NCBI GenBank assembly: GCA_963718235.1
Contig: CAVQYR010000002.1
Coordinates: 224,001 to 288,000 of the forward strand
Source of the DNA: an uncultured Actinomycetota bacterium
GTDB lineage: Bacteria > Actinomycetota > Actinomycetes > JAHEKZ01
Direction of reading: 5' to 3'
Length of the DNA stretch: 64,000 nt
Shown: positions 1 through 64,000 of the stretch, one piece after another
How positions within the stretch are numbered: position 1 is the first letter of the stretch
How the letters are laid out: each line of letters starts with the position of its first letter
Notes under the pieces: model-generated
Databases searched by the model: none
The model's input: only the letters and a program-made list of their open reading frames with translations
What the model was told of the DNA's origin: nothing
Position numbers and translations under genes: made by a program

Positions 1-451
1 CGGTCACGACGGCAAGGGCGCCGGTGACGACCCAGGCCGACGAGGAGGGCAGATCGGGGACGTACGTGAGGAGCACGGACGGGCGCAGGACCTCCACGAC
101 CGGCAGGGCCAGCACCTCGGAGAGGGTCAGGACGGAGACCGCAAGGGCGGCCCCGGCCCACACCAGCGAGGTCCAGGCGGCGGTCCGGGTGGCCCGGCGG
201 GCGCCTCGGGACAGCACCTCCTTGGTGGACGGCACGAGCCCGGCCGCGGCCAGCAGGAGTCCGACCGTGGCTGCGGCGGCCAGGTCGGCGAGCAGCCGGG
301 CCGCCGGCAGCGCCCACCCGGTGAGCGGGCCGGCGTCCGGGATCCCGGTGGGGACCGGCGCCGGCCGGCCCCCACCCAGGAACAGCGCGCCCACCATCAC
401 CAGCAGGGCCAGGACTGCCCCGCCGGCGGCGACGCGAGCACCCTTAGGCAC
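1..451 (-). CDS. copD: Copper resistance D (CopD-like) membrane protein, 5' part (runs off window)
   Basis: Manual translation from GTG 451 gives MPKGARVAAGGAVLALLVMVGALFLGGGRPAPVPTGIPDAGPLTGWALPAARLLADLAAAATVGLLL, a typical actinobacterial CopD N-terminus. Overlaps the copC stop. Confidence 0.7.
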   Translation of the reverse strand, partial: MPKGARVAAGGAVLALLVMVGALFLGGGRPAPVPTGIPDAGPLTGWALPAARLLADLAAAATVGLLLAAAGLVPSTKEVLSRGARRATRTAAWTSLVWAGAALAVSVLTLSEVLALPVVEVLRPSVLLTYVPDLPSSSAWVVTGALAVVT

Positions 452-1013
452 GGCGTCCTCGGCGGACGACGGCTGTGACGACCAGAGCCAGCATCGCCAC
501 GACGCCTGCGGCCAGTAGCCATCGGGCGCCCGAGTCGCCGGGGCCCGACGAGGTGTCGGCGGCCGCGGGCGAGGTGCCAGGGTCTGCGGTCACCGCCGAC
601 CCAGTGGGCGAGGGTGACGACCCTCCTGATCCCTGGTAGGTGAACGTGTACTCGCCACTCACCGGATGGCCGTCGGCGGAGACCACGCGGTAGGCGACCC
701 GGTAGGCACCGGACGTGGTCAGCGGGTCCAGCGTGACGGTCATGACCGGTCCGTCGACGGTAAGGGTGGCGCGCCGGTCGACGCGTACGTCGTCCGGCGC
801 GGTCACCACGAGTGCCCGGCCCTCGGGTCGAAGGTCCTCCTCGAAGGTCAGCGTGACCGCCTCCGGGGCCCGGTCGAGTACGGCGCCGGCCTTTGGGTCC
901 GAGCTGATCAGCCCGGCGTGAGCCGTGGCCGGCCCGGCGGACCCGGCCACGGTGAGGGTGGCCAGGGCCACGACGGTCGTCACTGCAGCAGCAGAAGATC
1001 TCAAACGGAACAT
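444..1013 (-). CDS. copC: Copper resistance protein CopC with C-terminal TM anchor
   Basis: Signal peptide ending ATA-H, then HAGLISSDP...VTLTF and YRVVSADGHPVSG motifs. GAGAGG SD just upstream of ATG 1013. Confidence 0.9.
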   Translation of the reverse strand: MFRLRSSAAAVTTVVALATLTVAGSAGPATAHAGLISSDPKAGAVLDRAPEAVTLTFEEDLRPEGRALVVTAPDDVRVDRRATLTVDGPVMTVTLDPLTTSGAYRVAYRVVSADGHPVSGEYTFTYQGSGGSSPSPTGSAVTADPGTSPAAADTSSGPGDSGARWLLAAGVVAMLALVVTAVVRRGRRA

Positions 1014-1579
1014 GCAGAAGCCTCTCGGATGGTCGGGACGTGGACGGCTCCCGCAGGAGGTCCACGTCGACGATCCGAGAAGTCTTCGGTGCGGACGACG
1101 GGCGTCGTCCGTTCGTCGTCGATCGGTAGGCGCAGGGTCGGCGTGGCGATGTGTGGAGGGACGAGCACGATCACTCGTCGTGCGGCTCGGGCCGTGGCCC
1201 TCCACAGCAAGGCGTCACCTTGGGCCAGCCACCAGGCCAGGGCCGCTGCCGCGACCACGTGCCCGACCACCATCGGCCCGTTCGAGGACGCAGCCGACGA
1301 GGTGACCTCGTCGTGGTGGTGGCCGGTCAGGGTGAGGGTGAGGTGCAGCACGGGCTGAAGCGCGAGCAGGGCCACGAGGGCACGCCCGAAGCCGACCCGG
1401 CGCCCGGCGACGACGATGCCGACGACCCACGCCACCGCGGCCATGACGGCCAGCGCCGGCGCGGGCGGGGCCGCTCCGCCTGCGCCGAGATGGCCGGCGA
1501 GGGAGATGGCCACGGCGGCTGCGCCCACCGAGGTGCCGCGCAGGACACGGCGGGCACCGCCGTCGGGGGTCACGGACAC
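1001..1579 (-). CDS. His/Met-containing multi-TM membrane protein with C-terminal RRRGPP motif (candidate arrest/leader peptide)
   Basis: About 4 hydrophobic segments with AGH, QPVLH, HHH and MVVGH motifs. RGPP at 1055-1066. Leaderless TAGCCT -10 at 1586-1591. Confidence 0.8.
   Translation of the reverse strand: MSVTPDGGARRVLRGTSVGAAAVAISLAGHLGAGGAAPPAPALAVMAAVAWVVGIVVAGRRVGFGRALVALLALQPVLHLTLTLTGHHHDEVTSSAASSNGPMVVGHVVAAAALAWWLAQGDALLWRATARAARRVIVLVPPHIATPTLRLPIDDERTTPVVRTEDFSDRRRGPPAGAVHVPTIREASACSV
1017..1087 (-). promoter_or_regulatory. mRNA hairpin sequestering the copC ribosome-binding site
   Basis: Minus-strand arms GAAGACUUCUCGGAU..GACGUGGAC pair with GUCCACGUC..AUCCGAGAGGCUUC. The 3' arm contains the GAGAGG SD. 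Confidence 0.75.
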
Positions 1580-1592
1580 CCGCTCAGGCTAG

Positions 1593-3182
1593 TCACACCC
1601 AGAACTGGATGTGCAGCAGTCGTTGCCACCACTGCTCATACGGGATGACGGCCGCGGTGAACACCGGCCACAGCGCCACGAACGCCGCCAGGGCGAGCAC
1701 CAGGTAGGCGCCGACGGCGGTCGCCCCCCACCTGCGTCTCGTCGAGGAGCTGCCCGGTGGCCCTAGTACCCAGCCCAGGGCCAAGGTCACCGCCATGACC
1801 AGGAACGGGACGAAGACGACGGCGTAGAACGAGAAGATCGTGCGGTCGGAGTAGTGGAACCACGGCAGCCAGCCGGCCACCACGGCGACGAGGACGGCTG
1901 CCGCCCGCCAGTCGAGTCGGCTGACGACCAGCCACACCATCACGAGCAGCGCAGCCGCCGCGCCCCACCAGATCACCGGGTTGCCGAGGGCGATGACCTC
2001 ACGGGCGCAGGACGCGACCTGGCACCCGGCCTCACCCTGCTTGGGGGACTCGTAGAAGAAGGACACCGGGCGGGAGAGGAACAGCCAGCCGGCTGGGTGC
2101 GACTCGTAGTCGTGCGGGCTGTCCAGGCCGACGTGGAAGTCGTAGGCCGTGGCGTGGTAGTGCCACAGCGAGCGCAACGCGTCGGGGATGAAGCCGAAGT
2201 GGGCGCTCGGGTTCTCGGCCCCCCACTGGCGCGAGTAGCCCCCGGAGGTCGACAGCCATCCCCACCACGAGGAGACGTACACCACCAGGGCGATCGGCAC
2301 CATCGATGCGAACGCCGGGAGCGCGTCCTTGGTCAGCGCCCCGAGCCACGGGCGCCGGACACCCGCGGCCCGCCGCATGGAGACGTCCCAGGCCACGGTG
2401 AGCAGGCCGAACGCCGCCAGGAACCACAGCCCGTTCCACTTCACCGCGCAGGCCGCGCCGAGCAGCGCCCCGGCCAGCAGGAGCAGCGGGCGGAACCCGA
2501 CCCGACAACCGAGGGTCTGGTCGTAGTACTGGCTCAGGCGGTCGGCCACCCGCGACCGGCTGTGCTCACGGTCGATGACGAGCACGGCGAACGCCGCCAG
2601 CACGAAGAACGACAAGGGGAGGTCGAGCAGGGCGGTCCGGCTCATCACGAGGTGCAGGCCGTCGATGGCCAGGAGGAACCCGGCGACGGTCCCGAGGAGG
2701 GCGGACCGGGTCATCCGGTAGACGACCCGAGCCACGATCAGCACGCTCAGGGTTCCCAGGAACGCCACGACGTAGCGCCAGCCGAACGGTGTCATACCGA
2801 AGGCCTGCTCGCCGAGGGCGATCAGCCACTTGCCCAACGGCGGGTGGACGACGTACGCGGGGGTGTCGCCGAACACGTCGAGGTTCCCAGCGAGGATCTT
2901 CTTGTCGGCCGAACCGATGAAGCTCTGCTCGTAGTGGTACTTCAGCAGCGAGTAGGCGTCCTTGGCGTAGTAGGTCTCGTCGAAGACGAACGACTTCGGC
3001 GTTCCCAGCCGGTAGAAGCGCAGCACCCCGGCGAGCACCGTCATCGCCAACGGGCCGACCCAGCCACGCCAGCTGCTGTCCAGGGGCGGAGGACGCAGCT
3101 GCTCGCGGATGCGGCGCTGCGTGCTGACCGACGGTTGGTGGGTCACCCGCGCCGGCGGCTCATGCACGTCAGCGGTCGCCAC
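1593..3182 (-). CDS. pmt: Protein O-mannosyltransferase (GT39)
   Basis: FDETYYAKDA, VVHPPLGKWLIA, MSRTALLD and KWNG motifs; multi-TM. Divergent from rsmI as is usual in actinobacteria. Confidence 0.92.
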   Translation of the reverse strand: MATADVHEPPARVTHQPSVSTQRRIREQLRPPPLDSSWRGWVGPLAMTVLAGVLRFYRLGTPKSFVFDETYYAKDAYSLLKYHYEQSFIGSADKKILAGNLDVFGDTPAYVVHPPLGKWLIALGEQAFGMTPFGWRYVVAFLGTLSVLIVARVVYRMTRSALLGTVAGFLLAIDGLHLVMSRTALLDLPLSFFVLAAFAVLVIDREHSRSRVADRLSQYYDQTLGCRVGFRPLLLLAGALLGAACAVKWNGLWFLAAFGLLTVAWDVSMRRAAGVRRPWLGALTKDALPAFASMVPIALVVYVSSWWGWLSTSGGYSRQWGAENPSAHFGFIPDALRSLWHYHATAYDFHVGLDSPHDYESHPAGWLFLSRPVSFFYESPKQGEAGCQVASCAREVIALGNPVIWWGAAAALLVMVWLVVSRLDWRAAAVLVAVVAGWLPWFHYSDRTIFSFYAVVFVPFLVMAVTLALGWVLGPPGSSSTRRRWGATAVGAYLVLALAAFVALWPVFTAAVIPYEQWWQRLLHIQFWV

Positions 3183-3232
3183 CTGAGCATCGTAGGTCTC
3201 CAGGGCGGGTGCCTCGGTGCGAGGATCAGACG

Positions 3233-4060
3233 GTGACCGGACGCCTGGTGCTCGCCGCCACCCCGCTGGGTGACGTCGGCGATGCGTCGATGCGTCTGGT
3301 GGAGGCGCTGGGCTCGGCCGACGTGATCGCCGCGGAGGACACCCGGCGACTGCGTCGGCTCACGACGGCGCTGGGGGTGGAGCCGACCGGACGGGTCGTC
3401 TCGTACCACGAGCACAACGAGGGGCGGCGAACCGCCGAGCTCGTCGAAGCGGTGGGCGCCGGGCAGACCGTCCTTCTGGTCACCGACGCCGGGATGCCGT
3501 CGGTGAGCGACCCCGGCTACCGCCTCGTGGTCGCCACCGTGGAAGCCGGCCTGCCCGTCACCGTCCTTCCGGGTCCGTCGGCTCTGCTCACGGCACTGGC
3601 CCTGTCCGGGCTGCCGGTCGACCGGTTCTGCTTCGAGGGCTTCCTGCCGCGGAAGGCGGGCCAGCGGCGCGAGCGGCTGCGAGGACTGGTCGACGAGCCG
3701 CGCACGATGGTGTTCTTCGAAGCCCCGCACCGGCTGCACGACGTCCTCGTCGACCTGGCCGAGTCCTTCGGCTCGGAGCGTCCGGCGGCCGTGTGCCGTG
3801 AGCTCACCAAGACCTACGAGGAGGTGGTCCGTGGGCCGCTGAGCCAGCTCGTCGTGTGGTCCGAGGGCGAGGTGCGCGGGGAGATCACCCTCGTCGTCCA
3901 GGGAGCGTCCACCCAGCCGGTCGACCTGGACGACGAGACCGTCGCCGTCCTGGTCGGTGAGCACACCTCCGCGGGGTCGAGCACGCGCGACGCGGTCGAT
4001 GCCGTGGCTCGGGCGACCGGCCTGCCCCGCCGTCGGGTCTACGATGCGGCTCACCGATGA
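3233..4060 (+). CDS. rsmI: 16S rRNA (cytidine1402-2'-O)-methyltransferase
   Basis: ATPLGDVGDAS, AAEDTR, TDAGMPSVSDPG and CRELTKTYEE motifs. Confidence 0.95.
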   Translation: MTGRLVLAATPLGDVGDASMRLVEALGSADVIAAEDTRRLRRLTTALGVEPTGRVVSYHEHNEGRRTAELVEAVGAGQTVLLVTDAGMPSVSDPGYRLVVATVEAGLPVTVLPGPSALLTALALSGLPVDRFCFEGFLPRKAGQRRERLRGLVDEPRTMVFFEAPHRLHDVLVDLAESFGSERPAAVCRELTKTYEEVVRGPLSQLVVWSEGEVRGEITLVVQGASTQPVDLDDETVAVLVGEHTSAGSSTRDAVDAVARATGLPRRRVYDAAHR

Positions 4061-4845
4061 ACCGACCCGTCGAGGAGCTGCCGGTCCGGGCCCAGTGGTT
4101 CGAGACCACCTCCGTCGACCCCTCGGTGACCTGGATCGTCGAACCGGCCGTCCACCCGTTCCTCCGGTCCAACACCTGGCACGTGCGCGGGCGCGACCGC
4201 GACCTGCTCGTCGACACCGGTCTCGGGGTCGGCGACCTTCGCGCAGCGCTCCCGGAGGTCTTCGACCGCGAGCCGGTGGTTTTCGTCACCCACGCCCACC
4301 TCGACCACATGGGCGGCGCCCACGACTTCGCCGAGCGGTGGGCCCACCGGGCCGAGGCTCCCGCGTTGGTCGAGCCGGAGCAGGACCCCCTGGTGACCGC
4401 CGACCTGCCCCCCGCGTTCGCCGCGGCGCTGGCCGCCGACGAGCCCGGTGGGGTGGCTCCACCCTTCCTGATCTCGGCGGTCCCCTACGCCGGGTACGAC
4501 CCGTTCAGCTACGCCCTCCAGCCCGCACCCGCAACCACGTTGGTCGACGACGGCGACGTCATCGACCTCGGGGACCGAGCCCTGGAGGTGCTGCACCTGC
4601 CCGGGCACACACCCGGCTCGGCCGCCCTGTTCGACCGGACGACGGGCACGTTGTTCAGCGGCGACATGGTCTACGACGGCACGTTGCTCGACGAGCTGCC
4701 GGAGTCGAACATCGACGACTACGTCGTGTCCGTACGCCGGCTGCTCGACCTCCCGGTGAACGTGGTGCATGCCGGGCACGAGCCGTCCTTCGACGGTGCG
4801 CGGCTGCGAGCGCTGTGCCTGGCCTACCTGGAGGCACGCGCCTGA
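4057..4845 (+). CDS. MBL-fold metallo-hydrolase
   Basis: THAHLDHMGG, PGHTPGS, LFSGD and HAGH motifs. Confidence 0.88.
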   Translation: MNRPVEELPVRAQWFETTSVDPSVTWIVEPAVHPFLRSNTWHVRGRDRDLLVDTGLGVGDLRAALPEVFDREPVVFVTHAHLDHMGGAHDFAERWAHRAEAPALVEPEQDPLVTADLPPAFAAALAADEPGGVAPPFLISAVPYAGYDPFSYALQPAPATTLVDDGDVIDLGDRALEVLHLPGHTPGSAALFDRTTGTLFSGDMVYDGTLLDELPESNIDDYVVSVRRLLDLPVNVVHAGHEPSFDGARLRALCLAYLEARA

Positions 4846-4878
4846 AACCGTCTTGCAGCGGCCCCTAGGATTCACCGT

Positions 4879-6471
4879 GTGAGCCTCCCCGCCGGCAAGA
4901 CGTACTACGTCACGACACCGATCTACTACGTCAACGACGCACCGCACATCGGGCACGCGTACACCACGGTTGCGGGTGACGTGCTGACCCGCTGGCACCG
5001 CCAGCGTGGGGAGAGTGTCTGGTACCTCACCGGCACCGACGAGCACGGGCAGAAGGTCATGCGAACTGCGGAGGCGAACGGCGTCTCTCCGCAGGAGTGG
5101 TGCGACACGCTGGTCGAGACGGCGTGGCGGCCGGTTCTGGGGACGCTGGACATCGCCAACGACGACTTCATCCGCACGACCGAGGACCGGCACGCCCGAC
5201 GGGTACAGGCGTTCCTGCAGGTGCTGCGCGACGCCGGGGAGATCAACGAGGGCTCCTACACCGGCCCGTACTGCGTGGGGTGTGAGGAGTTCAAGCTGCC
5301 GGGCGACCTCGTGGAGGGTGACGACGGTGTCCTGCTGTGTCCCGTCCACGACCGGCCGGTCGAGGACGTCTCCGAGACCAACTGGTTCTTCCGGCTCAGC
5401 GCCTACGGAGACCGCCTCCTGCAGCACTACCGGGACCACCCCGAGGCGGTCGAGCCGGCGAGCGCACGCAACGAGGTGGTGTCGTTCATCGAGCAGGGGC
5501 TCAACGACCTGTCGATCTCCCGGTCGTCCTTCGACTGGGGGATCCCGATCCCCTGGGACCCCTCGCAGGTCACCTACGTCTGGTTCGACGCCCTGCTCAA
5601 CTACGCCACCGCCGTCGGCTATGGCGACACCGAGGGGCCAGGGGTGGAGCAGTTCGCGCGCACGTTCCCGGCCGACGTCCACCTGGTCGGCAAGGACATC
5701 CTGCGCTTCCACGCCGTGATCTGGCCCGCGATGCTCATGGCGGCCGGGCTGCCTCTTCCCCGGCAGGTCTTCGCGCACGGCTGGCTGCTTGTCGGCGGCG
5801 AGAAGATGAGCAAGTCCAAGCTCACCGGTATCGCCCCCGCACAGATCACCGACCACTTCGGCACCGACGCGTTCCGGTACTACTTCCTGCGTGCCATCGC
5901 GTTCGGCCAGGACGGGTCGTTCTCGTGGGAGCACATGCACGCGGTGTACACCGCCGAGCTGGCCAACGGCCTGGGAAACCTCGCGTCACGGGTGGCTGCG
6001 ATGGTCGCCAAGTACTGCGACGGCGTGCTGCCCGCGCCGGTCGAGGAAGGCGAGGCCGAGGAGGCACTGGCGCTGGTCCTCGCCGACCGGGCCTCGGTCG
6101 CCGACCAGGCGATCCGGGAGCTGCGGTTCCACGACGGCCTGGTGGCGATCAAGGACTTCGTCGACGCCGTCAACGGGTACGTCACCGAGCAGGCCCCCTG
6201 GCAGGTGGCCAAGGACGAAGCCGCCCAGGGTCGGCTGCACACCATCTTGTACACCTCCGCCGATGCCCTGCGGGCGATCGCTGTGCTCCATGCCGCGGTG
6301 ATGCCGTCGACGGCGGCCCGGCTGTGGGCGCTGCTCGGGGCCGAGGAAGGGCTGGGAGCGCTTGGCGACCAGCCGGTGCAGGACGTCGCCGCATGGGGCC
6401 AGCTGGCTCCGGGTGCCCGGCTCACCAAGGGTGACGCGCTGTTCCCGAGGCTGGACGAGCCCACGTCCTAG
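4879..6471 (+). CDS. metG: Methionine--tRNA ligase (short form)
   Basis: HIGH and KMSKS motifs, TTPIYYVN, YVWFDAL, Zn knuckle CVGC..CPVH. Confidence 0.97.
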   Translation: MSLPAGKTYYVTTPIYYVNDAPHIGHAYTTVAGDVLTRWHRQRGESVWYLTGTDEHGQKVMRTAEANGVSPQEWCDTLVETAWRPVLGTLDIANDDFIRTTEDRHARRVQAFLQVLRDAGEINEGSYTGPYCVGCEEFKLPGDLVEGDDGVLLCPVHDRPVEDVSETNWFFRLSAYGDRLLQHYRDHPEAVEPASARNEVVSFIEQGLNDLSISRSSFDWGIPIPWDPSQVTYVWFDALLNYATAVGYGDTEGPGVEQFARTFPADVHLVGKDILRFHAVIWPAMLMAAGLPLPRQVFAHGWLLVGGEKMSKSKLTGIAPAQITDHFGTDAFRYYFLRAIAFGQDGSFSWEHMHAVYTAELANGLGNLASRVAAMVAKYCDGVLPAPVEEGEAEEALALVLADRASVADQAIRELRFHDGLVAIKDFVDAVNGYVTEQAPWQVAKDEAAQGRLHTILYTSADALRAIAVLHAAVMPSTAARLWALLGAEEGLGALGDQPVQDVAAWGQLAPGARLTKGDALFPRLDEPTS

Positions 6472-6499
6472 GGGCGTCCTGGGGGCATAGCCTTCGACC

Positions 6500-7882
6500 A
6501 TGGCCGACTTCACCCCCCGGACGATCATCGAGCCGTTTCGGATCCACTCCGTGGAGCCGTTGCGTCTGACGTCGGAGGCTGAGCGGCGAGCGGCCCTGGT
6601 GGAGGCGGGGTACAACCTGTTCAACCTGCGCGCCACCGACGTCCTGGTCGACCTTCTGACCGACTCCGGGACGGGCGCGATGTCCCGCGACCAGTGGGCC
6701 GCGATCCAGCGCGGAGACGAGTCGTACGCGGGATCCCCGTCGTGGTTCGTCTTCCGGGACGCGGTGCAGGAGCTGTTCCCGTTCCGGCACGTCATCCCCA
6801 CCCACCAGGGTCGGGCCGCCGAGCGGATCCTGTTCAGCGCCCTCGGGGGGCCGGGCAAGGTGGTGCCGAACAACACCCACTTCGACACCACGCGGGCCAA
6901 CGTGGAGGCCACCGGGGCCGAGGCCGTCGACCTGGTGATCCCCGAGGGCAAGGAGCCCCAGTCCGACCATCCCTTCAAGGGCAACATGGACGTCGCCGCG
7001 CTCGACGTGCTGCTGGCCGAACGCGCGGCCGACGTGCCCGTCGTGATGATGACCATCACCAACAACTCCGGCGGTGGACAGCCGGTCTCGATGGCCAATC
7101 TGCTCGCAGTCCGCGAGGTGTGCGACCGGTACGGCGTCCCGTTGTTCCTCGACGCGTGCCGGTTTGCGGAGAACGCGTGGTTCATCCGTGAGCGGGAGGC
7201 CGGGATGGGCGACCGCGACGTGCGCGACATCGTGCGCGAGATCGCAGCCATCGCCGACGGCATGACGATGAGCGCCAAGAAGGACCCGATGGGCAACATC
7301 GGTGGCTGGCTGGCGCTCGACGACGACGGCCTCGCCGAGCAGTGCCGCAACCTGCTGATCCTCACCGAGGGCTTCCCGACCTACGGCGGGCTGGCCGGCC
7401 GTGACCTCGAGGCGCTCGCGCAGGGTCTGCGCGAGGTCATCGACCACGACTACCTGCGGTACCGGATCCGCTCCACGGCCTACCTTGGTGACGCGCTGCA
7501 GCAGGTGGGGATCCCGGTGGTCACGCCGATCGGCGGTCATGCGGTGTATCTCGACGCCCGTGCTCTGCTCACCCATCTCGACCCGCTCCGGTACCCGGGA
7601 CAGTCGCTCGCCGTGGCCTTGTACGAGGTCGGCGGGGTCCGGGGCTGCGAGATCGGCACGGTGATGTTCGGACGCGGTCCGGACGGTACCGAGCAGCCGG
7701 CGGCGATGGATCTCGTGCGGCTGGCGATCCCGAGGCGTACCTACACCCAAAGCCACATGGACTACGTGATCGAGGTGTGCGAGGAGGTCGCCCAAAGGGC
7801 GCCGGAGCTGCCCGGCTACCGGATCACCGAGCAGCCGGCGGCGCTTCGGCACTTCACCGCCACGTTCGAGCCGGTCACCTGA
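6500..7882 (+). CDS. tnaA: Tryptophanase (PLP beta-eliminating lyase)
   Basis: DLLTDSGTGAMS, HQGRAAE, MSAKKD (PLP Lys) and EGFPTYGGL. HFDTTR and LRHFT favour tryptophanase over tyrosine phenol-lyase. Confidence 0.9.
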   Translation: MADFTPRTIIEPFRIHSVEPLRLTSEAERRAALVEAGYNLFNLRATDVLVDLLTDSGTGAMSRDQWAAIQRGDESYAGSPSWFVFRDAVQELFPFRHVIPTHQGRAAERILFSALGGPGKVVPNNTHFDTTRANVEATGAEAVDLVIPEGKEPQSDHPFKGNMDVAALDVLLAERAADVPVVMMTITNNSGGGQPVSMANLLAVREVCDRYGVPLFLDACRFAENAWFIREREAGMGDRDVRDIVREIAAIADGMTMSAKKDPMGNIGGWLALDDDGLAEQCRNLLILTEGFPTYGGLAGRDLEALAQGLREVIDHDYLRYRIRSTAYLGDALQQVGIPVVTPIGGHAVYLDARALLTHLDPLRYPGQSLAVALYEVGGVRGCEIGTVMFGRGPDGTEQPAAMDLVRLAIPRRTYTQSHMDYVIEVCEEVAQRAPELPGYRITEQPAALRHFTATFEPVT

Positions 7883-7887
7883 TCGCG

Positions 7888-8724
7888 ATGCCGGCCGATC
7901 GGTCGTTCCCGCCCGCCCCGCAGCCGCTCCCGTCGCCGGTCGCGGACAGCCACTGCCACCTCGACCTGGCGCTCGACGGCGACCCCCCCACGGTGGCGGC
8001 TGCCGTGGCTCGGGCCGCCGAGGTGGGAGTCACCAGGATCGTGCAGATCGGCTGCGACCTTCCGGGCGCACGCTGGGCCGTTCGGGTGGCCGACGAGCAC
8101 CCGTCCGTGGTCGCCGGGGTCGCGCTGCACCCGAACGAGGCCCCGCGGCTGGCCGCGGCCGGCACGCTGGACCACGCCCTCGACGAGATCGCGGCCCTCG
8201 CCGAGCACCCGCGGGTGCGAGCCGTGGGCGAGACGGGGCTGGACCACTACCGCACCGGCGAGGCGGGACGCCCCGCGCAGGAGCACGCGTTTCGGCGCCA
8301 TATCGCGCTGAGCAAGCGGCTGGGCAAGGCCCTGGTGATCCACGACCGCGACGCCCACGCCGACGTCCTGCGCGTCGTCGACGACGAAGGTGCCCCGGAG
8401 CGAGTGGTGATGCACTGCTTCAGCGGTGATGCCGCGTTCGCTCGCGCGTGCCTGGACCGGGGGTTCATCCTGTCCTTCGCAGGCACGGTCACGTTCAAGA
8501 ACGCCGATGGTCTTCGCGAGGCGCTGGCCGCGTGCCCCCTCGACCAGGTCCTGGTCGAGACCGACGCCCCCTACCTCGCGCCAGTGCCGTTTCGGGGCCG
8601 CCCGAACGCCTCGTACCTGGTCCCCACGACGGTGCGGCTCATGGCCGAGGTGCTCGGGACCGACCTGGCCGTCCTGGCCGCAGCCGTCGACGCCAACACC
8701 ACCCGGGTCTTCGGCTCCTGGTGA
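7888..8724 (+). CDS. tatD: TatD family deoxyribonuclease
   Basis: DSHCHLD, VGETGLD, IHDRDAH, HCFSG and ETDAPYL motifs. Confidence 0.93.
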   Translation: MPADRSFPPAPQPLPSPVADSHCHLDLALDGDPPTVAAAVARAAEVGVTRIVQIGCDLPGARWAVRVADEHPSVVAGVALHPNEAPRLAAAGTLDHALDEIAALAEHPRVRAVGETGLDHYRTGEAGRPAQEHAFRRHIALSKRLGKALVIHDRDAHADVLRVVDDEGAPERVVMHCFSGDAAFARACLDRGFILSFAGTVTFKNADGLREALAACPLDQVLVETDAPYLAPVPFRGRPNASYLVPTTVRLMAEVLGTDLAVLAAAVDANTTRVFGSW

Positions 8725-8896
8725 ACAGAACCCGTACGGGGGGTGGCGCGGGGCCCTCGGGAGCGGCTACGGTCTCAGGTTCGTCAGCCGGGGTGGGGAA
8801 GCCGCGGCGAACCCCGGGCACCGTACGTTGACGATCCATGCCTCGGGGTCGCCGGTCTGAAGGTCCCCTGCCCGGACCTACGGGGGCCGGAGTCAC

Positions 8897-9982
8897 GTGC
8901 CGCTCAAGTCGCTCGCGCAGGCCGCCCTGGTGGGGGTCCTGGCTGTGACGACCCTGGCCTTCGCGCACAGCGACAAGCGAGTGACCGTGAGCGTCGACGG
9001 TCACGCCCAGTCGGTCTCCACGCATGCGGCCACGGTCGGCGACCTCCTCTCCGAGCAGGGCTGGACCCTCGCCGTTCGTGATGTCGTGGTGCCCTCGGTG
9101 TCGTCGGTCCTGGTCGACGGTGCCCACGTCGACGTCCGGCACGCACGACTGGTCTCAGCCACCGTCGACGGACGCATCGTGCAGGTGTGGACGACCGCGC
9201 TCACCGTCGACGACGCCCTGCTCGACCTCGGGGTCCGGGCGCAGGACGCCACCGTCTCGGCGTCGCGCTCCAGTCGGATCCCACTGGCGGGACTGGACCT
9301 GACCGTCGAGCTTCCGGACACGATCACCATCAAGCACGACCAGCGACGCACCATGATCATGACGACGGCTCCCACTGTCGGTGCCGCGCTGCGCGATGCC
9401 GGGGTCGCGGTCAGCGGACGTGACCTGCTCGACTCCGAGCTCGACGCGCCCCTGGTCGACGGCACGGTGATCACGGTGACCCGGGTGGGTCTGCGGCAGC
9501 TTCGGGTGGGCTTCGCCATCTCCCACCAGGTCGTGCGCCGAGAGGACCCGTCGCTCTACACCGGCGTACAGAAGACCGTGCAGCGGGGTCGCGACGGCCG
9601 TGGGCTGGCGGTGTACCGCCTCGTGGTGCACGACGGCGTGGTCGTCCGCCGACAGCTCATCGACCGCTCCGTCGTCCGCCGACCGGTCACGGCCGTGGTC
9701 CGGGTCGGGACCAAGCCGCGTCCGGCCCCCCAGGTGCCCTCCGCATCCGGCCTCAACTGGGCTGCGCTGGCCGCGTGTGAGTCCGGGGGCAACCCCCGAG
9801 CCGTCAACCCGGCCGGCTACTACGGGCTGTACCAGTTCTCACTCGGCACCTGGGCATCGGTCGGTGGCTCGGGCAACCCCATCGACGCCTCGGCCGACGA
9901 GCAGACCTACCGGGCTCAGCTGCTGTACCAGCGCTCCGGCGCGGGCCCCTGGCCGGTCTGCGGCTCCCAGCTGTTCAGCTGA
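8897..9982 (+). CDS. rpfB: Resuscitation-promoting factor RpfB
   Basis: Signal peptide, three DUF348-like repeats, G5 domain (VRVGTK) and catalytic [20 protein letters not shown]. Confidence 0.93.
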
Positions 9983-10002
9983 CCGCGTCCTACGCTCACG
10001 GG

Positions 10003-10857
10003 GTGAGTGCCGACGTCCGCCTGCTGACCGCGCGTGACGTCCGCGAGCTGGCGCAGCGACTGGGGGTGCGACCCACCAAGCGGTGGGGACAGAACTTCGT
10101 CATCGACCCGAACACGGTTCGCAGGATCGCCCGGGCGTCGCGTCCGCTCCCGGAAGACGTGGTGGTGGAGGTGGGACCGGGTCTGGGCTCGCTGACCCTG
10201 GCCCTCCTGCCGCACGTGGCCCACCTGTGTGCCGTCGAGCTCGACCCGGTGCTCGCCGGCGCGCTGCCCGCAACGGTGGCTGACCATGCTCCGGCGCTGG
10301 TGGACCGGTTGACGGTGCTGCAGCACGACGCACTGACGCTGGAGCGCCTTCCGGTCACCCCGACCCTGCTCGTGGCGAACCTGCCCTACAACGTCGCGGT
10401 CCCTGTGCTGCTCCACCTCCTGGCCACGTTCGGTTCGCTGCGGTCGGGGCTCGTGATGGTGCAGGCCGAGGTCGCCGACCGGCTGGCCGCTCGACCGGGG
10501 AGCAAGGCCTACGGGATCCCGAGCGTCAAGGCGGCGTGGTACGCCGACGTCGTGCGGGCGGGAGCGGTCGGGCGCTCGGTGTTCTGGCCCGCGCCCAACG
10601 TCGACTCGGGGCTCGTGGCCTTCACCGCCCACCCGCCCCCGCAGACGTCGGCCACGAGGGAGGAGGTCTTCGCCGTCGTCGACGCGGCCTTCGCCCAGAG
10701 ACGCAAGACCCTTCGGGCCGCCCTCGCCGGCTGGGCCGGATCGCCCGCCGCGGCCGAGCAGGCGCTCAAGGCGGCGGGCATCGACCCCGGCGAGCGCGGG
10801 GAGCGGCTGGGGCTGCCCGCGTTCGTCGCCGTCGCAGAGCATCGGCCCGCCCCGTAG
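10003..10857 (+). CDS. rsmA: 16S rRNA dimethyladenosine transferase KsgA
   Basis: [26 protein letters not shown] and [10 protein letters not shown] motifs. Confidence 0.96.
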
Positions 10858-10909
10858 CATCGGGGTCACGAGACATCGGTTCACGTGTCTTGGGTCCGAG
10901 TCGAGCGGA

Positions 10910-11821
10910 GTGTCCGGGTTGAGCACCGTCACCGTGCGCGCTCCTGCCAAGGTCAACCTCCAGCTCTCGGTCGGCGGAGTCCGCAGCGACGGCTTCCACG
11001 ACCTCGCCACCGTGTTCCAGGCCGTCTCGCTCTTCGACGACGTCACCGCCCTGCCCGGTGACCACCTGACCGTCAGCGTCGAGGGCGAGGGTGCTGACGA
11101 CGTGCCGCTCGACGAGTCGAACCTGGCGCTTCGTGCTGCGCGGGCCCTGGCCGACCATGCGCAGGTCGAGCCGCACGCCCACCTGCACGTCCACAAGGGG
11201 ATTCCCGTGGCGGGCGGGATGGCCGGAGGCAGCGCCGACGCCGCGGCGGCCCTGGTCGCCCTCGACCACCTGTGGGAGCTCGGTCTGGACCGCCAGCAGC
11301 TCGGCGAGGTCGCGGCCACGATCGGCAGCGACGTCCCGTTCGCGCTCATGGGTCACACCGCGATCGGGCTCGGCCGCGGCGAGCGGCTCTCGCCAGCGCT
11401 GGCCCGGGGGCGCTTCGAGTGGGTCTTCGCGTTCGCCTCCTCGGGCTTGTCGACCCCAGCGGTCTACTCCGAGCTCGACCGGTTGCGCGAAGGCGGGATC
11501 CAGGTCGAGCCCAAGGTCTCCGAGTCGCTCATGGCCGCCCTCCTGGCCGGCGACGCCCCCGCCCTCGGCAAGGCCATGAGCAACGACCTGCAACGCGCAG
11601 CGGTGTCTCTGCGCCCGCAGCTGGCGATGACCCTCGAGGTCGGCGACGAGTACGGAGCCCTCGCCTCGCTGGTCTCCGGCTCCGGGCCGACGGTGGCGTT
11701 CCTGGCCGCCGACGAGGAGCACGCCCTCGACCTGGCTGTCGCCCTCACGTCGGCCGGTGTCTGCCGCACCGTGCGGCGGGCGACCGGTCCGGTCACGGGG
11801 GCCAGGGTCGTCGAGCCGTGA
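10910..11821 (+). CDS. ispE: 4-diphosphocytidyl-2-C-methyl-D-erythritol kinase
   Basis: APAKVNL, IPVAGGMAGGSADAAA, GSDVPF and VSGSGPT motifs. Confidence 0.96.
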   Translation: MSGLSTVTVRAPAKVNLQLSVGGVRSDGFHDLATVFQAVSLFDDVTALPGDHLTVSVEGEGADDVPLDESNLALRAARALADHAQVEPHAHLHVHKGIPVAGGMAGGSADAAAALVALDHLWELGLDRQQLGEVAATIGSDVPFALMGHTAIGLGRGERLSPALARGRFEWVFAFASSGLSTPAVYSELDRLREGGIQVEPKVSESLMAALLAGDAPALGKAMSNDLQRAAVSLRPQLAMTLEVGDEYGALASLVSGSGPTVAFLAADEEHALDLAVALTSAGVCRTVRRATGPVTGARVVEP

Positions 11822-11831
11822 GCATCACCAG

Positions 11832-12530
11832 ATGAGGGTCGAGCTGGAGTGGGGCACGCAGGGGCTTCGGATGCTCTCCGAGCGCTGTGACGCCGTCGTC
11901 ATCATCGACGTCCTGTCGTTCTCGACATCGGTCACGGTGGCGGTCGCCCGCGGCGCATCGGTCTGGCCGCACGCGGGGGCCGAGCGGGCCGAGGAGCTCG
12001 CTCGGGCTATCGGCGCGACCCTGGCCCGGGGACGCAACACCCGCGAGGGTCGGACGCTGTCTCCGGCGAGCATGTTGGGAGTGGAACAGGGAGAGCGGCT
12101 GGTGATGCCGTCGCCCAACGGGTCGGCGCTCTCGCACGCGGCGCTGATGTCGGGCCTCACCGTGGTCGCGGGCTCGCTGCGTAACGCGCGCGCGGTGGCC
12201 GCCTGGCTGACCTCCCACAACGAGCACGTCGGCCTCGTCCCTGCCGGGGAGCAGTGGCCCGACCACTCGCTGCGCGTCGCCTACGAGGATCTCGTCGGTG
12301 CGGGAGCCATCGCCTCCAGGCTGCAGACGCTGGACGCGAACGTGCAGCTGTCCCCGGAGGCGACGGCGGCGTTGGCCGCGTTCGACGTCCGCAGACCCTT
12401 CGACGAGACGCCGTCGGGGATCGAGCTCGTCGAGCGCGGGTTCGCCGATGACGTCGCGCTGGCCGAGGAGGTCGACGTCGACCAGGTCGTGCCCCTGCTC
12501 CTCGACGGACGGTACGTGGCGGCGCAGTGA
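11832..12530 (+). CDS. 2-phosphosulfolactate phosphatase (ComB) family protein
   Basis: VIIDVLSFST, PSPNGS, GSLRNA, AGEQW and EDLVGAG motifs. Start uncertain. Confidence 0.82.
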   Translation: MRVELEWGTQGLRMLSERCDAVVIIDVLSFSTSVTVAVARGASVWPHAGAERAEELARAIGATLARGRNTREGRTLSPASMLGVEQGERLVMPSPNGSALSHAALMSGLTVVAGSLRNARAVAAWLTSHNEHVGLVPAGEQWPDHSLRVAYEDLVGAGAIASRLQTLDANVQLSPEATAALAAFDVRRPFDETPSGIELVERGFADDVALAEEVDVDQVVPLLLDGRYVAAQ

Positions 12531-12548
12531 GCGCCTGACGGAGGGAGC

Positions 12549-13719
12549 ATGGTGGAGCTATCGCGGTCGCAGGCTCTGGCCCTGCGCCTGTCGAGCCTGC
12601 TGCTCGCCGGTGAGCCGTGCACTGTCACAGGTCGACGCCCCGTCGACGTGGGAGGAGTGGTCACCTGGTTCGGGGCCATGCAGGGACAGGACCTGAACAG
12701 TGTGCTGTGGTCACTGGGGGTGCGTCTGCCCTCGTTCACCCTCACCGACGTCCTGGCCGCCCTCGAACGACGGGAGGCGGTTCGGACCTGGCCCGTCCGC
12801 GGCACGATCCACCTCGTGCCGGCTCGCGACGCGCGCTGGATGGTCGAGCACGTGGGGACTCGGTCGCTGGCCGGCGCCGCGAGACGTCGGGCCTCCCTGG
12901 GCCTCACCGACCAGGACGCGAGCCGTGCGGTCGACGTCTTGGCCGACGCACTGTCCGGAGGGGGTCGCCTGACCCGCTCCCAGTGCGTGAGGGCGCTGCA
13001 GGACGCGGGTGTCCCGGTCGAGGGGCAGCGGGCCTACCACTTGCTCTGGTACGCCAGCCAGCTGGGTGTCACCTGCATCGCACCGAACCAGGGTGGCGAG
13101 CAGACGTTCGTGCTGCTCGACGAGTGGGTACCGGACCCGCACCGCCTGGACCGGGAGGAGGCCTTGTCGACGTTGGCCCAGCGCTACTTCACCAGCCACG
13201 GACCCACGACCCGCCAGGACTTCGCCGGCTGGGCGGGCCTCACTGTGGCGGACGCCAAGCGTGGGATCGCGTCCGCGGGTGACGCTCTTGCGACGGTGAC
13301 CGTCTCAGGTCAGGACATGGTCCTCGAGTCGGCGTCTCTGCAGGAACTGCAGACTGCCCAGCGAGCCGGTCAACCGGCCCGATGACGAGGTCCTGGCTCT
13401 GCCCGGGTTCGACGAGTACCTGCTCGGGTTCAAGGACCGCTCGCTCATGCTGGACCCGGAGCATGCACCGGCGATCTGCCCCGGAGGCAACGGGGTGTTC
13501 CGCGCCACGATCGTGCGGTCCGGGCGGGTGGTCGCCACCTGGGGGCGAGCCGTGGCCAGAGGGCGTACGACGGTGACCGTGCGTCCACTGGTCGCATTGA
13601 GCCGGTCGGACCTGGCCCGGACCGAGGCTGCCCTGGCTCGTTTCGGCGCCTTCACCGGCAGCCCCCTCGAGGACGTGGTGATCGACCGCGGCGACGTCGC
13701 GACGCCCGGGTCGGGCTGA
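12549..13719 (+). CDS. AlkZ/HTH_42 family winged-helix DNA glycosylase, frameshifted near 13380
   Basis: MQGQD (QxQ) motif, RGTIHLV and RYFTSHGP. Continues in another frame as VLALPGFDEYLLGFKDRS..PGGNGVFRATIV. Confidence 0.8.
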
Positions 13720-13737
13720 CCCCGACCTGCGGGCGGG

Positions 13738-14235
13738 TCAGGCCCGGTCGAAGGGAGTCACCACGCGGCGCAGCAGGGTCGCGAGCTCGGCCTGCTCGGC
13801 GGCGTCCAGGCCGGCCAGGATCGCCCGTTCGTGCTCGAGCAGGTCGGCCAGTGCCGCGTCGACCCTGCGGCGGCCGGCCTCGGTGAGCTGGACGAGCACC
13901 CCGCGCCGGTCGACGGCGTCGGGGCGTCGAACCACGAGCCCCGAGGATTCGAGCCGGTCGATCCGGTTGGTCATGGTGCCCGAGGTGACCAGGGTCTGCT
14001 GCAGCAGCCGTCCGGGGGACAGCTCGTAGGGAGCCCCCGAACGGCGGAGGGCGGCGAGCACGTCGAACTCCCAGCCCTCGAGGTCGTGCTGGGCGAAGGC
14101 CTGGCCGCGGGCCCGGTCCAGGTGTCGGGCCAACCGAGTCACCCGGCTCAGCACCTCGAGGGGTGCGACGTCGAGGTCGGGCCGCTCGCGGCGCCAGGCC
14201 GCGACCAGCTGGTCGACCTCGTCGTGGGGGCTCAA
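13738..14235 (-). CDS. MarR family regulator (TamR/UrtR-like)
   Basis: DEVDQLVAAWRRERPDLD, EFDVLAALRRSG and VTSGTMTNRIDRLE. TTG start overlaps the upstream TGA. Confidence 0.88.
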   Translation of the reverse strand: MSPHDEVDQLVAAWRRERPDLDVAPLEVLSRVTRLARHLDRARGQAFAQHDLEGWEFDVLAALRRSGAPYELSPGRLLQQTLVTSGTMTNRIDRLESSGLVVRRPDAVDRRGVLVQLTEAGRRRVDAALADLLEHERAILAGLDAAEQAELATLLRRVVTPFDRA

Positions 14236-14582
14236 CGTCGGGCCAGCTCGTCGCAGCGGATCTGGTCGGCGGGCGACAGGTCGCGGCGCGAACAGTCCAG
14301 GGTGGGCTCGGTCCGCTGGGGCACCACGGTCGCGACCGCCGTCCACACGGCGCTGATCGCCAGCACCGACAGGGCCACGCCCATCGCCACCTGGGCGAGC
14401 CCGAGGCTGCGACCGCTGCCCCGCGCCGCACGCCAGGCGAGGCCACTTGCCACGACGGCGACGAGGGCGGCCACGAGGCCGACGCCCGGGAACACCGCGA
14501 GGAGCAGGGCGAGCACCGACAGGGCGAGGGCGACCGCGGCCAGCGGGGCCGGACGGGTCGTCGTGGCCGAAGAGGTGGACAT
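14232..14582 (-). CDS. Small membrane protein (DUF4190-like)
   Basis: Three hydrophobic segments; TAGCGT -10 just upstream. Confidence 0.6.
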   Translation of the reverse strand: MSTSSATTTRPAPLAAVALALSVLALLLAVFPGVGLVAALVAVVASGLAWRAARGSGRSLGLAQVAMGVALSVLAISAVWTAVATVVPQRTEPTLDCSRRDLSPADQIRCDELARR

Positions 14583-14651
14583 CGGCCCCGACGCTAGCGG
14601 CCCGGGTCGGCGCCTGTCGCCCGGGTGCGGACACTCGGCCCGGACGTAGTC

Positions 14652-15305
14652 CTAGTTGTTCGTGCCAAACTGGTTCTCGAGCACGTCCTGGGTGCACTGG
14701 TCGAGCCGTTCCTGGCTCCAGTTGTTCTGTTCGGCCTCGTTGATGCAGTCGGCGACGGACGTGAACGTGTCGGCGTTGTTGGCCAGGAAGATCGTCAGGA
14801 CGACCGTGACGAACAGGGCGATCACCAAAGAGATCGCCGAGACGACGACGGCGCTGATCGACACCCCCTTGCCCCGGCCGGCCTTCTTGTCACCACTGAG
14901 TGCGACGAACCCGAGGATCAGGCCGAGGATAGGCAGGAGCAGGCCCAAGAACGGGATCCAGCACCCGAGCAGACCGAGGATCGCGATGATCAGGGCGGCG
15001 ATGGCCAGGCCGCTGGTGCCGGTGCCGGCACCAGCGGCTGCGGGGGCGTAGCCGGCTGGTGCACCGTACGGAGGGGCCGCTGCAACCGGCGGCGGGGGCG
15101 GAGGAGCCCCGTAATCGCCGGTGGGGGCGCCGTAGGGCGTCGGTGCCGGCGATGCGGGGGGCGGCGGTGCGGGGGCTGCCGGCGGCGGTGGGGCGGGCGC
15201 TGCGGGCGGCGGAGCCGCCGGTGGTGCGGGCGGCGGCGCGTAGGGGTCGGGCGCCCCACCGGCACCGGGCTGCTGCGGGTCTACGGGAGGCAGTTGGTCG
15301 CTCAT
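14652..15305 (-). CDS. Pro-rich DUF4190-family membrane protein
   Basis: Pro/Ala-rich N-terminus, GLAIAALIIAILG..GLILGFVAL..GKGVSI and a C-terminal Cys pair. Confidence 0.75.
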   Translation of the reverse strand: MSDQLPPVDPQQPGAGGAPDPYAPPPAPPAAPPPAAPAPPPPAAPAPPPPASPAPTPYGAPTGDYGAPPPPPPVAAAPPYGAPAGYAPAAAGAGTGTSGLAIAALIIAILGLLGCWIPFLGLLLPILGLILGFVALSGDKKAGRGKGVSISAVVVSAISLVIALFVTVVLTIFLANNADTFTSVADCINEAEQNNWSQERLDQCTQDVLENQFGTNN

Positions 15306-15354
15306 AGCACCCACGCTAGTGCTCGGCGCCCCTTCGTGGGGAGTGCGTCGGTGG

Positions 15355-15984
15355 TCAGCGCGTCGTCAGCGTGGGCTTGCGGTCGAGGTCCTTGAGCCCG
15401 TTCCAGGCGAGGTTCACCAGGTGCGCGGCGACGTCGTCCTTCTTGGGCTTGCGGACGTCGAGCCACCACTGACCGGTGAGGGCGACCATGCCCACCAGCA
15501 TCTGGGAGTACATGGGGGCGGACTTCGTGTCGTACCCGCGTGCCTTGAACTCCGCGGCGAGCAGGTGCTCGACCTGGCTGGCGATGTCACCGATCAGGCT
15601 GGCGAAGGTACCGGTGGCAGTGGCGACCGGTGAGTCACGAACCAGGATCCGAAACCCGTCGGTGTCCTGCTCGATGTAGTCGAGCAGTGCCAGCGCCGCC
15701 TGCTCGAGCAGCTCGCGGGCATGCCCGGCGGTCAGTGCCGACGCGACCTTGTCGAGCAGGATGCGCATCTCGCGGTCGACGATCACCGCGTAGAGGCCCT
15801 CCTTGCCGCCGAAGTGCTCGTAGACGACCGGCTTGCTCACCCCCGCGTTGGCCGCGATCTCCTCCACCGAGGTGGCCTCGAACCCCTTGTCGGCGAAGGC
15901 GGACCGACCGACCTCGATGAGCTGTTCGCGGCGCGCGGCACTGCTCATCCGCGCACGGCGGCTGTTCTCGGGTCGGTCGGTCAT
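15355..15984 (-). CDS. TetR/AcrR family transcriptional regulator
   Basis: RREQLIEVGR..SVEEIAANAGVSKPVVYEHFGGKEGLY HTH. Confidence 0.92.
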   Translation of the reverse strand: MTDRPENSRRARMSSAARREQLIEVGRSAFADKGFEATSVEEIAANAGVSKPVVYEHFGGKEGLYAVIVDREMRILLDKVASALTAGHARELLEQAALALLDYIEQDTDGFRILVRDSPVATATGTFASLIGDIASQVEHLLAAEFKARGYDTKSAPMYSQMLVGMVALTGQWWLDVRKPKKDDVAAHLVNLAWNGLKDLDRKPTLTTR

Positions 15985-16019
15985 GGGGACCAGTGTGTCC
16001 TCATGCCCCGAGACCCGGG

Positions 16020-17000
16020 TCAGGGGGCGGCGGGCGACGGCTCGGTCGTGGCGCGCCTGGTCCTCAGCCGCTCGGACTTCGGCCAGCGGACGTCGGTGGC
16101 CCAGCCGAGCTGCTCGAACCAACGGATGATCCGGGCACTGATGTCGACCTGCCCCTTGTCGACGCCATGCCGTGCGCACGTGGGGTCGGCGTGGTGCAGG
16201 TTGTGCCAGCTCTCACCGAGTGAGGGGATGGCGAGCCACCAGACGTTGCCCGACCGGTCCCGCGACCGGTACGGATGGTTGCCCATCACATGGCACACCG
16301 AGTTGATCGACCAGGTGACGTGGTGCACGAGGGCGATCCGGACGAGCCCGGCCCAGAAGAACGCGGTCAGCGCCCCCCACCACGACCAGGTGAGCAGCCC
16401 GCCGAGCACGGCCGGGATGAGCAGCGTTCCGACGACCAGGCCCGGGAAGGCGCGGGAGATCCTGCGCAGCCCGGGATCGGCGAGCAGGTCGGGCACGTAC
16501 TTGTCGCGAGGCGTCTGCTCGATGTCGAACAGCCAGCCAAGGTGCGCGTAGAACAGGCCGCGCAGGACGTCACGTCGCCGCTCCCCGAACCGCCACGGCG
16601 AGTGCGGGTCGCCGACCTTGTCGCTGAACGCGTGATGACGGCGGTGGTCGGCCACCCAGCGGTCCAGCGGTCCCTCGACGGCGTAGCTGCCGAGCACGGC
16701 CAGGGTCAGCCGCAGCGGACGGTTCGCCTTGAACGAACCGTGGGTGAAGTGCCGGTGGAAGCCGACCGTGATGCCGACCGCCGTCAGGGTGTACGTGACC
16801 ACGAGCAGCCCGAGGTCGACCCAGCCCAGGAAGCCGCCCCACGCGAGCGGGATGGCGGCCAGGACGGCGAGGAAGGGCACGACGATGAAGACACCGAGCC
16901 AGAACAGGGTCGCGGGTGTCTGCCGCTCGGTGACGTCGACCGCGTCGGGGTCCAGAGGTGGCGCCTGGAGCCGCTGGAGCTGCTCGGTGCTTGGGGTCAA
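16020..17000 (-). CDS. Acyl-CoA (delta-9-type) desaturase
   Basis: His boxes HRHFTH, HRRHH and HNLHH. GGAGGA SD before TTG 17000. Confidence 0.92.
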   Translation of the reverse strand: MTPSTEQLQRLQAPPLDPDAVDVTERQTPATLFWLGVFIVVPFLAVLAAIPLAWGGFLGWVDLGLLVVTYTLTAVGITVGFHRHFTHGSFKANRPLRLTLAVLGSYAVEGPLDRWVADHRRHHAFSDKVGDPHSPWRFGERRRDVLRGLFYAHLGWLFDIEQTPRDKYVPDLLADPGLRRISRAFPGLVVGTLLIPAVLGGLLTWSWWGALTAFFWAGLVRIALVHHVTWSINSVCHVMGNHPYRSRDRSGNVWWLAIPSLGESWHNLHHADPTCARHGVDKGQVDISARIIRWFEQLGWATDVRWPKSERLRTRRATTEPSPAAP

Positions 17001-17026
17001 CGGGTCCTCCGGGGTCGGGCGGGGCT

Positions 17027-17060
17027 GGTTACGGCAGCGTAACCTACGCAACCGTAAGTT
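17027..17060. promoter_or_regulatory. Two overlapping TACG-N4-CGTA palindromes (operator candidate)
   Basis: GGTTACGGCAGCGTAACC (17027-17044) and AACCTACGCAACCGTAAGTT (17041-17060), upstream of the desaturase. Confidence 0.65.
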
Positions 17061-17111
17061 GGTACCGCCCCGATCCGCGCCGGCCGCGCAACTACGCTGG
17101 GGGCGCTGTGG

Positions 17112-17182
17112 TCCCGGGTCGTCTAAGGGCAGGACAGCGGGTTTTGGTCCCGCTAATGGGGGTTCGAATCCTCCCCCGGGAG
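17112..17182 (+). tRNA. tRNA-Gln (TTG)
   Basis: Acceptor TCCCGGG/CCCGGGA, anticodon arm GCGGG-TTTTGGT-CCCGC, GGTTCGAATCC T-loop; located before glmU. Confidence 0.95.
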
Positions 17183-17298
17183 CCCGTCGGGCGCGGCCTC
17201 GGAGACGAGGCGACGGTCGCCCCGCCACGGCCGCGGCGGGCGCCGGTATCCTCAGCCGTGGTCATCCGGCCGTCCCCGGCGCCGAGGAGTGCGAAGCG

Positions 17299-18834
17299 TT
17301 GAGCGTGAGCCGCCCGGCTGTCGTCGTCCTCGCGGCCGGCGAAGGCACGCGCATGCGGTCGCGGACCCCCAAGGTGCTGCACTCCCTGCTGGGTCGCCCG
17401 CTGCTGGGGCATGTGCTGCACGCCGTCGCGCCACTCGCACCGGAGTCGACGACGGTCGTGGTCGGCCACGGACGTGACCTCGTGACCTCGTGGCTGGCGG
17501 CCTCACACGAGCACGTGGACGCTGTCGTGCAGGATCCGCAGCACGGCACCGGGCACGCGGTCCGGATCGCCCTGGAGCAACGCCCCTCGCCGTCCGGCAC
17601 CATCGTGGTCCTCCTCGGGGACACCCCACTGCTGACCACTTCCTCCCTCCACGACCTCCTGCTCACCCACCAGGGGCGACAAGCGGCGGCCACGGTGCTC
17701 ACGGCGTCGGTGCCCGACCCGAGCGGCTACGGGCGGATCCTCCGTGACGCGGACGGTCAGGTCGTCGCCATCGTCGAGCAGCGCGACGCCGACGAGGCGA
17801 CGCTGCGGATCAGCGAGATCAACTCCGGGCTCTTCGTCTTCGACCGGGACGCGCTGCTCGAGGCACTGGGTCGGATCGACCGGGACAACAGCCAGGGCGA
17901 GGAGTACCTCACCGACGCCGTGTCCGTGATCCGCGCCACGGGTCGTTCCGTGGTGGCGCACCAGGTCGACGACGCCCGCGAGGTACTCGGGGTCAACGAC
18001 CGCGCCCAGCTGGCCGTGGCCCGCGCCCTGCTGCGCGATCGGGTCAACCACCGGTGGATGCTCGAGGGCGTGGGGATCGTCGACCCGTCTTCGACCTGGA
18101 TCGACGTCGACGTGACCCTCGCCGCCGACTCGGTCATCCACCCGCAGACGGCGCTTCGTGGTGCCACGACCGTGGCCCGTGAGGCACAGGTCGGTCCCGG
18201 CTGCGTGCTGACCGACACCGACGTCGCCGAAGGGGCGGTCGTGTCGTTCACGACGGCCGACGGGGCTCGGATCGGGCCGGGGGCCAGGGTCGGCCCTTAC
18301 ACCTACCTGCGCCCCGGCACCGTGCTCGGCCCGCAGACCAGGGCCGGCGCTTTCGTGGAGATGAAGAACGCCGTCCTCGACACCGCGGCCAAGGTGCCTC
18401 ATCTGTCCTACGTGGGCGACGCCGAGATCGGAGAGGGCGCGAACATCGGGGCGGCGACGATCTTCGTGAACTACGACGGGGTGGCCAAGCACCGCACGGT
18501 CGTGGGTCGCCAGGCCCGGGTCGGCAGCGACAGCATGCTCGTCGCACCGGTCACCATCGGGGACGGTGCGTACACGGCCGCCGGGTCGGTCATCACCGAC
18601 GACGTACCGGCCGGAGCCATGGCCGTGGCGCGCGGCAAGCAGCGCACCATCACCGGCTGGGTCGCTCGACGCCGGGCCGGCTCGGCGTCGGCCGTCGCAG
18701 CAGCCGAGGCGGATGCCGAGAGAGACACAGAAGCAGAAGCAGCGACGATGCCGTCGGTTCCCTCAGGTTCACACCCATCCCATGCAGGTGAACGAGACGA
18801 CATCGTCTCGACGGAAGGCGGGCCCGCAGCATGA
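17299..18834 (+). CDS. glmU: Bifunctional UDP-GlcNAc pyrophosphorylase/glucosamine-1-P acetyltransferase
   Basis: LAAGEGTRMRS, GTGHAV, EEYLTD, HLSYVGDA and NYDG motifs. Confidence 0.96.
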   Translation: MSVSRPAVVVLAAGEGTRMRSRTPKVLHSLLGRPLLGHVLHAVAPLAPESTTVVVGHGRDLVTSWLAASHEHVDAVVQDPQHGTGHAVRIALEQRPSPSGTIVVLLGDTPLLTTSSLHDLLLTHQGRQAAATVLTASVPDPSGYGRILRDADGQVVAIVEQRDADEATLRISEINSGLFVFDRDALLEALGRIDRDNSQGEEYLTDAVSVIRATGRSVVAHQVDDAREVLGVNDRAQLAVARALLRDRVNHRWMLEGVGIVDPSSTWIDVDVTLAADSVIHPQTALRGATTVAREAQVGPGCVLTDTDVAEGAVVSFTTADGARIGPGARVGPYTYLRPGTVLGPQTRAGAFVEMKNAVLDTAAKVPHLSYVGDAEIGEGANIGAATIFVNYDGVAKHRTVVGRQARVGSDSMLVAPVTIGDGAYTAAGSVITDDVPAGAMAVARGKQRTITGWVARRRAGSASAVAAAEADAERDTEAEAATMPSVPSGSHPSHAGERDDIVSTEGGPAA

Positions 18835-19814
18835 GCGGTTCGATGATCGAGACCCACAACTCCAAGAAGCTCATGCTGTTCTCCGGACGCGGTCACTTCG
18901 AGCTGGCCGAGGAGGTCGCCGCCGAGCTGGGCACCAAGCTCGTACCGACCTCGCTGTACGACTTCGCGAACGGCGAGATCTTCGTGCGGTTCGAGGAGTC
19001 GGTCCGCGGCTGCGACGCCTTCGTGATCCAGTCCCACTCCGAGCCGGTCAACAAGTGGATCATGGAGCACCTCATCATGGTCGACGCGCTCAAGCGCGCC
19101 TCGGCGAAGCGGATCACTGTGGTCACGCCGTTCTACGGGTACGCGCGCCAGGACAAGAAGCACCGAGGGCGCGAACCGATCTCGGCCCGGCTCATGGCCG
19201 ACCTCTTCAAGACCGCCGGGGCGGACCGGCTGATGGCTGTCGACCTGCACACGTCACAGATCCAAGGGTTCTTCGACGGGCCGGTCGACCATCTGTTCGC
19301 CCTTGAGCCACTGGCCCGCTACGTCGGTGGTCGGGTCGACCGGAACAAGCTCACCGTCGTCTCCCCGGACGCCGGACGTGTGCGGGTCGCCGAACGATGG
19401 ACCGACCAGCTCGGTGGTCCGCTGGCGATCATCCACAAGCGGCGTGACCCTCGGGTGCCCAACGAGGCCCGCGTGCTCGAGGTCGTCGGCGAGGTCGAGG
19501 GACGCACGTGCATCATCGTCGACGACATGATCGACACCGGCGGAACCATCGTGAAAGCGGCCGAGGCTCTCTTCGACAACGGTGCTGCCGACGTCATCGT
19601 GGCTGCCACCCACGGCATCTTCTCCGGACCTGCGGTCGACCGGCTCAAGAACAGCCGGGTCTCCGAGGTCGTGTGCACCAACACGCTGCCGATCCCGCCG
19701 GAGAAGCGGTTCGACAAGCTGACCGTGCTGTCGATCGCCCCGCTCATCGCGCGGGCGGTCAGGGAGGTGTTCGACGACGGGTCGGTCACGTCGCTTTTCG
19801 ACGGCAACGCCTGA
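18831..19814 (+). CDS. prs: Ribose-phosphate pyrophosphokinase
   Basis: FANGE, YARQDKK, VSPDAG and DDMIDTGGT motifs. Confidence 0.97.
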   Translation: MSGSMIETHNSKKLMLFSGRGHFELAEEVAAELGTKLVPTSLYDFANGEIFVRFEESVRGCDAFVIQSHSEPVNKWIMEHLIMVDALKRASAKRITVVTPFYGYARQDKKHRGREPISARLMADLFKTAGADRLMAVDLHTSQIQGFFDGPVDHLFALEPLARYVGGRVDRNKLTVVSPDAGRVRVAERWTDQLGGPLAIIHKRRDPRVPNEARVLEVVGEVEGRTCIIVDDMIDTGGTIVKAAEALFDNGAADVIVAATHGIFSGPAVDRLKNSRVSEVVCTNTLPIPPEKRFDKLTVLSIAPLIARAVREVFDDGSVTSLFDGNA

Positions 19815-19963
19815 GCGCACCCGAGTTGGTGCCGAGCGGCCGGTCGCCTAGACTGCGGCGGTCGCCCGGCGAGGGAAGGCTCGAGGTCTTCCGTGATCGA
19901 CGAGTTGCGTGAGCCTCTCCCGCGCCGGTGTGCCCGTACCGCCCATCGAAGCCAGGAGCAGCC

Positions 19964-20569
19964 GTGACCGAGGTCCGCATGACCGCCGAGCCCCGTACCG
20001 AGTTCGGCAAGGGAGCAGCCCGCCGCCTGCGCCGCGCCGAGCGGGTGCCGGCCGTGATCTACGGCCACGGGGCCGACGTCCAGCACGTGGCGCTTCCCGC
20101 CCATGAGCTGGCCAAGGCGCTGAAGAACGCCAACGTGCTGCTCGAGCTCGACGTGTCCGGCACCATCTCCCTGGCGCTGCCCAAGGCGGTCCAGCGCGAC
20201 CCGATCCGTCCGGTCATCGAGCACGTCGACCTCGTCACCGTCGTGCGTGGCGAGAAGGTCGTCGTCGAGGTCCCGGTCCTCACCGAGGGCAAGCTCGTCC
20301 CGGGTGGGCTCCTGGAGCACGTGCACGACACGATCGCGATCGAGGCCGAGGCCACGCGCATTCCGCAGAGCCTGAGCGTCTCCCTCGACGGAGTGGAGAT
20401 CGGCGGGCGGATCAAGGCCGGCGACGTCTCGTTGCCGGCTGGGGTCACCCTGGCGGCCGACCCCGACCTCACCGTCGTGCACGTCCTGGCACCTCAGGCG
20501 GCCGAGGTCGAGCTGGAGACGACCGAAGAGGTCGTCGAGGTCGAGGCGCCCGAGACCGACGAGAGCTGA
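19964..20569 (+). CDS. rplY: 50S ribosomal protein L25/Ctc
   Basis: RTEFGKGAARRLRR..VPAVIYGHG and HVDL motifs; AGGAG SD. Confidence 0.95.
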   Translation: MTEVRMTAEPRTEFGKGAARRLRRAERVPAVIYGHGADVQHVALPAHELAKALKNANVLLELDVSGTISLALPKAVQRDPIRPVIEHVDLVTVVRGEKVVVEVPVLTEGKLVPGGLLEHVHDTIAIEAEATRIPQSLSVSLDGVEIGGRIKAGDVSLPAGVTLAADPDLTVVHVLAPQAAEVELETTEEVVEVEAPETDES

Positions 20570-20574
20570 GGGCG

Positions 20575-21150
20575 TTGTCCGACGCGCCGTGGTTGGTCGT
20601 CGGGCTCGGGAACCCAGGTGCCCCCTACGCAGGGCACCGGCACAACGTCGGGTTCCAGGTCGCCGACCTGCTGGTCTCGCGCATGGGTGGTCGGCTCCGC
20701 CGGCACAAGCGCGCCAGAGCCGATGTGCTCGAAGGTCGCCTGGCCGGCGAGCGCGTGGTGCTGGTGGAGCCCACGACGTTCATGAACGACACCGGACAGG
20801 CGGTCGCTCCGCTTCGTGACTTCTACCGGACCGAGCTCGACCATCTGGTCGTCGTGCACGACGAGCTCGACCTGCCGTTCGGTTCACTGCGCCTGAAGCT
20901 GGGCGGCGGGGACAACGGGCACAACGGGCTTCGCTCGATGCGCCGGTCCCTCCACAGCGGCGACTTCTTCAGGGTGCGCTTCGGGATCGGTCGTCCACCG
21001 GGGCGGCTGGACCCGGCCGTCTACGTGCTGCGCGACTTCGGCGCGGGCGAGCGGGGCGACCTCGCGGTTCACGTCGAGCGCGCCGCCGATGCGGTCGAGT
21101 GCCTCGTCGGTCAGGGCCTCGAACGCGCGCAGAACACGTTCAACGACTGA
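20575..21150 (+). CDS. pth: Peptidyl-tRNA hydrolase
   Basis: VGLGNPG..RHNVG, HDELD and GGDNGHNGLRS motifs. Confidence 0.96.
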   Translation: MSDAPWLVVGLGNPGAPYAGHRHNVGFQVADLLVSRMGGRLRRHKRARADVLEGRLAGERVVLVEPTTFMNDTGQAVAPLRDFYRTELDHLVVVHDELDLPFGSLRLKLGGGDNGHNGLRSMRRSLHSGDFFRVRFGIGRPPGRLDPAVYVLRDFGAGERGDLAVHVERAADAVECLVGQGLERAQNTFND

Positions 21151-21190
21151 CCCACTCGTTGGGCCACACGTTGGGCCACAGGGCCGCCGC

Positions 21191-22159
21191 TCAGCCGAGG
21201 ATTCCGACCGTGGGCTGGTTGTGCACGTTGAGCAGCCGCGCGGCTCCGCGCGCGTTCACCAGGCGACTGGCCACCGCCAGTGCGAGGTAGGCCCGGGGCT
21301 CGGTGACACTGCGGCTCAGCGTGTACCCCGCCCACCGGGCGGCGGCTCGACGGTCCCCCTCGACCGCGGTCGCCAGGGCGATCTGTCCGCAGACCCTCGC
21401 TTCCGCCGTGGGTGCCGAGGCGAGCTCAGGGCATGCGTCGAGCAGCCAGGTGAGGTCGGCGGCCACGCCGGGTCGCGGGCCGGCGGCAGTGGGAGGGGGA
21501 CGGCGGGACACCTCGACCCCCACCTCGGGCAGGTTGCGCAACGGAGCCCAGCGGGTCGCCCGCGCCAGGAACTCCAGGTCGGCCATCCGCGCCCCGGCAT
21601 CGGCCTCGTCGAGCGGGCCGATGCCGGTCAGGACGGCCTCGCGGCTCATGACGAACGTCGAAGGGTGCAGCAGGGCGAGGCGATCGCGCATGAGCGAGCG
21701 GGTGTCCAGCGACCCCTCGTGGACCACCCGGTCGTGGGTGTGCCCACGACAGCGCATCCGCACGCCCATGGTCACGAAGACGGCCGACGGGTCGGAGCGC
21801 AAGACGGCGACCTGGCGACGCAGCTTCCGGTCCAGCCACACGTCGCCGACGTCGCAGAAGGCGACCAGAGGGGACGTGGCCGTCTCGATCCCGCAGTTGC
21901 GTGCCCCAGGCGTGCCCGTCGAGTGGGTGTTCCGCAGCACCTCGACGACCCGAGGGTGACGCACTGACGCAACGGCAGTGTGGGCGAGGGCCTCGGAACA
22001 CGGCTGGTCGCTGACCACGAGGACCCGGATGGCTGCGGGGTAGTCCTGGTCGAGGATCGACGCGACGGAGCGGCGAAGAGCCTCGCTGTGGCCCTTCGCC
22101 GCGACGACGACGTCGACAGCCGGCCAGGCGGCCGCTCCAGTGGCCGTGAGGCGGGTCAT
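21191..22159 (-). CDS. Glycosyltransferase family 2 (degenerate DxD)
   Basis: SILDQDYP, GARNCG, VAFCDVGDVWLDRKLRRQ and LHPSTF motifs. Confidence 0.8.
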   Translation of the reverse strand: MTRLTATGAAAWPAVDVVVAAKGHSEALRRSVASILDQDYPAAIRVLVVSDQPCSEALAHTAVASVRHPRVVEVLRNTHSTGTPGARNCGIETATSPLVAFCDVGDVWLDRKLRRQVAVLRSDPSAVFVTMGVRMRCRGHTHDRVVHEGSLDTRSLMRDRLALLHPSTFVMSREAVLTGIGPLDEADAGARMADLEFLARATRWAPLRNLPEVGVEVSRRPPPTAAGPRPGVAADLTWLLDACPELASAPTAEARVCGQIALATAVEGDRRAAARWAGYTLSRSVTEPRAYLALAVASRLVNARGAARLLNVHNQPTVGILG

Positions 22160-22163
22160 CGGC

Positions 22164-22679
22164 TCACCTCGCGCGATGCCTCGCGACGAGGTCCGCGACG
22201 ATCTCGCCGATCCTCTGCACGCCCACGGGCATGGGGGCCTCGTCGGCGGCTCCCTCCGTCGTGAGAAGCAGTGAGTGCGGGTCGTCCAGGGCTGCGACGA
22301 ACTCCTCCTCGGTCAGCGCCAACCGGACGAGGTCCCGGCTGCCCAGGAACCTTGCGAATCGCTGTTGGTGGTCGTCGACGTGCTCGCCCAGCCCCGGGTC
22401 ACGGGGCACGCACACGGGGACCCGCCGCCTCCGACGCGTCTCGGTGATCGTGGCCGGACCTCCGTGGGTGACCACGACGTCGGCCGCGGCCATCTGGTCC
22501 AGCAGCTCGTCGTTGGTGAAGAAGGGGCTGCCGACGGCGTGCTGCGGCGGTCGGGAGGAACCATGCTGCACGACGACCGTGCAGTCGGGGTGCTGTTCGG
22601 CCCACCGGTCGGCCCAGCCGACGAGTCGGTCGAAGGGGTGGTAGTCCGTTCCCACGGTCACGAGCACCCGGTGCGTCAC
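22164..22679 (-). CDS. Alg13/PssE/Cps14G-like GT28 C-terminal subunit
   Basis: VTVGTDYHPFDRLV, VVTHGGPATI and GEHVDDHQ motifs. Confidence 0.88.
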   Translation of the reverse strand: MTHRVLVTVGTDYHPFDRLVGWADRWAEQHPDCTVVVQHGSSRPPQHAVGSPFFTNDELLDQMAAADVVVTHGGPATITETRRRRRVPVCVPRDPGLGEHVDDHQQRFARFLGSRDLVRLALTEEEFVAALDDPHSLLLTTEGAADEAPMPVGVQRIGEIVADLVARHRAR

Positions 22680-23173
22680 AGCACGGTCCCGACCACGGTC
22701 GAGCCCGGGTAGAGCGGCTGCTGCTCGGGCCACTGCACGGCGAACACCGTCGCGAGCGGTCGGCAGAGGCGCCCGGTCAGTGTCGTGCTCTCGATTCGGT
22801 CGTAGACCTCCAGGTAGAGGCGAGGCACACCGGTGAGCCGGGCGAGCAGGAAGTACGGGTAGGCGACCGCCGCACCAGTGGAGACGACGACGTCGGGTCG
22901 GACCTGGCTCATCACCCGCCGCGCCTGGGCGGTGTTGCGGGCCAAGTTGACGACGTTGCGGGTCGTCGGGTGGTGCGCCCAGGTGACGTCCTCGTCAGCG
23001 AGCAGGGCCAGCGCGTCGGGTGTGTCGAAGGTGACCCAGTGCCGCTGCGTCCGTGACCACAGCGGGGCCAGGGCCCACAGCTGGGCCAGGTGCCCGCCGC
23101 TCGAGCCGACCAGCAGGATGCGCGCATCCGCGGGCAGCTCCCCGGGTGTCCGCCGCCTCGCGCTCGACGCCAC
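22676..23173 (-). CDS. Alg14/PssD/Cps14F-like glycosyltransferase subunit
   Basis: GSSGGHLAQL, PDVVVSTGAAVA, EVYDRI..TLTG and VQWPEQ motifs. Confidence 0.88.
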   Translation of the reverse strand: MASSARRRTPGELPADARILLVGSSGGHLAQLWALAPLWSRTQRHWVTFDTPDALALLADEDVTWAHHPTTRNVVNLARNTAQARRVMSQVRPDVVVSTGAAVAYPYFLLARLTGVPRLYLEVYDRIESTTLTGRLCRPLATVFAVQWPEQQPLYPGSTVVGTVL

Positions 23174-23471
23174 TGCGTTCCCCCTTCGTCTCGGACTGTT
23201 CCCTCATCTTGCTGGCCGGCCGCCGACTTCGGGGTCGGGGGGCCACGAACCCGCACGAATGGACGAACGACGACGATCGGGTGGACCGAGCCTCCCGGGA
23301 CCTGCTCACTCAGGGTAGTGGTCGCGATCACGTTGTGAAGTGCCTCCTCGTCCAAAAGGCGATCTTTCGGACATTGATTTGGACGGGCCTCCCGAGCGCT
23401 GGTTTCATGGCTTCGGATCGGAGCAACGAGTGGGTATCGGGGGGACATGTCGTGGGTCTTTGGCTGCGCGC

Positions 23472-26419
23472 ATGAACGTCGTTTCGGCGGCTGGCTGTGG
23501 TGGTCGTCGCAATCCTGGCCTTCGGTGCCATGGCGGCGGCGCCTCTCTCGGCCCACGCGGCCGACCCTGCCACCGCCCTGGCCAGCGACAACCCCTACAA
23601 CTGGACTCCCCGGGTGCTCGACGGGCAGGTCGATGCCGTCAAGCGCGTCGGCGACACCGTCTATCGTCGGTGGCAGCTTCACCCAGATCCAGGCGCCCGA
23701 CGACGCCAGCCCGATCCTGAGCCGCCCCTACCTGTTCGCCTTCGACGCGACGCACCGGCGCCATCCTGGACTCGTTCGCCGCGACCCCCAGCGGACCGGT
23801 CAAGGTGATCGTGCCCAACAGCGCGGGCACCCAGCTGTACGTGTGGGGGAAGTTCACCAAGATGAACGGCGGTCACGCGGTCGCACGTGGCCCTGGTCGA
23901 CGCGGCACGACCGGTGCGCGGGTCAACGCGTTCAAGCCCGCGAAGATCAACAGCGCGGTGTTCGACCTGCGGCTTCGCGGATCGCAGCTGCTGGTCGGCG
24001 GCTCCTTCTCCACGGCCGGTGGGCTGGCGCGACCGGGGATGGTCAGCCTCGACGCCTCGACCGGCGTGCTGACCAACTACTTCACCTTGCCCATCGCCGG
24101 CACGGCATGGGGCAAGGGGGTCACCACCGTCCGCAAGTTCGACCTCACGCCGTCCGGGGACCGGATGGTGATGATGGGCAACTTCAACTCCGTGGCGGGC
24201 CAGAGCCGGCTGCAGATCGCCATGGTCGACCTGACCGACGCCGGGGCCACCCTGGCGAACTGGTCGACCCAGCGGTTCAAGGCGACGGGGACCACCGCGG
24301 GCACGTCGTTGTGCGCCAGGGCCTTCGACTCCTACATGCGCGACATCGACATCTCCCCCGACGGGTCGTTCTTCCTGGTCGTCACGACGGGCGCCTACCG
24401 GGCCGGCACCTTGTGCGATGCGGCTTCGCGCTGGGAGACCTACGCCACGGGGGACCAGGTGGAGACCTGGTCCAACTACACCGGCGGGGACACGTTCTGG
24501 GGCCTGCAGGTCACCGGTCCGATCGCCTACGTGGGTGGGCACTTCCGCTGGCTGAACAATCCCTACGCCGGAGACCGGGCGAGCGTCGGGGCGGTCGCCC
24601 GTGAAGGCATCGCCGCGATCGACACCCGCAACGGACTCCCGCTGTCGTGGAACCCGGGTCGTGAGCGAGGGGTCGGCCTGTTCGACTTCGACGTCACCGC
24701 GTCGGAGGTGTGGGCAGGGTCCGACACGGACCGATGGGGCAGCGAGTACCGCCCACGGGTCGCGGGGTTCCCCCTTGTCGGAGGGCACGACCTGCCGGTG
24801 GAGCGGGTCGGTTCGTTGCCCGCGGACGTCGTCCTGCTCGACTCGCCGGCTGCCGGTGTGAGCCAGGAGACCGGTTCTTCAACGGCAGCCAGCGTGCAGG
24901 GCAGCCGCAGCGACGTGGCCGCGGCCGACTGGAGCCTGGCTCGGGGCGCGGTCATGATCGACGACACCGTCTACATGGGATGGGCGGACAGCTCCACCGT
25001 CGGCTCTCTTCCGCGCGCGCAGCTTCGACGGCACGAGCTTCGGTCCGGCGACCTCGCTGGAGCTCTACGCCAACGGTCTGACCACCGACAGCCGCTCGTT
25101 CAACGTGGACATCCCGCGGATCACTGGCATGTTCTACGACCGGGCGAAGGGCCGCCTGTACTACACGCTGAAGCCGAACACTGCCAACAACAGCGGCGGG
25201 TTCTTCTACCGGTACTTCACTCCCGAGAGCGGTGTGGTCGGCGCCCAGCGCTTCACGGCGCTGAACGGTGCCTCGATCGGCGCCAGCGCCAGCGGAACCA
25301 CGTACCCACGGGGGATGTTCCGCGACGGGGACAACGTGTACTTCGTCGATGCCGCCGGTGCGCTGAAGCGGATCGGGTTCACGTCCGGGAGTGCGGGCGG
25401 TGCGGGTGGCGTGTCCGGCGCCGTCACCCTCGTCGACGCCTCCAGCGACTGGCGGGCCAACGCGTCCTTCGTGTCGACGCAGCAGACCTCGGTCGGACCG
25501 AACACACTGCCCAGCGCCGCTGCTGTCGGCCCAGTGCCGTGGTCTCGTCTGCTCCTTCGACGCCTCGGGCAGCATCGACCCAGACGGCACGGTGGTCGAC
25601 CTACTCCTTCGACTTCGGCGACGGCAGCTCGAGTGCGGCCACACCGCAGGCGACGCAGGAGCACACGTACGGAGTCGGTGGTCCGTACGAGGTGACCGTC
25701 ACCGTGACAGACAACCGAGGGGGCACCGCGACCGCCTCGCAGACGGTTCACCCGGCACCCATCGTCTCGCCGATCGCGGCGCGGGCATCGGGGCAGTACG
25801 CGTCGACCGGCAGTCTGACCCAGCACGTCTTCACCATCCCGGCCGAGGTCCAAGACGGGGACCAGATGGTCGTGGTGACCACCGGTTCGTCCAGCGGGAC
25901 CGTGGTGGACCCGGCCGGATGGACCCGTCTGGACGACGAGGTCGACGGTGACGTCCGCAGTGTCGCTTTCGCCAGGACCGCAACGGGGGGCGACGCGGGC
26001 AGCACGTTGGCCTTCCAGTGGTCTTCGCCGACCAAGGCGACGATCTCTTTCGCCGCCTACTCCGGCGTGGCCGGCGTCGCAGCCACTGTCGGTTCGACCG
26101 AGCCTTCGATCACCGGGTCGCCGCGCACACCACGCCGGGCGTGTCCGTTGCGATGGACGGTGCCTGGGTCCTCTCCTACTGGGCGGACAAGAACACGGCC
26201 ACCACTGGGTGGACCGCGCCAGCAGACCAGGTCGTTCGAGCTGCGCCCGCGGTGGTGGAGGTGGCGGGCACCCAACGGGTGACGGCGCTGCTCACCGATG
26301 ACGGCGCACCCGTCGCCGGTGGTGCCCGACCTGGGCAGACGGCGACGGCAGATGCGCCTGCCAGCAAGGGCACCTTCTTCACGATCGTGCTCGGGCCGGT
26401 GGGTGGACCGAGCACCTGA
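23472..26419 (+). CDS. Secreted beta-propeller-repeat protein with PKD domain, multiply frameshifted
   Basis: Signal peptide, then DNPYNWTPRVLDGQV, YMRDIDISPDG, WNPGRERGVG and a PKD segment (FDASGSIDPDG / YSFDFGDG..TVTVTDNRG). Coding signal hops frames about 9-10 times. Confidence 0.65.
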
Positions 26420-26505
26420 GGGAACCAGCCACGCATCAATGCACAGCTACCGAGATCTGCCGCGGCACCGAACGGTGACCGCGGGACGCACGACGAGGAG
26501 AGTCC

Positions 26506-28979
26506 ATGAGAAGCGCTCGAACCAAGTCCGCTGTGGCGGTGGTGGCCGCTGCTGCTGCCGCGATCGGTGTGCTGGCGGTCGTACCGGCCAGCGCCGCGGC
26601 GGCGCAGCCGGCTGTGGTCAGCGCCGACCCGGCCAACTTCACGCCCAACGTGATGAACGGCAAGGTCAAGGCGATCGCCCAGGTCGGCAACACCATCGTT
26701 CTCGGCGGGCAGTTCACGTCCGTTCAGAGCGCCAACGGTGCCACGACCTACAACCGGACGAACCTCGTGGCCTTCGACGCCACGACCGGTGCCGTGAGCA
26801 CCGGCTTCGCACCGGTGCCGAGCGGCATCGTCGAGGCACTCGCACCGGCAGCGGACGGAACCAGCGTGTACGTGGCCGGAGCCTTCACCCGGATCGACGG
26901 AACCACCGCCAGCCGGGTCGCCCGGTTGAACGTGTCCAACGGCGCCCGGGTCAGTGGGTTCACCCCACCCGCCATCAATGGCGCCGTTCGTGACATGAAG
27001 CGGGTGGGCTCCAGGTTGTACATCTCGGGTGCTTTCAGCACCGTCGGTGGACAGGCCCGGGGGCGCATGGCCAGCCTCGATGCGGGCTCCAGGTGCTTTG
27101 ACGACCGCACTCAACGTGGCGTTCACCGGCGTGAACAACGGCGGAGGAACCACCGTGAACAAGTTCGACGTGTCTCCGGACGGTTCGCGGATCGTGGCGA
27201 TCGGCAACTTCGCTGCCGTCGACGGTCAGCCCCGTGGCCAGGTGGCGATGCTCGACACCAGTGGTGCCTCAGCCGTGGTCACGAACTGGTCGACCGACGC
27301 CTACCCGAACTACTGCGCCGTCGAGTGTTCAACACCTACATGCGTGACCTCGACTTCTCGCCGAACGGTGACTACTTCATCGTGTCGACGACCGGCGCCT
27401 ACGGCGGGCCGGACAGCTTCTGCGACACGATCACCCGCTGGGAGACCGCGCGCAGCGGTGGCGGGCAGCTGCCGACCTGGACGAACCACACCGGTGGCGA
27501 CACCACCTACGCGGTGACAGCGACCGGTACTGCGGTGTACGCCGGTGGTCACATGCGCTGGGTCAACAACCCCTACGCCGGCGACGCTGCTGGTCCCGGC
27601 GCTGTGCCGCGTGAGGGAATCGTCGCCCTCGACCCCCGTTCGGGTCTGCCGTTCAGCTGGAACCCCGGACGAGCTCGTGGGGTGGGCGTGTTCGACATGC
27701 TTGCCACGGCGCAAGGGCTGTGGGTCGGTTCGGACACCAACCGGATCGGCGGCGAGACGCATCGCCGGATCGCGTTGATGCCACTGGCCGGAGGCAAGGC
27801 CGACCGGCGGCGAACATCCCGCAGCTGCCGGGGACCGTGCTGCAGCTCGGGCGAGCCGGCGGCGCCTCGGACTCCTCCGTCCTCTACCGGGTGAACGCCG
27901 GTGGCCCCGAGCTCCTGAGCGCGGACGACGGACCGAACTGGGCGGCCGACAACGGCCCCGACTCGCCATACCGCAACAGCACCAGCAACTGGGTGGACGC
28001 GTGGAACCAGTCGGTGTCGCGCGACTCATCGGTTCCGAGCTCCGACACCGACCGTGTTCCCATGGCGCTGTTCGACTCAGAGCGGTGGGATCCGGGTAGC
28101 GCTGGCGACGGGGACGAGATGCAGTGGAACTTCCCCGTTGCGTCGGGTAAGCCGCTGACCATTCGCCTCTACTTCGCCAACCAGTGCGGATGCACCTCGG
28201 CGGCCGGCGACCGGGTGTTCGACGTCGCCGTCGACGGAGCCACGAAGCTCTCGAACTTCGACATGGTGGCCGTCAAGGGGGACCGCGTCGGGTTCCTGCA
28301 GTCGTTCAACGTCACGAGCGACAACAACGGGGTCGACATCGACCTCACCCACGAGGTCGAGAACCCGCTGGTCAACGGCATCGAGATCATCGACCGGTCG
28401 GTGACGCCACCGACCACGATCGACCCGGCGCTGAACCAGGTCCGCCGTACGCCGCTGTCGGGAGCAGGTGCTCCCGGGACGACAGCTACGGCGAACGGGA
28501 ACGACTCGTTCCACAACGCCCGGGGTGCCTTCGTCGTCAACGGCACGCTGTACACGCCCTGGGTGGACGGAACGCTGAAGGCGCGGTCGATCAGTGGCAC
28601 GACGCTGGGCACGGCACGCACGGTCAGCCTCTTCAACAGCACGTTCGCCAACGACGCACCTGGGATCACCGGGATCGCGTACGACCCGGCAACGGCTCGC
28701 ATCTACTACACGATCACCGGCCAGAGCCGCCTCTTCTGGCGCTGGTTCAACCCGGAGAGCGAGGTCGTCGGTTCGGTGCGGTACGACGTCGATGCAGGGT
28801 CGATGGATGCCTCGCAGGTAGGGGGCATGTTCTTGTCCGGCGGCTCCCTGTACTACGCGCTGCGCACCAACGGCGACCTGTACCGGGTCGGGTTCAGTGG
28901 TGGCGTGACCGGGTCCTCGACGATGCTCAACTCCAGCCGCGACTGGACAGCCCCAGGCATGACGCTCAGCGCCTCCTGA
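26506..28979 (+). CDS. Secreted beta-propeller-repeat protein with malectin domain, frameshifted
   Basis: GAGGAG SD, signal peptide and ADPANFTPNV. Malectin motifs LYRVNAGG, LFDSERW, IRLYFAN and RVFDVAVDG. Frame changes near 27090, 27320 and 27808. Confidence 0.72.
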
Positions 28980-29010
28980 GGGGCCGAGTGACGCCAGCTG
29001 ACTGGACGTA

Positions 29011-29050
29011 GGCTGGGGGTCCGACGACGCCTCGTCGCGGACCCCCAGCC
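29011..29050 (+). terminator. Strong GC hairpin between the malectin gene and mfd
   Basis: 13-bp stem GGCTGGGGGTCCG / CGGACCCCCAGCC; overlaps a TAGGCT -10-like hexamer. Confidence 0.55.
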
Positions 29051-29069
29051 AGTCGTCCCAGGAGCCCGT

Positions 29070-32000
29070 GTGAGCCTGTCCGGCCTGCTGGCGGCCCTAC
29101 GGGCCGACCCAGCCGTGACGGCGGCCGTCGAGGGCGCCCACTCGGCGGCGCTCTCGACGCTGGAGATCTCCGGCCCGAGAGCCCTCCCCCCTTCCTCGTC
29201 GCCGCGATCGCCTCGGGGCCGCTCGACGCCCAGCAGTGGGGGAACCGACCGGTCCTGGCCGTGACCTCGACCGGCCGGGAGGCCGAGGACCTCGCATCCT
29301 CACTGCGCTCGCTGCTGCCCGGTGAGCAGGTGGTCGACTTCCCCGCCTGGGAGACCCTGCCCCACGAACGGCTGTCCCCCCGGTCGGACACGGTGGGACG
29401 GCGACTGGCCGTCCTGCGGCGGCTGAGCCACCCGGACGCCTCGGACCCGGCAACCGGTGCGGTCCGGGTGGTCGTGGCACCGGTGCGGGCCGTGCTGCAG
29501 CCGATCGTCACCGGTCTTGGCGACCTGGAGCCAGTCACTCTGCGCGCGGGTGACCCGGTCGACCTGGCGGAGACCGCCCTGAGGCTGGCGGATGCCGGGT
29601 ACTCACGGGTCGACCTGGTCGAGAAGCGCGGCGACTTCGCCGTGCGCGGTGGCATCCTCGACGTCTTCCCCCCCACGGACGACCACCCGGTCCGGGTCGA
29701 GCTGTGGGGCGACACGGTCGAGGAGATCCGGTGGTTCCGGGTCGTCGACCAGCGCAGTCTGGAGGTGGCCGACCACGGCCTCTGGGCGGCGCCGGTGCGC
29801 GAGCTGCCGCTCACCGATGCCGTGCGGTCCAGGGCGCGTGCCTTGATGGACCAGCATCCCGGGCTGGCCGACGTGCTGGAACAGCTCGCCGAGGGCATCG
29901 CCGTGGAGGGGATGGAGGCGCTTGCTCCTGTGCTCGCCGACGGCATGGAGCTGCTGATCGACCGACTGCCGGTGGGTACCCACGTCGTCGTCGTCGACCC
30001 CGAGCGGGTGCGTGGCCGGGCGCACGACCTGGTGGCGACCTCACAGGAGTTCCTCGAGGCCTCGTGGGTCAACGCTGCCCTGGGCAACGTCTCACCGATC
30101 GACCTCGGGCAGGCGGCCTACCGCAGCGTGGCCGAGGTGCGGGCCCATGCCGTGGCTGCCGGCGTGCCGTGGTGGACGGTCGGCCCGTTCCTGCCTGACG
30201 CTGAGCCGGACACCGACGTGGTCGTCTCGTCGACCCGGCCGGCTCCTGAGTACCGGGGTGACACCGCCCGTGCCCTGGCCGACGTCAAGGGATGGCTGAA
30301 CGACGGCTGGTCGGTCGCTCTCGTCACCGAAGGGCACGGACCGGCCGAGCGCCTCGTCGAACGACTCGGCGACGAGGGCATCGCGGCCCGTCTGGACCTC
30401 GACCTCGCACCCGACCTCGCACCCGACCTCGTGCACGTCACGACCGGCCAGATCGAGCACGGTCTGGTGAGCGAGTCGCTGCGGCTGGCCGTCCTGACCG
30501 AGTCGGACCTGGTCGGCCAGCGCTCGTCGACCAAGGACATGCGACGGATGCCGTCGCGGCGCCGCAACACCGTCGACCCGCTGCAGCTGAAGCCTGGGGA
30601 CTTCGTCGTCCACGAGCAGCACGGCGTCGGCCGCTACGTGGAGATGGTGCAGCGCGAGGTCCAAGGCGCGCAGCGGGAGTACCTCGTCATCGAGTACGCG
30701 CCGGCCAAGCGCGGCCAGCCGGGCGACCGGCTGTTCGTCCCGACCGACCAGCTCGACCTCGTCACGCGGTACGTCGGGGGCGAGTCGCCGTCCCTGCACC
30801 GCCTCGGGGGCGCCGACTGGGCCAAGACCAAGGGGCGCGCGAAGAAGGCAGTCCGCCAGATCGCGGCCGAGCTCGTGCGCCTGTACTCCGCCCGGATGGC
30901 GTCACCAGGGCACCCGTACGGGCCGGACTCCCCGTGGCAGCGCGAGCTCGAGGACGCCTTCCCCTACGTCGAGACCCCTGACCAGATGGCCTCGATCGAC
31001 GAGGTCAAGGCCGACATGGAGCAGCCGTTCCCGATGGACCGCCTCATCTGCGGTGACGTCGGCTACGGCAAGACCGAGATCGCGGTACGGGCGGCGTTCA
31101 AGGCCGTGCAGGACGGCAAGCAGGTGGCCGTGCTGGTCCCCACGACGCTGTTGGTCACCCAGCACTTCAACACCTTCAGCGAGCGCTTCGCCAACTTCCC
31201 GGTTGCGGTGAGGCCGCTGTCGAGGTTCCAGAGCGACTCCGACGTCACTGCGACGCTCGAGGGACTGGCTCAGGGCACGGTCGACGTCGTCATCGGCACC
31301 CACCGGCTGCTACAGCCGACGACCCGCTTCAAGGACCTCGGACTCGTCATCATCGACGAGGAGCAGCGGTTCGGTGTCGAGCACAAGGAGCACCTGAAGG
31401 CCCTGCGGACCCACGTCGACGTGCTGACCATGTCGGCCACGCCGATCCCACGCACCCTGGAGATGGCAGTCAGCGGGATCCGTGACATGTCCACGATCCT
31501 CACCCCGCCCGAGGAGCGACACCCGGTCCTGACCTTCGTTGGTCCGTACGACGACAAGCAGGTCGGGGCAGCGGTCCGGCGTGAGCTGCTTCGCGAGGGG
31601 CAGGTCTTCTACGTCCACAACCGGGTCGAGTCGATCGAGAAGGCGGCCCGACGGCTGCGTGACCTCGTGCCCGAGGCGCGGGTCGAGGTGGCCCACGGGC
31701 AGATGGGGGAGCACCAGCTCGAGGACGTCATCCAACGGTTCTGGGACAAGTCCATCGACGTCCTGGTGTGCACCACCATCGTGGAGAGCGGACTGGACAT
31801 CTCCAACGCCAACACGCTGGTCCTGGAGCGTGCGGACACCCTGGGACTCGCCCAGCTGCACCAGCTGCGCGGCCGGGTCGGCCGTGGCCGCGAGCGTGGG
31901 TACGCGTACTTCCTCTACCCGCCGGAGAAGCCCCTCACCGAGACCGCGTACGACCGGTTGGCGACGATCGCCCAGCACACCGACCTCGGTTCCGGCATGG

Positions 32001-32626
32001 CCGTGGCGATGAAGGACCTGGAGATCCGCGGGGCGGGCAACGTGCTGGGCGGGGAGCAGTCCGGGCACGTCGAGGGAGTCGGCTTCGACCTGTACGTGCG
32101 CCTCGTCGGCGAGGCCGTGGCAGACCTCAAGGGGGACCGGCCCGACGAGGTGGCCGACGTCAGGGTCGAGCTGCCGATCGACGCGCACATCCCCCACGAC
32201 TGGATTCCCGCCGAACGGGTGCGGCTCCAGGCCTACCAGCGGCTGGCCGAGGCGCACGACGAGGACGCGTTGGGGTCGGTCCGTGACGAGCTGGTCGACC
32301 GGTTCGGGCCGCTGCCGCTGCCCGTCCAGCGGCTGCTCGAGGTCGCCACCTTCCGCCTCCTCGCCCGTCGGGCCGGGCTGACCGACGTGGTCGGGCAGGG
32401 CAACCACGTGCGATTCGCCCCCGTCGAGCTGCCCGAGTCGCGCACGCTGCGCCTGACCCGGCTGCACCCCGGCACGCTCGTGAAGCCCGCGGTCCGTACG
32501 ATCTTGGTACCCAGACCGAGCACGGCCCGCGTGGGCGGGACCCCGCTACGGGACGCCGAGCTGCTGGCCTGGGCGAGCGAGCTGGTCCGCGACGTCCTGC
32601 TCGACGAACCGAAAGGAACGCCGTGA
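29070..32626 (+). CDS. mfd: Transcription-repair coupling factor (one frameshift near 29190)
   Basis: N-terminus MSLSGLL at 29070, then [30 protein letters not shown] and QLRGRVGR. Frame break lies in a C-run. Confidence 0.95.
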
Positions 32627-33254
32627 CCGCAGTCCGAACCCGTCGCCGCCACGCCGTGGCCGCTCTCGCCGTCGTGGCCCTGGCACTGGCGGCGTGCACT
32701 CCGCTGAAGCCCGGGTCCGCGGCCATCGTCGGCGACGACACGCTGCGTGAGAACGACCTGTCGTCCCTGGCCACCGAGATCAGCGAGCTGGCCTCCGAGA
32801 AGGAGGTCGAGCTGCCCGACCCCGGCCAGCTGAACCAGCGGATCATCGCCGTATGGGTCGACGAGCAGCTCACCACCGCCCTGGCCGACGAGCTCGAGGT
32901 CAGCGCCACCCAGGCCAACGTCGACGACCTCCTCGCGCAGTTCTCCGACGAGCAGCTGACCCAGATCGCGGTCGGCTCGGGTATCGCGCCCTCGGCGTTG
33001 CAGGACGCGGCGCGGGCCGCGGTGCTGCGTCAGGCGATCTCCCAGTCCGTGGCCCCTGACGCCAAGACCCAGGACGAGCAGCTGGCCGCCCTGTCGAAGG
33101 CCTACCTCGACACGGCCGCCCGGCTGGGCGTCTCGGTGAACCCCCGTTACGCCACGTGGAACACGCGCACGGCACAGGTCGAGGCACGCACCGACGGACT
33201 GTCCCAGCTGGCCGAGCCGGTGCCGACCCCGGAGACCACGCTGCCCAGCGGAGG

Positions 33255-33258
<4 letters not shown>
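32623..33258 (+). CDS. SurA N-terminal domain-like lipoprotein
   Basis: Lipobox [12 protein letters not shown] and VSVNPRY..W; typical position between mfd and mazG. Confidence 0.75.
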
Positions 33259-35728
<2,470 letters not shown>

Positions 35729-35734
35729 CGCTCG

Positions 35735-36217
35735 GTGACCACCTCCCGTCGTCCGACGACCCCTCGCCGTGGCGCAGGCACCCGGCCACGCGTCTCGACG
35801 ACCCAGGCTCCGGCCGATGTCGTGGTGCCCCGGCCGGTCTGGTCCCGGTTGACCTCGCGAGCCGTGGTGCTGCTGCTGGTCCTGGCAGCCCTGGTGACCA
35901 CGCTGGCCTTCCCGCTGCGCGAGTTCGTGCAGCAGCAGTCGAAGATCAGGGCACTGGAGCAGCAGGTCACCCTCACCGGTCAGCGGGTCGACGCTCTGCA
36001 GCGGCAGCGGGCGCAGTGGCAGGATCCGGACTTCATCGAGGCGCAGGCCCGTGAGCGCCTGCACTTCGTGTTCCCTGGCGAGATCGGCTACGTCGTGCTC
36101 ACCCCTGAGGACGTCCAGCAGGCTCGTAAGCCGGACGTGCGCGTCCAGCAGCCGCAGCGGGACGCGTGGTACGACACGTTCTGGTCGTCGGTGCAGGCAG
36201 CCGACTCGACCGACTGA
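35735..36217 (+). CDS. Septum formation initiator DivIC/FtsB
   Basis: TM segment plus coiled coil, W.DP.FIEAQARERL..PGE; follows eno. Confidence 0.88.
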   Translation: MTTSRRPTTPRRGAGTRPRVSTTQAPADVVVPRPVWSRLTSRAVVLLLVLAALVTTLAFPLREFVQQQSKIRALEQQVTLTGQRVDALQRQRAQWQDPDFIEAQARERLHFVFPGEIGYVVLTPEDVQQARKPDVRVQQPQRDAWYDTFWSSVQAADSTD

Positions 36218-36218
36218 C

Positions 36219-37655
36219 GTGGGCGAGCCGACCGAGCCCGGCGACCTCGATGCGGTGGCAGCACAGCTGGGTCGGCTACCGCGTGACATCGTCGGCATCG
36301 CCCACCGTTGCCCCTGCTCGCTTCCCGATGTCGTCGCCACCGCGCCGCGGCTCTCCGACGGGGCCCCCTTCCCGACCACGTTCTACCTGACGTGTCCCCG
36401 GCTGACCGCGTGGCTCAGCACACTGGAGGCCGAGGGTGTGATGCGCGAGATGCAGCAGCGGCTGGCCGATGACGAGGACCTGGCGGCGCGCTACCGGTCG
36501 GCCCACTTCGACTACCTGGCGCGGCGCGCTCGGCTGGGACACGTGCCGGAGATCGACGGGGTGTCGGCCGGAGGGATGCCCGACCGGGTCAAGTGCCTCC
36601 ACGCGTTGGCTGCCCATGCTCTGGCTTCCGGGCCGGGGGTGAACCCGTTGGGCGACGAGGCGCTCGCCGTGTTGGAGGTCCGGGGGCTCCGACGTTCTGT
36701 GCCGTGCGTTGCTCGTCCGGACGGGACAGGGACGCGCCGGGTGGCTGCTGTCGACTGCGGCACGAACTCGATCCGGCTGCTGGTCGCCGATGTCGACCCG
36801 CAGTCCGGGGCACTCACCGACGTCGACCGGCGGATGGAGGTCGTCCGGCTCGGCCAGGGGGTGGACCGGACCGGGCGACTGGACACCGAGGCCCTCGAGC
36901 GCACCTTCGCTGCGGTGGACCGCTACGCGGCCCGGATCGTCGAGCTGGGAGCCGAGGGGGTGCGGTTTGCGGCGACGTCGGCCACCCGCGACGCGGCGAA
37001 CCGTGCCGTGTTCGTCGACGGGGTCCGCCAGCGTCTGGGCGTCGAGCCGGAGGTGATCACCGGCGACGAGGAGGCACAGCTGTCCTTCGTCGGTGCGACG
37101 TCCGGTCTGACGGGGCTGACCGAGCCGGTCCTCGTGGTGGACATCGGGGGCGGCTCGACCGAGTTCGTGCTCGGTTCGTCGGTCCCCGAGGCCGCCCGGT
37201 CGGTCGACGTCGGCTGCGTGCGGATGACCGAGCGCCACTTCCACCACGACCCTCCTCTGCCGTCCGAGGTCCGGGCTGCACGCGATGACATCGACGCGGC
37301 GATCTCGGTCGCGGCGTCAGTGGTCCCGCTCAGGAGGGCGGGAACGCTCGTGGCGGTGGCCGGGACGGCGACGACCGTCGCGGCGATCGCGCTGCGGCTG
37401 CCCGCCTACGACGCCGCGACCATCCACGGCAGCGTCATCGACGCGGCCGCTGTCCACCTGATCGCCGAGGACCTGCTCTACCGGACGCGCGACCAGCGCG
37501 CGGCCATGCCCGTCATGCACCCTGGCCGGGTCGACGTGATCGCGGCCGGCGCGTTGGTGCTCTCAGCGATCGTGGCGTACACCGGCGTCGCCCAGCTGGT
37601 GGTCAGCGAGCACGACATCCTCGACGGCCTCGCCCAGTCGGTCAGTCGTCGTTGA
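36219..37655 (+). CDS. DUF501 domain fused to Ppx/GppA phosphatase
   Basis: QLGR, PFPTTFYLTCP and GGMPDRVKCLH (DUF501), then in frame VAAVDCGTNSIRL, ATSATRDA, DIGGGSTE and DILDG (Ppx). Confidence 0.88.
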   Translation: MGEPTEPGDLDAVAAQLGRLPRDIVGIAHRCPCSLPDVVATAPRLSDGAPFPTTFYLTCPRLTAWLSTLEAEGVMREMQQRLADDEDLAARYRSAHFDYLARRARLGHVPEIDGVSAGGMPDRVKCLHALAAHALASGPGVNPLGDEALAVLEVRGLRRSVPCVARPDGTGTRRVAAVDCGTNSIRLLVADVDPQSGALTDVDRRMEVVRLGQGVDRTGRLDTEALERTFAAVDRYAARIVELGAEGVRFAATSATRDAANRAVFVDGVRQRLGVEPEVITGDEEAQLSFVGATSGLTGLTEPVLVVDIGGGSTEFVLGSSVPEAARSVDVGCVRMTERHFHHDPPLPSEVRAARDDIDAAISVAASVVPLRRAGTLVAVAGTATTVAAIALRLPAYDAATIHGSVIDAAAVHLIAEDLLYRTRDQRAAMPVMHPGRVDVIAAGALVLSAIVAYTGVAQLVVSEHDILDGLAQSVSRR

Positions 37656-37745
37656 GGGCAGCGCCTGGTCCGGACCGTCTGGCGGGGATACGGTCAGCGC
37701 CACGACCCCAGGTCGTCGATCGTTTCGACCCCGACAGGAGGACCC

Positions 37746-38435
37746 ATGGGTGAGCAGGTGGACTTCGCCAGCAACGGCGGTTCAGCGAGCGGCTATCTGG
37801 CCGTCCCGGTGGCCGGTCACGGGCCGGGTGTGGTCGTCATCCAGGAGTGGTGGGGGCTCGTCCCGCACATCGAGCGGCTGTGCGAACGACTGGCGGCCGA
37901 GGGGTTCGTCGCCCTTGCGCCCGACCTGTACCACGGAGTCCGTACGGGCGAGCCGGACGAGGCGATGCGGCTGATGATGGGGCTGGCCATGAACACCGCC
38001 GCGGCCGACATCGCCGGCGCGGCGTCCTACCTGGTGGGACACGACGCCGTCGACGGAGGCGCCGTCGGGGTCGCGGGGTTCTGCATGGGGGGCTCGCTCG
38101 CCCTGTGGTCGGCGGCCTCGTCACCCGCGATCGTCGCGGCCGTGGGCTTCTACCCGGCCGTGCCCTGGGAGCGCATGGGCGTCGACTGGTCCGGCTACGC
38201 GGGCAAGTCGGCGCAGATCCACTGCTCGGAGGAGGACGGCACGTCGTCGGCGGAGGGCATCCAGCAGGCGTGGAGCGGCATCCGGGCGGCCGGCGGAGAC
38301 GTCGAGGTGTTCGACTACCCCGGCACCCACCACGCGTTCGTCAACGACACCCGCCCGGAGGTGCACGACGCCGCCGCGTCGGCGCAGGCGTGGGGGCGGA
38401 TGCTCACCCTCTTCCGCCGACGGCTCACCGGCTGA
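37746..38435 (+). CDS. Dienelactone hydrolase family protein
   Basis: QEWWGL, APDLYHG, GFCMGG and HAFVN motifs. Confidence 0.92.
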   Translation: MGEQVDFASNGGSASGYLAVPVAGHGPGVVVIQEWWGLVPHIERLCERLAAEGFVALAPDLYHGVRTGEPDEAMRLMMGLAMNTAAADIAGAASYLVGHDAVDGGAVGVAGFCMGGSLALWSAASSPAIVAAVGFYPAVPWERMGVDWSGYAGKSAQIHCSEEDGTSSAEGIQQAWSGIRAAGGDVEVFDYPGTHHAFVNDTRPEVHDAAASAQAWGRMLTLFRRRLTG

Positions 38436-38467
38436 CCGCGCACGACGGGCCTGGCTGGGAGGGCGTC

Positions 38468-39220
38468 GTGGCCGATGCTCCCGACCTGCGCGCACTCGAC
38501 CTCGCGGTGAGCGAGTGCCGCGCCTGCCCTCGTCTGGTCGCCTGGCGCGAGCAGGTCGCCGCGGACAAGCGTGCGTCGTTCGCCAACGACGACTACTGGG
38601 GTCGCCCGGTGCCAGGGTTCGGGGCCGAACAGCCGCGGATCCTGATCGTCGGTCTGGCGCCCGCGGCTCACGGGGCCAACCGCACCGGGCGGATGTTCAC
38701 CGGTGACCGCAGCGGTGACTGGCTGTACGCGTCGCTGTTCCGGGTCGGCCTGGCCAACCAGCCCACATCGACCTCGTGCGACGACGGGCTCACCCTGCGC
38801 GGTACCCGGGTCACCGCCGCGGTCCACTGCGCCCCTCCGGACAACAAGCCGACCACCGAGGAGCGCGACACGTGTGCCGCCTGGTTCGAACGTGAGCTTC
38901 AGCTCACCGCCCCCACGCTGCAGGTCGTGGTGGCTCTCGGAGGGTTCGCCTGGACCAGCGTGCTCATGGCCCTTCAGCACCTCGGCCACGAAGTCCCACG
39001 ACCACGCCCCCGTTTCGCCCACGGCGCCGAGGTCGCGCTCGGTCCCTACACCCTGCTGGGCAGCTACCACCCCAGCCAGCAGAACACCTTCACCGGGCGG
39101 CTGACCGAGCCCATGCTGGACGGCGTGCTGGGCAGGGCCGTGCTCGCGGGAAGCGCCACCGCATGTCTTGACGTTGAGACAGCGGACGTCGAGACAGGTC
39201 AGCGACCGCGCACAACTTGA
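38468..39220 (+). CDS. Family 5 uracil-DNA glycosylase (UdgB-like)
   Basis: CRACPRLV, GLAPAAHGANRTGRMFTGD and YHPSQQNT motifs. Confidence 0.92.
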   Translation: MADAPDLRALDLAVSECRACPRLVAWREQVAADKRASFANDDYWGRPVPGFGAEQPRILIVGLAPAAHGANRTGRMFTGDRSGDWLYASLFRVGLANQPTSTSCDDGLTLRGTRVTAAVHCAPPDNKPTTEERDTCAAWFERELQLTAPTLQVVVALGGFAWTSVLMALQHLGHEVPRPRPRFAHGAEVALGPYTLLGSYHPSQQNTFTGRLTEPMLDGVLGRAVLAGSATACLDVETADVETGQRPRTT

Positions 39221-39230
39221 CGTCGAGACA
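39164..39230. promoter_or_regulatory. Three GACGTYGAGACA operator-like boxes upstream of ndh
   Basis: TGTCTTGACGTTGAGACA (39164-39181), GACGTCGAGACA (39185-39196) and CTTGACGTCGAGACA (39216-39230). Confidence 0.65.
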
Positions 39231-39256
39231 GTGCCGCCACGGCAAAGGAGGCCCTC

Positions 39257-40633
39257 GTGCCTGCGCCCTACCGTTCGGTCATGGCCAAGACTCGCGCCCT
39301 GCGCGCAGCAACCGAACCCGCCCGTCCGCCCCGGATCCTGATCGTCGGCGGTGGGTACGTCGGCCTGTACACCGCGATGCGCCTGCTGAAGAAGCTGCGC
39401 GACGACGAAGCCGTCGTCACCGTGGTCGACCCCCGCTCGTACATGACGTACCAGCCGTTCCTGCCGGAGGCCGCGGGTGGCTCGGTCTCACCGCGCCACG
39501 TGGTGGTGCCGCTTCGACGTGTGCTTCGGGGGGCAGAGATCATCACCGGTCGGGTGACCGCGATCGACCACTCGGCCAAGCGAGCTACCGTCGCGCCGCT
39601 CGAAGGTGCGGCCTACCCGCTCGAGTACGACATCCTCGTCTCCGCGGTGGGGGCGATCTCACGCACGTTGCCGATCCCCGGGCTCGGCAAGTGGGCGACC
39701 GGCTTCAAGACCGTCGAGGAGGCCATCCAGCTGCGCAACCGGGTGCTGGAGTGCCTCGACATCGCGGAGTCGACCCGCGACGCGTCGGTCCGTGAGCGCA
39801 ACCTGACCGTGGTCGTGGTCGGCGCCGGGTTCGCCGGCGTGGAGGCGCTGGCCGAGCTGCAGGACATGGCGCGGTACGCGACGCGCTACTACCGCACGAT
39901 CAGGCCGGAGGACGTGCACTTCCTGCTGGTGGAGGCGTCGAACGCGATCCTGCCCGAGGTCGGCCCGGAGATGGGCCTCTGGACCCTCGAGCAGCTCACG
40001 GAGCGCGGCATCGACGTGAAGCTCGACACCCGGTTGGAGTCCTGCGTCGACGGGCACGTCGAGCTGAGCGACGGCACCCGGGTCGACGCCGAGACGGTCG
40101 TGTGGACCGCCGGCGTCCGGGCCCACCCAGTGCTGGAGAGCAGCGACCTGCCGCTGGACGAGCGCGGACGGCTCCGTTGCTCGGCAACACTCCGGGTCGA
40201 AGGGGTCGACGACGCCTGGGGTGCCGGTGACTCGGCGTCGGTCCCGGACCTGACCGGGCCCGAGGGAGCCACCTGCGCACCGAACGCCCAGCACGCGGTG
40301 CGCCAGTCCGGTGTCCTCGCCGACAACGTCATCGCCACGCTGCGCGGCAAGCCGGCGACGCCCTACTCGCACAAGTACGTCGGCTCGGTCGCCGGTCTCG
40401 GCCTCTACAAGGGAGTGGCGAATGTCTACGGGGTCAAGGTCAAGGGTTGGCCAGCGTGGTTCATGCACCGCACCTACCACGTGAGCCGGGTGCCCACCTT
40501 GAACCGCAAGGCTCGGGTGGTGGCCGACTGGACCCTCGCCCTGTTCTTCAAGCGCGAGATCGTGTCCCTGTGGTCGATGCACGAGCCGTTCCACGAGTTC
40601 CAGGACGCGGCCGGGACCAAGCGGGCCGCCTGA
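39257..40633 (+). CDS. ndh: Type II NADH dehydrogenase / FAD-dependent oxidoreductase
   Basis: VGGGYVG, YQPFLPE, VVGAGFAGVE, WTAGV and NAQHA motifs; GGAGG SD before GTG 39257. Confidence 0.88.
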   Translation: MPAPYRSVMAKTRALRAATEPARPPRILIVGGGYVGLYTAMRLLKKLRDDEAVVTVVDPRSYMTYQPFLPEAAGGSVSPRHVVVPLRRVLRGAEIITGRVTAIDHSAKRATVAPLEGAAYPLEYDILVSAVGAISRTLPIPGLGKWATGFKTVEEAIQLRNRVLECLDIAESTRDASVRERNLTVVVVGAGFAGVEALAELQDMARYATRYYRTIRPEDVHFLLVEASNAILPEVGPEMGLWTLEQLTERGIDVKLDTRLESCVDGHVELSDGTRVDAETVVWTAGVRAHPVLESSDLPLDERGRLRCSATLRVEGVDDAWGAGDSASVPDLTGPEGATCAPNAQHAVRQSGVLADNVIATLRGKPATPYSHKYVGSVAGLGLYKGVANVYGVKVKGWPAWFMHRTYHVSRVPTLNRKARVVADWTLALFFKREIVSLWSMHEPFHEFQDAAGTKRAA

Positions 40634-40724
40634 CCGGCCGCCTCCCCGGGCCGGTTCGGTATCCCGAGACGGGGCCCACGCGCTAGCGTGACGTCGTTCG
40701 TCTCACGTGAGGGGGTGCCGGTCG

Positions 40725-41225
40725 ATGACTCTGTTCCTCGTCGTCGGCATCGTGGGAGTGGTCCTGCTCCTGGTGGCTCTGGTGGCCGACGACGTCCTCG
40801 GCTCGGTCGTCGACAGCATCGACTTCACCGGTGGGTACCTGTCGACCACGGCGATCGCCGCCTTCCTGGCCGCCTTCGGCTTCGGCGGGGCCCTGGTCGT
40901 GTCCGGCGGTGGCTCGCAGGCCATGGGTGCCGTGGTCGGTCTCGGGGCGGGCCTGGTGATCGGCGGGATCGCGGCCGTCGTGACCCGGTCGATGCTCAAC
41001 TCCCGGACCGACGAGACGATCACCCCCGAGCACGTGGTCGGCTCCGCCGGAACCGTGATCACCCCCATTGCCGAGGGTGGCTTCGGCGAGGTCAGCGTGC
41101 TCGTCGCCGGGCAGCCGCTCAAGCTGAACGCGCGCGCCGACGAGGCCCTCGCGATGGGCACCGCCGTCACGGTGACGGCGAGCCTGTCGTCGACCTCGGT
41201 CAAGGTCGCCAGGCGCGCAGAGTGA
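40725..41225 (+). CDS. NfeD-like membrane protein (flotillin partner)
   Basis: Three TM segments plus OB-fold GTVITPI..GFGEV; precedes flotillin. Confidence 0.8.
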   Translation: MTLFLVVGIVGVVLLLVALVADDVLGSVVDSIDFTGGYLSTTAIAAFLAAFGFGGALVVSGGGSQAMGAVVGLGAGLVIGGIAAVVTRSMLNSRTDETITPEHVVGSAGTVITPIAEGGFGEVSVLVAGQPLKLNARADEALAMGTAVTVTASLSSTSVKVARRAE

Positions 41226-41298
41226 CCCGCCTCCTCACGGTCGGCGCGGGCCGGCCGGATACCGCGTAACGCTCACCGAACCCACTGGAGCTGCCCTC

Positions 41299-42639
41299 AT
41301 GTTCGACAACTCGATGGGTGTGTTGGCCGTCCTCGGCCTGATCGTCCTGATCCTGATCGTCATCGGGTCGGTGGTCAGCCGGTACCGCGTCGCCGGTCCG
41401 AACGAGGCTTTCATCATCACCGGGCGCAAGGGGAAGACCTCAGCCGACCTCTCCGGGCAGAAGGTGGTCACCGGTGGTGGCGTCTTCGTGCTGCCGTTCG
41501 TGCAACGGCTGTACGTCGTCGACCTGTCCAGCCGTCGGATCTCGGTGGCGATCCGCGGGGCGGTGAGCCGGCAGGGCATCAAGCTGAACCTGGACGGAAT
41601 CGCCATCGTGAAGGTGGGCGGGGACGAGAACTCGATCCGGGCCGCTGCTCAGCGGTTCCTGTCCCAGCAGGCCGAGATCGACGTCTTCACGACCGAGGTG
41701 CTGGCCGGGGCCCTGCGCTCGATCGTCGGCACGCTCACCGTCGAGGAGATCATCCGGGACCGCGCGTCGTTCGCCGCGCAGGTGGCCGAGGTCACCGAGT
41801 CTGCGCTGACCGGTCAGGGGCTCGTGCTGGACACCTTCCAGATCCAGGACGTCACCGACGACGGCTCCTACCTCGCCGACCTCGGTCGACCCGAGGCATC
41901 GCGGGTCAAGCAGGACGCCGAGGTCGCCGAGGCCGTGGCTCGCAAGACGTCGGAGCAGCAGCGGCTCGCGGCCGAACAGCAGATCCTGGAGGCCCAGCGT
42001 GAGTACGCGCTGAAGCAGGCCGGGATCAAGTCCGAGACCGACGCCGCCTCGGCCAACGCAGCGGCGTCGGGTCCCCTCGCCGAGGCAGCGAGCCGACAGA
42101 AGGTGCTGGCCGAGCAGGAGAAGCTCGCCGTCGCGCAGGCGTCGCTGACCGACCGCCAGCTGGACACCGAGGTACGCAAGCCGGCCGATGCCGCTCGCTA
42201 CCGGGTCGAGCAGGAGGCCCAGGCCGCGAAGATGGCGGTGATCGCCGAGGCCGAGGCCGAGCGCTCACGGCGCGCCGCGCTGGCCGAGGCGGTCAAGCTG
42301 GAAGGTGACGCCGACGCGTCAGCGATCGTGGCCAAGGGCTCGGCGGAGGCGGAGGCGATGAACAAGCGGGCCCAGTCGTTCAAGGAGTACAACGACGCGG
42401 CGATGCTTCAGATGGTGGTCGAGATCATGCCCGAGGTCGCGGCCCGGATCGCTGCCCCCATGGGATCGATCGACCAGCTGACCGTCATCTCCACCGATGG
42501 CGCAGGGGCCCTGCCCAAGCAGGTCACCTCGAACATGGCCCAGCTGCAGCAGCTGCTGAAGGACACGCTGGGCGTCGACATCGCGGCGATGGTCAACCAG
42601 CGGGCCGGGGGCTCGACCGCGCAGGACCCTCCTGCGTGA
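41299..42639 (+). CDS. Flotillin (SPFH domain) protein
   Basis: RYRVAGPNEAFIITG, GGGVFVLP, AAQRFL, GALRSIVG and EA-rich coiled coil. Confidence 0.92.
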   Translation: MFDNSMGVLAVLGLIVLILIVIGSVVSRYRVAGPNEAFIITGRKGKTSADLSGQKVVTGGGVFVLPFVQRLYVVDLSSRRISVAIRGAVSRQGIKLNLDGIAIVKVGGDENSIRAAAQRFLSQQAEIDVFTTEVLAGALRSIVGTLTVEEIIRDRASFAAQVAEVTESALTGQGLVLDTFQIQDVTDDGSYLADLGRPEASRVKQDAEVAEAVARKTSEQQRLAAEQQILEAQREYALKQAGIKSETDAASANAAASGPLAEAASRQKVLAEQEKLAVAQASLTDRQLDTEVRKPADAARYRVEQEAQAAKMAVIAEAEAERSRRAALAEAVKLEGDADASAIVAKGSAEAEAMNKRAQSFKEYNDAAMLQMVVEIMPEVAARIAAPMGSIDQLTVISTDGAGALPKQVTSNMAQLQQLLKDTLGVDIAAMVNQRAGGSTAQDPPA

Positions 42640-42648
42640 GGGGCGTCG

Positions 42649-42730
42649 GCCCGGGTGGCGCAACTGGTGGACGCAGGAGGCTTAAACCCTCCGGCCGCGA
42701 GGCATGCGGGTTCGAATCCCGCCCCGGGCA
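42649..42730 (+). tRNA. tRNA-Leu (TAA), bldA-type
   Basis: GCCCGGG/CCCGGGC acceptor, GGAGG-CTTAAAC-CCTCC anticodon arm, long variable arm and GGTTCGAATCC. Confidence 0.93.
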
Positions 42731-42820
42731 CCGGAACACATCTTCGGGTGTTGTGCGTTACCGTAGGGGAACGTCCACCGCGCGCCTGGCGCGCTGAGCA
42801 GAAAGGGCCGATCGGTCCCG

Positions 42821-43681
42821 ATGCAGAGCAACAACCCCGTCTTGACCCGGATGGAAGCCGACGCCAAGCGCAACGGCGGATATGCCGGCTTCGGCGCGAC
42901 CACCGCCACCGCGCCCCTTCCTGGCGCCCCGCAGGCCACTCCGCAGAGCGCTCCCCCCGGTTACGAGGTGCCGGCCGGTACGCCGACCGGTCCCGTCGCG
43001 GGCGGGGCCACGATGGCCATGCCCGACGTGATCGCCAAGACCTTCCTGATGTTCGCCGTCCTGCTGCCGTTCGCAGTGGGTGCCTGGATCGTCGACGTCC
43101 CGTTCATCGTCTACTTCGTGGCGATGTTCGCTGCGCTCGGTGTCGGGATCTGGGCCTCGGTCAAGCGTGAGCCCAGCCCACCGCTGTTCCTGCTGTACGC
43201 CGCACTAGAGGGTGTCGTCCTGGGGGCGATCAGCAAGATCTTCAACCAGTGGGCGATCAGCAACGGGGCCGAGAGCGGCATCGTGGGCACGGCGATCGTC
43301 GCCACCCTGGTGATCTTCGCCCTCATGCTCGGTCTCTACACCACGCGCATCGTCAAGATCTCGAGCAAGACCAGGCGGATGTTCATGGTGGCCGTGGGCG
43401 GGTACCTGATCCTGTCGCTGGCCAGTCTGTTCGCCGGGCTCTTCGGGGTCGGTGACGGTTTCGGCTTCTACGGTCTGGGCTGGATGGGTATCGCCTTCGC
43501 CGTGCTCGGTGTGGGGCTCGCGTCCTTCTCCCTCGTCATGGACTTCGACGCGATCGAGTCGATGGTCGACGCCGGGGTTCCCGAGAAGGAGTCGTGGCGC
43601 GCGGCCTTCGGCCTGGTCGTCACGTTGGTGTGGCTCTACCTCGAGCTGCTGCGCCTGCTCGCTCTGCTGCAGAGTCGATGA
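42821..43681 (+). CDS. Bax inhibitor-1/YccA family membrane protein
   Basis: SNNPVL, YAALEG, LVMDFD and AFGLVVTLVWLYLELLRLL motifs. Confidence 0.9.
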   Translation: MQSNNPVLTRMEADAKRNGGYAGFGATTATAPLPGAPQATPQSAPPGYEVPAGTPTGPVAGGATMAMPDVIAKTFLMFAVLLPFAVGAWIVDVPFIVYFVAMFAALGVGIWASVKREPSPPLFLLYAALEGVVLGAISKIFNQWAISNGAESGIVGTAIVATLVIFALMLGLYTTRIVKISSKTRRMFMVAVGGYLILSLASLFAGLFGVGDGFGFYGLGWMGIAFAVLGVGLASFSLVMDFDAIESMVDAGVPEKESWRAAFGLVVTLVWLYLELLRLLALLQSR

Positions 43682-43732
43682 CGGGCACCGTTCCCCGCCG
43701 GACCACGCGCGCGATCTGCGCGTAGGACCGAA

Positions 43733-43773
43733 ACGAAGGCCGCCGTCCCGTTCGCACGGGCGGCGGCCTTCGT
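43733..43773. terminator. Hairpin terminator between convergent genes
   Basis: ACGAAGGCCGCCG..CGGCGGCCTTCGT stem with TTCG-containing loop. Confidence 0.75.
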
Positions 43774-43801
43774 CGTCTCTGGGTGACGTCAGGGGCGGAG
43801 G

Positions 43802-44035
43802 TCAGACAGTGCGTCGCTGCGCGCGCACCTTGTCGTACTCGTGCACCACGGCCGTGGCGTAGCTGTGCGGCAGGTCGTACTCGTCCTGCAGCCAGTGGAC
43901 CCGCTCCTCGAACCGGGTGAGGGCGGGACCGTCCTGGACGACCTGGTACCACTCGTTCATGTCGCGCCCGGTGGCCTTCGGCAACCGGGCCACGAGATTC
44001 GCGTGGGTCTCCTCCGAGTGGTGCAGCGACGACAT
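43802..44035 (-). CDS. DUF4287-like small protein
   Basis: HSEETHANLVARLPKATGR..W..RFEERVHWL..H.YA.A.VHE. Confidence 0.75.
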   Translation of the reverse strand: MSSLHHSEETHANLVARLPKATGRDMNEWYQVVQDGPALTRFEERVHWLQDEYDLPHSYATAVVHEYDKVRAQRRTV

Positions 44036-44157
44036 GGGCCCCTCCTCGACACCTGCGGTCGGCACCCCGCCGACCTCCTAACCGTGCCTCACCGGGCGGC
44101 GCGGCACAAGCCCCGTTCGGCTGCCACTCTCGGGCCGTTGGTCGCTACCCTCCCGGA

Positions 44158-44574
44158 GTGTCCGGAGACCCCTCGGTCGAGGCCCTCGACGACGCCGTCC
44201 GCCGGCTGGCCGACCGGCTGCGCTCCCTCGGCGCACCACGCCTCGGACGGGCGCCGACGTCGCAGGCTGTCGACGGTGAGGCCGACGCCAGGAGCGTGGC
44301 CGACCAGGCCCACGCCCTGGCCGGCGAGCTGGCCGCTCTGGACGTAGGGGCCGCCCGACGCTCCGACCCGACCCAGCCGATCGTGCCCGTCGTCCCGCGG
44401 CTGTCCGACTTCGCCGTGGGGGACCAGGTGGCGGTGTGCGGAGCTTCGTGCGTGGCCTCGGTTCGAGAGATCCCGCTCGAGACCCTCGTGTGGTGGGGTG
44501 GTTCACGGCTGCCTCTGGGGCCGCTCGCGGCCCGGCTCGCGCAGTGGGCGCGCGACCTACGCCTGGCCGTCTGA
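44158..44574 (+). CDS. Hypothetical protein
   Basis: LADRLRSL..VPRLSDFAVGDQVAV; leaderless TACCCT -10 at 44146. Confidence 0.6.
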   Translation: MSGDPSVEALDDAVRRLADRLRSLGAPRLGRAPTSQAVDGEADARSVADQAHALAGELAALDVGAARRSDPTQPIVPVVPRLSDFAVGDQVAVCGASCVASVREIPLETLVWWGGSRLPLGPLAARLAQWARDLRLAV

Positions 44575-45573
44575 CCCGCTGTCGGACGTGGCCTCGACGC
44601 CACGGCGCAGCCGCAGCGAAGCGAGCCGGCCCCAGCGGCTGGGGCGAGCGTCGCTGACCTCGGCCCCGGGCACGTCGACGGCTTCGGCTGCGGCCTGGGC
44701 CACCGCGAGCGTCGGTGTGCTGGTGGCCGCTGGGCCGACCTCGTCCTCGGGCCCGTATCCCAGCGAGGCCAGCATGCTGGGAGTCATCGCCTCGGCCACC
44801 GCCCGGTAGCCGTCGGCCGAGGGATGGAAGCGGTCGGGACCGAAGTAGACCTCGGGGCTGGTCGCGAACCCAGCCCCGAGCAGGTCGGCCAGGGCCACCG
44901 AGCGTCCACCGGCCTGCACCACGCCGACGGTCTGCGCGGCGGCCAGGGAGCGGCTCCACTGGCGGGCGACGAGCTTCAGCGGGTGGGGGATGGGGCGCAC
45001 CGTGCCCAGGTCGGGGCAGGTGCCCACGACGACCTCGACCCCGGCACTGCGCAGCCGGCGGACGGCGTGCGCGAGCAACCGCACGGAGACCGCGGGCGGG
45101 ACGGCATGGGTGACGTCGTTGGCCCCGACCACGATCGCGACGACGTCAGGGTGCCAGCGCACTGCGACGTTGACCTGCGCGGTGAGCTGCGCACTCTGTG
45201 CCCCGACCACCGCGAAGCACCGGTAGTCGACCGGGCGACCCGCGCCGTCGGCCAGCCCCTGGGCCAGGACGGCGCCGGTGGTCTGCCCGGGTGCATCGAC
45301 CCCGAAGCCTGCCGCCCCGGAGTCGCCGAGCACCGCCAGGCGGAGCGGCTCTGGTCCCTCGGAATCGGCGAGCCGTGCACCGGCTGCCGCCTCACGCGGG
45401 TGGTAGCGACCGTCGGCCGTCAGCGGCGCCTGCGAGGCCGGGCCGATCAGGTGTCGGGCGAACCAGGCCTCACCCACGAGGACGGCGAAGACCGCCGACC
45501 CGGCGCCGACCAGGCCGCCACCCCCGTACGCCGCGGCCTTGGCGATGGCGGCGGCTCGACTGGCCCGACTCAC
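44557..45573 (-). CDS. SGNH/GDSL hydrolase
   Basis: LGDSGAAG, GANDVTH and DRFHPS motifs. Confidence 0.9.
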   Translation of the reverse strand: MSRASRAAAIAKAAAYGGGGLVGAGSAVFAVLVGEAWFARHLIGPASQAPLTADGRYHPREAAAGARLADSEGPEPLRLAVLGDSGAAGFGVDAPGQTTGAVLAQGLADGAGRPVDYRCFAVVGAQSAQLTAQVNVAVRWHPDVVAIVVGANDVTHAVPPAVSVRLLAHAVRRLRSAGVEVVVGTCPDLGTVRPIPHPLKLVARQWSRSLAAAQTVGVVQAGGRSVALADLLGAGFATSPEVYFGPDRFHPSADGYRAVAEAMTPSMLASLGYGPEDEVGPAATSTPTLAVAQAAAEAVDVPGAEVSDARPSRWGRLASLRLRRGVEATSDSGSDGQA

Positions 45574-45583
45574 GGGGCTCGAC

Positions 45584-46318
45584 TCACTGGGCCCGGCGGG
45601 CCGTCCGCAGGAACCTGCGTACGGTCTCCCGCGCGTTGACGCTCACCTGGGGCCCGTGGGTGAACGCCGCGGTCGTGTACTCCAGCTCCCCGAGCACCTC
45701 GGCCGTCTGCTGGGTCAGGCGGACATCAGTGCAGAACGCCAGCACCGGCCAGGTGATCCGGCGCCGCATGTTCCAGATCGCGTCACCGGTGACCAGCACA
45801 CCCGATGCCTCGTGGAGCAGGGCGACGTGCCCGGGCGTGTGCCCTGGGGTGTGGACCACCCGGATGCCGCCCGCCACGGGAAGGAGGTCGCCGTCGGCGA
45901 CGGTCTCGGCGACGGTGACCGGAGGGAACGTGCCGAACCGGTCGTTCATCGGCCGGAGCCACGACGGACCGCTGAACCCGGGGTCCCGAGGAGGGCTTTG
46001 TCCACGTCGCGCGAAGTCGGCATCGGCGTCGTGGATCGTGACCCCGGAGGTGCTGGTAGCGGCAAGCATGGCCGCCGCCGCGCCGGCGTGGTCGCTGTGC
46101 GCATGGGTGAGCACGATCCGCTGCACGTCCTCGACGGCGCGACCCATGGCCGCGAGACCTGCCCGGATCCGCCTCGACGCACCGAACCGGAGGCCGCAGT
46201 CGACGAGAGTGACCGAGCCGTCGTCCTCGGTGAAGGCGAAGGTGTTCACCAGGTCGGCCGGTGCGGTCGGGATGCGCCAGACGCCGTCGGCCATGCGGAT
46301 CGCTGCAGGTGCCGTCAC
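45584..46318 (-). CDS. MBL-fold metallo-hydrolase
   Basis: LTHAHSDHAG, HTPGHTPGH and TGDA motifs. Confidence 0.88.
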   Translation of the reverse strand: MTAPAAIRMADGVWRIPTAPADLVNTFAFTEDDGSVTLVDCGLRFGASRRIRAGLAAMGRAVEDVQRIVLTHAHSDHAGAAAAMLAATSTSGVTIHDADADFARRGQSPPRDPGFSGPSWLRPMNDRFGTFPPVTVAETVADGDLLPVAGGIRVVHTPGHTPGHVALLHEASGVLVTGDAIWNMRRRITWPVLAFCTDVRLTQQTAEVLGELEYTTAAFTHGPQVSVNARETVRRFLRTARRAQ

Positions 46319-46420
46319 TTGTCCCTCACGAGCCCCTCTTCGTGCGTAGCCTGGGTACGACCGTACCCAGCCACCCCCGGACACCGTGACGGGTCCGCCT
46401 GACGCCGTAGGCTCCACACC

Positions 46421-47794
46421 GTGCAGGTCTTTGACTCCGTCGTCGATCTCATCGGCGACACCCCGCTGGTCCGGCTCAGCAAGGTGACCGCGGGTATCGC
46501 CGCCCCCGTCTACGCCAAGGTCGAGTACGTCAACCCCGGCGGCTCGGTCAAGGACCGGATCGCCGTCGCGATGATCGAGGCGGCCGAGTCCGAGGGACTG
46601 TTGAAGCCCGGGGGAACGATCGTCGAGCCGACCTCGGGCAACACCGGTGTGGGTCTTGCCCTGGTGGCCCAGCAGAAGGGGTACCGCTGCGTCTTCGTGG
46701 TCCCGGACAAGGTCTCGCAGGACAAGATCAACGTCCTGCGGGCCTATGGGGCCGAGGTCGCGGTGTGCCCCACTGCCGTGGCGCCTGAGCACCCGGAGTC
46801 GTACTACAACGTCAGCGACCGGCTTGCCCGGGAGATCCCTGGTGCGTGGAAGCCCGACCAGTACTCCAACCCGAACAACCCGGCCTCGCACTACGCCTCG
46901 ACCGGTCCGGAGCTGTGGGTGCAGACGGATGGGCGGATCACCCACTTCGTGGCCGGCATCGGCACCGGGGGGACCATCACCGGGACGGGGCGCTACCTCA
47001 AGGAGGTCTCCGGCGGCGCTGTGAAGATCATCGGTGCCGACCCGGTGGGCTCGGTCTACTCGGGAGGCACCGGGCGTCCGTACCTGGTCGAGGGTGTCGG
47101 CGAGGACTTCTGGCCCACCGCCTACGACCCGACCGTCGTGGACGAGGTGGTCGCGGTGAGCGACGGCGACTCGTTCGCGCTCACCCGGCGGCTGGCCCGG
47201 GAGGAGGGGCTGCTCGTCGGTGGCTCGTGCGGCATGGCTGCCTCCGCAGCGCTGACTGTTGCGGCCCGTCTCGGCCCGGATGCCCTGGTTGTGGTGCTGC
47301 TCCCGGACTCCGGGCGCGGCTACCTGTCCAAGGTGTTCAACGACGAGTGGCTGGCTCACTACGGGTTCCTGCCCGAGGGCGATGCCGGACGAACGGTAGG
47401 CGACGTCCTACGCACCAAGCAGGGCGACCTGCCTCCGCTCGTGCACACCCACCCCAACGAGACGTTGGCCGAGGCGATCGAGATCCTGCGCGAGTACGCC
47501 GTGTCCCAGATGCCCGTCGTTCGGGCCGAGCCACCCGTCATGGCGGCTGAGGTCGCCGGGTCGGTCGTCGAGCGCGATCTGCTCGACGCGCTGTTCACCG
47601 GACGAGCCCACCTGGCGGACCGGGTCGAGGACCACATGTCGCCACCTCTGCCGGGAATCGGTTCCGGCGAGCCGGTCTCGGCGGCGGTCTCCGCGCTGGA
47701 GCGGGCCGACGCCCTCGTCGTCCTCGATGACGGACGCCCGGCCGGGGTGCTGACCCGGCAGGACCTCCTGGGCTTCCTCGCGACCCCGGGCTGA
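46421..47794 (+). CDS. cbs: Cystathionine beta-synthase with CBS domains
   Basis: NPGGSVKDR, EPTSGNTG, GTGGT and C-terminal CBS pair. Confidence 0.95.
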   Translation: MQVFDSVVDLIGDTPLVRLSKVTAGIAAPVYAKVEYVNPGGSVKDRIAVAMIEAAESEGLLKPGGTIVEPTSGNTGVGLALVAQQKGYRCVFVVPDKVSQDKINVLRAYGAEVAVCPTAVAPEHPESYYNVSDRLAREIPGAWKPDQYSNPNNPASHYASTGPELWVQTDGRITHFVAGIGTGGTITGTGRYLKEVSGGAVKIIGADPVGSVYSGGTGRPYLVEGVGEDFWPTAYDPTVVDEVVAVSDGDSFALTRRLAREEGLLVGGSCGMAASAALTVAARLGPDALVVVLLPDSGRGYLSKVFNDEWLAHYGFLPEGDAGRTVGDVLRTKQGDLPPLVHTHPNETLAEAIEILREYAVSQMPVVRAEPPVMAAEVAGSVVERDLLDALFTGRAHLADRVEDHMSPPLPGIGSGEPVSAAVSALERADALVVLDDGRPAGVLTRQDLLGFLATPG

Positions 47795-47873
47795 CCCGCT
47801 CGATCACCCCGGCGGGCCAACAGATCGTCGACCGGACCCGCCGCTCTTCGTGAGGACGACCCGCTGGGGCCAC

Positions 47874-49517
47874 TCAGGAGTCCGGCTGGCGGGTGGACCG
47901 GTCCAGCTGCGCCTCGATGTGGCGCTCGGCGATGTCATGCCCAGCCGTCCCGGCGACGGCCAGAAGGAACGGCTCGCGGTCGATGCGCCACAGCCGACTG
48001 GCCGTGTCGGCTTGCACAGTGGCTGCTCGCGGGGTCGCGCGCAGCAGCGCTATCTCCCCGAAACCGCTCCCCGGACCGACCCGCTCGGTGGAAGGAAGCT
48101 GGGCGAAGCTCACCGTCAGCTCCCCGTCCTCGATGACGTAGTAGGACTCGCCGGCTTCCCCCTGCCGGATCAGCACGTCGCCAGGCTCTGCCGTGACCAG
48201 GGTCGCTCCGTGCGCCAGGCTCTCGAGAGCGGGGGCGTCGAGAACGGCCAGGAACTCGATCCCCTGGAGAAGGGCGACCACCTGGGGGCGGTAGGTCGAG
48301 GCGGCTTCCAGACGTCGCGCCGCCGGCCACGCGGCCAGGGCCAGAACGGTCAGGCCGGCTCCGAGGACCGCGTACGCACTGGCCGCGCCGAAGGTCTCGA
48401 TCAGCACCGGTGCCACGACCGCGCCTGCGGCGAAACCCCCGAGGAACGCCGACTCCCGCAGAGCCATGATCCGGGCCATCAGGGCGTTGGACACAGCCCG
48501 CTGCAACAACGTGATCCCAGCGACTCCGAAGAAGGCCATCCCGGCCCCGACCAGGACCAGGAGCACGACCGCCGGAAGCAGGTTGCTGATCACGGTGAAC
48601 GCCAGCATCGGGACCGCTCCGGCCGCCAGGCTTGCGACCACCGCCAGCGACATCCGCCTCCAGCGGACCAGCACGATCGCTCCCGCGGCTCCGAGGATCC
48701 CCCCGAGTCCGGAGGCGCCGATGAGCAGTCCGGCCACGGCCTCCCCTTGGGCGAGGTACTCGTTGACGAAGGCGATCGCCAGCAGCTGCAGAGATCCCTC
48801 GGCCACGAACTCCAGCCCGACCACGAGCAGGATGATCGCCACCGACGGCCGTCGGACCAGCTCGGTGGTGAGCCGTGCGGTCGTGGTCGCCACTCCCTCG
48901 GCCTGTGCCCCGGTCGGCGCACCCAACCGGACCCCGGTCAGGAGGAGGGCACAGACGACCGCTACAACGGCAAACATGGTCACTGCAGCGGAGGGGCCGC
49001 CCACGGACGCGCTCACTCCCGCGAGGACCGGCCCGAGGAAGTACCCAGCACCCTGCAGGGTTCCGGACAGTGAGTTCGCGGCGGCAGCGTCAGCCGGCGT
49101 CCGGGACAGCTCGGTGGCGGCGGCGTAGTGCGCCGGCCGGGTCCAGGCCACCAGCACGCACCACAGGGTCGCGGACGCCACGATGGCGCTCTTGGGCGCA
49201 CCGGTGGTGAGCAGCGTCGCCAGGAGTCCCATCGATGCGGCGTGTGCGAGGTACCCGCCCCGAAGCACGAGGTCGCGCCGCATCCGGTCTGCGACCACCC
49301 CACCGACCGGTGCCAGCAGCGCCGCCGGGACCAGCTGGAGCACCGAGACCAGCCCGGCGAAGGCGGGCCCGCCGACCTGGTATGCCCACAGCAGGACGAC
49401 GACCCACAGCCCCATCTCGTACACGGTGAACAACCCGTAGGCAGCCTCCAGGCGCACTAGGGCAGGGTTGCGGGCCACGGCCAGCACCGAGCGACGAACG
49501 GCTCCTGCTTGGGCCAC
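47874..49517 (-). CDS. MFS transporter fused to cyclic-nucleotide-binding domain
   Basis: About 12 TM segments, then LIRQGEAGESYYVIEDG..GFGEIALL..PRAATV. Confidence 0.88.
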   Translation of the reverse strand: MAQAGAVRRSVLAVARNPALVRLEAAYGLFTVYEMGLWVVVLLWAYQVGGPAFAGLVSVLQLVPAALLAPVGGVVADRMRRDLVLRGGYLAHAASMGLLATLLTTGAPKSAIVASATLWCVLVAWTRPAHYAAATELSRTPADAAAANSLSGTLQGAGYFLGPVLAGVSASVGGPSAAVTMFAVVAVVCALLLTGVRLGAPTGAQAEGVATTTARLTTELVRRPSVAIILLVVGLEFVAEGSLQLLAIAFVNEYLAQGEAVAGLLIGASGLGGILGAAGAIVLVRWRRMSLAVVASLAAGAVPMLAFTVISNLLPAVVLLVLVGAGMAFFGVAGITLLQRAVSNALMARIMALRESAFLGGFAAGAVVAPVLIETFGAASAYAVLGAGLTVLALAAWPAARRLEAASTYRPQVVALLQGIEFLAVLDAPALESLAHGATLVTAEPGDVLIRQGEAGESYYVIEDGELTVSFAQLPSTERVGPGSGFGEIALLRATPRAATVQADTASRLWRIDREPFLLAVAGTAGHDIAERHIEAQLDRSTRQPDS

Positions 49518-49654
49518 CAGAACTCCCGGGTCCGCCCCCCGCTGCGATCGTGGACGACCCCAGCATGTCGGATCGTCGTCCCGAGGAGACCTCCACGGCG
49601 AACCGACCCCGCGGAGCGCTGTTGCCCCAGGAGCTGCGGGCGTAGCGTCGTCGG

Positions 49655-50422
49655 ATGGCGTTCGAGGTCTCTGCCGAGGCTTACGCGCAGTTCATGGGCC
49701 GGTACTCACTTCCGCTGGCAACCGCGTTCGCCGATCTCGTCGCGGTGCGTGCGGGTCAGCGGGTCCTGGACGTCGGCTGCGGTCCCGGAGCGCTGACCGA
49801 GGTGCTGGTGGGTCGGGTCGGCTCAGAACGGGTTTGCGCGGTCGACCCGTCGCAGTCGTTCGTCGACGCACTCCGGTCGACGGTCCCTGAGGTGCAGGTG
49901 ATGCGCTCGGTCGCAGAGGACCTACCCTTCGCGGACGCCCAGTTCGATGCCGCGCTGGCCCAGCTGGTCGTCCACTTCATGACCGACCCTGTGGCCGGAC
50001 TCGGCGAGATGGCCCGGGTGACCCTGCCCGGCGGGACCGTTGCGGCAAACGTGTGGGACCACGCAGGCGAGCGAGGTCCTCTGTCCTCGTTCTGGCGGGC
50101 TGCGAAGGAGATGGACCCGTCGGTGCAGTCAGAGGCCCACCTGGCGGGGGTCGCGGAGGGGCAGCTTCTCGCGCTGTTCGAGGCGGCCGGGATGCCGAAC
50201 GCGTCAGCGACGGCCCTGTCGGTGGCCGTCGTCCACCCCAGCTTCGACGAGTGGTGGGATCCGTTCACGCTCGGCGTCGGACCGGCCGGCGACCACGTCG
50301 CGCGACTCGGTACCGGGGAACGAGAGCAGCTGAGGCAGCGCTGTCGCAGCCTGCTGCCGGCGCCGCCGTTCACGGTTGAGGCGATCGCCTGGACCGTGTG
50401 GTGGCGCAAGCCGATGACGTGA
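49655..50422 (+). CDS. Class I SAM-dependent methyltransferase
   Basis: YAQFMGRYS, VLDVGCGPG and AEDLPF motifs. Confidence 0.88.
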   Translation: MAFEVSAEAYAQFMGRYSLPLATAFADLVAVRAGQRVLDVGCGPGALTEVLVGRVGSERVCAVDPSQSFVDALRSTVPEVQVMRSVAEDLPFADAQFDAALAQLVVHFMTDPVAGLGEMARVTLPGGTVAANVWDHAGERGPLSSFWRAAKEMDPSVQSEAHLAGVAEGQLLALFEAAGMPNASATALSVAVVHPSFDEWWDPFTLGVGPAGDHVARLGTGEREQLRQRCRSLLPAPPFTVEAIAWTVWWRKPMT

Positions 50423-50463
50423 GTCGGGGCCGAGGCGCCGTTACGCCGGTATCCGGCCCTGGG

Positions 50464-51093
50464 TCACCCAGGGAAGGCGACTCCGGTCGACGAGTGGCAG
50501 TCGTAGCCGTGCGGGTTCTTGGCCAGGTACTGCTGGTGGTACGGCTCGGCGTAGTAGAACTCCGGTGCGGCCATGATCTCGGTGGTGATGGTTCCGAGCC
50601 GGACGCCGTCGAGGGCCTTCTGGTAGGCCTCGCGGGTGGCCTCGGCCTCGCGCCGCTGCTCCGGCGTCGTCCAGTAGATGGCCGAGCGGTACTGCGTGCC
50701 GACGTCGTTGCCCTGCCGATAGCCCTGGGTGGGGTCGTGGTTCTCCCAGAACAGGCGCAGCAGGTGGCGTTCGCTCACCACCGTGGGGTCGTAGACCACC
50801 TTGACCGCCTCGGTGTGCCCGGTGCGCCCGCTGCACACCTCGTCGTACGTTGCGTGCGGGGTGGAACCGCCTTGGTACCCCACCGCGGTGGTCAACACCC
50901 CCGGTACCTGCCAGAACGTCTTCTCGACCCCCCAGAAGCACCCCATGCCCAGGTAGAGGACGGCCGACCCCGCTGGTTCCACGGTCAGGGAGGTGCCGAG
51001 CACCACGTGCCGCTCGGGCAGGGCGAAGTCCGGGCCGAGGCGCCCGTCGAGGGCCTCCTCGGCGCTGGGCACGGTCGCGCGGCGTCCGAACAT
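50464..51093 (-). CDS. msrA: Peptide methionine sulfoxide reductase A
   Basis: [23 protein letters not shown] and AEPYHQQY motifs. Confidence 0.96.
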
Positions 51094-51222
51094 CAGGCTT
51101 CCTCCTCGGGGTGGGTGCTCCCACGCTCAACCACGGGCACGGGGGTGCCGATTCCCAGTCTGCGGTCGTCACTCGCCCAGCGCACTGCGGGGCGGTGAGG
51201 GGGGTGCGGAGGGAGAACGTGG

Positions 51223-53361
51223 ATGCGCAGCATGCGCGTACCCGCTTTGGTGCTCGGGGTCACCCTGCTCGCCACCTCCTGCGGCATCGCCGTCACGTCC
51301 ATGCGAAGCGCCGCCGATGCAGCCGGTGAGCAGAACACCGAGCTCGTGACCGCAGCCCGAAACACCGAGACCCTCTTCACCGAACAGTTCGAGCGAGCCG
51401 CCGCGGTCACGCTGCTCATGGCCAAGGACAACTCCTACGTCAACTACTTCGGGGTCCCGGGCAGCAACGCCCAGAAGATCGCCAGCGATGTCGCGCCGTT
51501 GCGTGACGTCCGCGACCAGCTCCTGTACGTGCAGACCCTGTTCCCCGGCGCTGTCGGCGAGTCCTGCTTCATCGACATCGGCAACGGCCAAGAGCTCGCC
51601 CGGATCACCAACGGAAGGCCCGCCTTCCCGGCCGAGCTGTCACCGGACGAGTCTCGAGCCCCCTTCTTCGGTCCGGCGGCCAAGCTCCCGTCGGGGTTCG
51701 TCTTCCAGACCGCGCCCTACCTGTCAGAGGACACCGACGAGTGGGTCGTCGGCAACGCCGTGGCTGTGTCGGCCGCTGGCGAGAAGCGTGGTCTCGTCCA
51801 CTTCGAGATGCGCCTGGAGTCGCTCCAGGTGCTGTCCGGAGCCCAGGCCGACGACATGGTCATCCGGTCCGTCGACTCCATGACCGGCCGGGTGATCATG
51901 GACAGCCGGTACCTGCAGGTCGCCGGGACCGAGCTGGGGCGCACCGACGATGCGACGTTTTTGTCGCCCATGAAGACCTGGGACACGTCGGGTCTGGAGC
52001 TGATCGGCGACCAGCAGGTCGCCTACGTGCGGATGAGCCCGTCGAAGGACCTTCAGGCGGTGAACGAGAACGACTGGTTCATCACCGCGTCCGCAGAGAA
52101 GGTCCCCACCGGGCTCCAGGTCGCCCTGACGCCGCTCGTGCTCGGGCTCCTGGCCCTGGCCGTTCCCCTGCTCGTCTACGCGGCGATCTCCTACTTCCAG
52201 CACGGACGGCGGGTCCGGGCCGACCAGCAGCGCATGTCCGTGGAGCGGGACCACCTGGCCGCGCGGCTCACCGACATGTCCGAAGCGCTGGACCGCGCGG
52301 CCGCGGGCGACCTCAGCGTGAGCCTGCCCGTCGACTTCGAGGACGAGCGCATGGCGGTGCTCGCCACCTCCTTCGACTCGACCCTGGCGCGGCTGCGGTC
52401 CCTGGTCGGCCAGGCGCAGGACAACGGGGTGCGCCTGTCGCAGGCAGCAAGCCAGCTGCGCGCCACATCGACCCAGCAGGCCAGCTCGGCGACCGAGCAG
52501 TCGGCGGTCGTGACCGAGACCACCGCGACGATCGAGGAGCTTGCGGCAACCGCGGCTCAGATCGCCGAGACGGCGCAGAGCGTGGCCCGGGTCGCCCAAG
52601 ACACGTTGGCGCTCACCGACGAAGGTCGCGGCGCGGTGCGCGACTCGGTCGCTGCGATGGAGCGGATCACCACGAAGGTCGACTCGATCGCCTCCAACAC
52701 CGCCGGTCTCGGCGAGAAGATCAACGAGGTGGGTCGGATCCTCGACATGATCGACGAGCTCAGCGAGCAGACGAACCTGCTGGCGCTCAACGCAGCCATC
52801 GAGGCGGCACGTGCGGGAGAGCACGGCCGTGGTTTCGCCGTGGTGGCCTCCGAGGTGCGCAAGCTGGCCGAGCGTGCGCAGCAGTCCACCGCGCAGATCC
52901 AGGGGATCGTCACCGAGATCCAGGCCCACACCCGATCGACGGTGGTGGCGTCGGAGGAGGGGGCGCGGGAGGCGGCGCACGGCGCGGCCCTGGCCACCGG
53001 CGCGGTCCACGCACTCGACCGGATCGCCTCGATGGTCGACGAGGCGACCCAGGCGGTGGAGGAGATCAGCATCGCCACCCAGCAGCAGCGGTCGGCGTCG
53101 GACCAGGTGGTCGTGGCCATGACCCAGGTGTCAGAGGTGTCACGCCAGTACGCGGCCGGGTCGAAGCAGACCTCGTCGGCGGCGACCGAGATCTCCGGGC
53201 TCGCGGGCGCGATGCAGCGTTCGATCTCCTCGTTCAACACCGAGGCCGAAGCCGTGCCCGATGCTGACGACGACATGCTGCCTGACGGTGAGTTCGATGC
53301 CGCCGAGCTGTTCGTCCACGACGACTCGACGCCGGAACGCCAGGAGACCAGCCGCCGCTGA
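51223..53361 (+). CDS. Methyl-accepting chemotaxis protein (extracellular Cache-like sensor, HAMP, MCP signal)
   Basis: [38 protein letters not shown]; two TM segments. Confidence 0.93.
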
Positions 53362-53449
53362 ACTCCGCGTGACGCACGACCCGGGCAGTCAGCAGTACCC
53401 GTGTGGGCGGCAAGATCCCTCCCGTGCCGGACATGTGCGTGACGTGACG

Positions 53450-54025
53450 ATGACCGGAGGCGTCTCGGGGCAGCCGATGGACGAGGAGGGGTTTGAGCAG
53501 CTCTTCGCCAGCCACTTCCCAGACGTGTGGCGGTTCGCACGGCGCCGGACGGCCACGACAGAGGACGCCGATGACGTGACAGCCGAGACGTTCGCCGTCG
53601 CCTGGCGCCGACGCGGTGAGGTCCCCGCAGCCGAAGCCCGCCCCTGGCTGTTCGGCGTGGCTCGCAACGTCTTGTCGAACCACTGGCGATCAGGTGAGCG
53701 GCGCACTCGGCTCCAGTCGCGGCTGGTCGAGTCGGCGCTCACGTGGTCGGAAGTCGCCGAAGACCGAATCCAAGAGAAGACGTTGTGGCTGGCCCTCGCA
53801 TCGCTGTCCGAGGACGACCGCGACTTGTTGATCATGCGGGCGTGGGACGAGCTGGCCGTGACCGAGATCGCTGCGGTCTTGGGCTGTACGCCCAACGCTG
53901 CGTCATCACGACTTCACAAGGCCCGGCGACGACTGGCCGCCGAGCTCCAGCGACAAGAAGCAGGCTCTGACGGACATGTAGTGGTGAATCCCCGACTCAC
54001 CGAGAGGAGCGATCGTGAGCACTAG
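53450..54025 (+). CDS. ECF sigma-70 factor
   Basis: DADDVTAETFAVAWRR, WLFGVARN and EIAAVLGCT..SRLHKARRRL motifs. Confidence 0.9.
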   Translation: MTGGVSGQPMDEEGFEQLFASHFPDVWRFARRRTATTEDADDVTAETFAVAWRRRGEVPAAEARPWLFGVARNVLSNHWRSGERRTRLQSRLVESALTWSEVAEDRIQEKTLWLALASLSEDDRDLLIMRAWDELAVTEIAAVLGCTPNAASSRLHKARRRLAAELQRQEAGSDGHVVVNPRLTERSDREH

Positions 54026-54908
54026 CGACGAAGAGCTGCAAGACCGCTTGAGTGGCCTCGATCCCACCGTCGGCGACGGACCACCGAGTACGGGATCAGC
54101 GCGCTACGCTTCGATTCTGGAGCAAGCCATGAGCAGCGACACGCACGTATCACCGGTGGCCGCAACATCCGATCGTGAGTCAAGTGACCGACGCGCTTGG
54201 CGTCGTCGAGGGTCCTGGCGCTACGTGGCGGCGGCCGCGGCTGTGGCGGCCGGCATCTTCGCGTTCACGACATTCACCCCGGGCCAGGCACCGAGTGCGG
54301 AGGCCGCTGTTGCGGCCGCGGCAGCCAACACCGGCGAGGCCACCAGCCTGCGCGTGGACTACGAACGCCCCAACGGCATCGACGCCGGTTCTTTCCAGGG
54401 CGAGTTCAGCGATGGCAACGCTCATCTGATCGGTGTGTACGCCGACGGGGACGTGCAGTCCAGGGAGTTCGAGTCGACCATCATCGGCAACACCAGGTAT
54501 GACGAGCTGGACGACAACGGCAAGATCCTCACGTCCACCATGAGAGCCGAGGGTCTCGAGGCCTTCGCCCCGTTCGCCGAGTCTGCGCAGAGTGTCATCA
54601 CGGCGGTGCTCGCTAGCGGCGGAACCACCGCGGTGGGCACAGAGAAGGTCCGGGACATGGAGGCGACCCGCTACACGACGCGACTCGACGATGAGGGGCG
54701 GGCGAGCCTCAAGGACCTTCCTGTTGGACAGTTGCAGTGGTTCGGACTCGACCTCACCGACTCGGTCACCCGCGTCGATGTGTGGGTAGCTGGCGGGCTC
54801 ATCCGCAAGATGGTGGTGCAGTACGACACGCCTGGGGGTGGCGACACTGCGACAACCGAGTTCTACGACTTCGGTGCGGACATCACCATCAGCGCTCCGG
54901 GCAGGTAG
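54015..54908 (+). CDS. Putative anti-sigma factor (single TM, LppX/LolA-like extracytoplasmic domain)
   Basis: Overlaps the sigma gene; RRR-TM segment; C-terminal DVWVAGGLIRKM..FYDFGADITISAP. Confidence 0.65.
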   Translation: MSTSDEELQDRLSGLDPTVGDGPPSTGSARYASILEQAMSSDTHVSPVAATSDRESSDRRAWRRRGSWRYVAAAAAVAAGIFAFTTFTPGQAPSAEAAVAAAAANTGEATSLRVDYERPNGIDAGSFQGEFSDGNAHLIGVYADGDVQSREFESTIIGNTRYDELDDNGKILTSTMRAEGLEAFAPFAESAQSVITAVLASGGTTAVGTEKVRDMEATRYTTRLDDEGRASLKDLPVGQLQWFGLDLTDSVTRVDVWVAGGLIRKMVVQYDTPGGGDTATTEFYDFGADITISAPGR

Positions 54909-54938
54909 TCGAGTCGGGGTTGTGGACGGCGGCAGGTG

Positions 54939-54975
54939 TGTCGGTCGGGACGACTAGAATCGAACGTATGTTCGA
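54939..54975 (+). promoter_or_regulatory. PafBC-type (RecA-NDp) promoter plus LexA SOS box
   Basis: TGTCGG-N10-TAGAAT at 54939-54960 and TCGAAC-GTAT-GTTCGA at 54960-54975, overlapping ATG 54968. Confidence 0.85.
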
Positions 54976-56447
54976 ACACCCGGTTGACCTCCCCACCGAC
55001 GTCGGTGGTGTCGCGCCCGCGGACCCGCTGGCTGACTGGGGCTGCGCCGGGATCGAGCGGGTCGAGTCGGCGCAGTCGGCTGGGTCGGCCGGGTCGGGGT
55101 GGGCCGCTGAGTCTGGAGAGTGGTTGGCGGGGTGGGAGTCGCAGGTGGTCGGGGTCGATGACGACGCGTTGGCTGCTCACGCGTTGACCGTGTCTGCGGG
55201 GGCGGGTCTGGCCGCGGTGTTGGGCCGGATCGATGTGTCGGGGTTGTCCGGGTCGGGCCGGTTGGACTTCTTGCAGGCCTGTGAGCGGATGGCGGCCTGG
55301 ACCGCGGCGTTGGCGTTGTCCCCGCTGGTCGACCACGTCGGCCGCGAAGACGTGGTGCGGGCGCTGGGTGATGATGGCGCGCACTACCGCCAACGCGGTG
55401 AGGTGGCCGAGCTGGCGGTGCTGCTGGGCCAGTCGGAGAACCTCGTGCGTGACCGGATCTGGGTGGCCGCTGAGCTGACCGGGCGGTTGGCCGCCACCGG
55501 TGATGCCCTGGCCGATGGGTGCTTGTCCTACTGGCATGCCCGGGTGTTGGTCGAGGCGGTGGCCGGGTTGGACGACGACCAGGCTGCGGCGGTGCAGGCG
55601 CGGGTGTTGGCCAAGGCCCCGGGTCGCACCCTGACCGGGTTCCGCCGGGTCTGCCGGGCCGCGGTCGTGCGGGTCGACGCCGACGCGGTGGTCCGCCGCC
55701 ACCACCAGGCCGCCACCCAACGCGGCGTGCGGTGGTGGCCCACCGACGACGGGATGGCCCGACTGTGCGTGGACGCCCCCGCCCCCGACGTGCAAGCCAT
55801 CCACGCCGCGCTACGGATCCTGGCTGGAGCCCACCAGAGCGACGACCCCCGCACCCTGGGTGCCCGGATGTCCGACGCGCTGCTGGGCTTGTGCCTGACC
55901 GCGGTGAACCCCGACGAAACCGACCACGTGCGCACCGCGCGGCCGCCGACGTCGCCGCCGGTGCAGGCGCAGATCGTGGTCGACCTGCCCACCCTGTTCG
56001 GCACTAGCGCAGCACCCGGGGGTGCTGCGCGGCTACGGGCCGATCCCCGCCGGGCTGGCCCGCGAGTGGCTGACGCAGGCCACCACCTGGGCTCGGCTGG
56101 TCACCGACCCGGTCACCGGGCACCTGCTCGACTACGGACCCACCGTGCGGTTCGCCCCCCACCCGCTGCGCCGGTTCATCACCACCCGCGACCAGACCTG
56201 CCGCTTCCCCCACTGCCGGGCACCTGCCCAGCACGCCGAGATCGACCACCACCCCCCATGGCGCCACGACGGCACCGGCGGACACACCAGCGCGCGTGAC
56301 ACCCACGCCCTGTGTGCCCACCACCACCACCTGAAGACCCACGGCGGATGGACCATCCACCACCGCGACCACGCCCACACCGTGTGGGCCAGCCCCAACG
56401 GCCGACTCATCACCACCCAGACCCCACCCGCCCTGAGCCCCGACTGA
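54968..56447 (+). CDS. DUF222-HNH endonuclease (13E12-repeat-like), frameshifted near 56003
   Basis: RGVRWWPTDDGMARL, DPRTLGARMSDAL, GYGPIPA, RLVTDPVTG and RDQTCRFPHC..EIDH..LCAHHHHLKT motifs. Confidence 0.85.
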
Positions 56448-56520
56448 ATCGGGCCCGGGGTTCACTCGTCGGTCTCGTCCCCACGGCCGTAGCGCGGTAG
56501 TGCGCCGCTAGGGTCGGTCC

Positions 56521-57666
56521 GTGGCTGATCACGGATTCGAGACGTTGGCGCTGCACGCTGGTCAGGAACCCGACCCGCTGACCGGGTCGGTGGTCCCGCC
56601 GATCTACCAGGTGTCCACGTACGCCCAGGACGGCGTCGGCGGGCTTCGCGGCGGGTACGAGTACAGCCGGTCGGGCAACCCGACTCGGCACGCGCTGGAG
56701 GTGTGTCTCGCCGCGCTGGAGGGCGGAACCCATGGGTTCGCCTTCGCCAGCGGCCTCGCGGCCGAGGACACCGTGCTGCGCGCCGTGTGCGCGCCGGGCG
56801 ACCATGTCGTGATCCCCGACGACGCCTATGGCGGCACCTATCGGCTCTTCGCCGCAGTGATGGCGCGCTGGGGCGTGGAGTGGAGCTCGGCCCGCCTCTC
56901 CGACGTCGAGTCGGTGCGGGCGGCGATGCGTCCCAACACCAAGGTCGTCTGGGCCGAGACGCCGACCAACCCCCTGCTGAGCATCGCCGACATCGCGGCC
57001 CTGGCCGACGTCGCTCACGCAGGCGGCGCGCTGCTCGTCGTCGACAACACGTTCGCATCGCCCTACCTGCAGCAGCCGCTGCGGCTCGGTGCCGACGCGG
57101 TCGTGCACTCGACGACCAAGTACATCGGTGGGCACAGCGACGTCATCGGTGGCGCCGTCGTCGTCGGTGAGCCGGCGCTGGCCGAGCAGGTCGGCTACCA
57201 CCAGAACGCGATGGGTGCCGTCGCCGGACCGTTCGACTCCTGGGTGACGTTGCGGGGGATCAAGACCCTGGCTGTTCGGATGGATCGCCACTCCAGCAAC
57301 GCTGCGGCCGTGGTCGACCTGCTCGAGCGCCACCCGCGGGTGACCCAGGTGTTCTACCCGGGTCTGGTCGACCACCCCAACCACGACGTCGCGGCGCGGC
57401 AGATGAGCCAGTTCGGGGGAATGGTGTCCTTCCGGGTCGCCGGCGGTGAGGACGCCGCCCTCGGCGTGGTGAACGCGGCCCGGCTGTTCACCCTGGCCGA
57501 GTCGCTGGGTGGCGTCGAGTCACTGATCGAGCACCCGGGTCGGATGACTCATGCGTCGGCGGCCGGGAGCCCCCTCGAGGTGCCAGCCGACCTGGTCCGG
57601 CTCAGCGTCGGGATCGAGACCGTCGACGACCTCCTGGCCGACCTCGAGCAAGCCCTGGGTCACTGA
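56521..57666 (+). CDS. metB: Cystathionine gamma-synthase/lyase
   Basis: YSRSGNPTR, ETPTNP, VDNTF, HSTTKYIGGHSD and AESLGGVESL motifs. Confidence 0.93.
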   Translation: MADHGFETLALHAGQEPDPLTGSVVPPIYQVSTYAQDGVGGLRGGYEYSRSGNPTRHALEVCLAALEGGTHGFAFASGLAAEDTVLRAVCAPGDHVVIPDDAYGGTYRLFAAVMARWGVEWSSARLSDVESVRAAMRPNTKVVWAETPTNPLLSIADIAALADVAHAGGALLVVDNTFASPYLQQPLRLGADAVVHSTTKYIGGHSDVIGGAVVVGEPALAEQVGYHQNAMGAVAGPFDSWVTLRGIKTLAVRMDRHSSNAAAVVDLLERHPRVTQVFYPGLVDHPNHDVAARQMSQFGGMVSFRVAGGEDAALGVVNAARLFTLAESLGGVESLIEHPGRMTHASAAGSPLEVPADLVRLSVGIETVDDLLADLEQALGH

Positions 57667-57699
57667 CGAGGGCCGGTGGAGCGGACGGCGAGCAGCGGC

Positions 57700-59103
57700 A
57701 TGTCTGAGGTCGTGGTGTGCGTGGATTTCGGGTCCACCTTCACCAAGGCCGTAGCCGTCGACGTCGAGGACGGAAGGCTCCTGGCCGGTGCGTCGCACCG
57801 CACGACCATCGACACCGACGTCGCCGACGGTCTCGACGCGGTGCTGGAGCGGCTTCGGACGACGCTTCCCGACAGTGACCTGTCCAACCTACGGGCCTGC
57901 TCGTCGGCCGGGGGAGGGCTGCGACTCGCCGTCGTCGGCTACGAGCGGGCGGTCACGGCCGAGGCCGGCTACCGCGTGGGTCTGTCGGCGGGCTCTCGGG
58001 TCGTCCACGTCAGCAGCGGCGCCCTCTCGTCCCCCGACCTCGTCGCGCTGGCCGAGGCACGCCCCGACGTGGTCCTGCTGGTGGGCGGCACCGACGGCGG
58101 CAACGCCGAGGTGCTCGTCGGGAACGCCCGCATGCTTGCCAAGGCGGGTCCGGCAGTCCCGGTGGTCGCTGCAGGGAACGCCGACGCACATGATCAGGTC
58201 GTACGCATCCTGCGCAACGGCGGAGTCCAGGTGTCGTCGACGGCGAACGTCCTGCCGCGGATCGGCGTTCTTGCACCGACGCCTGCGCGGGAGGCCATCC
58301 GCGAGGTCTTCATCCGGCACGTGATCGGTGGAAAGCATCTCTCGCAGCGCACCGACCTGTCCACGTTCGTGCGCGCTGCGACCCCGGACGCGGTTCTCGC
58401 CGGTGTCGAGCTGCTGGCCGACGGTTGGGTCGACGACGGCTCGTCCACCCCAGGCGTGGGCGACGTCGTCCTGGTCGACGTCGGGGGAGCCACCACCGAC
58501 GTCTACTCGGTGGTCACGCCGGACGAGGAGTCCGAGGTGCACCGGGAGGTCGTCGAGACCCTGTGGCGCAGCCGCACCGTCGAGGGCGACCTCGGAGTGC
58601 GCTGGAACGCCGTCGGCATCGTCGATGCCGCCGTGAAGGAGCGACTGGTCGACGACGACGAGGCCGCTCTCCTGCGACCGGCTGCCGAGCGCCGAGCGGC
58701 GGAGCCCGGTCTGCTCCCCACTGACGAGCAGGAGGCGGCGGTCGACGTCCGACTCGCCACCTTGGCCGTGACCGCCGCGCTGCGCCGCCATGCCAGACCA
58801 AGCGACGAGGGCGGCGTGCGTCAGCCGGGCAAGGACCTGCGGCGCGTGCGGCTCGTGGTTGGCTCCGGCGGGGTCTTTCGGCACGGGTCACCGGATGCGG
58901 TGCAGACCATGCTGACGCCCGCGGTCACCGACCTGGCCGGCGGATGGCGTCTTCCGGAGCACCCGTCGACGGCGATCGACCTGCACTACGTGATGGCGGC
59001 GGCCGGGCTGCTGGTCGGCGACTACCCCCGCACCGCAGCGCGCCTGCTCAGCACGGCGCTTCTCGGGAAACCTGGCAGCCGGGAGTCGACGCCTCTAGGG
59101 TGA
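57700..59103 (+). CDS. GlmL (glutamate mutase L) family ATPase
   Basis: DFGSTFTK, CSSAGGGLR, GGTDGGN, DVGGATTDVYS and RTVEGDLG motifs. Confidence 0.88.
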   Translation: MSEVVVCVDFGSTFTKAVAVDVEDGRLLAGASHRTTIDTDVADGLDAVLERLRTTLPDSDLSNLRACSSAGGGLRLAVVGYERAVTAEAGYRVGLSAGSRVVHVSSGALSSPDLVALAEARPDVVLLVGGTDGGNAEVLVGNARMLAKAGPAVPVVAAGNADAHDQVVRILRNGGVQVSSTANVLPRIGVLAPTPAREAIREVFIRHVIGGKHLSQRTDLSTFVRAATPDAVLAGVELLADGWVDDGSSTPGVGDVVLVDVGGATTDVYSVVTPDEESEVHREVVETLWRSRTVEGDLGVRWNAVGIVDAAVKERLVDDDEAALLRPAAERRAAEPGLLPTDEQEAAVDVRLATLAVTAALRRHARPSDEGGVRQPGKDLRRVRLVVGSGGVFRHGSPDAVQTMLTPAVTDLAGGWRLPEHPSTAIDLHYVMAAAGLLVGDYPRTAARLLSTALLGKPGSRESTPLG

Positions 59104-59108
59104 CCGAC

Positions 59109-60482
59109 ATGGCGGTGGTCCAGCGCACGCCGAGCAGCCCGAGCTCCGCGACAGCCCTGGCGGCAGCCGTGCGGGACGGTGCGTACGACCCGGTCCGAGC
59201 GGTGGCCGCCAGCCTGGACCGGATCCGCCGCGGTGACCCCTTCGTGGGCGCCTTCGTGGCGCTTCGGGCCGAGGAGGCGATGGCCGAGGCCGCGCAGCTG
59301 GCCCGAAGGGACGACCTGGCCGACCTCCCGATGGCCGGTGTCCCCGTCGCAGTCAAGGACAACGTGGCCGTCGCCGGGCAGGTGATGGGTGAAGGCGCGC
59401 AGCCACGCGTGGGCCAGACACAGGACGTCGACCACCCGGTCGTCGCCCGGCTGCGTGCGGCCGGAGCCGTCGTGGTCGGGATAACCCGACTCCCGGAGTT
59501 CGGCCTGTGGGCCACCACCGACGACCCGGACGTCGTGACGCGGTGCCCGACCGCTCCTGAGTGGTCGGCCAGCGGATCGTCCGGCGGGAGTGCCGCTGCG
59601 GTTGCGGCCGGTTTCGTCCCCGTCGCGCACGGCAACGACGGGCTCGGCTCGATCCGCAACCCGGCCTCGGCCTGCGGCGTCGTCGGCCTCAAGCCGGGAC
59701 GGGGTGTGGTTCCTCGCGCGCTCGGAGCGCAGAGCTGGTTCGGCATGGCCGACAACGGCGCGCTGGGCGCCACCGTCGCCGACGTCGCGCTGATCCTGTC
59801 GGTCATGGCCGACGACCCCTCGCTGAGCGCGGTGGCCGAGCCCTCGGCTCCTTTGCGGGTGGCGGCATCGGTCAAGCCTCCTCTTCAGGGCAGCCGCACC
59901 GACGCTGACATCTCGCGTTCGGTCTTCGCCCTCGCTGCGCTCCTTCGAGACCAGGGCCACACGGTGGAGCGCGGCCAACCGACCTACCCCTCCCAGCTGG
60001 GGCTGTTCGGCACCATGCGGTGGGCCGCGGCCGCCGCCGAGGGAGTTGACTCCGCGGCCGACCCGGAGTCGCTGCAGCCTCGTACGCTCGGCATGGCCGG
60101 CCTCGGACGTCGGCTGCGCCCACTCATCAAGGACGAACAGCTCGACAAGGTGCGCGCGAGGTGCGAGCAGTTCTTCGAGCAGCACGACCTGCTCGTCACC
60201 CCGGTGTTCGCCAAGCCGGCGCTGCCGGCCGAGCGGTGGAGCACGCGCTCGTGGACGGTCAACGTGCGCAGCAACCTGGCCTACAGCGCGGGGTTCGCCG
60301 GCGTCTGGAACCTGGCCGGGTTCCCAGCCCTGTCGGTGCCGTTCGGCACGCACCCGGAGACCGGCACGCCCATCGGGGTGCAGCTGGTCGCCGGGCCCGG
60401 CGGCGAGTCCCTGCTGCTGGGCGTGGCGGCGTTGGTCGAACGACTAAGGCCGTGGGCCCTGCCCGGGCTGCGGCTCGACTGA
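59109..60482 (+). CDS. Amidase signature family protein
   Basis: GVPVAVKDN, SGSSGGSAAAVA and GNDGLGSIRNPA motifs; TAGGGT -10 at 59096. Confidence 0.9.
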   Translation: MAVVQRTPSSPSSATALAAAVRDGAYDPVRAVAASLDRIRRGDPFVGAFVALRAEEAMAEAAQLARRDDLADLPMAGVPVAVKDNVAVAGQVMGEGAQPRVGQTQDVDHPVVARLRAAGAVVVGITRLPEFGLWATTDDPDVVTRCPTAPEWSASGSSGGSAAAVAAGFVPVAHGNDGLGSIRNPASACGVVGLKPGRGVVPRALGAQSWFGMADNGALGATVADVALILSVMADDPSLSAVAEPSAPLRVAASVKPPLQGSRTDADISRSVFALAALLRDQGHTVERGQPTYPSQLGLFGTMRWAAAAAEGVDSAADPESLQPRTLGMAGLGRRLRPLIKDEQLDKVRARCEQFFEQHDLLVTPVFAKPALPAERWSTRSWTVNVRSNLAYSAGFAGVWNLAGFPALSVPFGTHPETGTPIGVQLVAGPGGESLLLGVAALVERLRPWALPGLRLD

Positions 60483-61748
60483 GCCCTCGCTGGCTGCAGC
60501 GTCGGCCGCGCGAGACGACCCGTCCGCCCGGCCCAGCGTCTCCGGCATCGTCGCGGCAAGCACGACACCGATGCCGGCAACGCCTGCGGATGCGGCGAAC
60601 GCCACGGAGTACGAGGACAGGTCCGAGAGCCAGCCGGCCATCAAGGGGCCGACCACGGCTCCGAGGTCCGACGCCATCTGGAACACCGAGATGGCCGTGC
60701 CCCCCCGCCCGTGGATCACGTCGCCCACCACGGCCGTGCTGGCTGTGCCCAGGAAGGCGGAGCCGACTCCGAACGTGGCCATGGCCAGCAGGTAGGCCCA
60801 CGGCTGCTCGATGGCGGCGAGCAGGACGAAACTGACCATCACCATCACAGCTCCGAGGGTGAGCGCGCCCCGTCGTCCGCGGAGGTCGGCGAGCCGCCCC
60901 GCCGGGATCAGCATCAGGCCCTGGGTCAGCGTCGACACCAGCAGCCCGACGCCGACCCAGCCAGGCCCCAGGCCGAGGCCCTCGACGACGAACAGCGGCA
61001 GCAGCGACATCCGAAGACCGAACAGCCCCCAACCGGTCGCGAAGCTGTTGGCGACCGCCGCGAGGTAGGCGCGTGACCGCAGTGCGGTCAGCACCGACGT
61101 CGGAGGCTCCAGGGTGCCGACCCTCTGCTCACGCTCGTGCAGCCGTGAGCCGGACAGGAAGACCAGTCCGATCGCGCCGGCGACCAGCAGGGTCGCGGCG
61201 TAGACGAAGAACGGCAGCCGGTAGGAGATGCTGGTGAGCAGCCCCCCGAACAGTGGCCCGGTGATGCCGCCGATGAGGAAACCGCTCTGGAAGGCTCCGC
61301 TGGCCCGCGCTCGTTGCTGGGGCTCCACCACGCGCAGCAGCAGGGCGGCCGCCGACACGGTGAACATCGCCGAACCGATCCCACCGGCACCGCGCAGGAT
61401 GAGCAGCTGCCAGAACGAGCCGGCCAGACCGGCCAGAGCGCTGCTGGTCGCGACGATCCCCATGCCGGTCGCCAGCACGATGCGCTCACCGGACCGGTTG
61501 ACGAGCCACCCGGCGAAGGGGGACGAGACGAAGCGCATCGCCGCGAACACCGCGATGACCGCTCCGGCCAGGAAGTCCGAGGCGCCGAACGTCTTCGCAT
61601 ACAGCGCGATGGCCGGCGCCACGATGCCGAACCCGAGCGCGACCGCGAAGGCGATCGAGGTGAGGACCCACACCTCGCGCGGCTGGCCGCCGAGGACGCG
61701 GTCCAGCGCGTTCGTCGGGCGGGGGCTGGACGGGGGCACGACGGGCAT
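60444..61748 (-). CDS. MFS transporter
   Basis: About 12 TM segments; GRLADLRGRR motif. Confidence 0.9.
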   Translation of the reverse strand: MPVVPPSSPRPTNALDRVLGGQPREVWVLTSIAFAVALGFGIVAPAIALYAKTFGASDFLAGAVIAVFAAMRFVSSPFAGWLVNRSGERIVLATGMGIVATSSALAGLAGSFWQLLILRGAGGIGSAMFTVSAAALLLRVVEPQQRARASGAFQSGFLIGGITGPLFGGLLTSISYRLPFFVYAATLLVAGAIGLVFLSGSRLHEREQRVGTLEPPTSVLTALRSRAYLAAVANSFATGWGLFGLRMSLLPLFVVEGLGLGPGWVGVGLLVSTLTQGLMLIPAGRLADLRGRRGALTLGAVMVMVSFVLLAAIEQPWAYLLAMATFGVGSAFLGTASTAVVGDVIHGRGGTAISVFQMASDLGAVVGPLMAGWLSDLSSYSVAFAASAGVAGIGVVLAATMPETLGRADGSSRAADAAASEGSVEPQPGQGPRP

Positions 61749-61784
61749 CCTCTCACTGGGTTGACCGCCGGGGGTCGCACCCGG

Positions 61785-63779
61785 TCAGCGGGCGTGCGCC
61801 CCCCGGCGCCGGTCGAGGAAGTCGCGGACGACGTACTCGCCGAGGCGGCCGGGTGTTGGCGCGAACACCCGTCCACCATTGCGCTGGGCCACGTCGTCGA
61901 CGAACCGACGCAGGCGTGGGTCGTCGCCGAGCACGAACACGTTGAGCGTGGCTCCCCGCCGGGTCATGGCGTCTACCTCGGCCACGGTGGCGGCCAGGGT
62001 CTCAGGCTCCGGCGGCCAGGTGAACCAGGCCGTGCCGTTCCGCAGCAGCCGCGCCGTCGGCTCGCCGTCGGTGACGACGAGGACGACCGGGTCGAAACCC
62101 GGGTGCTTGTCGATGAACCGGCCTGCGAGCAGGAGGGCGTGTTGCAGGTTCGTTCCCTGGACCGGAGCGAAGTCCATGCCGAGCAGGTCTGCGGCCTGGA
62201 GCTCGCGTGCGTAGTCGCTGAAGGCGACGACCTGGACGGCGTCCGCGGGGAACATCGTGGTGACCAGGGTGTGCAGCGCCAGTGCCGTCTGCTTCGCCTC
62301 GCCCCAGGTGCCGTTCAGCACCATCGACCACGAGGTGTCGACCAAGAGGCAGACGGCTGCGGCCGACCGACGCTCGGTCTCGACCACCTCGAAGTCGTCG
62401 ACGTGCAGACCTCCCGTCCCGGTGCCACCCTCGGCTGCACGCCGTCGAATCGCGTTGGTCACCGTGCGGATGACGTCCAGCGGCTGCTCGTCGCCGAACT
62501 GCCACGCCCGACTCGAACCGGTGAGCTCGCCGGACGCCCCGGCGTCGCGGACGTCGTGCGTCCCACGCGCGGACTCGGCGAGGTCGGCGAAGACCCGACG
62601 CAGCGCCGTGAGCCCCAGCCTGCGGACGGCCTTCGGGGTGAGTGCGAGCTCGCCGGCCTGACGTACCAGGTACCCCTGGTCGACGAGCTCGCGCTCGAGG
62701 CGGCGCAGGGCCTCGAGGTCGTCGACGGCACCTCTTCCGAGAAGGCGGCGGACGAGGTCCTCGTCGACGTCGTCCATCGTGGCCCCCGCATACCCCTGGC
62801 CGAGCTGCTCGGCCAGTGCATCGAGCTCGGCCAGCTCGGAGAGCGCGGCTGTCGCGTCCGCGAGGCCCAACGGCTCCTCACCCGTCATCCGCTGGCGACC
62901 CGGCCGGAACAGGTCGGGTCGCAGTGCGCGCAGGTTGTCACCGAGCTGCCCCATCTGTGAGGCGAGGTCGAGGTCGGACATCGCCTGCTGCATCAGCGAG
63001 GCGAGCTCGTCCTGCTGCTCCGGGGACAGCGACCGCATCAGCTGCTCGGCCGCTGCGGCTCGTCGGGCCAGCTGTTCGAGCAGCTCGTCCAGCGACTGTG
63101 GCTGCTCGGGGAACAGGTCGCCGTGGCGCTCCATGAACTGGGCGAAGTCGTCGTCGGTGTCGGTTCCGTGCGCCCGCTTGGCCAACAGCTCGTTGAGGTC
63201 GCCCAACATGTCCTTCATGCGCTGCATCGCGGCCGGGTCGATCGAGCCGTCAGCGGCGGACTGGAGGGCTTCGCGCATGCCGGCGAACTGCTGGTCGATC
63301 ACCTCCCGTTGCAGGAGCTGCTTGATCGCGTCGTAGGACCGCTGCGCGTCGGCACTGCGCCAGTTGTAGCTGCTGAGCTCGCGGACCGCACGGGCCGGGT
63401 CCGGTGGCAGAGCGTCGAGCTGGGCTTCGCGGAAGCGTGCGTCGTCTGAGGGATCGGGGAACAGGTGGGTCCGCTCGGCCTCGAGCGCGGTATCCAGCAG
63501 CTCGCGGACCTCCTGCAAGGTCCCGTCCAGCTGTCCGCTCTCGCGCAAGGCTCGTTGCCGTTCCCGCACCTGGCGCAGAAGCTCCTCGAGCCCACCGCGA
63601 CCGTCAGGGGGCCCCTCGCGGAGGAGCTCGCGCAGAGCCTCGGCCGCCCCTTCACCCTCCAGCACCCGGTCGCCGATCGCATCAACCGCGCGGGCGAGGT
63701 CGTAGGGCGGAGCGAGTGGGTCTGGCCCGTCGTCGTAGGCGCCGTAGCGGGCGCCGGTGGAGCCGGTGCGCCCGCTCAC
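61785..63779 (-). CDS. VWA domain-containing protein
   Basis: DTSWSM MIDAS, GTNLQHAL, VTDGEPT and GPDPLAPP N-terminus. GTG overlaps the upstream TGA. Confidence 0.88.
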   Translation of the reverse strand: MSGRTGSTGARYGAYDDGPDPLAPPYDLARAVDAIGDRVLEGEGAAEALRELLREGPPDGRGGLEELLRQVRERQRALRESGQLDGTLQEVRELLDTALEAERTHLFPDPSDDARFREAQLDALPPDPARAVRELSSYNWRSADAQRSYDAIKQLLQREVIDQQFAGMREALQSAADGSIDPAAMQRMKDMLGDLNELLAKRAHGTDTDDDFAQFMERHGDLFPEQPQSLDELLEQLARRAAAAEQLMRSLSPEQQDELASLMQQAMSDLDLASQMGQLGDNLRALRPDLFRPGRQRMTGEEPLGLADATAALSELAELDALAEQLGQGYAGATMDDVDEDLVRRLLGRGAVDDLEALRRLERELVDQGYLVRQAGELALTPKAVRRLGLTALRRVFADLAESARGTHDVRDAGASGELTGSSRAWQFGDEQPLDVIRTVTNAIRRRAAEGGTGTGGLHVDDFEVVETERRSAAAVCLLVDTSWSMVLNGTWGEAKQTALALHTLVTTMFPADAVQVVAFSDYARELQAADLLGMDFAPVQGTNLQHALLLAGRFIDKHPGFDPVVLVVTDGEPTARLLRNGTAWFTWPPEPETLAATVAEVDAMTRRGATLNVFVLGDDPRLRRFVDDVAQRNGGRVFAPTPGRLGEYVVRDFLDRRRGAHAR

Positions 63780-64000
63780 GCCGTCCCGAACACGCTGCGG
63801 TCGCCGACGGTGTCCTTGCTCAGTCGACGGTTCAGCCACAGCCCCTCGAGCACGAACTCCAGTGCGGCTGCCGCCAGACCGGTGGACTCACCGCCGTCGA
63901 CGTCCAGCCGCTGCATCACCCGGGCCAGGCCGTCGACCGGCCCCACCTCGGTGAGGACGTCGTCCGCGGCGATCAGGTCGCCGGTGACCACGGTGCTGCC
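63776..64000 (-). CDS. Mg-chelatase/MoxR-like AAA ATPase, 3' end
   Basis: AAALEFVLEGLWLNRRLSKD C-terminus; directly upstream of the VWA gene. Confidence 0.7.
   Translation of the reverse strand, partial: GSTVVTGDLIAADDVLTEVGPVDGLARVMQRLDVDGGESTGLAAAALEFVLEGLWLNRRLSKDTVGDRSVFGTA

Follow-up and report, generated by a model that had tools for sequence, protein, structure and literature searches.

An RGPP-bearing membrane reading frame that overlaps copC in an uncultured actinobacterium: a candidate self-arresting regulator of CopC translation

Background

Small membrane proteins that carry RAPP or RGPP arrest motifs and are encoded 5' of YcnI, PCuAC and PepSY genes have been described by Fujiwara et al. 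(EMBO J 2025; PMC12992588). One of these proteins, SLIV_18480 of Streptomyces lividans, has four transmembrane (TM) segments with three conserved His and one Met, and its arrest in vitro needs the motif Arg; arrest was seen with PURE systems of both S. lividans and B. subtilis, and also with a B. subtilis reporter (PMC12992588). The same work reports that R[AG]PP is strongly excluded from bacterial proteomes and that RGPP is the strongest arrest core and is refractory to EF-P, while its review file states that downstream expression went undetected in the authors' reporter assays. CopC and copper resistance find no mention in the supplementary files searched. The work leaves two questions: do the downstream copper genes come under the control of arrest, and by what means?

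Two DUF2946 proteins are also close in kind. Stalling of CutF of Rhodobacter capsulatus is said to open up a stem-loop over a ribosome-binding site (RBS) (PMC9973294; bioRxiv 10.1101/2025.02.05.636593), and CruR of Bordetella pertussis reportedly acts via Rho-dependent termination (PMC9426467). Our literature search on arrest peptides and ribosome stalling at copper genes returned no description more specific than the papers cited here.

The present study concerns an open reading frame (ORF) directly ahead of copC in a 64,000-nucleotide stretch of DNA from an uncultured actinobacterium, the whole of which is referred to as the window. This arrest ORF belongs to an already published class, the RAPP/RGPP arrest peptides encoded 5' of copper genes (PMC12992588); it matches that class in having an R[A/G]PP motif near the C-terminus of a protein of <300 aa, TM segments and a co-directional downstream gene of a kind enriched there (Sec, copper, TonB or DsbA), in this case a copper gene. 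The idea of a copper arrest switch, put forward in the earlier note on this DNA, is not new, since both the class and the Arg-dependent arrest of a four-TM protein with three His and one Met are in print (PMC12992588). The best explanation of the locus, to which we assign a probability of roughly 0.5, is a copper-binding, self-arresting membrane nascent chain whose arrest at RGPP opens a hairpin and sets the output of CopC. The motif, the family, the genomic context, the hairpin and the spacer described below are observed, and Arg-dependent arrest is published for a probable homologue (PMC12992588).

Results and discussion

Junction of the arrest ORF with copC

The features of the locus are collected in Table 1. 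The window-truncated fragment of the presumed copD-like gene had zero Pfam matches, and the arrest ORF product has no family in Pfam (E up to 0.1) or NCBIfam.

Table 1. Coordinates of features at the arrest ORF-copC locus, in window positions.
Feature	Position	Strand	Evidence or remark
Next gene, polytopic membrane protein, presumed copD-like	2..451	-	ORF listing; overlaps copC stop and leaves the window
copC, 189 aa, signal peptide, CopC domain	444..1013	-	PF04234, E 1e-24
TGA stop of arrest ORF	1001..1003	-	8 nt past copC ATG; 13-nt overlap AUGUUCCGUUUGA
copC ATG	1011-1013	-	Sequence
GAGAGG, Shine-Dalgarno (SD) sequence of copC	1021..1026	-	7 nt ahead of ATG; all paired in hairpin
Main hairpin	1014..1092	-	Folding; 5' arm 1056-1092, inside ORF; 3' arm 1014-1051
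Small upstream hairpin, GGACGAC/GUCGUCC	1093..1110	-	Folding
RGPP codons CGT GGA CCT CCT (R172-P175), predicted arrest site	1055..1066	-	Sequence and conservation
Four-helix membrane domain, residues 8-139	1163..1558	-	AlphaFold2 helices
Conserved residues of membrane domain	H30 1490-1492; Q75; H79 1343-1345; M103 1271-1273; H107 1259-1261	-	Conservation
Arrest-peptide ORF, 192 aa	1001..1579	-	GTG start; four TM helices, linker, RRGPP, 17-aa tail
TAGCCT, -10-like TANNNT hexamer, candidate promoter of leaderless transcript	1586..1591	-	Sequence; 6 nt before GTG 1579
Protein O-mannosyltransferase (PMT family), upstream gene	1593..3182	-	Pfam PF02366, E 9.2e-20; PF16192, E 1.7e-16

Two structural claims of the earlier note, that the ORF stops inside the start of copC and that the RGPP codons and the copC SD occupy opposite arms of one hairpin, are both borne out by these coordinates. 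The 5' arm holds, together with the RGPP codons, a CUUCUC stretch that pairs with the SD in the 3' arm. For the minus strand from 1011 to 1092 the folding energy is -49.7 kcal/mol, whereas shuffled sequences average -26.0 (z -7.45) and none of 200 reaches the same stability; the 121-nt context of the hairpin gives a z of -5.9. In the model, opening the copC SD and start costs 19.8 kcal/mol here against a family median of 8.1. Identification of the hairpin as a repeated palindromic element was rejected, as it is single-copy in the genome.

At the other end of the ORF, the PMT gene stops 14 nt ahead of the start. To judge by the sequence, a leaderless start at GTG 1579, as had been suggested, is plausible: a TANNNT hexamer stands 6-7 nt before the GTG at all three pmt-ORF-copC loci, namely the window and two relatives in which the order pmt-ORF-copC-copD is found again (L015, TAGGCT, 7 nt; L016, TACTCT, 7 nt). 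A further in-frame GTG, at 1573, is the start chosen in the database copy P0001.

Arrest and release might instead govern the transcript, through Rho-dependent termination or RNA processing, with the hairpin serving as attenuator or processing site. CruR, which works through Rho in the account cited (PMC9426467), is a precedent, and in most of the family a structured intergenic gap of 35-140 nt precedes the copper gene. The window, however, has no intergenic gap, because the ORF overlaps copC, and its hairpin pairs exactly with the SD; moreover, a scan of 400-2000 found neither a sigma-70 consensus promoter nor a terminator, U-tract terminators included, and an Rfam search of 1-4000 gave zero matches at E up to 1. 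We regard transcript-level control as very improbable at this locus.

The family and its RGPP motif

The arrest ORF belongs to a large actinobacterial family, with profile matches in 176 of 401 genomes of the class and to 6078 representatives of protein clusters. The proposed link to copper is supported by the genes 3' of 38 members, which encode DUF1775/YcnI (14), CopC (10), PCuAC (5), PepSY_TM (2), FecCD (2), Ferric_reduct, Thioredoxin_4 and MauE (1 each), with two lacking a call; a CopC, DUF1775/YcnI or PCuAC gene thus follows in 29 of the 38.

Conservation of RGPP, another expectation of the earlier note, is pronounced. The motif occupies residues 172-175 of the 192-aa product, and in the family alignment R172, P174 and P175 are present in 147/147 sequences and G173 in 146/147. 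Among 159 family proteins, 154 carry RGPP, two RAPP, one RVPP and two none of these; R[AG]PP is kept in 156/159, at 1-22 residues from the C-terminal end, and is present in 38/38 genomic members. By analogy to the CruR toeprint (PMC12992588), the ribosome is predicted to stall when the codons for Pro174 and Pro175 occupy its P and A sites, respectively. Across 2921 coding-like ORFs of this genome, the crude gene calls of which underlie the counts, composition predicts 30.7 RGPP and 41.5 RAPP where 11 and 13 are found, an approximately three-fold depletion of R[AG]PP, whereas AGPP (59 found against 46.1) and AAPP (63 against 62.3) are not depleted.

SLIV_18480 is probably a homologue of the window protein, matched by description and residue positions and not by its own sequence. 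The residues reported for it are C40, C127 and R273 (PMC12992588), and a Streptomyces group that fits its description has RGPP in 80/80 orthologues, with Cys residues at 40 and at 104-151 and the motif Arg at 250-292. Aligned with this group by hhalign, the window family scores a probability of 99.0% (E 2.4e-18).

Membrane domain, spacer and tail

An AlphaFold2 model, made from the 147-sequence alignment of the family, places helices at residues 8-32, 40-57, 64-85 and 101-139, followed by a coil C-terminus (mean pLDDT 82.4). Four hydrophobic stretches also appear in the hydropathy profile, and the four TM helices first proposed are thereby recovered by both methods. A Foldseek search of the PDB with this model returned nothing at E 0.001 or better. 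The His and Met residues to which attention had been drawn prove invariant or nearly so, H30 and H107 being shared by 147/147 sequences and H79 and M103 each by 146/147, with Q75 beside them in 143/147. The positive-inside rule would put H30, H79, M103 and H107 all at the outer membrane face, where the site that they form probably binds copper. The product has no CxxC, its sole Cys being C190 in the tail, and with no Pfam match either it stands apart from DUF2946, as had been argued.

Between TM4 and RGPP, the linker is conserved in length and not in sequence, which fits a ruler better than a fold. The spacer from H107 to R172 has a median of 67 residues (10th-90th percentile 66-70, range 64-77) in 147 sequences of approximately 30% identity, these being the top profile scorers, a choice that favours few indels. 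In 80 Streptomyces orthologues the corresponding spacer, from the TM4 His to the Arg, is 84-88 residues despite a variation of approximately 40 residues in total length. A ruler of about 67 residues suggests a way for the site to act on the arrest. Beyond RGPP, a 17-aa tail is found in 2 of 157 family proteins, the mode being 5 aa. New here are the conserved spacer of 64-77 residues that separates the arrest Arg from the TM4 His, and the course of the ORF tail across the copC SD and start codon.

Some 140 well-conserved, confidently folded membrane residues with invariant metal-type ligands are large for a leader, and paralogues, up to seven matches per genome, lie next to differing copper partners. 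Both observations would suit a protein that is mainly a stable membrane subunit for copper handling, such as a partner of CopC/CopD, YcnI or PCuAC, in which RRGPP is a protein-level motif or a minor pause and the hairpin contributes to mRNA stability or ordinary coupling. Such a protein would hardly call for a motif that is depleted in the genome, yet is retained near the end of almost every member, nor for a linker conserved in length rather than sequence, and the probable homologue undergoes Arg-dependent arrest (PMC12992588). We therefore consider a subunit function in place of regulation unlikely; a double role, as sensor and subunit, is possible.

The hairpin in relatives and the reach of a stalled ribosome

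The hairpin itself is not a general property of the family, contrary to the expectation that it would be conserved among homologues. A single hairpin-bearing relative was found, the metagenomic locus L044, which is the closest relative of the window. The main hairpin is identical there at 76/77 nt, with flanks at approximately 80%, and over a longer segment the figure is 108/111 nt, the flanks giving 400/500 (Fisher p 9e-7). Pairing survives both stem changes in L044, as G-U; in the small hairpin it is an A-U pair that has become G-U; the overlap of ORF and copC has the same layout, but copC starts with GTG. In the two other syntenic genera examined (L015 and L016) and in most other family members the hairpin is missing; the modelled SD opening cost is 3.9 kcal/mol in L015 and 8.5 kcal/mol in L016, and a stalled ribosome relieves neither. 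The SD-sequestering hairpin is specific to the lineage of the window, and it is unusually clear for an arrest-peptide class described in 2025.

Constrained folding with a ribosome footprint of P-15 to P+15 separates two parts of the claim that a stalled ribosome melts this hairpin. The upper stem would be covered by a single ribosome on RGPP. The SD stem is another matter: CUUCUC, at -22 to -17 relative to the P site, falls beyond the footprint, the lower stem CUUCUC:GAGAGG can form in the model, and the SD opening cost falls from 19.8 to 12.4 kcal/mol (relief 7.4), which leaves 12.4 kcal/mol to be paid. A disome model gives a relief of 12.2 of 18.8 kcal/mol. As a family-wide rule, opening of the SD by a stalled ribosome was not supported, constrained folding being no better than mock footprints: relief exceeded 2 kcal/mol in 6 of 35 members against 9, 4 and 3 of 35 for the mocks, in a test limited by downstream start codons hand-picked from SD and signal-peptide cues, and in 0 of 52 Streptomyces orthologues. 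Complementarity between stall footprint and SD shows a mild enrichment: measured against mock windows, 7 of 37 members come at the 5th percentile or lower, and the median percentile is 0.24. We discount it as evidence because GGN-CCN-CCN codons resemble an anti-SD by themselves.

These results bear on the sign of the control. The ORF crosses both the SD and the ATG of copC, with a 13-nt overlap and the same layout in L044, so that read-through with termination-reinitiation offers an equally mechanical route to CopC. Arrest would then be a brake: escaped ribosomes would read the 17-codon tail, unwind the 3' arm and end at the UGA, and they or a nearby 30S would start CopC, with arrest OFF and release ON. 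The rarity of the 17-aa tail suggests that the extension matters in the window lineage; a lone stalled ribosome leaves the SD stem whole in the model; and in Streptomyces the anti-SD follows the stop codon, out of reach from RGPP. Reinitiation 10 nt upstream of a stop codon is, however, usually inefficient. Few ribosomes may pass RGPP at all if it is the strongest, EF-P-refractory core (PMC12992588), and in CutF and CruR, as published, the arrested state is ON for the downstream gene, in CruR by preventing Rho termination. Arrest as a brake is to our minds an unlikely explanation, albeit one to be taken seriously.

Proposed mechanism

In the preferred account, that of a copper-binding nascent chain whose arrest opens the hairpin, the ORF product would insert co-translationally as a four-helix membrane protein and its C-terminal RRGPP would arrest the ribosome that makes it. 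Because a hairpin of about -50 kcal/mol sequesters the copC SD, CopC, and probably the product of the next gene, would be made only when ribosomes translate the ORF into the hairpin. A ribosome arrested at RGPP would melt the upper stem, and steric strain or a second, queued ribosome might also free the SD, so that the length of the arrest would set CopC output. Formation of the site, or its binding of metal, would alter the tension on the nascent chain and with it how long the arrest lasts. What we infer in this account is that copper is bound, which way the control runs and that a stalled ribosome exposes the SD.

A more specific version, which we put forward tentatively and with considerable doubt, treats the fixed ruler as part of a tension gauge. 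When the ribosome reaches RGPP, TM4 would have just brought M103 and H107 to the outer face, with 64-77 residues between them and the peptidyl-transferase centre, and completion of the copper site there, or its failure, would decide release of the arrest. From the extension of the ORF over the copC SD and AUG in this lineage, three states of the SD would follow: locked when the ORF is untranslated, partly or fully open when the ribosome is arrested, and swept by the released ribosome, which would terminate at the copC start. If this version is true, extracytoplasmic copper is reported directly to copC translation.

In this compact natural example the link between arrest and copper gene can be read from the sequence itself. 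No gap separates the ORF from copC, some 20 kcal/mol hold the SD shut, the anti-SD comes immediately behind the stall site, and the ORF reaches its end on the start of copC. The layout of the junction and the ruler from TM4 to RGPP bring the direction of control, and the part that a pull from the putative metal site may have in release, within reach of a few mutants.

Comparison with known systems

The window ORF shares with ApdA and ApdP an R-x-P-P core and an arrest with the two Pro codons in the P and A sites; those peptides, however, lie 5' of Sec genes, monitor protein export and have no conserved metal-ligand domain. The Sec/YidC monitoring class as a whole (SecM, MifM, ApdA) is a poor match, the downstream gene here being copC, with no Sec or YidC component. 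Akin to the present system, CruR is an upstream ORF with an RAPP arrest motif that controls copper genes, and copper is proposed to act on its nascent chain. As described, CruR differs in its CXXC motif, in Rho-dependent termination and in a downstream gene for a TonB-dependent transporter.

CutF resembles the window ORF, on the published accounts, in being a nascent exported copper sensor with a C-terminal proline stall motif and a stem-loop over the RBS of the next copper gene. It is proteobacterial, with a Sec signal peptide, a Cys-type copper motif and a PPP-type motif, whereas the window ORF has four TM helices, His/Met residues and RGPP. The RBS-shielding stem-loop is accordingly a likeness in workings and not one of DUF2946 membership.

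The nearest relation is with SLIV_18480, which likewise has four TM segments, three conserved His with one Met and, near its C-terminus, RGPP, and lies ahead of a copper-related gene. At 192 aa the window protein is shorter than SLIV_18480 (approximately 285 aa) because the long loop before TM4 is missing. Compared with SLIV_18480 and its Streptomyces group, it has no Cys pair and a spacer of about 67 rather than about 85 residues. Its 17-aa tail overlaps copC, and its anti-SD lies inside the ORF, whereas that of the Streptomyces orthologues comes after the stop codon, beyond the reach of a ribosome at RGPP.

Locus organization and the window ORF

Every sequence element named in the earlier note (the ORF, its RGPP motif, the stop codon overlapping copC, the hairpin and the Shine-Dalgarno (SD) sequence) was found at the locus; that observation is confirmed, while its interpretation is borne out only in part. 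The product of the window ORF has no family in Pfam or NCBIfam. In an AlphaFold2 model from a 147-sequence alignment (mean pLDDT 82.4), residues 8-32, 40-57, 64-85 and 101-139 each form a helix and the tail is coil; the hydropathy of the protein is consistent with these four helices.

Positions of the features discussed (window coordinates unless a contig is named; L148-L151 lie elsewhere in the same genome, G000)
Feature	Position	Strand	Remark
pmt	1593-3182	minus	first in gene order
window ORF, 192 aa, GTG start	1001-1579	minus	between pmt and copC
RGPP codons	1066-1055	minus	within window ORF
window ORF stop codon	1003-1001	minus	8 nt beyond copC ATG
hairpin	1011-1092	minus	
copC	444-1013	minus	ATG at 1013-1011
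further membrane protein after copC	extends beyond window edge	minus	
L148	G000:C2:77830-78426	minus	second family member
L149	C1:973923-974345	minus	
L150	C1:1521311-1521511	minus	
L151	C2:153116-154378	plus	

A TAGCCT hexamer lies 6 nt 5' of GTG 1579, and two syntenic loci carry TACTCT and TAGGCT, each 7 nt 5' of a GTG; judged from sequence, a leaderless mRNA is plausible. The pmt stop is 14 nt upstream of the ORF, and co-transcription with pmt is possible. The order pmt-ORF-copC-copD is common to three genera of one family (the window and the loci L015 and L016), with 13-14 nt between pmt stop and ORF start in the window and L016, and O-mannosylation may be functionally linked to the copper genes. 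At L015 (G006:C1), the family ORF has no in-frame canonical start upstream of the conserved RLLRG motif; the GTG after TAGGCT opens a different frame, VVLTPDRG, resembling the window ORF N-terminus. This odd 5' end may reflect an unusual start, a frameshift or an error in sequencing.

A widespread family with a conserved motif and spacer

Searching with the single protein returned 13 relatives, and of 41 related genomes 11 gave matches; every one of these proteins terminates in RRGPP and a few residues. With a profile built from 15 members, matches turn up in 176 of the 401 genomes that sample the class, frequently with multiple copies per genome (164/314 good-quality genomes; 79/174 genera), and the same profile retrieves 6078 representatives at E <= 0.001, 3937 of them at E <= 1e-10, from a library of 1.84 billion proteins. 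Conservation in homologues, for which the earlier note had proposed a test, holds for both the motif and the His/Met residues. The motif reads RGPP in 154 of 159 family proteins, RAPP in two and RVPP in one, and is missing from two. H30, H107, R172 (the motif Arg), P174 and P175 are invariant in the 147-sequence alignment, and H79, M103 and G173 (146/147 each) and Q75 (143/147) nearly so. From the positive-inside rule we infer that helices 1, 3 and 4 carry H30, H79, M103 and H107 at their outer ends. The commonest tail after the motif has 5 residues, the 17-residue tail being restricted among the 159 proteins to the window ORF and its nearest relative. The next gene in 38 distinct genomic members (including L039, from the unpublished genome G308) encodes CopC (10), DUF1775/YcnI (14), PCuAC (5), PepSY_TM (2), FecCD (2), Ferric_reduct (1), Thioredoxin_4 (1) or MauE (1), with no call in two.

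The TM4 His and the motif Arg (residues 107-172, nt 1064-1261, in the window) stand 64-77 residues apart (median 67; 10th-90th percentile 66-70) in 147 sequences that share about 30% identity. This set consists of top profile scorers and is hence biased toward few indels. The linker is conserved in length and not in sequence. For the 38 genomic members the spacer measures 65-74 residues; 80 Streptomyces orthologues, despite differences of about 40 residues in overall length, have 84-88 (85 in 64 of them). These values fit a ruler that would bring TM4 with its ligands to the outer face just when the ribosome arrives at RGPP, a reading that would fit force-dependent control of arrest. The fixed spacer is the quantitative point new with this analysis.

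The hairpin and its conservation

Folding bears out the proposed hairpin over the RGPP codons and the copC SD (-49.7 kcal/mol, z -7.45; none of 200 shuffles equally stable). Its 5' arm comprises CUUCUC and the RGPP codons, its 3' arm holds the SD GAGAGG, and it is single-copy in the genome. In L044, a metagenomic relative with 76% protein identity, the hairpin (z -6.16) and the ORF/copC overlap recur, with GTG as the copC start. Between the two loci, 108/111 nt are identical from a small upstream hairpin through the SD, while the ORF and copC sequence on either side agrees at 400/500 (Fisher p 9e-7). In the main hairpin 76/77 nt agree, and both stem changes give G-U pairs. This comparison of two sequences suggests that the RNA itself is constrained in addition to the peptide. 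Conservation of the hairpin extends to L044, but not to the two other genera with the pmt-ORF-copC-copD order, which have intergenic gaps of 72 and 122 nt and SD opening costs of 3.9 and 8.5 kcal/mol.

Modelled effect of a stalled ribosome

The modelled cost of opening the SD and start is highest in the window (19.8 kcal/mol; median of 37 members 8.1); with wider context, member L009 (20.2) lies slightly above the window (18.8). When stalling is modelled by blocking a 31-nt footprint, 9 of 37 members show a drop in cost of over 2 kcal/mol. With wider context, the stall gives such relief in 6 of 35 members and mock footprints 33, 66 and 90 nt upstream in 9, 4 and 3, so that the stall footprint relieves the SD no more frequently than the mocks.

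In the window, a ribosome whose P site holds the Pro174 codon is modelled as covering -15 to +15. The claim that it melts the hairpin holds in the folding model for the upper stem, but CUUCUC at -22 to -17, outside the footprint, can still pair with the SD, and 12.4 kcal/mol of opening cost is left. A second, queued ribosome relieves 12.2 of the 18.8 kcal/mol in the model. A helix bridging the entry and exit sides of the ribosome would likely be strained, an effect outside the folding model.

A switch can be proposed in which the copC SD would stay locked while the ORF is untranslated; a ribosome arrested at RGPP would cover the upper stem, and a queued second ribosome would lift most of the opening cost. 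We give roughly even odds (about 0.5) to arrest being the ON state for copC, favoured mainly because both published copper cases, CutF and CruR, use the arrested state as ON. It is also conceivable, if rather unlikely, that ribosomes getting past the arrest translate through the SD along the 17-codon tail and stop at the copC start, coupling CopC synthesis to release. Either route would make CopC depend on the ORF, and the predicted effects of R172A are opposite in sign.

SD pairing in Streptomyces

Streptomyces genomes carry a mid-chromosome paralogue group of the family. At these 80 loci (L068-L147), the SD GTGGAGTG of the next, ycnI-like gene pairs with a conserved anti-SD, CACTCCAC, 10-30 nt beyond the arrest-ORF stop. 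The pairing is supported by two compensatory variants (GCGGAGTG with CACTCCGC; GTGGAGCG with CGCTCC), which could stem from no more than two evolutionary events. A ribosome positioned at RGPP or at the stop codon would not extend to this helix; relief in the model exceeds 2 kcal/mol at 0/52 loci in the first case and 4/52 in the second. Occlusion of the SD thus recurs in the family, but in the window it takes a geometry of its own.

Other R[AG]PP ORFs in the genome

L148 ends in GGPRAPPHLAST (RAPP with a 5-aa tail). It lies 75 nt 5' of a PCuAC gene, followed by a DyP-type peroxidase gene, with a MerR/TipAS regulator gene just upstream; its RAPP codons are CCCCUCCUC, and the downstream SD, GAGGAG, falls within a local hairpin in the MFE fold. 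Among 2921 coding-like ORFs of G000, RGPP (11 against 30.7 expected) and RAPP (13 against 41.5) are depleted, while AGPP and AAPP are not; the ORF calls are crude, many remaining matches lying in probable false N-terminal extensions. R[AG]PP also lies at or within 2 residues of the C-terminus in L149-L151: an alpha/beta hydrolase follows one of these ORFs, of 140 aa; a 241-aa no-family protein follows another, of 66 aa; and one is a DUF222/HNH protein. Sec or copper context is absent at all three.

Relation to published arrest peptides

Fujiwara et al. (EMBO J 2025, PMC12992588) describe RAPP and RGPP as strong EF-P-refractory arrest cores excluded from bacterial proteomes; the small secreted or membrane proteins that do have them carry them close to the C-terminus and are encoded before YcnI, PCuAC, PepSY, TonB and DsbA-type genes; uORF products preceding YcnI genes are mostly membrane proteins. 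Arg-dependent arrest is reported there for seven S. lividans proteins, among them SLIV_18480, with four TM segments, a predicted copper site of three conserved His and one Met, C40, C127 and motif Arg R273. According to those authors, whether and how arrest regulates downstream genes is still open, and the reporter assays they ran yielded no signal (PMC12992588).

The Streptomyces group (80 named species: RGPP in 80/80, Cys at 40 and at 104-151, motif Arg at 250-292) fits these published residue positions of SLIV_18480. Because it fits that description and hhalign aligns it with the window family at 99.0% probability (E 2.4e-18), the window ORF is probably a homologue of SLIV_18480, from which it differs in being shorter. 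Copper sensing by a nascent chain that controls a stall is already in print, in the accounts available of CutF, where the stall opens an RBS stem-loop (PMC9973294), and of CruR, where it prevents Rho termination (PMC9426467). The window locus is a new member of the kind published in December 2025, to which it adds two features that merit testing, a conserved spacer and an SD-occluding hairpin that is lineage-specific and unusually explicit.
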